Source of the DNA: Octopus sinensis
Taxonomy: Eukaryota
DNA length: 64,000 bases
Assembly (NCBI RefSeq): GCF_006345805.1
Contig: NC_043010.1
Location: forward strand, 7,564,001 to 7,628,000
Direction of reading: 5' to 3'
Shown here: piece after piece, positions 1-64,000 of the stretch
Position numbering within the stretch: the stretch's first letter is position 1
Layout: every line of letters starts with the position of its first letter
The notes under the pieces: generated by a model
Seen by the model: the letters and a program-made list of their open reading frames with translations, nothing else
Told to the model about the DNA's origin: nothing
Databases searched by the model: none
Made by a program: the position numbers and the translations under genes

Positions 1-337
1 ATACATATATATTATATATATACATATATATATATAACACACACACATATATTATCTATATGCATATATATATGTATATATATTCATATTTATATATATA
101 TGTAAAAATGCATACATACATACATACATACATATCTTAAGAAATTAAGCTTCTTGAAACCAGAAAGGAGAAAACTGATTTGAAGACTACAGATCCAAAC
201 CATCCCTAGAACAGTAAAAATCGGTAAAATTTTCCAGAAGTTTATCATTTAAGTATATCCGAGCATATCTAGACCTGCGACTATATGCATGAGAATACAT
301 AAAACAAAACATACAAACCTGCACATATACATTCATA

Positions 338-914
338 CAGGGTGAACCCCACCCAAAAAAGAAAAAAACAGAACCCATAAAAATTTTATTAAATCTTACA
401 AAGGTGCAGCAACTTTGGACTTAAACTTCTGTCTGTGTACAATTATTCTCCTTGCATAAAAGTCATGCTCTTTTCAAAATCTATTCCAAATGGCATATAT
501 CATGCAACTACTTGCATACGTCACGCAAAATTGTCAATTACTCGATCACGTTCCTCTTTGAGGATTTCCCTGGTTTCTGCTGCGATTGCTGCCTTCAGTT
601 CACCAATCATTTGAGGGTTGTTCTGGCAAGCATTATCCTTGAGATACTCCCCACAGATAAAAATCGAGGGTGGGGAAGGTGGTTCAAGTCTGGTGAATGC
701 GGTGTCCACTCAGTGTTACACTTCCTGCTGATCAGTCTCTCCTGAAATCACTCTCTCAACCAGGCTAGGGAGTCATTTGATGTGTGTGGAGTGGCCCTTC
801 TCTTGCTGGAACCACTGTTTCTCTCGATCTATCCTTCTGCATCGTTTTATTCAAATGGTTTTATGCAAAGATTTGTGGGTTCTGTTTTGTTTTTTCGGGG
901 TGAGGGTCACCCTG
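338..914 (-). mobile_element. Internally deleted Tc1/mariner-superfamily transposon, rosa/DD41D-like, with both TIRs
   Basis: TIRs CAGGGTGA(A)CCC...CAGAACCCA at 338 and TGGGTTCTG...GGGTCACCCTG ending 914, with TA on both sides. The minus strand encodes a broken catalytic C-terminus, QWFQQ.GATPHTSNDSLAWLRE*FQERLISRKCNTEWTPHSPDLN...YLKDNACQNNPQMIGELKAAI. About 41 aa separate the 2nd and 3rd catalytic positions. Confidence 0.85.
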
Positions 915-1036
915 TACATACATACAAAAATACCCTGTTGTTGATGATGAAATTCCCAAGAAAGAGCCTTGGATCTAGATTAGAAACTGACTCTTTTTCT
1001 ATTGACAAGAAATCTTGAAATAAAACTGAATAATGA

Positions 1037-1094
1037 CATACATACATACATACATACATACATACATACATGCATGCATGCATGCATACATACA

Positions 1095-1128
<34 letters not shown>

Positions 1129-1178
1129 CATACATACATGCATGCATACATACATATATACATACATGCATACATACA

Positions 1179-1212
<34 letters not shown>

Positions 1213-1414
1213 CATACATACATGCATGCATACATACATACACACATGCATACATACATATATACATACATACATACATGCATGCATGCATACATACATA
1301 CATATATACATACATGCATACATACATACATACATACATACATACATACATACATACATACATACATACATACATGCATACATATATACATACATACATA
1401 CATGCATACATACA

Positions 1415-1445
<31 letters not shown>
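1037..1445. repeat. (CATA)n microsatellite
   Basis: Direct reading. It explains the overlapping YIHT/MYVC ORFs. Confidence 0.97.
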
Positions 1446-1446
<1 letters not shown>

Positions 1447-1518
1447 AGTGGAACTGGAGTACACTTATTTGCAACTCTTTTATTATGCTCTTTTCTTTCC
1501 CCTGTATTCCTCCTCCTC

Positions 1519-1554
<36 letters not shown>

Positions 1555-3651
1555 TTTTCCTTGCAATGTTAGCAATATTTGAACCACAGCATATGTTGCA
1601 GACAGGTAAATAATGTCCTTCTAAATGTTAACTGTAGTAAGGCAGTATTGGACTGATGATGTACAATAAGGGAGCAGGGAACTAAGTTTAACCTTTCTTG
1701 TTAAAACTATATTGCAACACAAAGAACTAAACTAAGGCCTGCTTATTGTTCTGAGTATTTAAGTTGGAAGTGTACTTAACAAATTAGTGTACTTAAGAAA
1801 TTATTTAATATTCTTGTAGTCCATGTAAAGTTTATGGTTCTTTTAGGATACACAGAAGGAGATGCTGAAATGTTCCTGGCTCTGGATAAAAGAAAATACA
1901 GGAAGATCACTTAATTATGATTTTATTGAACATATTCCCCTCTCAGATTCAAACGCTTGTTGCAGTGGCCCTTCAGTTTTTCAAAATCCTGTAAAAGAAC
2001 TCAAAGGATCAGGCCCTCAACCAGGCTTTTCACATTACCCTTAAAGCTGGAAACCTTTCAGCACCCACTCATATTTTATTCAACTAATCTTTAACTCAAA
2101 AATTAATCTTTTTGTTTTCAATAAACGAATCATATCTTTTGTTTGCATTTAAATTATTTTTGTAAGTTCTTGATATTTTAGCATTTTTTGTTTGTTCAAT
2201 TTTCAATAATGATTAAGACACCTATATAAATAACTTTGACACAGCTTTTGTTTGTGTACAGTATCAAAGTATATTTCTTAAAATTCTTGTGTTCTTTTAT
2301 CAAAGAAATGCCCTGTCTAAGATACTGAAATACGTTTTACTTCACAGCACATAAGCTTATTTTATTTTATAAATTCTATTAATACAAATATCTTTCTTGT
2401 TGTTACCTATGATCCAACATAGAAAGACATTGCAAATGCTGTATCAAGTAACATTAGTCCTTTCTATGTCACAAGTCACAAAAGCTTTCAATCGCATTTA
2501 CTGCCAAATACTAATGAATCTATATATTACCTGAGAGATTTCCACACGTGAAAGTAACTTTCTTAACACTATAACCCAGTTTATCAATTCCAATACTCTA
2601 AGTCATGAATATTATAAGAATTTAAAGAACTCAAGAAAAATAAATTCATAATTCAATGAGAAGGTAGCTTCATCTGATATAAAAATATTTGTCTAAAAAC
2701 ACTTTGAACAAAAGGTAAAAATTATTGATTTTTTTTTCTCTTTTTTTTTTATGTAGACACAAGGCCTTGAATTGTTAAAATAAGAAAAATACGATTGTAT
2801 GACATAGATGCCTTTCTCAAGGGCATTAGAGATGTTTTAACATAACATAAGATTTAACACAGGATCAATAAACATCTGCTGGTTCTCAATTTTGATGTAT
2901 CTATAAAACTTCGCCATGAAATATTTTCGGTAGAAAAACAAAATAACACACACATATACACACACACTATATATATGTGTGTGTGTGTGTGTATGTGTGT
3001 GTGTAATTCTCAGTCTTCAAATGTATGGATGAATATATCATCGCCGTCATTGTCATTGCAACTAACCTTTAATACTTTTATCCAATTGCGAGCAAGGAGA
3101 GCTTCGTAGACTAGATAGCAAGTTCCTGGCAAAAATAATTCATATCTTATTTTTCAATTCTTCGATTTAACCATTTTCACTTCATTTACATCACTAATAC
3201 TCTATAGAAAGGCATGAAGACAATTTCATTTCACTTCCCTTATAAATATGAAGAATTGTAACAATGTGAGAAATCAATATTCACTCGCCTGAAGCCACAG
3301 CACAACTCTTCCATCTATTTCCAGGTAATATATTCTATGTATTAGAAAAGCTATAGCAATGAATGTATTTATATTTTCTACTCTAAGTCTAATTTTCCTT
3401 ATAGAAATGATAAAATTATGCTGTGGCTCAAACTTTGTATACAATAAAAGATCCCAAACTTGTATTAAATCAGAGTTGATTCTATAAAAGTATATTGCTT
3501 AACCCCTTTTGTGATTGTATTTTTAATGACAGACACCAATACACATGTAGGCTTAGCTGCATGGTTATGATGTTTGCTTCAGAACCATGGGGCTTTGGGA
3601 TTGCTCCTACTTCATGGCATCTTGGGCGAGTACCTTATATTATAACTCTGA

Positions 3652-4806
3652 AGGCGGTGAGCTGGCAGAATCGTTAGCACGCCAGGTGAAATGCTGAGCG
3701 GTATTTTGTCTGCTGCTACGTTCTGAGTTCAAATTCCGCCGAGGTTGACTTTGCCTTTCATCTTTTCGGGGTCGATAAATTAAGTACCAGTTTCGCACTG
3801 GGGTCGATGTAATTGACTTAATCCCTTTGTCTGTCCTTGTTTGTCCCCTCTATGTTTAGCCCCTTGTGGGTAGTAAAGAAATAGGTATTTCGTCTGCTGT
3901 TACCTTCTGAGTTCAAATTCCACCGAGGTCGACTTTGCCTTTCATCCTTTCGGGGTCAATAAATTAAGTACCAGTTTCGCACTGGGGTCGATGTAATCGA
4001 CTTAATCCCTATGTCTGTCCTTGTTTGTCCCCTATATGTTTAGCCCCTTGTGGGTAGTAAATAAATAGGTATTTCGTCTGCTGCTACATTCTGAGTTCAA
4101 ATTCCGCCGAGGTCGACTTTGCCTTTCATCCTTTCGGGGTCGATAAATTAAGTACCAGTTTCGCACTGGGGTCGATGTAATCGACTTAATCCCTTTGTCT
4201 GTCCTTGTTTGTCCCCTCTATGTTTAGCCCCTTGTGGGTAGTAAATAAATAGGTATTTCATCTGCCGCTACATTCTGAGTTCAAATTCCGCCGAGGTCGA
4301 CTTTGCCTTTCATCCTTTCGGGGTCGATAAATTAAGTACCAGTTTCGCACTGGGGGTGTCGATGTAATCGACTTAATCCCTTTGTCTGTCCTTGTTTGTC
4401 CCCTCTATGTTTAGCCCCTTGTGGGTAGTAAATAAATAGGTATTTCATCTGCCGCTACATTCTGAGTTCAAATTCAGCCGAGGTCGACTTTGCCTTTCAT
4501 CCTTTCGGGGTCGATAAATTAAGTACCAGTTTCGCACTGGGGTCGATGTAATCAACTTAATCCCTTTGTCTGTCCTTGTTTGTCCCCTCTATGTTTAGCC
4601 CCTTGTGGGTAGTAAATAAATAGGTATTTCATCTGCCGCTACATTCTGAGTTCAAATTCAGCCGAGGTCGACTTTGCCTTTCATCCATTCGGGGTTGATA
4701 AATTAAGTACTAGTTTCGCACTGGGGTCGATGTAATCAACTTAATCCCTTTGTCTGTCCTTGTTAGTCCCCTCTATGTTTAGCCCCTTGTGGGTAGTAAA
4801 TAAATA
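3652..4806 (+). mobile_element. tRNA-derived SINE family A: one full copy plus five head-less 184-bp tandem units
   Basis: A-box TGGCAGAATCG, B-box GAGTTCAAATTC, body GCCTTTCATCCTTTCGGGGTCGATAAATTAAGTACCAG (resembles the MetaSINE central domain, from memory). Units restart at GGTATTTC at 3884, 4068, 4252, 4439 and 4623. 16-bp TSD TATATTATAACTCTGA at 3636-3651 and 4807-4822. Nested in a decayed family-B SINE. Confidence 0.93.
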
Positions 4807-4875
4807 TATATTATAACTCTGAGCCAACCAATGCCTTATAAGTGGAATCAGTACTGTATGGGAATATTTGCTCAC

Positions 4876-4914
<39 letters not shown>

Positions 4915-5154
4915 GATTTCCCATGCCTTCATAAACGAAATTTGAAGAGAAGCAGTGATGATGTCTCTATTCTATTTGTAATGGTAAGGTAGTTCAGTGG
5001 TATGTTTCGATGAGTGAGGGACCAGAGGAGTGAAGATACCTCAATTATGAAACAAGTGGAGCTTGGTAAGAAGAAAAGTCGTTCAGCTATAGAAAATCTG
5101 CCTCAATATGTCGTGTATCCCCGATGGATAAACAAACATAAAAAGAACAACATT

Positions 5155-5315
5155 GAAGATGAAGATGATGATGATGATGATGACGGTGGGGATGATGATA
5201 ATGATGGTGATGATGATGATGATGATGATGATGATGACGGTGGAGATGATGATAATGATGGTGATGATGATGATGATGATGATGATGACGATGGTGGAGA
5301 TGATGATAATGATGG

Positions 5316-5363
<48 letters not shown>

Positions 5364-5473
5364 CGATGATGATGATGATGATGATGATGGTTGAGATGAT
5401 GATAATGATGGTGATGATGCTGATGATGGTGATGATGATGATGACGATGGTGGAGATGATGATAATGATGGTG

Positions 5474-5505
<32 letters not shown>

Positions 5506-5557
5506 GACGATGATGATGATGATGATGATGATGGTGGAGATGATGATAATGATGGTG

Positions 5558-5589
<32 letters not shown>

Positions 5590-5638
5590 AACAACGGTGA
5601 CGACAACGACAATGACAACAGCAACAATAACAACTACA

Positions 5639-5672
<34 letters not shown>

Positions 5673-5715
5673 CAATGCTGACAATGATGGGCAGTAGAAA
5701 CGACAACAATAACAG
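5155..5715. repeat. (GAT)n compound microsatellite with higher-order units
   Basis: GAT runs punctuated by a recurring GGTGGAGATGATGATAATGATGGT motif. Confidence 0.95.
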
Positions 5716-6408
5716 CGATAACATTGTATAAATACTGCAATTAATTTTTTTTTTTTAATAATTAAGAATTTGAATGAATTTAAAATAAAAAATAACTAAC
5801 TATGACAAGCTGGTTTGAAACATAAATTAGCAACAATATTCTTGCATAAAATTATAAAGGATGCTTTTAATCTAAATATAAACACTTTAAAATGAATAAT
5901 TATTTTGTATAATAGAAACAGAGCCAGTCTCAGGTGAAATGGTGTCAAAAAGGCTAAAGAGAGTTAGTCATTCAAGTCAGAGACATTTCTAAACTTATAA
6001 GACACATTACGGTAGTTATTTTTCCATAGATCTAAGCTACTGGTGTTAGGCACAAATTAAACATCACTCAGCAGTAATTTGGTTGTTGAGAATTATAACC
6101 GTCATTAAGCTTACTAATACTTTCGAATCGATGCTGTATGTGTACTTTTGCATTATAGAGTTTGGTTGTGTGGTTAAGAAGCTTGCTTTGCAGCTGCATG
6201 GCTTCAGGTTCAGTCCTACTCCGTGGCACATTGGGCAAGAGTCTTCTATTATATCACAGGGCCAACCAGTATCTTGTGAGTGAATCTGCTAGACAGAAAC
6301 TATGTAGAAGCCTGTCATGTATGCATGTAACTTGTCTTCTGAACCTACTAATCCAGTCTCTCTGCAGGTGTTCTATTGTTTTCAGTACAGCGAGAATAGC
6401 ATACAAGG

Positions 6409-6448
<40 letters not shown>

Positions 6449-7589
6449 CAAAATAAGTCCTCTGGACATTACTGCTTTGAATCCCAGTATTCATTGGACT
6501 GGGAACCCATATTCTTCTTGGAGAGAATGCCAGTCCATTTTGGTTCAAGAATGCAACACAAGCACACCACCCAGTTTAGGAATCGAACCCACAGTTGTGC
6601 AATTGTAAGTGCAGCATGTTAACCACTAATCTACATGCTTTCACTAACACACATGGAAATAAGGGCAGAAAGTTAGCCACAGTGCTATATGTGTGGACTT
6701 TATTGAAATGGAGAACTTCAGAGAGTGATTGATGCCTTTCTATATTACAGAACAAAATACATAACAGATTTATTGAGCAATGTAACTCAGCCGAAAATTC
6801 GAAAAATCATAGTGCCTAATTTACATATTTGAGATTTGAATATATAATTAGCTCATTTGCATATTTGATTGGAATTGAATAGGTTGTTAAAAAAAATACT
6901 GCTTAATACAAATAACCAGCATACCAAGTTTTATCAGTGGATACTTACAGAATTCAAGATATTTCATTTATGCATGTTAATTAGCTACACACAATCATTT
7001 ATTGATTACCTATATATTTGCTGATAAAAATTTTCCTGCAGACCGTATTTTCAAAAGTCTGTCATACATATAGGCAATAAATTACACGTTTTGATTTGTT
7101 TATAAGCTAAAACACTTGTGATATGCTTTTTCAGTCAATTTATGTACCAATTTCTTTAAATACAAGGATTTTTAAAAACAGGAAAAAAAAAAAAAAAACG
7201 CCCTAGCTTTTTCTAGTAGTTTCTTTATTTTGAAGTAAGTCCAAAGTATGCTAATTCCAGAAGGAGTTGTCCAATTCTTACATTCTCTTATTCTTTTACT
7301 TGTGTCAGTCACTGATCCCTATCATGCTGGTGGTAGTCCTGGTAGGAGGGTGGTTGATCAAATTAACCCCAGTACTGATTCTTTTTAAACCTGGCGTTTA
7401 TTCTATCAGAAAGGACAAAAACAAACCAACACCTGTTGTCAAATAGTGAGAGACAAATAAAAAAACAAAAATTATACACACACACAAACACACACACACA
7501 CACACACACATGCACTCCCCTGAGGTGTTGTACTGTGGGAGTAAATACAAAGTCTTAAACATACAAACGTGCCTGCATCAATATATACT

Positions 7590-7943
7590 CTATTACTTGT
7601 TTCAGTCATTTGACTGCGGCCATGCTGGAGCACTGCCTTTAGTTGAGCAAATCGACCCCAGGACTTATTCTTTGGAAGCCTAGTACTTATTCTATCGGTC
7701 TCTTATGCCGAACCACTAAGTTACAGGGATGTAAACACACCAGCATCGGTTGTCAAGCGATGTTGGAGGGATAAACACAGACAGGCTTCTTTCAGTTTCT
7801 GCCTACAAAAAAACCATTCACAAGGCTTTGGTCAGCCCGAGGCTATAGTAGAAGACACTTGCCCAAGGTGCCACGCAGTTGGACAGAACCCGGAACCATG
7901 TGGTTGGTAAGCAAGCTACTTACTCCACAGCCACTCCTGCGCC
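7590..7943 (-). mobile_element. SINE family B (tRNA head with CORE-like domain; probably octopus OR2-type)
   Basis: The minus strand reads GGCGCAGGAGTGGCTGTG...GGTTCCGGGTTC...GTGGCACCTTGGGCAAGTGTCTT (CORE-like)...GCTCCAGCATGGCCGCAGTCAAATGACTGAAACAAGTAA. Confidence 0.88.
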
Positions 7944-8316
7944 TATATGTAATATTTTTTCACCAGGCATTGCTGGTTTTGGGTTCAGTTTCCTTGTGTG
8001 GCACATTGAGCAAGTGCCTTCAACTGTAGACTCAGGCTGACTAATGCCTTGCATGGGAATTTGGTCAATGGAAGCTACAAGGAAGTGTGTGTGTGTATAT
8101 ATAATATATATACACACACACATGCACATATATATATACATACATGTTGGCACTCTTAAGTTTCAAGCACAATGCTAGTCATTAGTCATCATGCTTGAAA
8201 CTCAAGAGCACCAATGGATTTGAATCAAACTATTTTGATTCATACATGTAACACCCAATAAATTAGTTGAGTGGCCTTCTTTTGTTTGTCCACTCATTGT
8301 ATATATATATATATAC

Positions 8317-8597
8317 AGAGGATCACAGCTCTTTAACATCCTCCCAAAATGCCTGAGAGACTTGCATGCTGTGGATGTGGGTTTCTTTAAAACTAAACTG
8401 GATCTCTTCTTGTCGGGGGTCCCAGATGAACCTACCTCATGACAGGAGACACAGATGCGGGCAGTGGCATCGAACTCCCTTGTTGACCAAGTGCCACGTA
8501 TCAGACGTGGATTCACATATTAGTGTAGCTCATTCAGCAATGGTGCCCCAGCATGGCCGCGGCCTTCAGGCTAAAACATTTTTAAGGATTTGAGGAT
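8317..8597 (+). mobile_element. 3' end of a CR1-clade-like LINE (ORF2 C-terminus and 3' UTR)
   Basis: The frame from 8317 reads RGSQLFNILPKCLRDLHAVDVGFFKTKLDLFLSGVPDEPTS*QETQMRAVASNSLVDQV, matching the LFN.LP...FK.KLD.FL..PDEP...SNSL.DQ pattern of invertebrate CR1-like ORF2 ends. Tail GGTGCCCCAGCATGGCCGC followed by AGGATTT repeats. Confidence 0.78.
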
Positions 8598-8614
8598 GTT
8601 TATATATATATATG

Positions 8615-8661
<47 letters not shown>

Positions 8662-9119
8662 TGATTGCAAATACTGATAGGGCACAGAAAGTGTGTCAAT
8701 GGCATATTCAGATTGTTTAAAAAATCGATAATAGGGCCCTGAAAGGGATCCTTATATATATCTTATATATTTCATTCCAAAAACTAAGGGAAATAACCCA
8801 TTCACCACTGAAAGGGATCCTTATATATAGCCAAGGGAAATAACCCATTCATTTTCCTAAATTATTTGCTAAAATTGAAATTGAGTAAACTTTGTTTAAA
8901 CTTACATCAGCCCTTAATCGGCAATAATGCTACAGTCTTTATCACCCCAGCTTTTTAACGTTTTTCTTGCTTTTTTGTATATCATGGATAACATTTCCCA
9001 ATGTGTCCTTCCGTACTTTCATCTTTTTAAACATTATTGTGTGATTTGAAAACTTGCCTGCTATTTCCCTCCATTCAAATGACTACAAAAATGTTCTCTC
9101 AGTTAAGTAGGCATGGCTG

Positions 9120-9425
9120 TGAAGAGTAGTAGTAGTAGTGGTGATAGTGCTGGTAGAGACGGCGGTGGTGGTGGTGTCGGCGGTGGTGGCGTTGGCGGCA
9201 GTGGCAGTGTTAGTGGTGGTGGTAATGGCGGGGGCAGTGGTTGTGGTGGTATCAGAGATGGTGGTTGTGATTGTGGTTGTAGCTGTAGTGGTATCAGTGG
9301 TGGAGGTGGTGACAGTGGTGGTGTTGGTTGTAGTCGTGGTGGTATCAATGGTGGTGGTGGTGATGGCAACTGCTGCTGCCACCACAGCAGTGGCAGCAAT
9401 TGTAGTAGTAGTAGTAGTAGTTGTA
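9120..9425. repeat. Degenerate (GGT)/(AGT) trinucleotide tract
   Basis: Direct reading. Confidence 0.9.
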
Positions 9426-9574
9426 TAATCAAGTGTTCCAGCCATGGCCATACAGTCTATATACATATATAGCACCAGAGAGTTCAATGTATCCTACTTA
9501 TTATATTCTAAGATGTAATCTGAGGGAGATTTTAGTGGCCATTTCTAGAGGTTGAGCACTTTTATAAACATACT

Positions 9575-9617
<43 letters not shown>

Positions 9618-9771
9618 TGTTCTGCCTTGGTCAAGGTTGACCTGTGGTTAAACAAAAACCACTTAATTTAGTACCTTAGTTGAAAGATGGGTAAAGTTTT
9701 CATACATACTTGCAAACATACCTACATACATACACATCATATATATATATACAAACACATACACACACATA

Positions 9772-9859
<88 letters not shown>

Positions 9860-9943
9860 GTAGGTCCCGGGTTGATTCGGGGTTAACCACAGTAAATAAG
9901 GTACTCAATACATAGCAGAGTAAAATTAATTTATTATATAGAA

Positions 9944-9998
9944 GGAGCTTCTACAGGACTAGAACTGTTTCATTCAAGAGAAATCTTCAGGAAGCTCC
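9944..9998 (-). ncRNA. Type-I hammerhead ribozyme motif in a Penelope-like pLTR fragment (element ~9860-10056)
   Basis: Minus strand: GGAGCTTC-CTGAAGA-tTTC tctt GAAt-GAAA-CAG ttctagtc CTG-TA-GAAGCTCC. Stem I is 8 bp, stem III is ACAG/CTGT, cleavage triplet GUA. The first pair of stem II is a U-U mismatch. Confidence 0.75.
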
Positions 9999-10177
9999 TG
10001 AAGATTTCTCTTGAATGAAACAGTTCTAGTCCTGTAGAAGCTCCTTCTATATAATATATATATATTATATATATATATTAATATATATATATATATATAT
10101 ATGGAGAGGAGAGAGAGAGAGAGAGAGAGAGCACGATTTTTTCGTGATCAGAGGCGTTCGTAAACCGAGGTTCTACT

Positions 10178-10183
10178 CTATGT

Positions 10184-10223
<40 letters not shown>

Positions 10224-10382
10224 ATGCATGTATGTTTGTATGTATGTATGTATGTATGTGTGTGTGTATGTGTGTATGTATGAATGTGCGTATGTATGTA
10301 TGTATGTACGTACGTATGTATGTGCGTATGTATGTACGTACGTATGCACGTATGTATATATGCATGTATGTATGTATGTATG

Positions 10383-10441
<59 letters not shown>

Positions 10442-10700
10442 GTATGTACGTATGCACGTATGTATATATGCATGTATGTATATATATATATATATATGTC
10501 TGTATGTATGTATGGATGGATGGATGGATGGATGGATGTATACAGGCATGCATGCATGTATGTGTGTGTGTGTATGTACGTATGCACGTATGTATGTACG
10601 TATGTATGTATGCACGTACGTATGTATGCACGCATGTATGTATGTATGTACGTACGTATGTATGTATACATATATGTATAAATGTATGTATACATACACA
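10178..10700. repeat. (TATG)n/(TA)n compound microsatellite
   Basis: Direct reading. Confidence 0.95.
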
Positions 10701-11263
10701 CACCCAACACACATTCACACACGCACACACAAACAAACATAAATATATATGTAAACGCACAGGCAATAATAACGTGCATGCGTGTGTTTTCGATATTCAT
10801 CCGAACACACACACACACGCACGCACATTATATTCAAGCCTGGCTTTTCTAATGTTGCAGCTAGTATCGACACAGTTATTTCCCTTCATTCTAAGCGCAC
10901 TTAACACAATACTTGGTTCTCTTTCTATATCCACTACCGCCAAACAGGTTCAAAGCTTGCACTAAATTCTGATTGTCCTCTACTGAGCTTATTTTTCTGG
11001 CAATATATACAAATATGCTACTAAACTTGGGTTCTTCTGGTAAGAATGCAATTCCTAAATTTATATGCTACAAATGATTGTGATAACTGAGATGAAGAAA
11101 AAAAAAACCCGACAAAACTGCAAGACCTTCTTAAAATTGAACAGATGATGAACAGAACTAGATGCTTTCCTTCATCAGGTGGCTGGTCAAAATTAACAGT
11201 AAATTAAAAAGAGAAAAAGAATATACTTACATACGTACATATGTGCATACGTAAGTACATATA

Positions 11264-11613
11264 CTCTTTTACTGGTTTCAGTCATTTGACTGCGGCCATG
11301 CTGGAGCACCGCCTTTTAGTCGAGCAAATCGACCCCAGGACTTATTCTTTATAAGCCCAGTACTTATTCTATCGGTCTCTTTTGCCGAACTGCTAAGTGA
11401 CAGGGACGTAAACACACCAGCATCGGTTGTCAAGCAATGCTAGAGGGACAAACACACACACACATATATATATACATATATACGACAGGCTTCTTTCAGT
11501 TTCCGTCTACCAAATCCACTCACAAGGCATTGGTCGGCCCGGGGCTATAGCAGAAGACACTTGCCTAAGATGTCACGCAGTGGGACTGAACCCGGAACCA
11601 TGTGGTTGGTTAG
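11264..11613 (-). mobile_element. SINE family B copy
   Basis: Same sequence as 7590-7943, with an internal (CA)/(TA) linker. Confidence 0.88.
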
Positions 11614-11850
11614 CATATATGTACATGTATACATACATACGTACATACATATGTACATACATACATATATACAGACATACATATCTATATACTTTATCAC
11701 AACTAGAATGCATACGATCATAGGTATGCTTGATCAGAGGTTGACCTAGGGCTAAACAAAAAAAAACCCAACAGTATCCTGTCCTTAAACTAAAAGAATC
11801 TGAATAAACATGTATAGGATGACTTTGTCCAGCATGTTCTTTCCTTTGAC

Positions 11851-12191
11851 ATGCTGAGACCCCCTTCGGTCATGACTGACCATGGGATTGCACCTAGAAG
11901 GTTACCCTCCCAGGCACAGGTCCGGGCAAGGTTGTTTACGGAAGACCAACAGTCGCCCATGCATACCAGCCTCCCTTCTCCACGCCACCAGTGTTATCCA
12001 AGGGAAAGGCAAAGGGGCCAATACAGCTTGGCACCTGTGACGCCACAATTCATTTCTACAGCTAAGTGAACTGGGGCAACAGGAAATAAAGTGTCTTGCT
12101 CAAGAACACAACACGCAGCCCGGTCCGGGATTCGAACTCACAACCTCACGATTGTAAGCTCGACGCTCTAACCACGGAGCTATGCGCCTTC
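11851..12191 (-). mobile_element. tRNA-derived SINE family C (full length)
   Basis: Minus-strand head GAAGGCGCATAGCTCCGTGGTTAGAGCG...GAGTTCGAATCCCGG (A/B boxes), body GTGTTCTTGAGCAAGACACTTT, 3' end CATGACCGAAGGGGGTCTCAGCAT. Other copies at 37481, 53252 and 63674. Confidence 0.88.
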
Positions 12192-13450
12192 CTTTGACAA
12201 AGCTGTAGAATATTATTTGTTAAGGTTATTTCTACAGATATTTCTATACAAAATATTGATTTTATTTTGAGAAAGTTTTGGCTGCTATTTTTAGAGGGTT
12301 AAGTGTTTAATCAAGAATTACCTTGTTTCATGATTAAGAACTAATTGTTTTTTTACTTTTGTTGTTGTTATCTAAGTCAGTCTAGATCTGGGAGACCCAT
12401 GATTAAAAGCTTTCCAGCCATGAATGACCATCCTGCTTTTCCCTCTTTTCAGACTCCGTTAACCAATGTTCCTTGGTTCAAGACAACAGGATTTGATCTA
12501 AAAGAGATCTGGTTATTGTTTCTAACAGATAAAAAAACCATGTTGTGACTTCCTGTACTGGATTTTACTGTGAAGTGACCGAAAGTAGTATATAAAAACA
12601 GTGGAATAATTTGTTTGTTTTTTTTCTCATGAGGAAGGGTTCTGCTCAAAGAACCGAATATTCATAGCAAGCTAATTTATTTCCCTTTGGAAACTGAAGC
12701 CATCACAAGTTTCCACACGCAGAAACTTGGAGACAAGCAGAGTTACCTACCTTACACATATGCACAAGTCAGTGGCTATTCGAAAAATTCGTTCTAAAGT
12801 CTATGGGATCAGCGATCCATTCCTCTATCCTTAACAGACACTGCCTTTAATCGTTTATCTGACTGTTATAGGGTAATTATCTATGGAGCAGTAGTTAATC
12901 ACTCACGATTATTTGAGCATTGAGGCCTCGCAAAATAAATCACCGTAGACGTCATTTACTTACTTATACAAGGGACACTACTGTATCATTTGTGTCCCGT
13001 TCTCTTCCACTACGTCTTAATAGAGACATCTAATTAACCCTTTCGATACTGAACCTGTCCGAGATCGCCCCTAACGTTCGATGTTACAAAAAACTGGTAA
13101 TTTTAAAGCATTCATTAGTAAATAAACACTTTCCACAGTCGTTTTTTCCAATTAAAATATTTCGTTAATTTATCTTCAAACTTTCATTTCAGGCACTGGC
13201 CGACGGCCATGTTGGGGCACCACCATGACGCTTTTAGTTCAACATATCGATTTCAGTATTTATTTTTTTAAAGCCTGGTATTTATAATAGGGACAACTTA
13301 TCGTAGAACTAATAAGTTATGGGGACGTAAACAAACCAATACTAGTTGTCAGGTTATAGTAGGGGACAAAACACAAACACACACCACACAGACACTTGCA
13401 CACACACGCACACACACGCACACACACACATACACACACATCATCATCAT

Positions 13451-13505
<55 letters not shown>

Positions 13506-13522
13506 ATATATATATATATATA

Positions 13523-13738
13523 AAGTTAATCCAAACAAGAAAACACAAACAAACAAAAAAAACACAACAATGCAAGGACGTAGAACAAATATAGAATTAT
13601 TGGACGCTCAGGAAAGAAGGGAAGTAGGAGGGTTTTACGTTTCGAGTGGAGCTCTTCGTCAGAAACATAGGAGAAGGAAAGATCCCGAGAAGGGAAGACA
13701 GAGGAAAACAAATCGCCAACGGTACTCCCGAGGTCACA
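13523..13738 (-). mobile_element. Penelope-like pLTR fragment carrying a minimal hammerhead (13632-13666)
   Basis: Minus strand: GTTT-CTGACGA-A-GAG ctcca CTC-GAAAC-GTA-AAAC. Lies between (TA)n tracts. Homologous to 55842-56040. Confidence 0.72.
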
Positions 13739-13778
13739 TATATATATATATATAGCCACAGGTACGATGAAAATGGCT

Positions 13779-13965
13779 CAAACGGGAAGGAAGAGCCATT
13801 TTCATTGTACTTGTGGCTATGGCGAAGGAATGTGTATGGTGGACGCATCTGAAAGGATTAGAGACAAACACTTTCCTCTCTGGTCAATCTCTCATCAACT
13901 TCTTCAAGTATCACTTGAAGAGGAAGGTGAGAGTAGAGAGGAAAGTTTTGTCTAGTAAATGTTGT
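13779..13965 (+). mobile_element. L1/Tx1-like LINE ORF2 C-terminal fragment with a short 5' inversion
   Basis: Reads KREGRAIFIVLVAMAKECVWWTHLKGLETNTFLSGQSLINFFKYHLKRKVRVERKVLS, resembling Tx1-type ORF2 ends (AK..(V/I)W..R). Positions ~13753-13779 are an inverted copy of ~13793-13819. Confidence 0.55.
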
Positions 13966-14040
13966 GTGTACTGCATATACTCTATACGCACTTTCTGACA
14001 AGTTGTGGTGCACCTGAGCACTGTATACAATAATTTCATG

Positions 14041-14080
<40 letters not shown>

Positions 14081-14323
14081 GCTGGAATATGTCCCCACTC
14101 ATTCACAACTGATTTATTATCTAACATTCTTTCACTGACTTAAACATTTTGTTCCATTTCGTGCTACTTCCATCTTTATCCTTTAACCTATATAAATTGG
14201 ACATGACCAGTACTTCTTTTTATTAAAACCTGGTATGTATTTTATTGGTTCCTTTTGCCGAACTGTTAAGTTAGGGGAATGTAATCAAACCAATACCAGT
14301 TACCAATCAGTGTTGGAGAACAA

Positions 14324-14365
<42 letters not shown>

Positions 14366-14473
14366 ATGCGCTTCCTTCTTTTTCGTTACAAATCCACTCA
14401 TAAGGCTTTGATTGGTCTGGAGCTAACAGTAGAAGACACTTGCCTTAGATATTATGCAGTGGGACTGAACCCA

Positions 14474-15236
14474 GATGGCACTTAACATATTTTTATCAAA
14501 ATTATTGAGAATTTTTTTATTGAAGTTTTAAAGTATTTCTTTGATTAAGTTAGTTACTAATGTTTTGATGTTAGAGTTTTAATGTATGGCTGTGGTGGTA
14601 AGAAGCTTGGTTTGTAGACAAGCTTCTTATATTCATATAATTTGCCACAAGGGCATTACATAGAAGGGAAGCTGCAGGCTGGACATTTACATTAATTAGA
14701 TGAAAAGGTGAACGAAATTAAGAGGAGCAAAACGACGTCCACCAATTGAAGCCCCTCGATAACACTGTTCTTTTTTCCTTTTTTCTTTTTATTTAAAAAA
14801 CAACAAAAAAAACACACAAATGAGGTAATGAACCTCTTACATAAATTGAGATGCTAAGCCCCTTATCAATCATCCCTGATCAAATCTCTTGCCACCTGCG
14901 GCAATCCCGCAGCATCAAGTTGGGGACCCAGAAAAGATAATTATAATTTTCCTTCGGAAAGGAATCCGTTATTTGGAAAAAAATCCCTTTCTTCCATTAC
15001 CAGCGCAACCACCTGTGGAGGCCAATCTGGACTATCAATACAGGTCGGGTCCATCAGTACCTGACCTTCAAGAAAACTTTCTACCGAGTTGTCTACAAAC
15101 CAAGCTTCTTACCACACAGCCATACATTAAAACTCTAACATCAAAACATTAATAACTAACTTAATCAAAGAAATACTTTAAAACTTCAATAAAAAAAATT
15201 TTCAATAATTTTGATAAAAATATGTTAAGTGCCATC
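14474..15236. repeat. 148-bp inverted duplication (14474-14621 / 15089-15236) around a ~465-bp insert
   Basis: GATGGCACTTAACATATTTTTATC...TTTGTAGACAA is the near-perfect reverse complement of TTGTCTACAAA...ATATGTTAAGTGCCATC. Confidence 0.92.
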
Positions 15237-15439
15237 AGAGCAACAGTAGGAAATAAAAGTTTTATTGATAAATTTTCTTTTGTACTTATGATCTTCTAGG
15301 TGACCTGAGAGGGGTGGTTTTGTATCCTTTTTCATAGTTTTGAAAGCCTGAGTTTTAATCAGTCCTTTATTTATTGTTATTAAAAATAAGCTGTATATGA
15401 TAAAGTTTTACAACAGAAATGAATTCACTGGTGAACTTA

Positions 15440-15655
15440 AGCCAAAATGAACTTGAACTGAGTGAGTCTGAGACAAGAGAGCTTGAACAGAGATAACTAG
15501 TGTGGAGCCAGTTTGAGCTAAGAGAACTTGAGCTGAAAGAATTTGAACTAAGAGAGTGTGAGCTAAGAGTGTTTGAGCTGAGAGAGAGGGATCTAAGAAA
15601 GTTTGGGATTAGAGAACTTGAGCTGAGACATGTTGAGCTGAAGAAGACTAAGTGA
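15440..15655 (+). repeat. Degenerate 15-bp minisatellite that translates as (ELRE[L/F])n
   Basis: GAGCT(A/G)AGAGAA(C/T)TT-like period, about 14 units. Confidence 0.75.
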
Positions 15656-15790
15656 AAAAACTTAAATCTTGATCAAAACGATTTTTACTGTAAATACTCT
15701 ACCTTTATGAGGAAATGTTCTCTTGTGATTCTTAAACTGACTTTAAATAAAAGACAGTCTGTGTGTGTGTGTGTGTGCACTAAAACAAGT

Positions 15791-16188
15791 GGATCATTTC
15801 GGTTTGAATGGCAGTTTTTCTAGCGCTGTCATAGGAAATTGTCACCCATAATTATGACCCTAGTATCGATCTATTGCATTTCAATCTGTTTTAGGGTTAG
15901 GGGTGGCAGGAAGGGTATCTTTTTTTCTTCAGAAATGTAAATAAACCCAATCTGTTTCTTAAACGAGGGACAGAATGTTTTCACCTCAATAGACGTCATT
16001 GATTGGTTGAAATTGCAGAAATTGAAGAAAAAAAAACAACAAATATCTTACAAACTATAGAATTTTCTCAATAAAGCCAAGAGAAAAAGATGTTTTATAA
16101 ACACGTTCTACCAGTATACGAAGTTTAAAAGTGTTTATTTACGTGGAAATTATTTTTAAAAAAACTGCCGTTCAAACCGAAAAGATCC
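15791..16188. mobile_element. MITE with ~29-bp TIRs (superfamily uncertain; Merlin- or MULE-like)
   Basis: GGATCATTTCGGTTTGAATGGCAGTTTTT / AAAAACTGCCGTTCAAACCGAAAAGATCC. Flanks AAAACAAGT and GGAATAAGT match at 6 of 9 positions (possible decayed 9-bp TSD). Confidence 0.8.
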
Positions 16189-17205
16189 GGAATAAGTACT
16201 AGAAATAATCTGAAATAAAACTCATCTTATGTTTAGCTATCAACTGGAAGTAGATTCAATATATAAAACAGTGAAGAGAACGAAAATTTTTGGTCAGAAA
16301 TCGTGATAAGAGATTAATCTATAATGAGCATTTAAAATCTGAAAAGTTTTCGGAAAAGATATTTGAAAAACGCATGAAGTCGAAACAAGCCAAGAGGAAA
16401 CAACTCATGTCAAACTAAAATCAAATTTGCTTATACAGCAGTGCTTTTTAATCGGAGTTGGAATCGAATGCAGAAATCTATGTTCGTGTGTTCGGTGGGG
16501 CATATCAGCACAATGTGCTTTCTCTTGCTCTCCTTCGCTTCCTGTCCTCTGCCTCTTACTCCAAACACACACACACGCACGCGCGCAGACACATGCGCTA
16601 TCACTATCATTACAACTATCATTAGCTATCAAAACCACATTTCCATGCCGGCTTTATTTTAACGATAAACTTGCACACAACAGCATATTTTCGTGTGTCT
16701 TTCTCTATATCTTGTAGCATCTCATGTGTGAAGCGTAATGTTTTTAAGATTTGATCTAAATATCTTGTCCAGATCTCCTTCAGCCTATCTCTCCTTTGTG
16801 TACACTCCAACTCCAATCTCGTGACACTTTTTCCGCCCAGTACATATCATCGATTCACATGATATATGTGCGTATCACTACAGTCATCAAATCTTCCATT
16901 ACATTTCATTCACTTTCTCTCTCTCTCTGTCTCCCTTTGTTTCATTCTCTTTTTACATCATCTCTCTATCTATCTCTCACTCTTTCTCTCTGTTGAGACC
17001 AAAACTGAACCATCTCTTATCTCAACTTATATTTCTTAAAGTCAATGCCAAAGATATTTTTCTTCCTACTTATCACACAACACTCGTTTTCGTAAACACA
17101 CACATATATTTATGTATGCGTATGTTTGGTGTGAGTGTGTGTGTGTATACATATATATATATATATATATATACATATATATTAGAAAGTTTGGAGATGA
17201 TGTAC

Positions 17206-17243
<38 letters not shown>

Positions 17244-17395
17244 TAGAAAGTTTGGAGATGATGTACAGGTATTTTATATTAGAAGAAATGAGGTACTCAT
17301 TTTATATATCATATAACTTATATCATATATCATATATTAGTGCTTTCGTCCATTCTGGTGGACATATATATATATGTGTGTGTGTATATATATAT

Positions 17396-17805
17396 TCTTT
17401 TATTTGTTTCAGTCATTTAACTTCGGCCATGCTGGAGCACTGCCTTTAGTCGAGCAAATCGATCCCAAAACTTAATCTTTGTTAGCCTAGTACTTATTCT
17501 ATCAGTCTCTTTTGCCAAACCACTAAGTTATGTGGACATTAACACACCAGCATCGGTTGTCAACTGATGTTGGGGAGGACAAACACAGAGACACAAACAC
17601 ATATATAAACATCTATATATATATATATTATATATATATATATATATGATGGGCTTCTCTCAGTTTCTATCTACCAAATCCACTCACAAGGCCTTGGTCG
17701 GGCTGAGGCTATAGTAGAAGAAACTTGATCAAGGTACCATGTAGTGGTACTGAACCCTGAACCATGTGGTTGATAAACAACTACTTATCACACACCCACT
17801 CCTGC
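17396..17805 (-). mobile_element. SINE family B copy
   Basis: Homology to the other family-B copies. Confidence 0.85.
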
Positions 17806-18089
17806 ATATATACATGTTAGGAAGGGCATCCTACCATAGAAATCATGCCAACTCAGACTGGAGTCTAGTGCATCTCACCACCTTGCCTGCCCTGGTCAAA
17901 TTCTCCAACCCATGCATGCCAGCATGGATAACAGACGCTAAATGATGATGATGCTGATGATTGATGTGTGTGTGGGTGTGTATGTGTGTGTGTATGTATT
18001 ATTGGCATCGTTGTTTAATGCCCTGCATGGGTCAGAAGGAATTTGTTATGGTAGATTGTTGTTATACAACAGCAGTCACAATGCACTTC

Positions 18090-18600
18090 CAGTCTTCCCC
18101 TCATTGCAAATCTTTCTACTATTTGGGCCCCGTGACTTTGAATATGTCTTTGAAATGCTCTCCTCTGATCTCTTGGCTACCAATCTACAACTGAATGAGT
18201 CTTTCTGCCAATTATAAGCTTTAAAACATGAGCAGTCCAAAAGAACTTCTGCTTTCGGTATTCTGCAGTTACATCACTTACTGCGCTCCATTCTCAAATT
18301 ATTTTAGCTTGGATATCCTTCCTCAATAATGTTCCTAGCAAGGATCTTTCCATGGCTGCTCTGTATCACAGCCAGTGTCTGTTTTTTTGTAGTAGTCCAC
18401 ATTTGGATATAAATGTGAAGGTTGGAGGTTGGATACTATTGAAGAATTGACGAGATTGGTACATTTTTAATCAAGGCAAACCACTTTGAACCTGCTCTTA
18501 TTCTTTTTGAGATTTTAACATTTACATCTTGATATATATTTATCATCTGCCCCAACTAAAATTACACTTTCACCTCCTCAATTTCTTCACTTTCCTCAAA
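18090..18600 (-). mobile_element. Highly decayed RTE-clade LINE fragment
   Basis: Broken minus-strand frames give EEIEEV..GQMINI...ISKRIRAG...AMERSLLG, matching the RTE post-RT pattern (EEV..Y.YLGQ, I.RRI.AGW, QRAMERSMLG). Confidence 0.6.
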
Positions 18601-18604
18601 GAAC

Positions 18605-20108
18605 TAATTTACCTTATGAATTCACTTTCCCTCAACACATTATTTTAATAAGGATTACCTTTATCAAAGGTTGCATTATTCAACAATAAATCAGAAATGA
18701 TTTTACTCATATTACCTTCTACTTGTTGCAATCATTGGACTGCAACCATACTGAGGTATTACCTTGTGGGGTTTTAGTCAAACAAATCAGCCCCAGTACT
18801 TCAATCTGGTATTTATTCAATCAGTCCTTTTCACCAAATTACTGAGTTACAAGGTCATTAAGAAACCAACACTGGTTGTTTAACAGTGCAACAATAGGTA
18901 ATATAGATACAAAGACACACACACACACTTTATCTGAAATCTGGGTGTCAAGCTCTGTTAGCATGGTCAGCAGCTAATCTGAGGTTTCTGCAATATACAT
19001 TATGTAATCTACAAATCAGATGGGTGTTGATAGATCATGGTTGATGTTAACATATGGTAGTGGAAAATAAATGCCCACCTGGAGAATTATGGTGAATCTT
19101 TCATTAAAATGTTGATAGTTATGTATCTTGATATACATAATATATCCTCTCTTGGATCCTTTGCCTATTATGTTCCAGTTAAAGTGGTCATCACTTTAAC
19201 CAGGAACTATTACCCAATTATACAGTGCTAAAAGAAATTTACTGATATGTCTATTTTTGTAAAAAGTTTTAACTGCTTTGTTTGGATAAGGTATTTCTCT
19301 GTGATACATAGATTACAATGTTTGGGCCTAATAGTTTATAAAGTACTATGATCCATAAATCCTCATATAAATGATACTTTACTTTTTACCTTAAATATAT
19401 TTGAGAGCAAAACTGTGGCATTATGTTTCATTTCAAAAGAGTGAAGTATGATCAATATCACATTTTATAAATTTAACATATAAAATCCTTTGTAATGCTT
19501 CATCATAATTTTCTGACCTATAATTGAACCGATGAAGAATTTGTTTAGCATTTCCAAATTAAAGGGCCATAACTTTTTATTTCTACAACATGATATTATC
19601 AGCAATTTTATTAGTTGACTCTTTTATTAGAATTTGTTTTATGCAGCTATTTACAGACCTTAAATTGATTCTATTAAATGATTTTCACTATCTATAATCA
19701 ATAAGAAAATGTTCGATTATTAGGGCTAACTACTACTTTTCTTTATTTTGTGATATTGGATTTTATGCTTGAAGAGACGCAGATGTTAAACCAGATTTTT
19801 CAGTATCTTTACTTCATAAAACATTTTGGAATTTTGGTCTACAAGTAATTTACTTTATGAATTCACTTTCCCTCAACACATTATTTTAATAAGGGATACC
19901 TTTATCAAAGGTTGCATTATTCAATAATAAATCAGAAATGCTTTTACTCATATTACCTTTTACTTGTTGCAATCATTGGACTGCAACCATACTGAGGTAT
20001 TACCTTGTGGGGTTTTAGTCAAACAAATCAGCCCCAGTACTTCAATCTGGTATTTATTCAATCAGGCCTTTTCACCAAATTGCTGAGTTACAAGGCCGTT
20101 AAGAAATC

Positions 20109-20113
<5 letters not shown>
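18605..20113. repeat. 268-bp direct duplication (18605-18872 and 19846-20113) bracketing ~970 bp
   Basis: TAATTTAC.TTATGAATTCACTTTCCCTCAACAC...AAGAAA.CAACAC occurs twice at roughly 95% identity. Confidence 0.92.
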
Positions 20114-20146
<33 letters not shown>

Positions 20147-20377
20147 CACACAGTCTCTCTCTCTCTCTCTAACGTAGACACACATATGATGGGCATCCAC
20201 ATAAGGCACTGGTCAGCTTGGGGCTACAGTAGAAGACACTTGCTCAATGTGTTGCACAGTGGGACTAAACCCGAAGCCATATGGTTGCAAGGCAAGTTTC
20301 TCAACCACACAGCCAGTGTTATTCTCTAATAACAGAAATGGGAAAATGTGCAACTGGATGCCTTCAAGTAGTTAGTT

Positions 20378-20812
20378 CATCATCATCATCATCGTTTACC
20401 ACCTGCTTTCCATGCTAGCATGGGTTGTACGATTTGACTGAGGTCTGGAGAACCAGATGGCTGCACCAGACTCCAATCTGATCTGGCAGTGTTTCTACAG
20501 CTGGATGCCCTTCTTAACACCAACCACTCTGAGAGTGTAGTGGGTGCTTTTACGTGCCACCGGCACGTGAGACAGGTAGGCAGTACTGGCAACGGCCACG
20601 CTCAAATGGTGCTTTTTATGTGCCACCTGTACAGGAGCCAGTCCAGCAGCACTGACAACGACCTCGCTTGAATGTTTTTCCTGTACCACCAGCACAAGTG
20701 CCAGTAAGGCGACGCAGGTAACAATCACGCTCGAATGGCACTTTTTACATGCCATCGGCACGGAGGCCAGTCTGTTGCTCTGGCAACGATCACGTTCATA
20801 TGGTACTCTTAG
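20378..20812 (-). mobile_element. Retroposon family D with a (GAT)n tail and internal ~60-bp repeats
   Basis: Minus strand ...GTTAAGAAGGGCATCCAGCTGTAGAAAC...CCCATGCTAGCATGGAAAGC...AAACGATGATGATG. Other copies at 17815-17955 (+), 20993-21310 (-), 45439-45693 (-) and 53885-54165 (+). Confidence 0.8.
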
Positions 20813-20992
20813 TTATATGTTCTTTTCTTTTACCAGTTTCAGCCAAGTGAACTGAGGTCATGCTGGAGCACCACCTTTAATGCCTTTTACTTGAGTAGAT
20901 AGACTTCAGTCTTTTATCTGGTATTTGTTTTATGAACCTCAGAGGGAGTTAAGCAAAGTTGACCAGTAAGGGAGAGATTGAACACTAAAATT

Positions 20993-21310
20993 ATCATCAT
21001 CATCATCATCGTTTAGTGTCCGCTTTCCATGCTGGCATGGGTTGGACGGTGCAACTGGGGTCTGGGAAGCCAGAACGCTGCACCAGGCCCAGTCTGATCT
21101 GGCAATGTTTCTATGGCTGGATGCCCTTCCTAACGCCAACCACTCCATGAGTGTAGTGGGTGCTTTTTACGTGCCACCTGCACAGGTGCCAGACAAGTCT
21201 GGCAAACGGCCACGGTCGGATGGTGCCTTTTACGTGCCACCGGCATGGAGGCCAGGCGAGGCTGGCAAACGGCCACGATCGGATGGCGCTTTTTACGTTC
21301 CACCGGCACG
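20993..21310 (-). mobile_element. Retroposon family D copy
   Basis: Same tail and GGTGC(T/C)TTTTACGTGCCAC internal repeats. Confidence 0.8.
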
Positions 21311-21412
21311 TAAAAAAAAGACGGAAAGCATAGTCACAATCCTAAAAAGTAACAGCTATAAGAAACATTCCTTCAACCCAATTCCACTTGTAAGGTATTA
21401 CAAAGTAGAAAA

Positions 21413-21643
21413 GGCAGCGAGCTGGCAGAATCATTAGCACGCCGGGCGAAATGCTAAGCGATATTTCGTCTGCCGTTACGTTCTGAGTTCAAATTCCACC
21501 GAGGTCGACTTTGCCTTTCATCCTTTCGGGGTCGATAAATTAAGTGCCAGTTATGCACTGGGGTTGATGTAATCGACTTAATCCCTTTGTCTGTCCTTGT
21601 TTGTCCCCTCTATGTTTAGACCCTTGTGGGCAATAAAGAAATA
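21413..21643 (+). mobile_element. SINE family A monomer with a 17-bp TSD
   Basis: TSD TATTACAA(A/G)GTAGAAAA at 21396-21412 and 21644-21660. Confidence 0.92.
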
Positions 21644-22596
21644 TATTACAAGGTAGAAAACACTTGTCTATGGTGCTGTACAGTGGGATTGAACCTGGAG
21701 CCCTATGGCTGCAAAACAAACTCCCTACACCTATGACTATATTCTCAATCCAAATCCAATAAGAATCGACTTTCTACAATCTCAGGTCAGTCAATAAAAC
21801 AAGTTCCATTTGATTCAGCGAACCACATTCTCAGTTCAAATCCAGTAAGGATCAACTATGATCCCTCTAGGGTCAGTCAATAAAATAAATACCAATTGAT
21901 TTGGTGAACTACTGTGTACTCTAGCTAGTTAGTAACTTGTGTATCTTTCATTGTTACTTTTGTGTAGTTCTTCGTATTTGTTCCCTGCAAAATATCATTA
22001 CTATAATTGGGAACATGGCAAGTGCTGTTTTATAGCCGTAAGTTTTCAGTGAACTGAATCTACCACTTAATTTCAATTCTCTAATGAATCTACAATGAAT
22101 CTACTCTCTGATGTGAATGGTCCACTTCAGAAAAAAATATGAACAATTTCTTTTTCCCTACCTACTATTCCTCTTTAAAAAAAAACCCAAAGTTCTGATA
22201 CATCATTCCTGACAGTAGGAATCATTATTATAATTGATATAGTGTAAATTGTCAGTGAATAGGCATAGATATATGTATGACAAAACATTTGACCACTTAA
22301 TAGTATATGTTGCTATTAACAGATGAAACAAATGTGACTATATTGTTATATATTTGTGTGAAGTAACTTTCACGATATCTCAGGACAACACAAGAGCATA
22401 AGTCAAATCAAATACTTGGTAAACCTGTACAATGCTAAGGTATACATGCACACACACACACACAATCATAAATTCATGGGGTATGAGAGATGAATATACA
22501 TATATTTTTAACCACATGATTTTCTTTGGATTACTAAGTGAATTGCTACGCAAGTTCATAAGATGAACTTTTTGTGACAGAGTGGCATATATATAT

Positions 22597-22987
22597 TCTT
22601 TTACTCTTTTACTCTTTTACTTGTTTCAGTCATTTGACTGCGGCCATGCTGGAGCACCGCCTTTTAGTCGAGTAAATCGACCCCAGGATTTATTCTTTGT
22701 AAGCCTAGTACTTATTCTATCAGTCTCTTTTGTTGAACTGCTAAGTTATGGGGATATAAACACACCACCATCAGTTGTCAAGCAATGGTGGGGGGACAAA
22801 CTCAGACACACAAACATATACACATATATACGACGGGCTTCTTTCAGTTTCCGTCTACCAAATCCACTCACAAGGCTTTGGTTGGCCCGGGGCTATAGTA
22901 GAATACACTTGCTCAAGGTGCCATGCAGAGGGACTGAACCCAGAACCATGTGATTGGTAAGCAAGCTACTTACCACACAACCACTCA
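22597..22987 (-). mobile_element. SINE family B copy
   Basis: Homology to the other family-B copies. Confidence 0.88.
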
Positions 22988-23594
22988 TATATATATATAT
23001 ATATATATCGTTGCTATTATGTTAAACTGTCGTATATCCAAATTTGGCCAAATACTTTTGTTTCAATATTTATTTTTGCTTGCAATGGCTGCTTCTTTTG
23101 GTCTGACTATCATATCTGCAGCTACTTCAAATGCCAAGATATCAAAATTGTCAAAGTGTAGTACAACGGTTTTGTTATGGAATGGTGAAACTATTATATA
23201 CACAAGCACTTATAGATACATATTTATATGTATGTATATGTCTATATATCCATGTATGTATACATTTTATAAACTCAATTTTTATCTTATCTCACATGAG
23301 TTTCATGCTATTGTGATCTTCAGGTCAGAGCTGCTGCAGCTCAGTTTTGGTGTGTATTTATATTCAGTGGTCTGGGTCTGTTTCTAAGTTTGTGTCTGTT
23401 CATTGTTTTCGTTTTTGTTGTAGTTGAAATGGTACACCCTTCCTACAGGACAAGTGGTATGAACCAGCCACTATAAAGTGAGACGACATCAACCAGTATA
23501 CAGTGTGGTGTGTTGGCCATTGTAGAGTTGTTGTATGAATTCTCAGTTACATGTTAATTGAGGTAGACTGTTCAAGGTGTTTCACTGTGTTAAT

Positions 23595-24602
23595 ACGTTT
23601 GTGTTTGTACACTCTGTTTATGGAAAAGAATGCTTGAATGAAAGAACTTGCAGAAGAGGGTTTGCAAAATTCAGAAGTAGAGATTTCAGTGCTGAAGATG
23701 AAGATCAAACAGGACATCCAGTTGAGTTTGATGATAAGCTCTTCGAGGCATTACTTGAAGAAAATCCTGCATTGTATAGTTCAAACTATACAACTGGTCA
23801 TCGTCATCTTCAATAACTTGGAAAGGTTCCTAAGCTTGGAAAATGGGTGCCTCATGAATTGTTGGAAAGCAACCACAAATCCCAAGTTGACATCTGCTCT
23901 TCTCTCCATTTGCGTGAACTCATTTCACCCTTTTTGGATAGACTTGTGACTGGTGATGAAAAATGGATCTTCTATCGAAAAGTTAAACGTCGTAAACTGA
24001 GGCTTGGTAAAAGGGGAAAAGCCAAACCACAACCGAGAAGAGAACTTCATGGAAAAAAGGTTCTTCTCTCTATCTGGTGGGATTGCAAAGGAGTAATTCA
24101 CTTTGAATTGTTACCACCTAATGCAACAGCAATCAATGCTCAAGTCTATTGTCAGCAACTAGAGCATTTGAACCAAGCTTTGAAGATAAAAAGACCCACT
24201 TTAGTGAATTGAAAAGGAGTGATGTCTTATCAGGAAAATGCATGACCCCACCCTGCAAAGATCTTATCACAGAAGATCGAAGAGCTTGGTTGGGAAAAAA
24301 TTCCTCATCCATCTAATTCTCCCAACCTTGTTCCTTCAGAATACCATTTGTTTTGTAGTTTACAGAATCATTTGGGGGACATAACTTTCACAAGCCAGGA
24401 GGTCGAAACTGACATTTCAGAGTTCTTCACTTTGAAACCGAAAGAGTTTTACATTGATGGGATTAAAATGCTTGTAAATGGATGGAAGGATGTCATAGAT
24501 AATCAGGGAAAGTACATTGATGATTAAATTTCAATTAAATATAAAATTTGATCACTTGCTTTCTTTACTCAAAATTCGGACAGAACTTATGGGATGACCT
24601 GA
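23595..24602 (+). mobile_element. 5'-truncated mariner (DD34D) transposase pseudogene with right TIR
   Basis: Motifs VYGKECLNERTCRR.FAKFRS, WVPHEL, LVTGDEKWIFY, KKVLLSIWWDCKGVIHFELL, QENA*PH, SPNLVPSEYHLF, with stops and frameshifts. Right TIR ...CGGACAGAACTTATGGGATGACCTGA followed by TA. Confidence 0.93.
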
Positions 24603-25029
24603 TATATATGTGTGTATGTGTGTGTGGGTGTACATAAACACATAGAACTGTTTTATCATTGCAATGAGTAATAAATTTTTTTAAACATGTAGTAAAAAGC
24701 TTCATTTTTTTTTCCCAATATATTCAGCTATGTATACAGACTCGCTAAATTCCCTAAATGGCTAACCATCTTAATAAATAAATTTCTGGTATCAATGCAA
24801 TAATGCACCTTCCTTGGAGTATATTCTACAAACAATACATTGTGTGACTTGCTGAGTTTATACCACTTAACTATACAATTTAACCTTCACCCCCGCTACC
24901 ACCAGCGACTAAAAGGCAACCCATAAATATGTTTTTAAAAATGTTTTATGAACAGTGTTACCCATAACTTTCCTCATCCCCGTAATCCTCCTCCTCCTTC
25001 TCCTCTCCCTCTCCTTTCATTCATGTATG

Positions 25030-25900
25030 TATGTATTCACACAAGCACAAACATACACTCAGATGAATAAAACAATCAAGCAATTAAACACACACATATA
25101 CGCGCACATGTGCACACACACACACACCACACACACACACACATACGTTCATACATTCACGCATACGCATACAAGCAAATACGTGCACGAACACATACAT
25201 GCACATGATCAATCATACAAGTATACATATCCGAATATGCAACCACATAAATACACACACACACACACACACACACACATGCAAATACATACTTGTGCAC
25301 AAATACATACTAATACACACACACACACACACACACATATACAAATACACACATGCATATAATAAAATATACATGCACGCAAACATGCACACCTCCAAAT
25401 ATGTAAACAAATGACAACATACAGACACACTGAACTAGGTATACACACATATAAACCAGTACATATATGCATGTAAATACACATACACCCATGCACACAC
25501 ACACACACGTAAACAAAAATACACACATGAACATAAACACGCATACCTCCAAATATGTAAACACATATATACATAGAAACATACACATACACATGCAAAT
25601 AAATACACATACACAGACAGATACATCCACACACATAAACAAACATACTCAAATACATACACAGCTACATACATACATACATATATATATATATATAAAC
25701 ACACACATACCTCCAAGTATTCAAACACATAACATACCTATAAAACACTAACATAAAAACACATACAAATGCAGAAATGCATATACATACAATGCAACAC
25801 ACATTCATACACATACACACACTCGCACAAATGCACAAACGCAAACGTATTAACACAGTGAAACACTTACATACACACACACACACACACACTCACGCGC
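25030..25900. repeat. CA-rich low-complexity tract with ACCTCCAA(A/G)TAT recurring every ~155-165 bp
   Basis: Motif near 25391, 25545 and 25709. Confidence 0.8.
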
Positions 25901-26457
25901 ATGAAGAAAACCCTCTGGACTATGAGTCTTTCAGCAGTGTTGGTTCAAGTTATCATTCTGCTATTTACTGTTAAAATGACATTATGTATATACATGTGTA
26001 AAAAAAAAAAAATCATGGACAAAGTTCAAATGTGAAAGTGAAAGTAAACAACCAAACAAACAATACTAATATAACAAAAGATAGTATATATATAACAAAA
26101 GATAATGGGATAATGAAATAATGTAATAGCAATTATAAATCTATTAGAACAGACATTATGTCAATTAGGAGCAATCTAAAGGAAGTGTAACGGCTTCCGG
26201 GAATATCAAAACTGGATTTGCGAACCCAAGTTCAGTGTGATAATGATGACAATGATGACGATGATGATGATGATGATGATGATGATAACTATAATAATAA
26301 TAATGATGATGATGATGGTGATGATGATGATGATAAGATTATGATCATGATGATGATTTCTTTATTTGCCACGAGGGCATAAGGTATCAGATGATGGGAA
26401 CACTACAAACACAGTTTACAATTTGAGGGGAATGAATTGAAAGGAGGATGAAATGAG

Positions 26458-26521
<64 letters not shown>

Positions 26522-26854
26522 TAATAATAATAATTCACAAAAATGACATACTCTACACAATATACATCTAATAAAATAACCCCCCCCCCACGATGTGTAG
26601 TTTACAGGATGGATACCCAACAGAATAACATAACTCACATTACACACACACACAATATACAATACAAACACTAATACAACAAAAGCCTCATAACGAAATA
26701 AACTGATGCAGTACAGTAACAGGTAGAGTTAGTACTCCCACACAACATCAAGGAAAACAAAAAATACACAACGTTACACACCCCTTTAGGGCCCTGGCAA
26801 TGTACAAGGTGATTTAGTAGAAATTTGCCTGAAACTATCAAATAATGATGATGA

Positions 26855-26885
<31 letters not shown>

Positions 26886-27000
26886 AATAGTAGTAATAGT
26901 AATAATAATAAATGGCATGCACTGCTCTCTCACTCAATAATAATAATAATAGTAATAGTAATAGTAATAATAACAATAATAATAATAATAATAATAATAA

Positions 27001-27555
27001 ATGCCCTGATGCAGTACCAGGCAGTGGCTCTCATGGCTTCTGATCTTAACTGATTGGAAGTGTTATCATGTACATTGTTTTGTCTTGGTATAAAAGATGG
27101 GCTACAGCAAATATTCTGCTCAATACCACAGATTTGCTTGTCAGTTGTTTGACCTTAACCAGTTGAGCATGTCCCTTAGTGGCTGACGATATGTGCATCT
27201 CTGATCACGAGCAGAAGTAGTGGGGGAGCATCATAGCCATGTGTTGAGAGGGATTCTTTGGGGTTTGAATAGTTCACCTCTGGAAACATGGGTGGTCTTT
27301 CAACATCCTTAAACAACCCTTATTCAGGGACCATTTGAGCGGGATGGGCTACTCAACCTGAAGAAAATTCTAACTGGGCCCCACCTGCAAGGTCATGTGC
27401 TGTTTATCTTGATATGAGATCACCATGTCGCACACATATGGTTGTGATGCATGTGCCTGGTGTACCTTTATCAGACAGGTAGTCATGATGGGTATATTGG
27501 GCTTCGTATATTTTACCCCAGTGTCACTTTGATAGCATGAACTGCTCTCTCACTC
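27001..27555 (+). mobile_element. Non-coding element embedded in (AAT)n, plus a 24-bp 3'-end copy at 26912-26935
   Basis: Both copies end ...GCATG(C/A)ACTGCTCTCTCACTC-AATAATAAT and are flanked by AAT repeats on both sides. Confidence 0.7.
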
Positions 27556-27589
27556 AATAATAATAATAATAATAATAATAACAATCCTT

Positions 27590-28175
27590 TTCTTTTCTAC
27601 TATAAGCACAATGCCTGCAAATTTTGGAGGAGGAGGCTAGTCGATTACATGGAGCTTAGTACTTGACAGATACTCTACTTTATTAACCCTGAAAAAGATG
27701 AAAGACAAAGTTGACCACAGTGGAATTTGAACTCAGAGTGTAGCGGCTGACGAAATACCTATTTCTTTACTACCCACAAGGGGCTAAACACAGAGAGGAC
27801 AAACAAGGACAGACAAACAGATTAAGTCAATTATATCGACCCCAGTGCGTAACTGGTACTTATTTAATCGACCCCGAAAGGATGAAAGGCAAAGTCGACC
27901 TCGGCGGAATTTGAACTCAGAACGTAGCAGCAAACAAAATACCTATTTCTTTACTACCCACAAGGGGCTAAACACAGAGAGAACAAACAAGGACAGACAA
28001 ACAGATTAAGTCGATTATATTGACCCCAGTGCGTAACTGGTACTTATTTAATCGACCCTGAAACGATGAAAGGCAAAGTCGACCTTGGCGGAATTTGAAC
28101 TCAGAACGTAACGGCAGACAAAATACTGCTAAGCACTTCGCCTGGCGTGCTAACGATTCTGCCAGTTTGCCACTT
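27590..28175 (-). mobile_element. SINE family A array: head-bearing unit, one 184-bp unit, and an older different-tail unit
   Basis: Junctions GAAATA|GGTATTT on the minus strand at 27943/27944 and 27759/27760. Confidence 0.88.
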
Positions 28176-28239
28176 TCAATGATAATAATAATAATGACGA
28201 TGATGATTATGATGATGATGACGATGATGATGATAACGA

Positions 28240-28454
28240 TGGTTTCAAATTTTTTCACAATGCCAGCAATTTCAGGGAATGCATCAATCAATGACATTGA
28301 TCCCAGTGCTCGACTAGTACTTAGTTTATTGGCCCTGAATTGATGAAAGATAAAGTCAACCGCAGTGGAATTTGAACTCAGAATGCAATAACAGACAAAA
28401 ATGCCACTAAACATTTTGCCCAGTGTGCTAAGGATTCTGCCAACTCCCTGCCTT

Positions 28455-28501
<47 letters not shown>

Positions 28502-28716
28502 CCTTTCTATTAAAGGCACAAGTCCTGAAATTTTGGGGGAGGGGACTAGTCGATTACATTGGCCCCAGTGTTTCACTGGTACTTAATTTATTGATTCCCA
28601 AAAGGATGAAAGGCAAAGTCGACCTCAGTGGTATTTGAACTCAGAACAGAGTGGCAGATGAAATACTGCCGAGCATTTCGTCCAGTATGCTAACAATTAT
28701 GCCAGCTCGCCGCCTT
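28240..28716 (-). mobile_element. Two family-A-related SINEs with alternative tails, separated by (AAT)n
   Basis: Same head and central domain as family A. Tails ...GGCATTGTGAAAAAATTTGAAACC and ...CTTGTGCCTTTAATAGAAAGGATTATT. Confidence 0.82.
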
Positions 28717-28719
28717 TTT

Positions 28720-30037
28720 TAATAATGATATGAATGATGATGATGAGGAGGAGGTTGAGGAGGAGGAAGAGGAGGAGGAAGAGGAGGAGGAAGAGGAGGA
28801 GGAAGAGGAAGAGGAAGAGGAGGGTGATGATGATGATGAGGAGGAGGAGGGTGAGGAGGAGGAGGAGGGTGAGGAGGAGGAGGAGGAGGAGGAGGAGGAG
28901 GAGGGGATGGTGATGATGATGAGGAGGGGGAGGGGAGGAGGAGTGATGGTGATGATGATGATGAGGAGGAGGAGGAGGAGGAGAGGGTGATGATGATGAT
29001 GATGAGGAGGAGGTGGGGTGATGATGATGAGGATGATGATGATGATGATGAGGAGGAGGAGGAGGGGGGTGTGATGATGATGATGATGATGAGGAGGAGG
29101 AGGAGGGGGTGGTGATGATGATGATGAGGAGGAGGAGGAGGAGGAGAAGGTGTGATGATGATGATGATGATGAGGAGGAGGAGGAGGAGGATTACCACAA
29201 CAACTACAACAACTGGCAAAGTATGGATACATCTGAAAAATAGTAGTTGCTGTTGCTAGTAGTGATGGTGGTGAGGATCAAGAGATTAGTTTTTAGCCCT
29301 AGGTCGATCTAGTCTTGACCAAGCAGATCTACAATCAAAGGTAAACTATTTCAAACCATCTCATCATTTTAAAGGCAATTATTTAAAAAATAAGGTGTAA
29401 TTTTATTTATTTCAGACAGTAAGCTGCTATTTCTAGCAGGTCAAGCAACCACACGGAGGGTTTTCGTGGGGAGCTTAGTAGTGACAGCATCAGCTGCAAT
29501 AGTAGTTTCATCATATCTGCTGATCCCTTATATTTATTTGATACATAGACTATAGCACAATAATAGTAGTAGTATTAGTAGTAGTAGTAGTAGTAGTCGT
29601 AGTAGTAGCAGCAGCAGTTATAATGAGGTGGTGGTGGTCATAGTGGTCATAGTAGTGATGATTGGTGGTGGTGGTGGTGGTGGTGGTGGTGGTGGTAGTG
29701 TAAGTAGTAGTAGTAGTGATGCTGGTGGATGTGGCAGTAGTAGTAATTATTCTCATTGTTTTCATTGTCCTTGTAGCGATTGTTGTTGTGATCATCATCA
29801 TCATCATCATCATTGTCATCGTCATAGTAGTAGCAGCAGTAGTCATTGTAGTTGTCGTCGTCATCATCGTTGTTGTTGGTAGTATGGGCAGTGGTGGCAG
29901 CAATCCTCCTCCTCCTCCTCCTCATCATCATCATCATAGTATTAGTGTTGGTGGCGGTGGTGGAGGCAACGACGGCAGTAGTAGTAGTAGTAGTGGTGGT
30001 ATTAGTGGTGGTGGTGGCAGCAGTAGTAGTGGTGGTT

Positions 30038-30081
<44 letters not shown>

Positions 30082-30083
30082 AT

Positions 30084-30124
<41 letters not shown>

Positions 30125-30170
30125 ATAGTAGTAGTAATAGTAATAGTAGTAGTAGTAGTAGTAGTAGTAA

Positions 30171-30202
<32 letters not shown>

Positions 30203-30203
30203 A

Positions 30204-30244
<41 letters not shown>

Positions 30245-30440
30245 TTGGTAGTGGTGGTGGCATTAGTAGTAGTAGTAGTGGTGACGGCGGTGGTGGTAGT
30301 AGTGGTAGTAGTGGTAGTAGTGGTAGTAGTGGTGGTGGTGGTGTTGGTGGCAGCAGTAGTAGTGGCAGCAGTAGTAGTGGTGGTAGTAGTAGTAGTGGTG
30401 GTGGTGGTGGCAGTAGTAGTAGTAGTAGTAGTAGTAACAG
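28720..30440. repeat. Long compound trinucleotide tracts (GAG/GAT 28720-29200; AGT/GGT/CAT 29560-30440)
   Basis: Direct reading. Confidence 0.95.
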
Positions 30441-31204
30441 CAGGTTTTTATTATTTTTTTTTCCCTGTCGCTGGACATACAATTACGTCCATTATTATAT
30501 CAATACCAGAATTCGATTCAGCATTAAAAGAAAATAAATAAAGAAATAAAAAAAATAAAATAAAATAAAATAAAAACCCCAGAAAATCGTCTTTTAAATG
30601 AGTGCACAAAAAAAAAGAAAAAAAAAGAAAAGAAAAGATAAGAAAATAAGAAATAAAAAGAAAAAGAAAAAGAGAAACACCAATATTGCAAACTACAATC
30701 AGCAGAAAAATGAACAATTCACAGCAGAAATAGCCATAAATCATGTACAATTAGTGGAACATGTCAATAACAGAATCACATTTGTCCAATCACAGAAGCC
30801 AATAATGATGATTGGCAGAAAGAGAACATTTAGAAGCAATAATATCCTCAATCAACAAAAGGTGTACGTACTTTTGATATTTTTCTCTGATCTGAAACAT
30901 TATGCAATAAAATAATTAAGAAAGTGGTCTTTATATCTAACTCACTAACGAACGATGCATGATGGAGTGTTCTACAATTGTACTGAGAGATTTGTTATTA
31001 AAGCTTACCTTCAAGCCAATATGTGCGTGTGTGTGTATTCTTGTATTCTTGTATTCTTTTATTCTTGTATTCTTTTATTCTTGTATTCTTTTATTCTTGT
31101 ATTCTTTTATTCTTTTATTCTCTTTATTGCTTCGGTCATTAGACTGCAGACATACTGAGGGACTACCTTCAAGAATTTTGGTTGAATGAGTCAACTCCTG
31201 TCTT

Positions 31205-31755
31205 CACCCACATAAGGTGTTGTTATTTGTTTGGTGGGATATGAAGGGTTTATGTCCACTTTGAATTTTTAAACCCAAACCAAACGATAACAAAGGAGAT
31301 CTACTGTGAGCAGCTTGAGCGGCTCAAGTCAGTGCTAGAAGAAAAATGACCATCTTTACTTTCAAAACAAAAGGTGTTCTTCCATCAGGATAATGTTCAG
31401 CATACTGTGAGGATGACATTCCAAAGACTGGAGCAGTTTGAATGGGAAACGATGCCTCATCCACCATGTTCGCCAGATAATGTCCCATCTGATCATTTAT
31501 TCCGCAGTCTTCAAAATAATTTGGATGGCAAAAATATGAATTCTGTAGATGAGGTCAGAATTGCACTGGATGAGTATTTTTCGTCATGGACAACTGAATT
31601 TTTGGAAGAGAGGCATTGCAAGTCTACCAGATAGATGGAAGAGCATTGTAAAAAATGAAAGAGGGTATATTTTAGATTAAAAAAGAACTTTGTTTAACTT
31701 AATTTTCAAAAATAAAAGAAGTATAAGAAATCCGCCTTATTTATGGAATATTTAT
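31205..31755 (+). mobile_element. Second mariner transposase fossil (C-terminal part and decayed right TIR)
   Basis: HKVLLFVWWDMKG, YCEQLERLK, FFHQDNV.H, PHPPCSPDNVPSDHLFRSLQNNLDGK. Confidence 0.9.
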
Positions 31756-32077
31756 GGTATATATATATATGTATCTATACAAATACATACACGGTGGCTG
31801 CCCCCTCATTATCAAGTATGGCCATTGCACGAAGCTTAATCAATGTTGATATCATGTAATGCCTGTGCAAGAAGATTTTTTTTTAAGTGAGGAAAGGCTG
31901 TGCACTGAGTCAATCCCACTCACTAAGCAACAGCAGCCATAATCCGAAAAGAAGAACAAGTCAACATCATCGGTAACCACTGAGCCGCAGGTTTTATGTC
32001 GGAGTTATCCCAGTTACCTGAGTTACCTTCTCCTAGAAGGATGGTCTAACAAAGGCTAGGAGTCCTTCACTCCCAAT

Positions 32078-32117
<40 letters not shown>

Positions 32118-32257
32118 ATATAATAATATAATAATAAATAATAATTTGGCGCGCTGTTAGTTGGGGCATTTGAATTATAACGTCGGATGTAATCATTGAA
32201 CCACACGCGTATTTATCGTTATGGTAAAATCTGGCGTGCGATTGAGTGGATTTCATC

Positions 32258-32353
32258 CAGATAGTTTTGGCTGAGGAGCTACAAGTGGATTTTTTTGTAA
32301 GTAATATTACATTTAATTCATTAATAGCGAAACCATTGTCCCAAAATAATCTG
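32258..32353 (+). ncRNA. Type-I hammerhead ribozyme motif, copy 1
   Basis: CAGATag TTTTGG-CTGAGGA-GCTA...TAGC-GAAAC-catt-GTC-CCAAAA ta ATCTG. Predicted cleavage after C32340. Confidence 0.75.
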
Positions 32354-32787
32354 TATTTTGTTATTTTTTATTTGCCCTGTCCGTGTGAGCTAACAATCGT
32401 ACTGACTTTCATGGGAAACATGTATCTTTGTGGTTGAAACCTTTTGGATTAACTGGTGCTAGAGTGAGCCTATAGTGACCACTCTCTTATATTTTTTTGT
32501 AAAAATATTATAATATTATAAAATATTATAATAATCCAGGTTTCTCGGAGCACTAGGCCACTTGGTGTAGAATAGATATACTATTAAATTAGTATCTAAT
32601 TCTCTCACCCTTATTAATTAATTATAATTATGCTGCATTTATTTCTAAATGCTGTATTTGTTTTCCGTGAAAATTTGGCGCGCTGTTAGTTGGGGCATTT
32701 GAATTATAACGTCGGATGTAATCAATTGAACCACACGCGTATTTATCGTTATGGTAAAATCTGGCGTGCGATTGAGTGGATTTCATC

Positions 32788-32883
32788 CAGATAGTTTTGG
32801 CTGAGGAGCTACAAGTGGATTTTTTTGTAAGTAATATTACATTTAATTCATTAATAGCGAAACAATTGTCCCAAAATAATCTG
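32788..32883 (+). ncRNA. Type-I hammerhead ribozyme motif, copy 2
   Basis: Same as copy 1, but with a palindromic stem III/loop ACAATTGT. Predicted cleavage after C32870. Confidence 0.8.
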
Positions 32884-33151
32884 TATTTTGTTATTTTTTA
32901 TTTGCCCTGTCCGTGTGAGCTAACAATCGTACTGACTTTCATGGGAAACATGTATCTTTGTGGTTGAAACCTTTTGGATTAACTGGTGCTAGAGTGAGCC
33001 ATATAGTGACCACTCTCTTATATTTATTTTGTAAAAATATTATAATATATTATAAAATATTATAATAATCCAGGTTTCTCGGAGCACTAGGCCACTTGGT
33101 GTAGAATAGATATACTATTAAATTAGTATCTAATTCTCTCACCCTTATTAA

Positions 33152-33181
<30 letters not shown>

Positions 33182-33182
<1 letters not shown>

Positions 33183-33374
33183 GGGAGAGTTTATGAAAAA
33201 AACAACAAAAGACGAAGACAGGTGGTGTACAAAACAAACAGATGTATTAGTATAACGCTCAGGAATAGAAAAAGTCTTTTATGTTTCGAGCCTATGCTCT
33301 TCTACAGAAAGGGATACAGAAAAAACAAGGAAAGAAAAAAATGTGTGTAGTGGCTAACGATCTATCATGGCGAC
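33182..33374 (-). mobile_element. Penelope-like pLTR fragment with a variant minimal hammerhead (33276-33311)
   Basis: Minus strand: CTTT-CTGTAGA-A-GAGC atag GCTC-GAAAC-ATA-AAAG. Lies in (TA)n. Homologous to 56625-56802. Confidence 0.65.
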
Positions 33375-33957
33375 TATATATATTATATATATATATATAC
33401 TGTCTTTATATATTATATGAGTGTTGGTTGTTGAAACTACATGATAAAGGCAGTAAAATTTGAAATACTTAACAAAAGAACCACCAGTCACTAAATACTA
33501 TGAAATCAAAAGACAATAAAAGGAAATACTATTGCAATACATTTCATAGAGAAATATATTCAATTGCTAAAATTATGAATATAGACATACGTAATGAAAT
33601 TGTTCAAGGGAATTAGTTATAGGATAGATTCATGTCTTTATGAAGATAAATTGTTTTGTTTTCTGTGTGTTTTCTTTTTTATTTGATGTAGGTATCTTAC
33701 TGTGTCGTGTTTAAAGTATTTTTATAGCAGTAATATATCCTGTCTGTTTTAGTTAAGTAACTACTTAGATATGGGAGTTATGTTGCTACTGGGAGTTAAC
33801 ACATTAATAACTAAAATAAAATAAAATATGGACAACGGTATCCATAATTTCATTTTCTCTCTCCCTACTTTCTCTTTCCCATGTGCTCACACACACACAC
33901 ACACATATGCAGATATGTGTGTCTATATATATATGGATATATGCAGAATACACACAT

Positions 33958-33988
<31 letters not shown>

Positions 33989-34050
33989 CTCATGCACATA
34001 TACACACATATAGATGTGTGTGTGTATATATGTGTATATATATGTGTATA

Positions 34051-34155
<105 letters not shown>

Positions 34156-35132
34156 CTATGTATGTATGTATATGTACACACAACTATGTATATATATGTG
34201 TGTGTGTGTATGTGTGTGTGGAAAACATAAATCCATTATGTTGCACAGTGGAAGTTATCTTAAAAGTAAAGCTATTATATTAGTGAAAGACAAAACAAAT
34301 ATTATAAGAAATATCAAATGTAATGCAATTTGTCAGGCTAATAAATAAAAATGGAGAGCCGAGTCATACTAAATAGAATAGAAAGGAGCTGAGAACAAAT
34401 TGTTCCAGGAAAACCAAGCAGGCTTCCTAGAAAGAAAATTATATACAAATAAGAAAACTACAGAGAAGTTTGCAATTGTGCCATAAATAAAATAGAACTC
34501 CTAAGTGAAACACCAATGGCTTAAAATTGTCAAGAGATCCAGTCAGCAAGGTAAACTCTTGCTAGATATAATAGCAAAATGTCTTTCATATTATATTGTA
34601 TTTTCTTTAAAAAAAAGTGGAAGGAGACATTGAATTGTGTTGTTTTTTTCGATACACTATGCCTGAAAAAAGTATTATGTCAGCCTGTTTGGTGACTTGA
34701 GGAGTGCTGGCACCACACACACACAAAAAAAAGCACCCAATAGCTTACATTATTTCTAGTCAAAACAGCAAAATTTCTTATATATCCTCACAAATCACCA
34801 TTTTTTTCTGGTCCTTTAATAAAAAATATATTAACATGTCTCTAAATTATAGAATTATTTAGATAGAGAATACAGAAATAAAACCATACTTGTATATTAT
34901 AAGTTTAACCTTTTTAATACGACCCTCCAGCCCAAGGGAACTTTTCTGAAAACTTCTTCACTTTGGAAGGTATTGTGTGAGTAATTTTCATTTGGGTTTC
35001 TTTGTTTTTCTTGTCCTTATAAAGTGGAACTTTTAGACATGTAATCTAATACCATGGCTTGCCAATTAGTGTTCAAATTAAGAAAATAAAGAACAATAAT
35101 TACTTATTTAGTTGTTTGAATCAATAATTTCA

Positions 35133-35505
35133 CAGGAGTGGCTGTGTGGTAAGTAGCTTGCTAACTAGCCACATGGTTCTGGGTTCAGTCCCACTGCGTG
35201 GCATCTTGGGCAAGTGTCTTCTGCTATAGCCCCGGGCCGACCAATGTCTTGTGAGTGGATTTGGTAGACGGAAACTGGAAGAAGCCTGTTGTATATATGT
35301 ATATATATATATATGTACGTATGTGTGTGTGTGTTTGTCCCCCTAGCATTGCTTGACAACCGATGCTGGTGTGCTTATGTCCCCGTCACTTAGCGGTTCG
35401 GCAAAAAGAGACCGATAGAATAAGTACTGCGCTTACAAAGAATATGTCCCGGGGTTGATTTGCTCAACTAAAGGCGGTGCTCTAGCATGGCCGCAGTCAA
35501 ATGAC
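35133..35505 (+). mobile_element. SINE family B copy
   Basis: CAGGAGTGGCTGTGTGGTAAG...GCATGGCCGCAGTCAAATGAC. Confidence 0.88.
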
Positions 35506-36729
35506 ACCTTATGAGAGAAGTTATTTGTCATATATTAATATCTCTGTTTATATTGTGTCTTTATAACCCAAACCCAAGGCTTAGTGTTCAAACAACAATA
35601 GAGTACAGTACAGTTAGTACCATTAAAAATAAGTTCTAGGGCCAGTATGATCCCTCAAAGTCTGTGCTCCAGTATGACCACAGGCCAATGATTTAATCCA
35701 CAAAAAAAAAGGAAATATAAAAGAGCATAACTGGAAAGGCAAAGCTCAATACTTCAAATTCTAAAATAATTCACATGAAAGAGAAGCGATTATATTTTTG
35801 GTACAGAATAGATGAAGTATACAATGAGAAATCAAAGTGTATTGCAACAAAAAATATTCTTGAAATAAGTTTGATTAAAGAAAGTATTAACTACATGGAA
35901 CTTTTAAATGGAACTATAGCCATTTATGTAACCCTTAAAGGAACTAGCTAGGAAAACATCAGGTTACAGATACTAAAGCCAAACTACAGATTATTGTATA
36001 AATATAGCATTTACTGCCAGAATCAAATTGAATCTTTGAAAACTTTAAAAAAAATCCCAACTTTTCTTAATGCTAAAATAACAATTTCTATATATAAAAA
36101 CAATGGTTAACAAATAAATAAAGAATTAAACAAATAAATAAAACATTCAACGAATCTCTCAGATTCTCATCTGTAGCACATATTTCCTAAAAAAAAAATC
36201 AATAACAACTTGAATTTAATGGTAATTAGTAGGGTTATTTGACATTTTTGGATGGAAAGAAATTTAATGCAGTTTAAATTGATTTTAAAAATACCACTAA
36301 CATTTAAAAAAAAAAAAGGTAAAGAAAGGAATCTCTTTCTTTCAAATGTTATAAGCCATCACCTTTCCAGAATTAATAATACTTTCACTAAGATGTATTA
36401 TTTTCCAATAATGCTGCCTATGTAGTCTGATAGAGAATCAGAGATAGTTATCTAAACAAAGCTACAGTTTATAATTAGAGTTTGCTAAATTAGCTGCAAG
36501 ATGAGTTTTACTGTGTAATGTTATGTTTGAAAGAAAAAGCATTAATAAACAAAAACTCAGTGACAGGTATGGCTGTTTGAGGTAAAGGTTTTACAACCCT
36601 TTGTTTTCAGGTTTGATTTCTTGATCTCACTTCACAGAACCTTGGGCAAGTATCATCTACCAAAGCTTGGAGTTGAGATGGCAAATACATGGCCATTGTT
36701 AGTGAAATTAGAAGGAAACATATTATATA

Positions 36730-37090
36730 TACTCTTTACTCTCTTTTACTTGTTTCAGTCGTGTGACTGTGGTCATGCTGGAGCACCACTTTTAGCCGAG
36801 CAAATCAACTAGTACTTATTCTATCGGTTTCTTTTGCCGAACCACTAAGTTACAGGGATATAAACACAACAGCATCGGTTGTCAAGCGATGCTGGGGGGA
36901 CAAACACAGACACACACACATATACATATATACGGCGGGCTTCTTTCAGTTTCCGTCTACCAAATCCATTCAGAAGGCTTTGGTCGGCCCAAGGCTATAG
37001 TAGAAGACACTTGCCCAAGGTGCCACGCAGTGGGACTGAACCCGGAACCATGTGGTTCGTAAGCAAGTTGCTTACCACATAGCCACTCCC
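36730..37090 (-). mobile_element. SINE family B copy
   Basis: Homology to the other family-B copies. Confidence 0.88.
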
Positions 37091-37480
37091 ACCAACAATG
37101 TGCTTTTGAGTTCAGTCCCACAGCATGGGGCATTGGGAAAATGTCTTGGGCTAAAGCTTTGCAAGAAGATTTGGGAGATGGAAACTGAAAAAAGTCTGTC
37201 GTGTGTGCGTGGAGGGGGGGTGTTCTTTTGTCTGCGTTTCTCCCCCATCACCACTTGACAACAGGTGATGATAGGTTTATGTTCCTGTAAATTAGCAGTT
37301 CAACAAAGGAGATTGATAAGATAAGTACTAAGCTTTGCAAAAAAAATAAAGAAATATTGGTATATTTATTCTTCAAGGCAGTACCCAGCATAGCTACAGT
37401 CAAAATGTATACACACACACACATATGCACACACACACACACACACAGATAAGCATACACAGATATACACACACACACAT

Positions 37481-37821
37481 ATGCTGAGACCCCCTTCGGT
37501 CATGACTGACCATGGGATTGCACCTAGAAAGTTACCCTTACAGCCACAAGCCCTGGCAAAGTTGTTTATGGAAAACCAGCAGTCGCCCATGCATACCGGC
37601 CTCTCCTCTCCATACCATTGATGTTATCCAAGGGAAAGGCAAAGGGGCCGATACAGCTTGGCACCTGTGACGCCGCAATTCATTTCTACAGCTGAGTGAA
37701 CTGGAGCAACGTGAAATAAAGTATCTTGCTCAAGAACACAACACGCAGCCCGGTCTGGGATTCGAACTCACAACCTCACGATCGTAAGCTCAAAGCTCTA
37801 ACCACTGAGCCATGTACCTTC
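37481..37821 (-). mobile_element. SINE family C copy
   Basis: Homologous to 11851-12191. Confidence 0.88.
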
Positions 37822-38362
37822 ACATACACATATATATATATATATATTTATATATACATATACACACACAGACACATGCACACACATACACACACATAGA
37901 AGCATACACACACACACACGTATATATGTATATATACATACACACACACGGACACATGCACACACATACACACACACATATATATGTATACATACACACA
38001 CACGGACACATGCACACACATACACACACATATAGATAGTTTTCTATCTTTTTTGACTTTATGAGACATTGGATTTCAAAATAGAATTCCAGCACACTCT
38101 GCAAGTAAAGTTTAAGAAAAGCAACAAAAACAAAAAAAATGTTTTAAAATTTAGAAAACATGTAGATAACTATTGTTTTATCTTGTTTTATTAATCATAC
38201 CTGTGTACAACAAAATTATGAATGTTTTTCAAGAGGCTTAATCATCAATATGGATTTTCTAAAGCCCTAAATTGCATTTTTAAAAATACACAGTGCACCT
38301 GGTACCTCTTCTAGTGCACAGTCAGAGCACCATGCATACAGATGCACACACACATACACACA

Positions 38363-38409
<47 letters not shown>

Positions 38410-38608
38410 ACCTAGATCCTTGGATCTTACCTTTACACACATATATTTATGTGTGTGTGTGTGTGCGTGCATGTGTGTGTATGTGTGTGTGTGCATGTAT
38501 TTATTTATATATGCATGCAAGTATGTAATTATGTATGTATGTATGTATATATGTATGCATATATTTTATATATACATAAGCTTCAAGCAGTCCATCGAAG
38601 GTATAAAA

Positions 38609-38647
<39 letters not shown>

Positions 38648-38682
38648 GTATATATATCTATTTATCTATCTATATATATATG

Positions 38683-38720
<38 letters not shown>

Positions 38721-38730
38721 ATATATATAT

Positions 38731-38785
<55 letters not shown>

Positions 38786-38880
38786 TATATATGTATATAT
38801 AATTTTTATACTTTCTTTGGACTGCTCAAAGCTTGCTAACTTTCTAAACCTGGATTCCTTGGATCTTACCATTACATGTC

Positions 38881-38946
<66 letters not shown>

Positions 38947-38952
38947 CCTTTA

Positions 38953-38984
<32 letters not shown>

Positions 38985-39430
38985 AATATATATATATCTG
39001 TGTGTGTGGGAGAGAGAGTGAGTGTGTGTGGTGTGTACATGTTTAAAAATTAATTGTTGTATATCATTAAAGCATGTAGACACTGATAGAAACAAAACAA
39101 AGCAAAAAAACAATAGAACGGTTACTTAGGATCACTCTTTCTCCCCATTGAAAACTCAATGAACCAATAACTTGTCCATCGGAAAACCTGTAGCCAACAA
39201 TGCTGGACCCTCTGTTGGTCAAGGTTGACCATGCATCTGCACATGTATGTGCAAGACTGAACAAGAATTTTTGAGGAAAACTGGTTGTTACGCATACTTG
39301 CAGGTTCCTCTTTTACTTGACTTTTATGTTTTTCCAATGAAAAGTTCACCAACTTGGACTGCTAAAGCTTGGTACCAATGTTTTGCAAAGAATTGGAACA
39401 GATGCTGTGAGATATCTTACCTGTACCATA

Positions 39431-39845
39431 GGTGCAGGAGTGGCTGTGTGGTAAGTAGCTTGTTTACCAACCACATGGTTCCGGGTTCAGTCCCATTGCA
39501 TGGCACCTTGGGTAAGTGTCTTCTACTATAGCCTCGGGCCGACCAAAGCCTTGTAAGTGGATTTGGTAGACGGAAACTGAAAGAAGCCCGTCGTATATAT
39601 GTATATTATATATATATATATATGCATGTGTATGTTTGTGTGTCTGTGTTTGTCCCCCTAGCATTGCTTGACAACCAATGCTAGTGTTGTGTTTATGTCC
39701 CCGTTACTTCGCAGTTCGGCAAAAGAGACCGATAGAATAAGTACTGGGCTTACAAAAGAATAAGTCCGGGGTCGTTGCTCGATTAAAAGGCGGTGCTCCA
39801 GCATGGCCACAGTCAAATGACTGAAACAAGTAAAAGAGTAAACGA
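39431..39845 (+). mobile_element. SINE family B copy (full length)
   Basis: Runs from the head through to the GTAAAAGAGTAAA tail. Confidence 0.9.
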
Positions 39846-41312
39846 GTACCTCTAATATTTCTGCTCTAGATTGAAACATTTTATTGAACTGTAAATGATA
39901 AAAGGTAAAGTTAATCTAGGCAGCATTTGAACTCAGTGTGCAGAGATTTGGAACGAATATGGTGAGACGTTCTACCTAACAACTCTGCCACTTTGGAGCC
40001 TTAACGCAGAGTGAATTTATAATGAGAAGAACCTACATTCTAAATGCTAGGAGTCCAATACTTTAAAAATCCTTCGTTGAGTAGGTAATAAACAAGGGAA
40101 CAAATAAATATCTAAATAAATAAATAAATGAATAGGGGAAGCCTTTCAGTAATAAATATTTCTAACTACTACTTAAGACTTCAAAAACTTTTAAATAAAT
40201 AACATTTAATCCATCATTCTGTAACACATACACATAGACACACACATTCACACACGTAAGCTCACTAATATACATACATAGAGACATACACGCATATTTA
40301 CTTATACATATAAGCACGCTAATATACATACGTACACACATACACACTGATTCAGATAGGTACATACACACACATATGTGAACATGTACAAGCACATTCA
40401 TTGCTTTGCACACAAAGAATGATACATAATTTCTATTTTTTTTTTAATTTTGGGAAATTAGATTTAAGAGGAAAATGTAGTAATAATTTGATATATCAAA
40501 TTTAACTCATCTCTCTCTCTCTCTCTTTACCTCTTTCTTTCTTTCTCTCTTTCTCTCTGTCTCCCTCACTCTCTTTTTCCTCTCTAACACACATGCATAT
40601 ACACACTAATACACACACATAGACATTATATACACTTGAAAGTTATTAGAAATATTTATGATTGAAATATTGCATGAAATGTTGACTGAAATGCCATATA
40701 TGTATATTAAATTTAAAACATAAAAAGTATAAAACACAATATATAATAATAAAAATAAAAACAAATTAGATGTAGTGTTATGTTGAAAACACGTTACACA
40801 TGACTAACAAAATTCTTGTTTCAATAGAAAAACCCACTTATGGAGTATCTGTGGATTATATCAGATGAGATACCTTGTGGTTGTTATTGATAATGTTGTT
40901 GCTGGTGATGGTGGTGATGGTGTTGTTATTGTTGTTAGTGGAGGAGGGTGAGGTTTCTTGATGTTGCCATTGCTGTTTAACCCAAGTCAGCCTTGACTGA
41001 ATAGACACATGATTAAAGGCCTTCACATCGTGGCCATCCAACTCCTTTGTTCTTCTTCTAGGTTTGTTGTACTCCAACCCAATGTGTCCCTTTATAAGAT
41101 GGTACAGTATGGTTCTGAAGGAAATTTGATTGTTATTTCTAATAGGGTGAACATTCCTGTAGAGCAGGGGGTTCTGAACCCTTCTTTATTTATAGACCCC
41201 TTTGACTGCTATTTTCTTCTGGTGGACCCCCATAGCCATTCGATGTTTAAAAACTAACAAAAAATAGAAAAAAATAGACAGGTATCTTTAACCAGCTATC
41301 AATCCATGCTAC

Positions 41313-41354
41313 TCCAGACTGATGATGAGTAAAACTCAGAAACATGTCTCTGGA
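41313..41354 (+). ncRNA. Canonical minimal type-I hammerhead ribozyme motif
   Basis: TCCAGA-CTGATGA-TGAGT aaa ACTCA-GAAAC-at-GTC-TCTGGA. The core is perfect, stem I is 6 bp, stem II is 5 bp, stem III is the palindrome ACATGT, and the cleavage site is GUC. Distal stem-I extension CCAGCTA (41292) / TAGCTGG (41363). Confidence 0.88.
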
Positions 41355-41513
41355 TGCAGGCTTAGCTGGATGGGGGTGCTTGTCTCCCCTTTGTAAACAT
41401 AAGGACACAGGAAATGTGTCAAGGCCGACAGGAAGCGTTGATGCTTCCTAGGATTAAATAGCGATTCCCTTTATGGGACTGTCACGTTAAGTTGACGGTA
41501 TACAACTGTATAA

Positions 41514-41743
41514 GGCAGCGAGCTGGCAGAAACGTTAGCACGCCGGGCGAAATGCTTAGCGGTATTTCGTCTGCGTTACATTGTGAGTTCAAATTCCGCC
41601 GAGGTCGACTTTGCCTTTCATCCTTTCGGGGTCGATAAATTAAGTACCAGTTACGCACTGGGGTCGATGTAATCGACTTAATACCTATGTCTGTCCTTGC
41701 TTGTCCCCTCTGTGTTTAGCCCCTTGTGGGTAATAAAGAAATT
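41514..41743 (+). mobile_element. SINE family A monomer with a 17-bp TSD
   Basis: TSD GGTATACAACTGT(A/T)TAA at 41497-41513 and 41744-41760. Confidence 0.92.
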
Positions 41744-42039
41744 GGTATACAACTGTTTAAAAACTAGTTTTATAGAAACTTCTTTCAAAATTCCTATTTT
41801 GTTTTTCACTCATTAACTTATGTAAGTTGAACTGTGTGAAAGAAGCCTAGCTGATTCTTGCATTACATACCAATACATACATCTAAAGTAAATTTTACTC
41901 AGGAGCCCTTAAAATATTATTGTCGATCCCCAATTTATTATTGTTTTGCATGGAACCCTAAAAATTTTAAACGGACCCTCACGAGTCATATGGACCCCAG
42001 TTGAGAACCACTGCCATAGAGCTTCTCCCATTGGTTTTA

Positions 42040-42408
42040 TCTTTTACTTGTTTCAGTCATTAGACTGCGACCATGCTGGGGCACCCACTTGAAGAATTTT
42101 TAGTTGAATGAATTGAATCTAGAACTTATTATTTTTCAAGCCTGACACTTATTCTATCAGTCTCTTTTCCCAAACTACTAGGATAGAGGGATGTTGTCAA
42201 GAGGTAACAGGGGACAAAGACAGACACAAAGACACACACACATAAATATATATATGACAGTCTTCATTCAGTTTCCAACCCCCAAATCCACTCACAAGTT
42301 TTTGTCAGTCTGAGGCTATAACAGAAGCCACTTTCTCAAAGTACCATGCAGTGGGACTGAACCTGCAACCACATAGATGGGAAGCAAGCTTCTTATCACA
42401 CAGCCATG
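42040..42408 (-). mobile_element. Older SINE family B copy
   Basis: Diverged homology to the other family-B copies. Confidence 0.8.
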
Positions 42409-43561
42409 CTTAGATTTTCCTTTTAACAGATCAGATTAAAGAAGCCCAAAGCACCTACTTCAATCTTGAGCAACCCTTTAGAAAGAAATGTTTTGACGAG
42501 GTAACCAATAATTAAATACACACAAACATCCTGGACTGCATAGAGTAAAAAAGCCATTTGATGTGATTGGTATAAAATCACTCACAAATGCATTCCATGG
42601 CTGCCTCCTCTTTGAGCTCAGTATTATAATGGCCTCTGTTCCTTAGACTTGGCTGGTTTTGCACCTCCTCTCCTCAAACACTCCTGACTTACTTGCCTCT
42701 CCTCCTTTATCATTACTGTGGTGTTCAGCTCTCCAGGTCCCACACTAATCCACAATCCCCAGCCCTTCCTCTCCCAGAACATCATTCCTCTGTCTAGAAT
42801 CTCAACAATGTGTTCTACCTTTACACCTGTTTTCTACCTTTACTCTTTATTCTTCTATTTACTCCTTTATTTTTCTATTTTATTCCTTATAAGCTGTGAA
42901 TGTATTCTATTCTTGTAAACTGTTACTTTTCCCTGTCTAAAATATTCATACCTTGTCTCTGATAAAGGAATACCCAGTGCATGGACATGCTAACCTACCA
43001 CTTGGGTTGTCCCAGAATTGGCTGTAAGACTTCAAATTCACCTTTACCTTAATTAACTTATTCTAAATCACTTGAGATACTCATTCTGCCTTAGTTTTGC
43101 ATTATCCTCTAATATAATATATACCTGCAATAACAGAACCTTAATGCAGATCCCTAGATCCAGCCTCAGCTGTGAACTGGAGCCTAACGGATGACCAACT
43201 ATAGCACTTACTCAGCATACCTATTCATTTAGATCACAAGTGAACTAAACCCTTCATATTCTTCATATACAAATGTGTGTGTATATATATATATATATAT
43301 TTACATACACACACACACATAATTTCCCAATAATTCAGTATGTAGCACTTTTTGGTTTTGCCATCCAAAGATAGCATACACGCATACATATATGCATACA
43401 TAAATGCATACACATATTCTTACTTACACACACACACATGTGCATGTGCACGTACACACACACACACACACACATATACATACAGACATACACATAAACT
43501 TATATACAGATAGAATTACAAACAGATAGGCATACATAGGCAGACACAGATTACTCTAATC

Positions 43562-43780
43562 CAGTGCTTTTCAAACTTTTTGCTGGAGCGGAACCCCAAG
43601 GAAACATTCCACTGGCTCGAGGAACCCCTGCGCAATAATTTAATAGTCTTATGCATGCATATCTGCACAGGAGAATAAAAAATTACTGCCGATTTTAGCA
43701 GTTTTGTGACTTCTTGTGGAACCCCTGGACTGTACTGGCAGAACCCTAAGGTTCCGCGGAACCCTGGTTGAAAACCACTG
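43562..43780. mobile_element. hAT-type MITE with a perfect 8-bp TSD
   Basis: TIRs CAGTGCTTTTCAA / TTGAAAACCACTG. TSD CTCTAATC at 43554-43561 and 43781-43788. GGAACCC subterminal repeats. Confidence 0.92.
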
Positions 43781-44164
43781 CTCTAATCAGTCAGTCTCAA
43801 ATGGTATATTGTAGCTATTTAAAAATATATTTTAAAGCTTTAAAAAATTCTTACTAATGCTTGAGTGTCTGGAAAAACCTGTTATTCATAATTCTCTTAA
43901 TCACAAGTATGATAAAATTTACACAAGGTTTGCAATAGTTTAATATTCTGTATTACTTTTTGCTAATTTTTAACTTTCAAACAATTATTTAAAAAAAATT
44001 TCCATTTGAAGGATAACAGAATTTTTTTGTAATTTTCCTTATGTAATTTAGAAGAATTTTTTTAGTTCCTTTCTAGTGAACCATGAAGACTAAAACATTG
44101 GGAATCATGATTTTAATTGTTATTTTCATTCATTCACTGATTCCTGCATATATATATATATATA

Positions 44165-44420
44165 TTTAAATAGGTGAATGAATTATCCTATGTTTATTGT
44201 CAGCATGGAAAATTCGTTTAACCGAAACCTGGGTAGCAAATTCACGTCAGAAACATGGTTGAAGCGACCTGTCAAGGGTAGAAACTCCGGGTTCATGTGC
44301 AGAAATTTGTGTGTTGTATATGAATAAATGAAAGAATGGAGTCAAACGAAGATGTTAACAAAATTCCTTTACTGTCGACATATGTTTCGAAGACAACATG
44401 TTTTCATTTATTCATATATA
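44165..44420 (-). mobile_element. Probable Penelope-like pLTR fragment with only the 3' half of a hammerhead
   Basis: Minus-strand GAAAC-atat-GTC near 44377-44388. A short inverted copy TTTCATTTATTCATATA sits at the end. Lies between (TA)n tracts and retains CpGs. Confidence 0.5.
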
Positions 44421-45811
44421 GATATATATATATATTACATGGAAAAATGCAAGCAAGAGAAATAATATTCTTAAGATTATAAACCTGGAAAATTACTAGA
44501 CAAGTTATTACACTTGGAAAAGTTCAGGACAACTTATTACATCTGGTGAAGTATAGATCTAGAAAAATTTTCATAAAATATTGCAGCTAAGGATAAAATT
44601 TCAAATAAAATATTTAGATTTAGAAAATATTAGCTTATATTAAAATAAAAATTTTATTACAAGTTATCACTTCTATTTGTTATTACTTGTTACTTCTATT
44701 AAAAATTAAAAAGAATGCAAATTTTTTCTTTACTTTAAAAAAATTCATAGTTTTAATTATTAATAATTAGAAATTTGAAAATAGGTTATAAAAAATAATA
44801 GTAGTATATAATTAGTTAGTACAATAAATAGAATAATACAAAAATTAGTTATATATTGCAGTAAAATCTACCTATAACAACAAATTCACATGTTATTGCC
44901 AAGTTTTCATATTCATAGTCTTGACCCAATGCCTATTTTTTACATAATGAATTTGCCTACCATATATACTATTCTACTTTGCATAAAACTTTAGCCATAT
45001 TGGTAATTCTGGCTCTCATTTTTTAAATATTCTAGTGTGTCAATATTTTAACAAAATAATGGTACCTTTTTTTAATTATAATGTTACTTTGTAACTTAAA
45101 ATCAAATAATTTTTTATATTCAAATTTTATCCTTAGCTGCAGTATTTTAAGTAAAAAACTTATTCTATCAGGCTCTTTTGCCGAACCATTAAGTTACGGG
45201 GACATAAACTCACCAGTATCGGTTGTCAAATGATGAGGAGGAGAAAAACACAGACACACTAACATATACATACACACACACATATATATACACAATGGGC
45301 TTCTTTCAGTTTCCGTCTACCAAATCCACTCACAGGGCTTTGGTTAGCCTGGGGCTATAGTAGAAGACGCTTGCCCAAGGTTCCACACAGTGGGACTGAA
45401 CCCAGAGTTACTTACCACACCTATATATATATATATATCATCATCATCATCATCGTCATCATTTAACGTTTCTACAGCTGGGTGCCCTTCCTAACACCAA
45501 CCACTCCAAGAGTGTAGTGGGTGCTTTAACATGCTACCGGCAAGAGGGCCAGTCAGGTGGTACTGGCAACAACCATGCTCAAAAGATGTATTTTAGGTGC
45601 CACCTGCACTGGAGCTCGTCCAGTGGCACGTGCAATGACGATGCTTGAATGTTGTTTTTCACAAGCCACTGGCACATGTGCCAGTAACGCGACATGTGTG
45701 TGTGTGTGTGTGAGGGGTAGCTGAACAGTTTTAATGCACAAGACATTGGTCAAACTGGGATTACAGTAGAAGACACATGCCAAAGGTGTCACACATTGGT
45801 ATTGAACCTAA

Positions 45812-46041
45812 GGCAGCGAGCTGGCAGAAACGTTAGCACGCCGGGCGAAATGCTTAGCGGGATTTCGTCTGCGTTACGTTGTGAGTTCAAATTCCGCCGA
45901 GGTCAACTTTGCCTTTCATCCTTTCGGGGTCGATAAATTAAGTACCAGTTACACACTGGGGTCGATGTAATTGACTTAATACCTATGTCTGTCCTTGTTT
46001 GTCCCCTCTGTGTTTAGCCCCTTGTGGGTAGTTTAGAAATA
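45812..46041 (+). mobile_element. SINE family A monomer with a 14-bp TSD, nested in a decayed family-B SINE
   Basis: TSD GGTATTGAACCTAA at 45798-45811 and 46042-46055. Confidence 0.92.
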
Positions 46042-47862
46042 GGTATTGAACCTAAAACCATGCAGTTGCAGGGCAAGATTCGTAACTACCCTTTGTGTGT
46101 GTGTGTGTGTATGCATGCATGTTTGTTTGTGTGCATATGTGTGTATGTATATTATACATACATACAAACACTCATATATACGTACATTAAAACATACATA
46201 AATACATACATAATATTTAACACACCTGCAAAGCTAAGATTTTCAGGAGAAAAATGTTGCTGTTCAACATTTACATTGTAAATGCAAACTGTAAGGTGGA
46301 ACAGTAAAATATACAAGACTTTTCTAAAGTTTAGCAGGCAACACTTATTATTTGTTATCCAAAATTTATAAATAGACCTTTGTTTCTTTGTTAGAAATGA
46401 GTTCCTTCTTTGTCAGAAAAATTCAAATAATTGAAAAAGAAAGAAGTTAAACCATATATTTGGAAAGTGAGACAAGTACTAAATTTAAAAGCAAGAAAGA
46501 CTGGAATTATAATCATATGACCCCATGATCTTTATAATTTGAGGCCAATATATTATGATCCTTTACTGAGGAAGAAATAAATAAATAAATAAATAAATAA
46601 AACATTTTTGTAACCTTAAAGCATTTGAAAGAATCAAAACGTTCAAATGTTAGTTTTTTTAACCAATTTAAACTGCATTAAATTTCTTTCTTTCCAAAAA
46701 ATGTCAATTAACCCTTCTAATTAATGAATCAATGAATTTCCTGCAATGAGCATATACAGAGAATCACACGAATGTATGTGGTATAAACATGCACATACAT
46801 GCACCAATATATATAAATACTTTGGAGAGTAATTGCATACACTTAGACATGTAAAAAGAAGCCCATTCCTGTGTGCGAGTACGTTCATGTATGCATCAAG
46901 ATACTCCTATATGCACACATTAATTCACACATCTGCAAATTCTTGGGAATGTCTTCACTGAGGCAAAAGATGCTTTCTCAATTTTAACTGGATTGAATTC
47001 TGAGAACTTAAATAAACTCAAAGAAAAAGTTATACGTGTGTGTGTGTGTATGTGTGTGTGTGTGTGTGTTGTGTGTGTGTGTGCATGTGTGCGTGCGTGC
47101 GTGTGTGTGCAGGCACAGATATGCATGTAAGTGCTTTTGTTTGAATATGCATATATGAGTGTGTGTGTGTGTGCATGTGTGAGTATGTGTGTATATGTGA
47201 GTATATGTATATGCTAGCATGGAAAACGGACGCTAAACGATGATGATGATGATGATGATGATATATATATATATATATATACATATATGTGTGTGTGCAT
47301 GTATGTATATATACATATATACTTGTATACATATATACATACACAAATACAAACAACACACTTATTGGTTACTGCTATATATCACATGAATCCTGGCTCA
47401 GCTAATGGTAGTTAATAAGTAAGAATTATAAGAATCTTTCTTCTTTCATACATATTGTTATTGACACCATGTCTGGCAGCAAATCCATTTAGAACAGGGT
47501 AAAAATACTAACCAGCTTTTTAAACAATAAAAAAAGCAATGTTAAAACAACATGAAAAATATATGAATTATTCTCATGAAATAAAAATATAATTTGGTGA
47601 AGAAGCCTTTAAGTAAAAGCTTTTAAAGATTAAAAAAAGTACTATTGTTTTTTAAAATACGCTATGAAAGCTAACACTGTCACTTTGTACATTTTTTATT
47701 GCATTTCTTTTTGCTTGCTTTTTTTTTTATTGATATGTCTATATTTTGGCAAAAAAAAAACGTCAAAGAAATTTTAATTCCTTGAACTAAAAGCATATAT
47801 TCACAAATATACTCATAAATATGCAAACCCATACAGACACATATACACCAATATTTATAAAC

Positions 47863-47906
<44 letters not shown>

Positions 47907-48822
47907 CCCATTGTGTGAGCACACAGATTTTAAGTTCTGTAACCTGTTTATGTTGATGCCATGAGGTGTGATTTAGGTTGTTTGTTTAAAAAATACTTGA
48001 ATTCTGTCTAAAGAGATCACTAAGATTTTCAATTACACCTAGGATATTCTTCAGCCTCTTAAATAAATTTGAAGAATCATTGAAGAAGGCAAACTTAGTG
48101 GCAGGCTTTTTTCTTTTAATTTCTGCCAATGTTGTATTGGTTCCAAATATTTTTCAGCAGGGTGCTGAATTCAATACATTTAACTATTCAACCAATTTTA
48201 TTTACTTTTATACATTTATTTGTTTATTATTTTTTTTTTTTTTGAGGGATGGTGGGGAAGGACTTAGTGCTAAAAAAAAATAATTTCTTTTATATTTTTG
48301 TGATGAAGTTTGCTTAAGTATCAATCATGCTGTTATTATTGATGTAAAAAAAAAATGTATGTGAAACACACGACATACATTCTAGCTAACATCACTTATG
48401 TCAATACCATTAATACTCCAGAAACAGGGAAATAACATAAGCAAATTATATGAAGAATCCGTGAAAAAGCAAGCAAAGATTTGCGTGCATAGCAAATACA
48501 ACTCCCCTGGAGTCTTGTGAACTAGCAGAGCCAAATAATCCGTAATGAAGAAATCCTCACAAAAGTTTTAACGTGATTATAAAAGGGTCACATAGTAGAA
48601 AATCTCGTGAAATAGAAGATTATATCACAAATTCTGCTAATTTTTTTTACCATTTTCTTTTCTGTTCAAAACAGAAGTATGATTTCTCATACTGCTATAT
48701 TAAATAATTAATTTAATACATATATATATATAGAGAGAGAGAGACAGACAGACAGACAGAGAGACAGAGAGAGAGATAGAGATGTATGTAAATATGTATG
48801 TATACATATATGTATATATATA

Positions 48823-48885
<63 letters not shown>

Positions 48886-49132
48886 TATACATACATACAC
48901 ACCTATATTAGATCAGAATAATTAATAAATTATATTATGCATGTGTATATGCTTATATGAATGTCCCCATTTAGATTGTTAGACATACCACACTTGAATA
49001 CACATTATAACATGCAAATCCATATGTAAATGTTCATACATACAAATGTATATGTATGTAAGCAAGCTTGTATGTATGTATGATGTATGTATATATATTT
49101 GCATATACATGTATGTATGTGAATATAAATAT

Positions 49133-49196
<64 letters not shown>

Positions 49197-50814
49197 CATA
49201 TATATATACATACATATATGTATGTATGTGCATGCATATACATATACATATATGTGTGTGTATATATATATATACGTACAGGAGAATATGCATCATTACA
49301 TACCCTAATCTACAACAATGAATATTGAATATGAAATTACAATTATACCAGTAAGAAAGTATATTATGCATAAAGTATTCTGATTCACCTTTGATAACAC
49401 GTTTTTTTTAAGGTAAAAATTTCCTCAGCAAATATTCAATGAATGTAGAACTTACAGCCCCCCAAAAATATATATACCTATATATCAGTATTATCAGTAT
49501 ATGCGCGTAAGTACACACACTAACGTGTGTAAATGTATGAACACATGCACACACACATAAATATATAAAAGACAAAAGCTAATTCCCCATTCTTCAATCA
49601 CAAACTACCATATTGCTTAATTAGTTCCACATCTCTGAATCTATGGAACAATTCTTTAAAAAAAAATACCAACAACAACAACATGCAACGTTCAGCTTTA
49701 GTTATATGGCAGGGTTGTAACCACACCAGAAGAACAAACTGGAAATTATTCAAGAGTGACAACATCATTTGGTAGAAAACAATAAAAAAAATGTATGACT
49801 AAGTTCTACCAAAAAAAAAAAAAAAAGTAATATGCTCATTTTCTCCAAAGACCAATCAGTAGAAGAGAAAAATATTGTCAAGGAATGTGCAAACTGATTC
49901 AAGATATGCACCACGTTTCATTTTTGCTTTTAACTTCTTTGATAACCTTCATCACCTCCGAAGGAAAATCGAACAAACTCTGTAAGAAGCTGTTTGTTTT
50001 CTTTCTCAGTTTCATCATTTGATTATACGCTTAATTAGACTTTTGGAAGGTAATTAATCTGCCAATTAATCTACTCTGATAAAAAACCTAAGCTAGTTAT
50101 AACATTAATTAATTTTTTAACACCATCTATTTTATTTAATTATATTATTTTATTTTATTATATATTCATTTATGTTTTTATATTTTTATATATTTTTATA
50201 TATTTATTCATTTAATCATTTATTTATTGTAATGTTTCTGGAAGAAAATCAGGGCAAATTAGATTTTGGAGTGTAAAGATACTTCATGAGACTTCTAACA
50301 GTATTATCTTCGATAATATGTTCTCTATAATATTGTACTTAATTACATATTAAATCAATGACTCCCAAGCTAAAACCATGACCTGCATACATCAAGCATT
50401 CCAGTGAAAGAAATACACATCAATAAAGTATTATTACATTTGGCAAAGTTTGGTCAATAATATTATATCCAGTTAACAAGATAAGGCTGCTTGTTGGTTA
50501 AATTTCTATTATGATCTCATGGTAATATTATGCAAAGTCATCATCAGAACTGTAACTACATAATTGTAGTTACATATGTATACATCTGTACTGTGACTTT
50601 ATACACTAAAGTTTCAGTATAATTTCCTGATAACTGAAGAAAGAGAATATTAGAAAAATAAAATATTGGAAAATCAAAAACAGCTTGATAAACTTAATAT
50701 ATGGAAATTTTAAACATGTGATATCTCTAAGAAAATGCTAAAATTAATCCATAAAAATGATAAAATAGTTTAAAAGTCTGTGAAGTATAGATCTGTTTAT
50801 ATGTGTGTGTATGC

Positions 50815-50845
<31 letters not shown>

Positions 50846-50958
50846 TGTATGTATGTATGCATGCATGTCTGTATTTATATATGTGTGTGTGTATGTTGTG
50901 AGTATATATATGTATATATGTGGACATATGTGTATATGTGTCTGTGTGTATGTATGTA

Positions 50959-51070
<112 letters not shown>

Positions 51071-52975
51071 GTAAATACACTCATATATATACACTCACAC
51101 ATATATATATGTGTATGTTTACACACACAAACACATACACACACGAGAGAGAGAGAGAGAGAACAGTAAAGGAGTCTAATGATTGTTTACTAATGTGTAT
51201 TATACTTATTGCAACTATTTAGTCTGTGGAACTATGTACTAATTGTATTTAGTGGCTGAGTATGCCACACACACACACACACAACACACACACACACATA
51301 TATATATATACATATGTACACTTTCAATATAATTCTCAGAAAATATTAACATGCATAGTTTCTTACAAAGCTGGCCCTTTTGATTACAGGCACAGCCCTC
51401 CCTGCAACATCCGTCCACACTGTGTCCATCAACCCAATTTATCTATACATGTTACAAGGTATAACACTGAGTCAGATAAAGTGCATATTATGTTTAGTTC
51501 CCCATTATTATGTATTATTTTCTAATTAACTAAACTTCAATCTATTAGATAAAAGTGATAGGTTACCAATATAACTAGATTCACGCAAGTCATATCTTCA
51601 ACATGTAATGGAAAATAAATTATTAACCTTGGCTTCACCTTAGATCAGTGATAAAATGAATTATTTGAGATTTAGATTGCTTATGGCTCTCTTACAATAA
51701 TCATATTTCTATCAAATTGCAATTACTTAGATAAGAGCTACAGAATGTGCATTTGGAAGTGTGTTAACTAGAGGTGCTCACTAAATTAATATATCCATAA
51801 AAGAATTCAATCATTTGTTAATATTAATTCTAGAAGTAGAAGTATTTTAATTTCTTTTCTCATTACTTAAGTATGATAACATGCTTTGGTGGTAAGTGGG
51901 TGACAGATAGCTGGGCAACAGGCAACTAGATGGCAGTGTGTATAACCAGAAATCAGTGATATTGGCCAACAAACAGCCAAAGTGACTGGAACACTAGAAT
52001 TTAGTTTGTGAGGAGTGTAAGTGTTGTTTGTTGTTGGGTCAGCAGTGATCAAGCAAAACTGAAAAATGTTCCAGTGAAGGTCAACTCTCTTTTTACACGT
52101 AAAGAGTATTTTGGCAAAATAAAAATATAAAAAAAATATTAAAAAATTTTTTAAATAGGATGGTTATTGTACAAATGTCTTTTATAAAGGGCTGCATCAA
52201 TCACAGTTGACTAGAGTTTGAACAACTGCAACAATTATTCAGACCTGAAGCAGACCTTGAGTAGATAGAGAATGTCATTGATGAGATCACAAATATTAAG
52301 TGAAAGGACTTTGACAAACCAAACTAAGTGATTCATTGACCGAATGATTAATCAAATAATCAATTAGCTAATTGGTTAAACGTTAACAAATTGACTTATA
52401 GAATCAATGCATGTGTTTATTACTAGTGAAATGACCCTCTGGAGATACAACAAAATCTGTTTCAACATACGAGATCACATCAAGAATCTTGCAAACCAAA
52501 TACAAAAAGCAACACAATAATACCTTTCCTTAAATTAATTCTCAGTGTTTCGGTCATTTAGGCTGTTAGCTGGTCCTTCTAATTGCTTAGTTCTCTGTTT
52601 GTCTAGTTACCCTATTACCTAGTAGTCCGTAGTCCAATTATTCTGTCAGGTAGTTGACCTTAAATTGATTACAGGCATTTCCTTAATTCTATATGGCCTA
52701 AAAATTACATAAAAAGAATTATTCAGTCACCACTTAACTGACCGTCATTCATAAGAAGCAAAAAGATGCAACTACGCCTTTATTTCTCAACTGTTTATGC
52801 CCCGTGCCACTCTTAGATTTTCCAAAATAAATGTTGGGCACCTTATCACAAACAGACAAAATTATTATTTACCATAGATGTGTCTGTTTGGCAACTTAGG
52901 CAGATGTTTTCTGCAATAGTCACAAGCCAACCACAGCCTTGTGAGTGGATCTGCTAGACAGAAACTTAAAGATTC

Positions 52976-53027
<52 letters not shown>

Positions 53028-53251
53028 CATAAATGTGTGTGTTTCTTGTCATCATGTTTGCCCCTCACCACCACCACCACTTGACTATTGGTGTTGGTGC
53101 ACTTACATCCCTGTAGCTTAGCAATTCAGCCAAAAGGACTGATAAAATATGTACCAGCCTTAAGAAAATAAGTACTGGATTCGATTTACTTGGCTAAAAT
53201 TCTTCAAATGATTGAAACAAGTAAAAGATAAAAGATATGTATATATGTAGT

Positions 53252-53583
53252 GAAGGTGCATGGCTAAGTGGTTAGAGCATCAAACTTGCAATCATGAGGT
53301 AGGGAGTTCGATTTCCAGACCAGGTTGCATGTTGTGTTCTGAAGCCAGGCACTTTATTTCACGTTACTCCCTTCACTCAGTTGTAAAAATGAGTTGCAAC
53401 ATCACTGGTGCCAAGCTGTACTGGTCTTTGCCTTTCCCATGGATAACATTGGTGGCATGGAGAGAGGAGGCTGGTGTGCATAGGCGACTGCTGGTCTTCC
53501 ATAAACAACCTTACTTGGACTTGTGCCTCAGGGGGGAACATTCTAGGTGCAATCCCATGGTCATTCATGACCAAAGGGGATCT
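53252..53583 (+). mobile_element. SINE family C copy (diverged)
   Basis: GAAGGTGCATGGCTAAGTGGTTAGAGC...GAGTTCGATTTCC...CATGACCAAAGGGGATC. Confidence 0.85.
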
Positions 53584-53884
53584 TTTTATATATGTATAAT
53601 TGAATGATTGAATGAATGAATGAATGTATTTATGTATGTATATATATATGTATTTCAAAGAAATTTTATTCACTTCTTACTTATTTACACCCAATTCTAA
53701 AATAATTCATGCTGCACCAAAATATTGCATTGCCCCTACAGTGTGTGCCCCATCTTAAAAAACACTACCCTATGCTGAAAAAGCTTCCAAATCCTCCAGA
53801 GAACATACTCAGTGTCTACAAATAAAGGCACACTCACTAATATAGTCCCAGATATATTATGATGCAAAATGAAATACTTACCAA

Positions 53885-54165
53885 TGTCGCCTTACTGGCA
53901 CCTGTGCCGGTGGCATGTGTAAAAAGATTTGAGCGAGGTCATTGCCAGTACTACCTGACTGGCCCCCGGGCCAGTAGCACATAAAAAACACGCACTACAC
54001 TCTCAGTCAGAGTGGTTGGCATTAGGAAGGGCATCCAGCTGTAGAAACTCTGTCAGATCAAGATAGGGGCCTGGTGCAGCCATCTGGTTCTCGCCAGCCC
54101 TCAGTCAAAATCGTCCAACCCATGCTAGCAGGGAAAGCGGACGTTAAACGATGATGATGATGATG
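53885..54165 (+). mobile_element. Retroposon family D copy
   Basis: AGGAAGGGCATCCAGCTGTAGAAAC...GGACGTTAAACGATGATGATG. Confidence 0.82.
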
Positions 54166-54645
54166 ACAAAAAATATGGTGTAGCCAAGGCTGAAATGGTT
54201 ACTCTTGAGTTTGGAACAATTGTTCTGTTATATCAGATTCGATCTAAGCCTCCACAACAACCGAAACATAACTGACATTCTTCAACTACTTGATAACTGC
54301 CAGCCAACTTGCTCTATCGTAGTTAAATGTAGAACAAATAACCTTAAAATTTCATTTGTTTGTCTATTTAAGTTAATCTCGATAGAAGATCTGTTTAAAT
54401 GTCACTAAAAGTAATGACTAAAATTTTCTTTCGATATCTGCCAATGAAATTTAATGCAAAGATAGATAAATATATAGATCTTGTCTATTCTTTAAAATAG
54501 ATTAAAAAGAAACAACAGGAAAAACTCCAATTAATCTTAGAATGGTCACCAAGGCAACATCTATAAGCTAGTAAAGGTATGTAGCCGGAATATAATTGAT
54601 GGCACATAATGAAACAATATAATCTTTATAGATACACACACACAC

Positions 54646-54676
<31 letters not shown>

Positions 54677-54814
54677 TGTATGTATGTATGTATGCGTGTA
54701 TCTATGTGTGTATGCGTGTATGTATGCATGTATGTATGCATGTGTGTATGTATGTATGTGTGTATATATACATATATATATATGTATATATAAGTATATA
54801 TATGCATATGTATA

Positions 54815-54851
<37 letters not shown>

Positions 54852-55757
54852 TATATATATTGTGTATATATTCATATGAATAATATATTGCATATATATA
54901 TATGCAATATACTATTCATATGAATGCATATATATATATATATATATATATACACCTTTACATAGTACAATATACATATATAGATATACACACACACACA
55001 AATAAACATGAATATATTCAAGCATGTGTTAGTGTGTGTGTTTGTATGGGTGTGTGTGTGCGTGTTTATGTGCACGTGTGTGTGTGTGTGTGTGTGTGTT
55101 TGTATGCATGTGTGTATGAGTGTACATAGAAAGCACTGTAAAAGCAGCTTAGAAGTAAATTTAGAAAACTGATATTTAAAAATATGAAAATGATGGTAGT
55201 TATAGTGTTTCTAAGAAATAAGTTTCTCTCTCAGCCAACATTTATGTTTCCATTGACAAAAATGTTTCTGTCTTGGCTAACATTTATGAGCATTCAATGT
55301 TACAGCACCACTTTTATCAAACAGAAGAATTTTCCCATATAAAGCTTTTTCTGTAGATCTTGATAGTCGTCCATCCCATTAAATATATCATGGTGGTGAT
55401 GACGATGGTGGTGGTGGTGGTGGTGGTGGTGGTGACAGTGGCTGTGGATTGCTGTTGTTGTTGTAGTGGTGATGATGATGATGATGATGATGTGATGATG
55501 ATGATGATGATGATGATGATGACTGTAATGATTCATTTTGTTAGTACAAGACCTTCAAAGTTTCGGGGAAACAACATTGATACAAACCTAGGCATATGTG
55601 CGTGTGTATATATATAATGTGTGTTGTGCGTATACATACATGCATACATACCTTCATATATATGTACATATATAATATGTAAATATCTATATTTTTATAT
55701 ATATGTGTATACATACGGATATACATATCTATTTATCTATTTATCTATCTATATATC

Positions 55758-55841
<84 letters not shown>

Positions 55842-56039
55842 GACTGCGTGTGTATTGTTGGAATTATCTTTCTCTGTCTCACCTTCTTTGGACTATATTT
55901 CTATATTTCTGATGAAGAGCTCTGCTCGAAACGTGAAATCCTCTTTCTTTTCTTTACTTTCCTGAGCATCCAATAATACTGTACTTATTCCACATCCTCA
56001 CGTTGTTGTTTTTTCTGGCTTGCTCATGTTTGGATTAAG

Positions 56040-56040
<1 letters not shown>
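55842..56040 (+). mobile_element. Penelope-like pLTR fragment with a minimal hammerhead (55905-55939), cleavage triplet mutated to GUG
   Basis: ATTT-CTGATGA-A-GAGC tct GCTC-GAAAC-GTG-AAAT. Lies between (TA)n tracts. Confidence 0.7.
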
Positions 56041-56081
<41 letters not shown>

Positions 56082-56624
56082 CTCTGTGTGTGTTTAGATA
56101 AGTTTTAAAATTATAAATTAAGAATAGGTGCGAAAATAACTTTAGGAAAAGAAAATCAGGTATGATATCCCTATAGACAGAAAAAAGGAGCCAACAGCTG
56201 TTACAGAAAATCAAAAAGGAATAACAGATGCTGGCCACTTTTTCTCTCGATAGGCATATTTTTACCCAATTTTCTAAAGCTATTTTCATGGCTGTTATCC
56301 TGCATTGAAGATTTTCTCAAATTTCTAAAAGTATGCCAACTCACTTGACACTTAATATTTGTTTGTATATCTATTATCTGTTTCAGCCATTTGACTATGG
56401 CCATGATGGAGCACCACCCTGAAGAGCCTTTACTTGAATAAATCGACCCCAGTACTTATTTTTTTAGATTTTAAGCCTGGTACTTATTCTACCGGTCACT
56501 TTTTGCCAGACTGCTTAGTTACAGGGATGTAAACAAACCAATACCAATTGTAAAGTAGTGGTGGGGGGCAAACACAGACACAAGTACACACACATACAGA
56601 CACACACACATTTACACAGACATT

Positions 56625-56800
56625 TGTAGTCACTAAACCTTTTTGTATTTTCTCTCCCTGTTTATTTCTGTGTTCCTTTCTGTCGAAGAGCAAAGGCTCG
56701 AAACATAAAAGATTTTCTCACTTCCCGAGCATTAAACTAAAACATCTGTTTGTTCTTTACACACGTGTCTTCATCTTTTATTTTTTTATAAATTCTCACT

Positions 56801-56802
<2 letters not shown>
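56625..56802 (+). mobile_element. Penelope-like pLTR fragment with a variant hammerhead (56676-56711), inserted in the linker of a family-B SINE
   Basis: CTTT-CTGTCGA-A-GAGC aaag GCTC-GAAAC-ATA-AAAG. Confidence 0.65.
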
Positions 56803-56834
<32 letters not shown>

Positions 56835-57249
56835 GCATTTGTTAAATTTTCTTGAGAACATTCCCTTCTATTTCTAGCATAATGGATGTCTACGTAGTGG
56901 TCATCCCTCTTATACGTATGTAATATATATATATATATGATGAGCTTCTTTCAGTTTCCATCTACCAAATCCACTCACAAGGCTTTAGTTGACCCAAGGC
57001 TGTAGTAGTGGGACTGAACCCGGAACCATGTGGTTGGAAAGCAAGCATTTAGGGTATAGAAGTGCTGATGCTCTTTTTTGTAATGAATAGAGCCAGCTTG
57101 TAATAGAACTAGACTGAAGAAGTTAAGGTCATATATAATAAGAATGCTAGACTTTTGTGAGAGAACCAAATTGAAGAAACAGTGAGGTCAGATAAGAAGA
57201 ATACTGGTTTTCACAGATGAGGCGATGCAAATTCAAGACATTTGCTTAT

Positions 57250-57750
57250 CATGGTATGGTGATGATGATGGTGGTAGTAATAGTGATTGTGATAGTGAGG
57301 GATAGTTATGGTGGTGGGGGATAGTGGTAGTGAGGGATAGTGGTGGGGTGGAATAGTGGTGGGGTGGGATAGTGGTGGTGGTGGGGTGGATAATAGTAGT
57401 GGTAGCAGTGGTGGTGATGGTGGTGGATAATAGTAGTGGTAGCAGTAGTGGTGATGGTGGTGGCAGTGGCCATGGTGGTGGTGTTGGTGGTGGCGGCGGC
57501 GGTGGTGGTGGTGGGTGATAGTGGTAGTGAGGGATAGTGGGGGGGGATAGAGTTGCGGTGGGATAGTGGTGGGTTGGGATACTGGTGGTGGTGGGGTGGA
57601 TAATAGTAGTGGTGGCAGTGGTGGTGGTGGTGGTGGCGGCGGTGGTGGTGGTGGTGGTGGTGACAGTGGCAGTGGTAGTGGTGGTGGTGGTGGTGGTGAT
57701 GATGACGATAACAAAGAAATAACAACAACGACGACGACGATGATGATGAA
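57250..57750. repeat. (GGT)-rich compound repeat with GGGATAGT subunits
   Basis: Direct reading. Confidence 0.9.
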
Positions 57751-58276
57751 TGTTACTCGTCCTTTCATTCTCTTTTCGTTTCACTCTTGGCGAAATGATA
57801 AATAAAATGATAGGGAAATAGACAACAGACAACAGATATATATATATATATATATACATCAAGAGACAGACAAATGGAAATTAGTATTAGTCGAGGTGTA
57901 ATTGCTGCACAGTTAAGATGTTACAATACTGATCGGAAGGTCGTAGTTCAGACATAACCAGAAAGTTGTGCCTGTAGTGAAAACACATCATACCACAGTC
58001 TTACTTCAGCTCTGATACACCAATGAATATAAATATTGCTTCGTTGTTCATGGCTGAGTGATTTTTAACTGGAAGGGAATTCTACTCTACAATAATTGCT
58101 CCAACAATTTAAATGTTTTACAGTTTTGTGTTTATGTTTGTGTAAGATTTAGTGTCTGCGTACGTGCGGAGTATATATTTTCTCATTAGTTGAACATTAT
58201 ACATTTATATTTATAATGGAAGTGTATAGAATTGTGTCACTTATGAGTATATGATAATTAGTATAGCAGCTGTATA

Positions 58277-58673
58277 TCTTTATATATAAAAGAGAGGTTG
58301 TGTGTCTGTCTCCTACGATTTAGATTCCTAACTACTCCCACAATTTGCGGTGCAGTTGAACCAAAACCGGGTATCTTACAGTCGTGATTCATATCGAGCC
58401 CTTCTGGGTATTAGCACGCATCTACGATGAGTCTACGATCTAAAAAAAAATTACCATCATTTTTTTCCATTTTAATGCATTTTTTTCGCTATTATATAAG
58501 GGAAGTAACTCTCTAAAAATGTCTATGATGAGTCAACGATTTTAAAAAAATTTTACCATCATTTTTTTCCCATTTTTAATGCATTTTTTGCTATTTTTTG
58601 GCTATAACTCTCTAAAAATGCTTATATAGTTATTTCCCTTACAAACCCGAGCAACGCCGGGTGATACTGCTAG
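58277..58673 (+). mobile_element. Non-autonomous Helitron
   Basis: Starts TC(TTTATATATAAAA) after an A. Ends with hairpin CCCG-agcaacgc-CGGG and terminal CTAG followed by T. No TSD. Contains an internal ~100-bp duplication. Confidence 0.85.
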
Positions 58674-59322
58674 TATATATATATAACCGTAATACACACA
58701 GTAGTTAAATATCTACGTATGATGTGTCTACTATATGTATATATATATATATACACAGTAATTAAATATCTACGTATGATGTGTCTACTATATATATATA
58801 TATATATATATACATATAGTAGACACATCATACGTAGATATTTAATTACTGTGTGTATTACGGTTTTAGAATAAGTAAGCTGTGTTTCTATGTGTTCTAA
58901 GAGGTGGTTGAAAAGGGTTGGCAACAAGAAAGACGCCATAAAAGATTGCCTTATAAAATAGGAACCATGATGACTATGAAACTGTCGTGGAGGCTTGTCA
59001 AAACTAACCTCACCACTTTAGCGAGGAAAACAGCCTAAACATTCGGAAGACACAGAGATAGTTGAAAAGGGAAGGAGGGGCGCGGAGACCATAAGCATCT
59101 GAAAATAAAGCCTAGTAAAAGTGGCATCAGAAAACCACAAAGGAAGGTGATTCGGTAATATTCAGGAATGAACGGGGGAGGAAGATAATGGAAAAGCATG
59201 AGGCTGGTTAATGACCAGGAAATATGGATGGAGGAGATTGAGCCGCTTGCTGTGTAAGTACAGCCGCACTGTATCGCAGATGTTGATTGATTCCCACATT
59301 AAATAATATTTGTCGTAACTCA

Positions 59323-59735
59323 TTTACTCTTTTACTTGTTTCAGTCATTTGACTGCGGCCATGCTGGAGCACCGCCCATTAGTCGAGCAAATCGACCCCG
59401 GGACTTATTCTTTTTGTACGCCCAGTACTTATTCTATCGGTCTCTTTTGCCGAACCGCTAAGTGATGGGGACGTAAACACACACCAGCATCGGTCGTCAA
59501 GCAATGCTAGGGGGACAAACACAGACACACAACACACACACACACATACATACATATACATATGCATATATACGACAGGCTTCTTTCAGTTTCCGTCTAC
59601 CAAATCCACTCACAAGGCACTGGTCGGCCCGGGGCTATAGCAGAAGACACTTGCCCAAGATGCCACGCAGTGGGACTGAACCCGGAACCATGTGGTTGGT
59701 TAGCAAGCTACTTACCACACAGCCACTCCTGCGCC
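59323..59735 (-). mobile_element. SINE family B copy (full length, young)
   Basis: Close to consensus, with CpGs retained. Confidence 0.92.
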
Positions 59736-60315
59736 TACTGAGAATACTTCTTAGTTTAATTATTTTGCTTAAGTAACAAACTTTCCTATAGAAGTCACTA
59801 AGGTATAAATTTATATCTCATGGTTCTGCATGTTTTACATTCCTGGTTAAATTTCATTTTTATTACATTGGTCAAGGAATAGAAGTTGCATCCATTCTCT
59901 TAATAGGCCTTCCCTGACTAAATGAGATCATTTTTATTGTTTTTTTGTTGTCCTGATCAAGGTCAATTCTGATCCAGCAGAATTAAGATCAATAACATTC
60001 AAACCTTGCCTATTATGTCTTCTGTCTTTCCCTTGAGTATAATGCATTTAAATATTATTCCATGTGTCTTCCTTTTTTAATACAGCAGGGTGTAATTTGG
60101 GAAAGATTTGGCAGGTACTTATGGCAGATCAAATGACCACAAAAGGGCTCTCATATTTAGTGTTCTCATTTAACCCCGAGATCCACATCAGCCCCGACCG
60201 AAGCATCCAAGCTTTATGAAGTAAAGAATTCAAGCTATGACCATCCTGCCTTTTATTCAGACACAGCAAAATTTTGGACAAATTAATCAGTATGTCCCTT
60301 TAGTTAAAGATATTA

Positions 60316-60697
60316 GGCGCAGGAGTGGCTGTGTAGCTTGCTTACCAATCACATGGTTCCGGGTTCAGTCCCACTGTGTGGCACCTTGGGCAAGTGTCTT
60401 CTACTATAGCCTCAGGCCGACCAAAGCCTTGTGAGTGGATTTTGTAGACGGAAAGTGAAAAGAAGCCCGTCGTATATATGTATATATGTGTGTCTGTGTT
60501 TTTCTCCCCAACATCGCTTGACAACAGATGCTTGTGTGTTTATATCCCCTGTAACTTAGCAGTTCGGCAAAAGAGATCGATAGAATAAGTACTAGGCTTA
60601 CAAAGAATAAGTACTGGGATCGATTTGCTCGACTAAAGGCGGTGCTCCAGCATGGCCACAGTCAAATGACTGAAACAAGTAAAAGAGTAAAAGAGTA
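60316..60697 (+). mobile_element. SINE family B copy (full length)
   Basis: AGGCGCAGGAGTGGCTG...GTAAAAGAGTAAAAGAGT. Confidence 0.9.
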
Positions 60698-62237
60698 GTT
60701 ACTGGAGAGGGACTATGCTTCTATTTTTAGCAGATTGAATAACTATGCAAAGGTTCCACCCAATGTAGTTCACAAGCAGCTTCAATAAATTGATGTCCAT
60801 CTAGAAAATATGGTATAGTAGAAAGAATATTACAGAAAGCTGCTGTTCTGAAGAGAAGAGATTGGCCAGTATGATGGTTTTGCAGATGAGACAGAGTGGG
60901 ATTGAATGATGAAAAAGGGAGAGGCAAATATAATAGATGGACTCTAAGGAAAGTGGTATTCAGGCAGTATATTAATTTAAAGAATTAAGGAACCATTGTT
61001 GTGGCAGAAGGGATATATGTATATGTATGTATGTGTGTGTGTATGTATAATCTCACACAGATACATCATCATCATCACATATATTATATATATGCATATA
61101 TATACATATATATGTATATATATAATACATACATATGTATGTAAATATATACAATATATATGCATACATACATGTATATGTGTGTGAGAGAGATATAGCT
61201 ATATATACACACAGAAACACTCATTAGAGAGAGAGACAGAGACAGAGACAGACAGATAGATAGCACATGGTTGAAGCAGTAAGTGGCTGCATGTTTGTTG
61301 AATGAAGGTTTGCTAATCAGTTGGATAGCTAATTATTTGATGAGAGAGAGAGGAGTTCCAATTTAAAGTGTTTGCATTAGGCAGCTGCTCCACTCTCTGG
61401 TGGGAGCTTTCACTTGTGCTTTTTGTACAAACCCCGCCAACTGATTTAGGGTTGGGTTGAAGTACTTCCTAACCCCTGAAATGCAAATCCTCATAGACTC
61501 TAAGGATTTATCTCATAAAAGAAGAAATGAGGAGACAAACAAATGGAAGAATTTAAGAAGAGATAATTATGATTTTTTTTTTTTTTTTTTTCTTATTTGA
61601 AAGACTCTGCAAAGGATGTTAACTCTGAATCACATATGTCTAATCAAATATATTATATACATAGATCAATGATGTAGACTAATGTCTGGCATAACAAAAT
61701 TAGAGTTGGAAATCTCATCCCTTTTTTCTTAGAATTTCACAGGATTTGAATTGAGTGACAAATAGTGACATAACGAAGATCCGTGTTCTTTAGTTACCTT
61801 TGATTATAATGGGTGAGACCATAATGGAGCATTGCTTTCGTGTAGTCTTGTAATAGACATTTGGATTAAAACATGTTGATGTATAAGTATTGAAATACTT
61901 CATGTTCCTCTTGCATATATATATATATATACAAACACACATACACAGACTCACACACATGCACATACACACAAACATATGCACACATACATAAATACTT
62001 AAATACACACATGTGTGTGTGTATTTATACATGCACATGCATATATACATTTACAGATCTATACATATATACAGATAGAGAGAGAGAGAGAGAGGGGGGG
62101 GAGGGGGAGAAGGGGAGGGAGAGAGAGAGAGGAGGGAGAGAGAGAGGTGAGAGAGAGATTTCTAGATAGATATATGCACATACATCTATACTCAGTTATT
62201 TATATACCAATCTATTCTATCTTCCTATATATATATA

Positions 62238-62296
<59 letters not shown>

Positions 62297-62380
62297 TGTA
62301 TGCATGCATGTATACACACACAACATATATATATATAATAAATAAATGAATAATATATATATATATATATACATATATAG

Positions 62381-62413
<33 letters not shown>

Positions 62414-62866
62414 AAGAGAGAGAGGAGAGAGAGAGACACATAGCATTAGCAATATAAAAGGTATGAACTGACTACAAACAGGAGCAAAGGCTAGGTTGTT
62501 ATTTGTCACGGAGAGCTTGGTTACATTTTTTTTTCTGTAAGTTACTCAACTTATCAAGAATATCTATTTTTGTTTGCTTCACTTCCATAGAATTTTGCAG
62601 TCATTAACCCATTTGATACAAACCAGTCTGAAACCAGCTTATTTTCTCTGATACAAATTCCTTGTTTTAAAAGGATCAAAGTGAAAAATCCTTCATCGAA
62701 TTTTAACACCAACTTAATATTGGTTTCAAATTTTGATACAAGGCCAGCAAGCTTCAGGTGGGGTGGGTATAAATCGATTTTCTTAACTCTGACCCCAGTG
62801 TTTGACAGGTGCTCATTTTATCAACCCTGAAAGAATAAAAGAACTGTCAACCTTGGTGGAATTTGA

Positions 62867-63060
62867 GCTCTTTTACTTGTTTCAGTCATTTGACTGCAGC
62901 CATGCTGGAGCACCACCTTTAGCCGAGCAAATTGACCTCAGGACTTATTCTTCGTAAGCCTAGTACTTATTCTATTGGTCTCTTTTGCTGAACTGCTAAA
63001 TTACAGTGACGTAAACACACCAGCATCGGTTGTCAAGCGATGTTGAGGGGACAAACGCAG

Positions 63061-63093
<33 letters not shown>

Positions 63094-63256
63094 CATATAT
63101 ACGATGGGCTTCTTTCAGTTTCCATCTACCAAATCCACTCACAAGGCTTTGGTCGGCCCAAAGCTATAGTAGAAGACACTTGCCCAAGGTGCCACGCAGT
63201 GGGACTGAACCTCGAACCATGTGGTTGGTAAGGAAGCTACTTACCACACAGCCACT
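62867..63256 (-). mobile_element. SINE family B copy nested in a family-A-related SINE (62722-63330)
   Basis: The host is interrupted after GGAATTTGAGC and resumes with ...GCTAGGCATTTCGTCCAG. Confidence 0.82.
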
Positions 63257-63673
63257 AAAAATCTATTGACAGATGGAATGCTGCTAGGCATTTCGTCCAG
63301 AATGCAAACAACTCTGCTAGTTTGCTGTCTTACATCAGGTCGACACTGATTTCAAATTTTGGCACAAGACCAGCAATTTTAGGGGTGGGGGATAAGTGAA
63401 CTACATCAACCCCAGCAGTACTTACTGGTACTTACTGTATCAACCCTGAAAGGGTGGAAGGCAGAAAAGAACCTCGATAGAATTTGTGCACAGAACATGA
63501 AGAAAGACAAAATGTCCCTAACTTTTCTGTCCAGCATGCCAACAATTCTGCCAACTCACTCAGTCATACCAGTTTACTATTGATAGTTATTTCAATAAAT
63601 TCTTCATTATTTTCAAGACTAATGAAACAAAAGCAGTATATTTCAGCATTAGTATGGTTATCAGGTCAGGTCA

Positions 63674-64000
63674 GGACCCCCTTCGGTCATGACAGTGACC
63701 ATGGGATTGCACCTAGAAAGTTACCCTCCTAGTCACAAGTCTGAGCAAGGTGGTTTATGGAAGACCAGCAGTTGCCCATGCATACCGGCCTCCCCTCTCC
63801 ATGCCACCAGTGTTATCCAAGGGAAAGGCAAAGGGGCCGATACAGCTTGGCACCCGTGACATCGCAACTTATTTCTACAGCTGAGTTAACTGGAGTAACG
63901 TGAAATAAAGTGTCTTGCTCAAGAACACAACATGCAGCCCGGTCCAGGATTTGCGCTCACAACCTCACGGTCGTAGGCTCGACGCTCTAACCACTGAGCC
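63674..64000 (-). mobile_element. SINE family C copy (runs off the window end)
   Basis: Homologous to 11851-12191. Confidence 0.88.

Follow-up and report, generated by a model that had tools for sequence, protein, structure and literature searches.

A two-unit insert with a predicted type I hammerhead in each unit, probably a non-LTR retrozyme, in the genome of Octopus sinensis

A 1.92-unit insert at positions 32143-33160 of a 64,000-nt stretch of the Octopus sinensis genome (contig NC_043010.1; hereafter the window, whose numbering is used throughout) is probably a non-LTR retrozyme, the plus-strand RNA of which would cleave itself into monomers of 530-535 nt that are circularised and copied back into (TA)n sites, probably by Penelope-like enzymes. 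Each copy of the unit carries a complete type I hammerhead by sequence and predicted fold, with cleavage predicted, and, if active, the element would represent an abundant family of ribozyme-made circular RNAs in an octopus genome. The features of the locus are as follows:

32081-32142, no strand assigned: left (TA)n/TAA-rich tract, the likely target site together with slipped junction sequence
32143-32626, plus strand: unit copy 1, which has four small deletions when set against copy 2 or most of the family
32258-32353, plus strand: first type I hammerhead, with its core at 32271-32277 and 32329-32332, cleavage predicted after C32340 and a loop III that is not palindromic
32341-32870, plus strand: predicted cleavage-to-cleavage monomer of 530 nt (circle 67% paired, z -5.1)
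32627-32671, plus strand: 45-nt segment found once only, a normal part of the family unit, with a 7-bp hairpin
32672-33160, plus strand: unit copy 2, its terminal AT-rich palindromic stretch merging into (TA)n
32788-32883, plus strand: second type I hammerhead, with stem II at 32808-32858, a palindromic stem/loop III at 32862-32869 and cleavage predicted after C32870
33157-33182, no strand assigned: right (TA)13 tract, which shares TATA with the end of the insert

The two units start at 32143 and 32672 and lie head-to-tail at a spacing of 530 bp, and an identical stretch of 276 nt recurs at this spacing within them. Two near-identical units of this size in a (TA)n tract had been reported in the original prediction, and this was confirmed: copy 1 was found to differ from copy 2 by four deletions (1+1+1+2 nt, five bases in all), two of which are in or adjoin short runs, and by a sole substitution (C at 32334 in copy 1, A at 32864 in copy 2). 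Copy 2 ends at 33160, the equivalent of 32626, while the 45 nt from 32627 to 32671 occur once in the window; the insert (1,016 bp) is thus made up of a whole unit and a second one without its last 45 nt. Both flanks are (TA)n, so that no target-site duplication is readable there, and the right end of the insert and the target have TATA in common (microhomology). The GC content of the element was 33%, the observed/expected CpG ratio was 1.0 for the element compared to 0.45 for the window, and the longest ATG-initiated open reading frame (ORF) around the circle on either strand was 52 amino acids, in keeping with the earlier description of the units as CpG-retaining and non-coding. No Pfam match was obtained for the two reading frames overlapping the element, no LTR, primer-binding site (PBS) or polypurine tract (PPT) was seen within it (PBS and PPT judged by eye), and no further copy of the unit was found in the 64-kb window using blastn and nhmmer.

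Hammerhead core positions C3-A9, G12-A15.1, U16.1 and C17 were canonical in both copies, pairs 10.1-11.1 (G-C) and 15.2-16.2 (C-G) were intact in both, and the cleavage triplet GUC ends at 32340 in copy 1 and at 32870 in copy 2. Stem I consists of 13 positions (11 Watson-Crick pairs, one G.U and one A.A), and in the fold of the full dimer the pair probability in cis was at least 0.89 at 11 of the 13. Stem II is a rod-like structure of 51 nt with 17 bp in three helices (4+8+5), and stem III is composed of 2 bp with a tetraloop. An intact type I core in each unit, an 11-of-13-bp stem I and an unusually long rod-like stem II of about 50 nt had all been read from the letters beforehand and were recovered here. 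The same is true of the palindromic stem III of copy 2, for which self-pairing of the helix III palindrome was calculated at -6.4 kcal/mol, compared to -0.9 kcal/mol for the variant in copy 1.

A type I descriptor matched 3 times in the window, counting both strands, compared to 0.10 matches on average and never more than 1 in 50 shuffles. The hammerhead folds were calculated at -25.4 kcal/mol each (z -3.5 and -3.4), and the monomer gave z scores of -6.0 as a linear molecule and -5.1 as a circle, the latter being far more stable on the plus strand (-142 compared to -114 kcal/mol). In the full dimer, stems I and II both formed in cis with high probability, and the active fold, in which stem III is formed, lay 2.7 kcal/mol above the minimum. 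The probability of stem I pairing in trans between the two copies was 0 in the fold model, so that only the helix III palindrome and precedent point to a dimeric fold. No Rfam family matched the window at the gathering threshold, and over the element no hammerhead family was matched up to an E value of 10 (3 chance matches were returned, E 2.9-9.6), probably because of the 51-nt stem II. As this long stem places the terminal loop 17 bp from the core, the canonical contact between loop 1 and loop 2 may be absent, and a 2x2 internal loop found after the first 4 bp of stem II could instead face the G.U and A.A positions of stem I. The element would thus provide a naturally occurring type I hammerhead in which stem II is greatly lengthened, a form that Rfam misses and that descriptors written for short helices likely would miss as well.

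According to the available text of a recent preprint (bioRxiv 10.64898/2026.07.22.740005), a non-LTR retrozyme is defined by two or more consecutive units in tandem, in each of which a complete type I hammerhead folds below -5 kcal/mol. The element shows the tandem arrangement, hammerheads well below that energy, a GC content under 50%, an absence of coding capacity and membership of a multi-copy family, and the retrozyme-like layout proposed for it from the tandem units and their hammerheads is therefore upheld. As far as they are described in the accessible portions of PMC7229834 (coral, mussel, axolotl) and of the preprint (Xenopus and others), animal non-LTR retrozymes resemble it in their tandem, non-coding, low-GC units, in having one type I hammerhead per unit with a 2-bp helix III and palindromic tetraloop, and in a stable self-paired monomer with an unblocked ribozyme, dimers being common. 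They differ in three respects: the monomer of 530-535 nt exceeds the range of 150-450 bp given in PMC7229834, although it is inside the 51-972 bp of the preprint; helix II has 17 bp over 51 nt here, compared to the canonical 4 bp; and the A>G hyper-editing of the core set out below is not described for animal retrozymes in the available text of either source. Stem II is treated as variable and often short in the part of PMC3088659 available, with no comparably long case.

The plant LTR retrozymes described in the accessible text of PMC5680766 share two hammerheads in direct repeats, which would release one circular RNA, but their hammerheads are of type III and are separated by a middle of 300-600 bp, compared to type I and 45 bp here, and no TG...CA ends, PBS, PPT or 4-bp target-site duplication is visible in the octopus element. 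Identity as a plant-type LTR retrozyme or TRIM was ruled out by the type I hammerhead and the 45-nt middle. A search of titles and abstracts yielded no report of a hammerhead, retrozyme or ribozyme in octopus or other cephalopods, although the family may already be present in supplements or in Repbase/Dfam. The main text of PMC7229834 names no cephalopod, and the invertebrates in the available text of the preprint are three insects and a coral. In the main text, supplement apart, of a 2026 repeat annotation of Octopus vulgaris (PMC13282606), recently active Penelope families are reported and the word "ribozyme" does not occur. Both the class and its life cycle have been described before, and repeat transcripts are commonly hyper-edited, so that by default the element is to be read as one more example and not as a novel system; its less usual features are the long stem II and the probable editing of the core.

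The unit was present in 20 public runs from 10 studies, carrying five organism labels; half of the unit's words or more were found in 8 of them, and none of the 20 is on record as RNA. Contigs of four runs (designated X1, X9, X11 and X17) were placed on the permuted unit 32420-32950, and the other 16 runs were only counted. For run X1, the kind of which is not recorded and the size of which suggests genomic DNA, 3,421 contig pieces were placed, and 2,780 (81%) of these were at least 95% identical to the unit. Its summed depth was 2.4e5-1.3e6 (not a copy number), with 3.5-3.9e5 over the 45-nt segment, the same order as over the rest of the unit, and the share continuing into unlike sequence was 0. 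These data indicate that the family is young and abundant.

The head-to-tail junction was covered in all four of the runs placed (for example by X11 record 10 and X9 records 25-26), and in X17 a contig of 563 nt (record 17) returned by 530 and closed on itself, giving about 533 nt. The head-to-tail or closed form is therefore a property of the family and not of the one assembly, and an assembly duplication, named in the original prediction as a refuting condition, is unlikely at family level; contigs of this type reveal neither ends, strand nor circularity, and tandem DNA would equally yield a closed contig. The self-closing contig had a depth of about 9 and was one of 8 pieces in a run with another organism label; it could stem from a circular RNA, from a relative with few copies or from traces of host DNA. 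For the family as a whole the monomer comes closer to 533-535 nt, and the exact 530-nt monomer originally predicted applies to this locus (32341-32870), 530 being specific to 32143-33160. In addition, one X11 contig was found to leave the unit at 32614, 12 nt from 32626, the equivalent of the right end of the insert in the window, and to run into (TA)n. A joint that goes back by 530 in X1 and X11 was discarded as evidence of tandem structure, since it joins positions internal to the unit and is uninformative alone, and a dip in X9 depth at the cleavage site was discarded as evidence of cleavage, the same dip being present in X1. No place where many molecules start or stop was listed in the runs placed, and exact-pattern scans of metagenome contigs and viral contigs gave no match.

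Among the variants listed for X1, X11 and X17, those in the core fell only at N7, a free position. The remaining hammerhead variants were a change of the G.U pair to A-U, three loop changes, one break in stem I belonging to a minority subfamily and one insertion just outside stem I. The invariant core is thus conserved among copies of the family, so that the refuting condition of the original prediction, a core not conserved among copies, does not apply. The loop III variant of copy 1 was not listed at 5% in any of the four runs; the palindrome is therefore the family norm, and the non-palindromic loop III of copy 1 is a rare variant or an error. Minority alleles common to both copies were also observed (for example C at 32769, about 7% in X1). 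Separately, a diverged subfamily was noted in the loose ends of X11 (register 32796-32844), with a different stem II sequence and other alleles at N7 and in stem I.

Runs X9 and X11 are guessed to be RNA; the organism label of X9 differs from that of X1, while X11 has the label of X1. At places listed for X9 which were absent or at most 0.3% in X1, 16 of 17 changes were A>G on the plus strand, with one C>T and no T>C; two more A>G places in X9 were also present in X1 and were set aside as polymorphisms. The binomial probability of A>G versus T>C in X9 was 1.2e-6 but was given no weight, as the sites share contigs (about 3-4 of low depth) and are not independent. Hyper-substituted (A>G) loose ends accounted for 5 of the 6 listed in X9 and 1 of 6 in X11, compared to 0 of 6 in X1 and 0 of 4 in X17. 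Judged by eye, 27 of 34 adenosines were read as G in the five X9 ends, along with four other changes, and 6 of 8 in the single X11 end. Core adenosines A13, A14 and A15.1 (32860-32862) were changed to G in 9%, 9% and 14% of the X9 depth, respectively, compared to 0, 3 and 0 of about 6e5 in X1. A 5' G neighboured 1 of 16 A>G sites versus 23 of 151, and a 3' A 8 of 16 versus 49 of 151; these numbers are too small to carry weight, and the trend points in the direction described for invertebrates in the available text of PMC5625713.

Dense, strand-biased A>G clusters are described as the signature of ADAR hyper-editing in the same portion of PMC5625713, and it is suggested that a minority of transcripts is hyper-edited in this way. 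As the clusters are confined to the hammerhead strand, sense transcription of that strand is also suggested. The changes are spread over the whole unit and affect adenosines whether paired or not, a pattern more like general hyper-editing than targeted control. We consider it very unlikely that editing of A13, A14 and A15.1 acts as a switch locking circles or precursors against cleavage, with stem II as a landing rod for ADAR. If true, such a switch would be the missing block on circles of PMC7229834, the available text of which holds that a mechanism other than self-pairing must block the hammerheads in animal retrozyme circles and mentions editing only as a possible source of heterogeneity; it would also represent a natural ribozyme under RNA-editing control, likely enough in a cephalopod. 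No literature on editing of a retroelement ribozyme was found by title or abstract. Editing of the core bears on what keeps retrozyme circles from recutting, and with this element the inactivation of a genomic ribozyme by A-to-I editing could be tested directly.

Following the life-cycle model and precedent in the accessible text of PMC7229834, PMC4209133 and bioRxiv 10.64898/2026.07.22.740005, a multimeric plus-strand transcript would cut itself at every hammerhead, with dimers probably forming through the palindromic helix III; the 530-535-nt monomer would be closed into a circle by a host ligase, for instance RtcB; and a Penelope-type reverse transcriptase (RT)/endonuclease would prime at a nicked (TA)n site and travel round the circle more than once. 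The insert begins about 200 nt ahead of the first predicted cleavage site and runs on for about 290 nt past the second. A linear cleaved monomer was therefore not the template, which must have been a circle or an uncleaved multimer unless the insert arose at the DNA level. The minority alleles common to both copies fit one template copied twice, and also fit local duplication. Caution is warranted in that, as far as the preprint could be consulted in its available text, in vitro cleavage was seen for only 1 of the 9 retrozyme dimers from Xenopus.

The element is probably a non-autonomous derivative of a Penelope-like element (PLE), and its closest alternative reading is that the units are the pseudo-LTRs (pLTRs) of an autonomous PLE, the locus being an insertion truncated at its 5' end, of which only the tandem pLTR and the tail remain, in which case the hammerhead would process the full transcript and no small circle would be made. 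The pLTRs of PLEs (Penelope/Poseidon, Neptune, Nematis) have type I hammerheads with a palindromic helix III and a longer helix II (PMC4209133, available text), and PLEs form partial tandems with a one-sided tail of 30-40 bp and a preference for microsatellites (bioRxiv 10.1101/2021.04.23.441226, available text), which the 45-nt segment and the (TA)n site fit. Helix I, however, has 13 positions here as against 4-5 bp in PLE hammerheads, and helix II greatly exceeds the 7-8 bp found in minimal PLE hammerheads. Screening of 114 of the 115 non-simple window ORFs of at least 70 amino acids against Pfam gave no match to RT or GIY-YIG domains, so that no ORF with both domains beside a pLTR, by which an autonomous PLE is recognised, was found among them. 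The pLTR reading is further opposed by the depth of the 45-nt segment in X1, by the absence there of any continuation into unlike sequence and by the X17 contig, which closes without an ORF. Contigs break at branches, and a minority link to such an ORF may lie among the 53 loose ends beyond those listed; we regard the pLTR reading as unlikely.

A satellite-like repeat spread by DNA-level duplication of an old pLTR, with the hammerhead as a non-cleaving passenger and the edited RNA as read-through, would accommodate the 8 of 9 Xenopus dimers that were inactive and the local tandem amplification discussed in the available text of the same preprint (bioRxiv 10.64898/2026.07.22.740005), as well as the hyper-editing of repeats that is common in animals (PMC5625713, available text). 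Alleles common to both copies are likewise expected of local duplication, but rolling-circle copying of one template also yields them, and the variants avoid the invariant core with most stem pairs kept, the CpGs are retained and the insert sits in a microsatellite as a dispersed copy of 1.92 units; this origin is judged quite improbable. That the locus is single-copy, with the dimer at 32143-33160 produced by assembly duplication, is least probable of all and appears highly improbable: the differences between copies are mostly small deletions, two of them in or near short runs, as in long-read errors, but the join crosses the 45-nt segment, which is single in the window and a real part of the family in all four runs, and which duplicating one copy would not create. 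The retrozyme reading is accordingly preferred.

An unrelated, compact type I hammerhead-like motif was also observed at 41313-41354 on the plus strand, with predicted cleavage after 41348. It has a full core, a 6-bp stem I, a 5-bp stem II and a palindromic minimal helix III, and in these respects resembles the minimal hammerheads of Penelope pLTRs; it is single in the window with no RT ORF nearby, and 38 of 300 shuffles were as stable, so that its fold is not significant.

No tRNA was predicted in the window by ARAGORN, and the only credible Pfam matches among the 114 ORFs were mariner/Mos1-type transposase fragments at 23562-24209 on the plus strand (PF01359, E 6e-24; PF17906, E 2e-4). A SINE-like repeat, which we take to be an octopus SINE family, has a 184-bp part in head-to-tail arrays at 3651-4812 (6 copies) and 27639-28178 (2.4 copies), with solo copies near 21411, 41512 and 45810. 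Another dispersed family, with repeats about 350-420 bp long, was represented by at least 9 copies at 76-90% identity (7583-7945, 11259-11615, 22610-22986, 35133-35505, 36741-37089, 39428-39840, 59322-59737, 60314-60689 and 62868-63256).

Follow-up and report, generated by a model that had tools for sequence, protein, structure and literature searches.

What kind of mobile element is the short, hammerhead-bearing insertion that interrupts a MITE of Octopus sinensis, and how did it get there? The locus lies in a window of 64,000 nt (NC_043010.1, positions 7,564,001 to 7,628,000 of the forward strand), which is the whole stretch of DNA that was analysed; positions given without a locus name are counted from its first letter. 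The favoured answer, to which a probability of about 0.8 is assigned, is that the insertion would be a 5'-truncated copy of a non-coding 356-nt hammerhead unit, reverse-transcribed in trans by a Penelope-like (PLE) RT/GIY-YIG protein. Taken alone, the window copy is truncated and belongs to a known kind of element, found here in a host group that is new for it. What is new lies at the family level: a PLE signature without a cognate PLE, and the repeated capture of ORF1 cassettes.

A discrete insertion in a MITE

The host MITE covers 41165-42013, its left part being 41165..41256 (+) and its right part 41767..42013 (+), as judged from other MITE copies. It is presumably of hAT type, a label taken from its termini and an 8-bp flanking repeat that matches at 6 of 8 positions. 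A first-look search gave 2464 candidates in the genome, and 14 other copies were fetched; the insertion site is single and continuous in all 14, with the motif present once, in a variant form. In the window, the site is present as a 13-bp direct repeat, TGTTTAAAAACTA, at 41244-41256 and 41754-41766 (both +), the first bases of the right copy overlapping the unit 3' end and the duplication of a nested SINE. In contigs of three DNA runs, 510 nt are skipped at joints whose two sides have 13 letters in common; most of these joints come from paralogous MITE copies. Because the other MITE copies are continuous and the joints skip 510 nt, the repeat is a true target-site duplication, and the discrete insertion that the original prediction had placed between its two halves is confirmed. 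So is the nesting of the SINE (41510..41743, +), which has its own 13-bp duplication (41497-41509 and 41744-41756) and would have landed later, at the 3' junction of the hammerhead insertion.

The remaining 254-nt piece, 41257-41510, folds at z = -4.5, none of 200 shuffles being as stable. Its main part, 41275..41508 (+), is a 5'-truncated copy of the 356-nt unit running from u283 to ~u169 with an 8-nt deletion, in a numbering where u1 is the base after the predicted cleavage site. It represents the 3' 234 nt of the unit, ~110 nt of which are missing, and departs from the commonest letters of the family by 10 substitutions and small gaps. A type I hammerhead motif with a palindromic stem III, of the dimer type, lies at 41313..41354 (+), with predicted cleavage after C41348; it is flanked by an extended stem I (41292..41370, +), backed by a fold z of -3.4 and by covariation. 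Conserved 3' hairpins follow at 41400..41508 (+), their end being the first of two preferred insertion ends, and are likely to form the region of RT binding and initiation. Upstream, 41257..41270 (-) is a stretch of 14 nt that corresponds, in inverted orientation, to the end of the unit's own tail (~u222-236). It is the exact reverse complement of the tail in family copies and occurs once in the window; the match is short and A-rich, hence moderate evidence, and similar pieces are found in L002 and L011. It may represent a 5' inversion of the PLE type. As it stands, the window copy is dead and truncated, and nothing points to a function for the host.

A motif scan of the window returned three other hammerhead candidates beside the one at 41313-41354. 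Rfam gave nothing at gathering score anywhere in the window, and an E-value scan of 7 loci yielded microsatellite-driven miRNA-type matches only, with no hammerhead family. A SINE identity of the hammerhead unit was rejected on account of the lack of a tRNA and of an Rfam match, the two 3' ends and the read-through of unit junctions.

A dispersed family of hammerhead units

The unit (42% GC) closes head to tail through ~110 nt obtained from the flanks of copies. A first-look search provided 2858 family candidates in the genome, 40 of which were scored and display 88-91% identity to the window copy. Exact genome matches number 143 for a 21-mer and 86 for a 30-nt motif, scattered across most chromosomes, and 0 for the reversed controls. 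Units in 22 loci of this and related families are 48-96% alike, and the flanks shared among unit loci are mostly common repeats, an ORF1 cassette excepted. The window copy has one ribozyme; head-to-tail copies, among which tandem multimers were predicted, exist as dimers in L010, L023 and L277 and as 2.3 units in L312, the maximum among the sampled insertions, where no long tandem array was seen. The absence of an ORF, as first described, holds in 88 of 89 sampled insertions.

Metazoan non-LTR retrozymes have been given a sequence-level definition (PMC7229834, as far as its available text goes). At that level the unit would be classed among them: it is non-coding and within ~150-450 nt, has a low GC content and no LTR features, and occurs in tandem copies with at least two complete ribozymes.

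Ribozyme structure and covariation

The conserved core of a type I hammerhead is present in the unit family. Twenty members of this and related families, down to ~50% identity, were aligned, the rows being related and two of them off by one base. For stems I and II, together with three hairpins downstream, 89% of cells are paired, as compared to 27-45% when slid. Of 35 pairs, 18 change on both sides; cells of this kind number 95, as opposed to 36.7 after shuffling (0/500), while further pair types in the 20-row alignment are not above shuffles (264/500). The first covariation control is inflated, since the rows are related and the tested structure was drawn from the same sequences. RNAalifold, unaided, recovers the same hammerhead helices. 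With its structure, its hammerhead, its retrozyme size, its head-to-tail copies and helices that covary as anticipated across the 20 members, the unit is of the retrozyme type that had been proposed.

Core columns vary less (1.9%) than other non-polymorphic columns (4.1%), and of 68 segments that span the core, 15 have it damaged. Among the 20 members, 13 have a palindromic stem III, 5 a near-palindromic one and 2 a non-palindromic one, one of these last being mis-parsed; an AT/TA swap affects 24 and 23 of 74 segments at two neighbouring columns. The window ribozyme had been called flawless. The motif is indeed at 41313-41354, and the adjective is overstated, because the stem III palindrome needs a dimer: with 2 bp and a 2-nt palindromic loop, this stem cannot form in a lone ribozyme. 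Moreover, 2 of the 5 stem II pairs are specific to the window copy, arising from C-to-T changes where the family mostly has a C.A mismatch. A palindromic stem III is reported to impede monomer cleavage and to work in dimers (PMC4209133), and the window copy, with its single ribozyme, would probably not cleave alone. In an unconstrained cofold of two window hammerheads the intermolecular stem III is absent, and the bare 6-mer duplex amounts to -4.6 kcal/mol.

The chain of hairpins listed downstream of the ribozyme is present, though not as a fully compatible set, as CTGTCA/TGACGG overlaps AGTTG/CAACT. The proposed GGGGG/TCCCC hairpin is not retained: in the minimum-energy fold GGGGG pairs with the 5' arm instead. 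To note, core variants with C/U changes at the first two core positions and fully covarying helices exist in related units at L180:4476-4725, L184:4392-4640 and L183:4049-4293.

Insertion ends of the Penelope type

The ends of the copies were collected in two sets. The first, biased by the query, comprises 69 rows from three similarity searches, two of them redundant, leaving 67. The second is anchored on exact matches to the 21-mer that closely follows the cleavage site, a choice that favours less diverged copies: 90 were fetched among the matches listed (100 of 143), and one duplicate of the same insertion was dropped, leaving 89. The ten listed matches left out were the window's own, four that were near or already sampled, and the last five.

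The anchored 3' ends fall at two fixed sites ~55 nt apart, which take 83 of the 89 insertions (55 at u165-178 and 28 at u218-240, with 6 elsewhere); in the first set, 59 3' ends are at the same two sites. The 5' ends are ragged, with a smooth decay. An apparent pile-up of 5' ends at the cleavage site was discarded: 3 of 69 rows of the first set lie within 6 nt of it, but only 1 of the 89 anchored insertions starts there. The cleavage site is read through in 88 of these 89, 26 are longer than one unit (the longest reaching 834 nt), and in 39 an inverted piece lies alongside. At least 13 of the 69 rows have exact, non-simple duplications of 9-13 nt. Many unit insertions are flanked by (TA)n, and the target sites are AT-rich.

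The permuted start points predicted from a circular template are therefore not observed, and the supposed ~250-bp permuted monomer is instead a 5'-truncated piece of a longer unit whose 3' ends are fixed at two sites. The two 3' ends with a tail between them, the 5' truncation, the inverted 5' pieces and the AT-rich targets are all features of PLE mobilisation. In a lizard PLE, two internal RT starts are described to delimit a genomic tail, targets are AT-rich and the main template is an uncleaved RNA (PMC11167929); PLE tails, partial tandems and inverted 5' copies have also been reported (PMC8557442). The end pattern matches these reports closely, and mobilisation by a PLE protein is inferred from this match. 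The distinction originally drawn between this element and the (TA)n-associated Penelope fragments of the window consequently dissolves, as the family has the PLE tail, the inverted 5' pieces and many (TA)n flanks.

Circle or uncleaved multimer

The read-through suggests an RNA template that was closed at the ribozyme site, whether as a multimer left uncleaved or as a religated circle. Animal retrozymes provide a precedent for the latter: the units of mussel, 350-390 nt long, are reported to form abundant circles (PMC7229834). A self-cleaved unit ligated into a monomeric circle could template the copies longer than one unit and would account for the crossing of the cleavage site. Folded as a circle, the unit is also stable (z = -6.1 and -8.7; 0/60 shuffles). 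Among 32 insertions with a repeated stretch, the repeated copies differ at 36 of 165 diagnostic columns, for a background of ~7%, as compared to 38% between loci. At subfamily-diagnostic columns the two copies agree in most cases, 11 of 78 differing when L023 is left out. Most of these insertions are consistent with one template, L023, L030 and L051 being exceptions. The two units of L023 differ at 11 of 17 diagnostic columns, while L030 and L051 join AT-type to TA-type ribozymes. At least 3 of the 32 insertions thus join units of different subfamilies, which a single monomeric circle cannot give and which calls for a template switch or a multimer of mixed units. In several insertions with a cassette, moreover, an empty unit stands beside a loaded one, the 3' ends are not permuted, and an uncleaved multimer explains the same read-through. 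The monomeric circle is accordingly a tentative alternative, rather doubtful as the general template, and the uncleaved multimer is favoured for at least part of the copies. Reading through a ribozyme need not imply a circle.

None of the sequencing runs that contain the unit is on record as RNA. A head-to-tail joint occurs in two of four presumed-RNA runs, all of which cover the unit. It was set aside as evidence for circles, because the joint exists in DNA.

Search for a Penelope partner

The features of the insertion ends are all those of PLE terminal repeats, and animal retrozymes have been reported to derive from such repeats (10.64898/2026.07.22.740005, from the part available). The copies might then be no more than pieces of the 3' terminal repeat of an autonomous PLE, either missed or extinct. 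The genome has many PLE GIY-YIG ORFs, with 19,165 first-look candidates from which only a few families were examined, and at least two young PLE families have intact frames; these two would be Neptune-like, judging from their cysteine linker. The unit loci, however, do not reveal such a parent. No PLE ORF runs into the ribozyme in any of the 67 loci of the first set or the 89 of the anchored set, and an RT and GIY-YIG ORF between terminal repeats is absent from the unit loci sampled. Conversely, no 3' sequence shared with the unit was found in the PLE loci examined, which represent few of many families, and the two intact families end in hammerhead-like motifs of their own, unrelated to that of the unit. 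Sixty PLE stretches, from overlapping sets, hold a unit only in L213, where it is inverted across a TA tract, in L107, where it is partial, and in L226, which was chosen for its unit. As the unit also closes on itself head to tail without an ORF, an origin as fragments of an autonomous PLE is judged quite improbable. Since no PLE ORF with the unit as its terminal repeat was found in the loci examined, the element is best read as being of the non-LTR retrozyme type and mobilised in trans.

L213 and L271 were considered as PLE partner loci and rejected, the PLE and the unit being mere neighbours across (TA)n tracts. The young PLE families (L209, L213, L229-L238) have intact frames of 775-781 aa in near-identical copies, and in their 3' region CCAAT- and CRE-like boxes recur ahead of the hammerhead-like motif. 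Within the window, (TA)n tracts enclose a head-to-tail dimer of 530 bp at 32146-33140, each of whose units has a different hammerhead-like motif with a long loop II and a palindromic stem III; it may be a second retrozyme-like family or a PLE terminal-repeat family.

ORF1 cassettes in related units

Two unit loci run from u325 into shared sequence, which led to a ~2.1-kb form with 17 matches at 16 loci. This form reads from the unit to u325, through a 1.7-kb cassette with a CCHC ORF and an AATAAA end, and then from u306 onward with the ribozyme, the u306-325 stretch being repeated on both sides of the cassette. The cassette is an L1/Tx1-type ORF1 with a CCHC knuckle, without ORF2 and with a LINE-like 3' end; the Tx1 clade label of these LINEs and cassettes is an assumption of ours. 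In L188, an endonuclease-RT-zinc-finger ORF2 follows homologous ORFs, which share its 3' end, and in L183 a LINE end and a cassette stand in tandem, with the same 21 nt after each, ahead of a hammerhead.

The ORF1 family has 11,380 first-look candidates in the genome. Twenty of these loci were picked for long frames or tandem spacing, and not for ribozymes: a same-strand unit lies at most 1.8 kb downstream in 13, an inverted unit upstream in 2 and a more distant unit in 1, with none in 4. Eleven of the units in these loci were in the search profile, having been found at first by motif or BLAST. The cassettes join the unit 0-25 nt ahead of the catalytic core, and the junctions of different families have no sequence in common. 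By script, 13 of 22 loci have an exact repeat of 10-24 nt; about 9 of these, picked out by eye, are junction duplications of 10-21 nt. With dN/dS values of 0.08-0.38 over the first 250 codons of 9 ORF1s, the cassettes are under purifying selection.

Selected coding sequence in a form found at 16 loci, with a repeat around the cassette, would also be expected if the ORF1-bearing 2.1-kb form were the master and the 356-nt unit its deletion product between short direct repeats. The identities of ORF1 and unit are nevertheless uncorrelated over the 22 loci (Spearman 0.08, the pairs not being independent): ORF1s 94% alike sit on units 50% alike, and units 89% alike have ORF1s 47% alike. The position of the direct repeat, furthermore, changes from family to family, ORF1s of this lineage also occur in arrays without hammerheads, and the cassette was found in only 1 of the 89 anchored insertions. 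This derivation is consequently held to be unlikely, and the simplest reading of the sequences would be the repeated insertion of ORF1-only cassettes, amplified later by the PLE route. The site may have been used through selection for expression from a promoter of the unit, or through template switching at the RNA level; given the arrays without hammerheads, the preference for hammerhead sites is not exclusive.

The idea that the short form arose by splicing was discarded, the 5' junction of the cassette reading GT in one family only. The arrays without hammerheads (L186, L187, L188 and L189) are tandem ORF1-only cassettes, accompanied by full LINEs in L188, with AATAAA and a short family-specific spacer at each junction.

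Proposed mechanism and comparison with known systems

The following route would account for the insertion. Head-to-tail units would be transcribed, and the conserved hairpins 3' of the ribozyme would recruit a PLE protein that nicks AT-rich DNA. The cDNA would start internally, at ~u174 or ~u230, the stretch between the two corresponding to the PLE 'tail'. Cleavage by the ribozyme would require a dimer joined by the palindromic stem III. In related units, L1/Tx1-type ORF1-only cassettes would repeatedly have entered a site just 5' of the core, and the loaded units would then have been carried along as ~2.1-kb composites. The wider, three-tier picture, in which a superfamily of retrozymes uses its conserved hairpins to hijack Penelope enzymes and ORF1-only cassettes of an L1/Tx1 lineage repeatedly enter the 5' arm of the ribozyme to yield PLE-mobilised coding composites, is given even chances. 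If true, ORF1 lands regardless of the ribozyme sequence and is kept under purifying selection.

Like the metazoan non-LTR retrozymes of the accessible descriptions (PMC7229834; 10.64898/2026.07.22.740005), the octopus unit of ~350 nt has no ORF, a GC content below 45%, a canonical type I hammerhead, head-to-tail copies and no LTR, PBS or PPT, and PLEs are found in the genome. Unlike those described there, it is dispersed and mostly truncated, with no array above 2.3 units seen; its hairpin set is common to families ~50% alike, its relatives have ORF1 cargo, and no homologous PLE terminal repeat was found for it. With PLE terminal repeats it shares the two RT starts with a tail, the inverted 5' copies and the partial tandems (PMC11167929, PMC8557442), as well as the AT-rich/(TA)n targets, the dimer-type hammerhead and, probably, the uncleaved template (PMC11167929, PMC4209133). 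It differs from the PLEs of these reports by having neither RT nor GIY-YIG ORF and a tail of ~55 nt instead of 30-40, and from the minimal PLE hammerhead by its canonical helix sizes, with a 6-bp stem I and a short stem II.

The cassettes resemble HAL1, the ORF1-only L1 derivatives, in their sole ORF1 and LINE-like 3' end with AATAAA (PMC5753468). Tandem copies around a short duplication have HAL1 and Tx1 precedents (PMC5753468, PMC4494074), and the use of a transposon as a landing site is known from transposon-targeting Tx1 elements (PMC4494074). Unlike these, as far as described, the cassettes land in the 5' arm of a hammerhead without a shared junction sequence, and the composite has PLE-type ends. 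Terminons of bdelloid rotifers also have accessory ORFs in hammerhead-ended PLE-type units; unlike the octopus units, they are reported to be telomeric, to encode their own RT and to be far larger (PMC6431247).

PLE mobilisation of animal retrozymes had been proposed earlier from co-occurrence and terminal-repeat homology. In the present family, the integration signature of PLEs is borne by the ORF-less hammerhead unit itself, whose two putative RT start sites and conserved hairpins offer targets for mutation, making the question testable with a purified PLE protein. The repeated landing of ORF1 beside the core, with no common target sequence, raises the question of site choice or selection in LINEs. 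None of the papers listed in a literature search deals with a cephalopod retrozyme or with ORF1 cassettes in retrozymes; the family may sit in Repbase or Dfam, which were outside that search.

Other repeats of the window

SINEs of the nested type are abundant and form partial tandem arrays; in the window they are found at 41510-41743, 3651-4805 and 27639-28716. Aligned to the 3' UTR of the L188 LINE and to the L189 cassette, their 3' tail scores 58 and 62, as compared to shuffled maxima of 29 and 31, which suggests that the L1/Tx1-type LINE may be the partner of the SINE. A weak 39-nt match to the hairpin region of the unit (20.6 bits) lies at 8665-8703, and 23817-24212 is a fragment of a transposase frame, presumably of the mariner type judging from its motifs.
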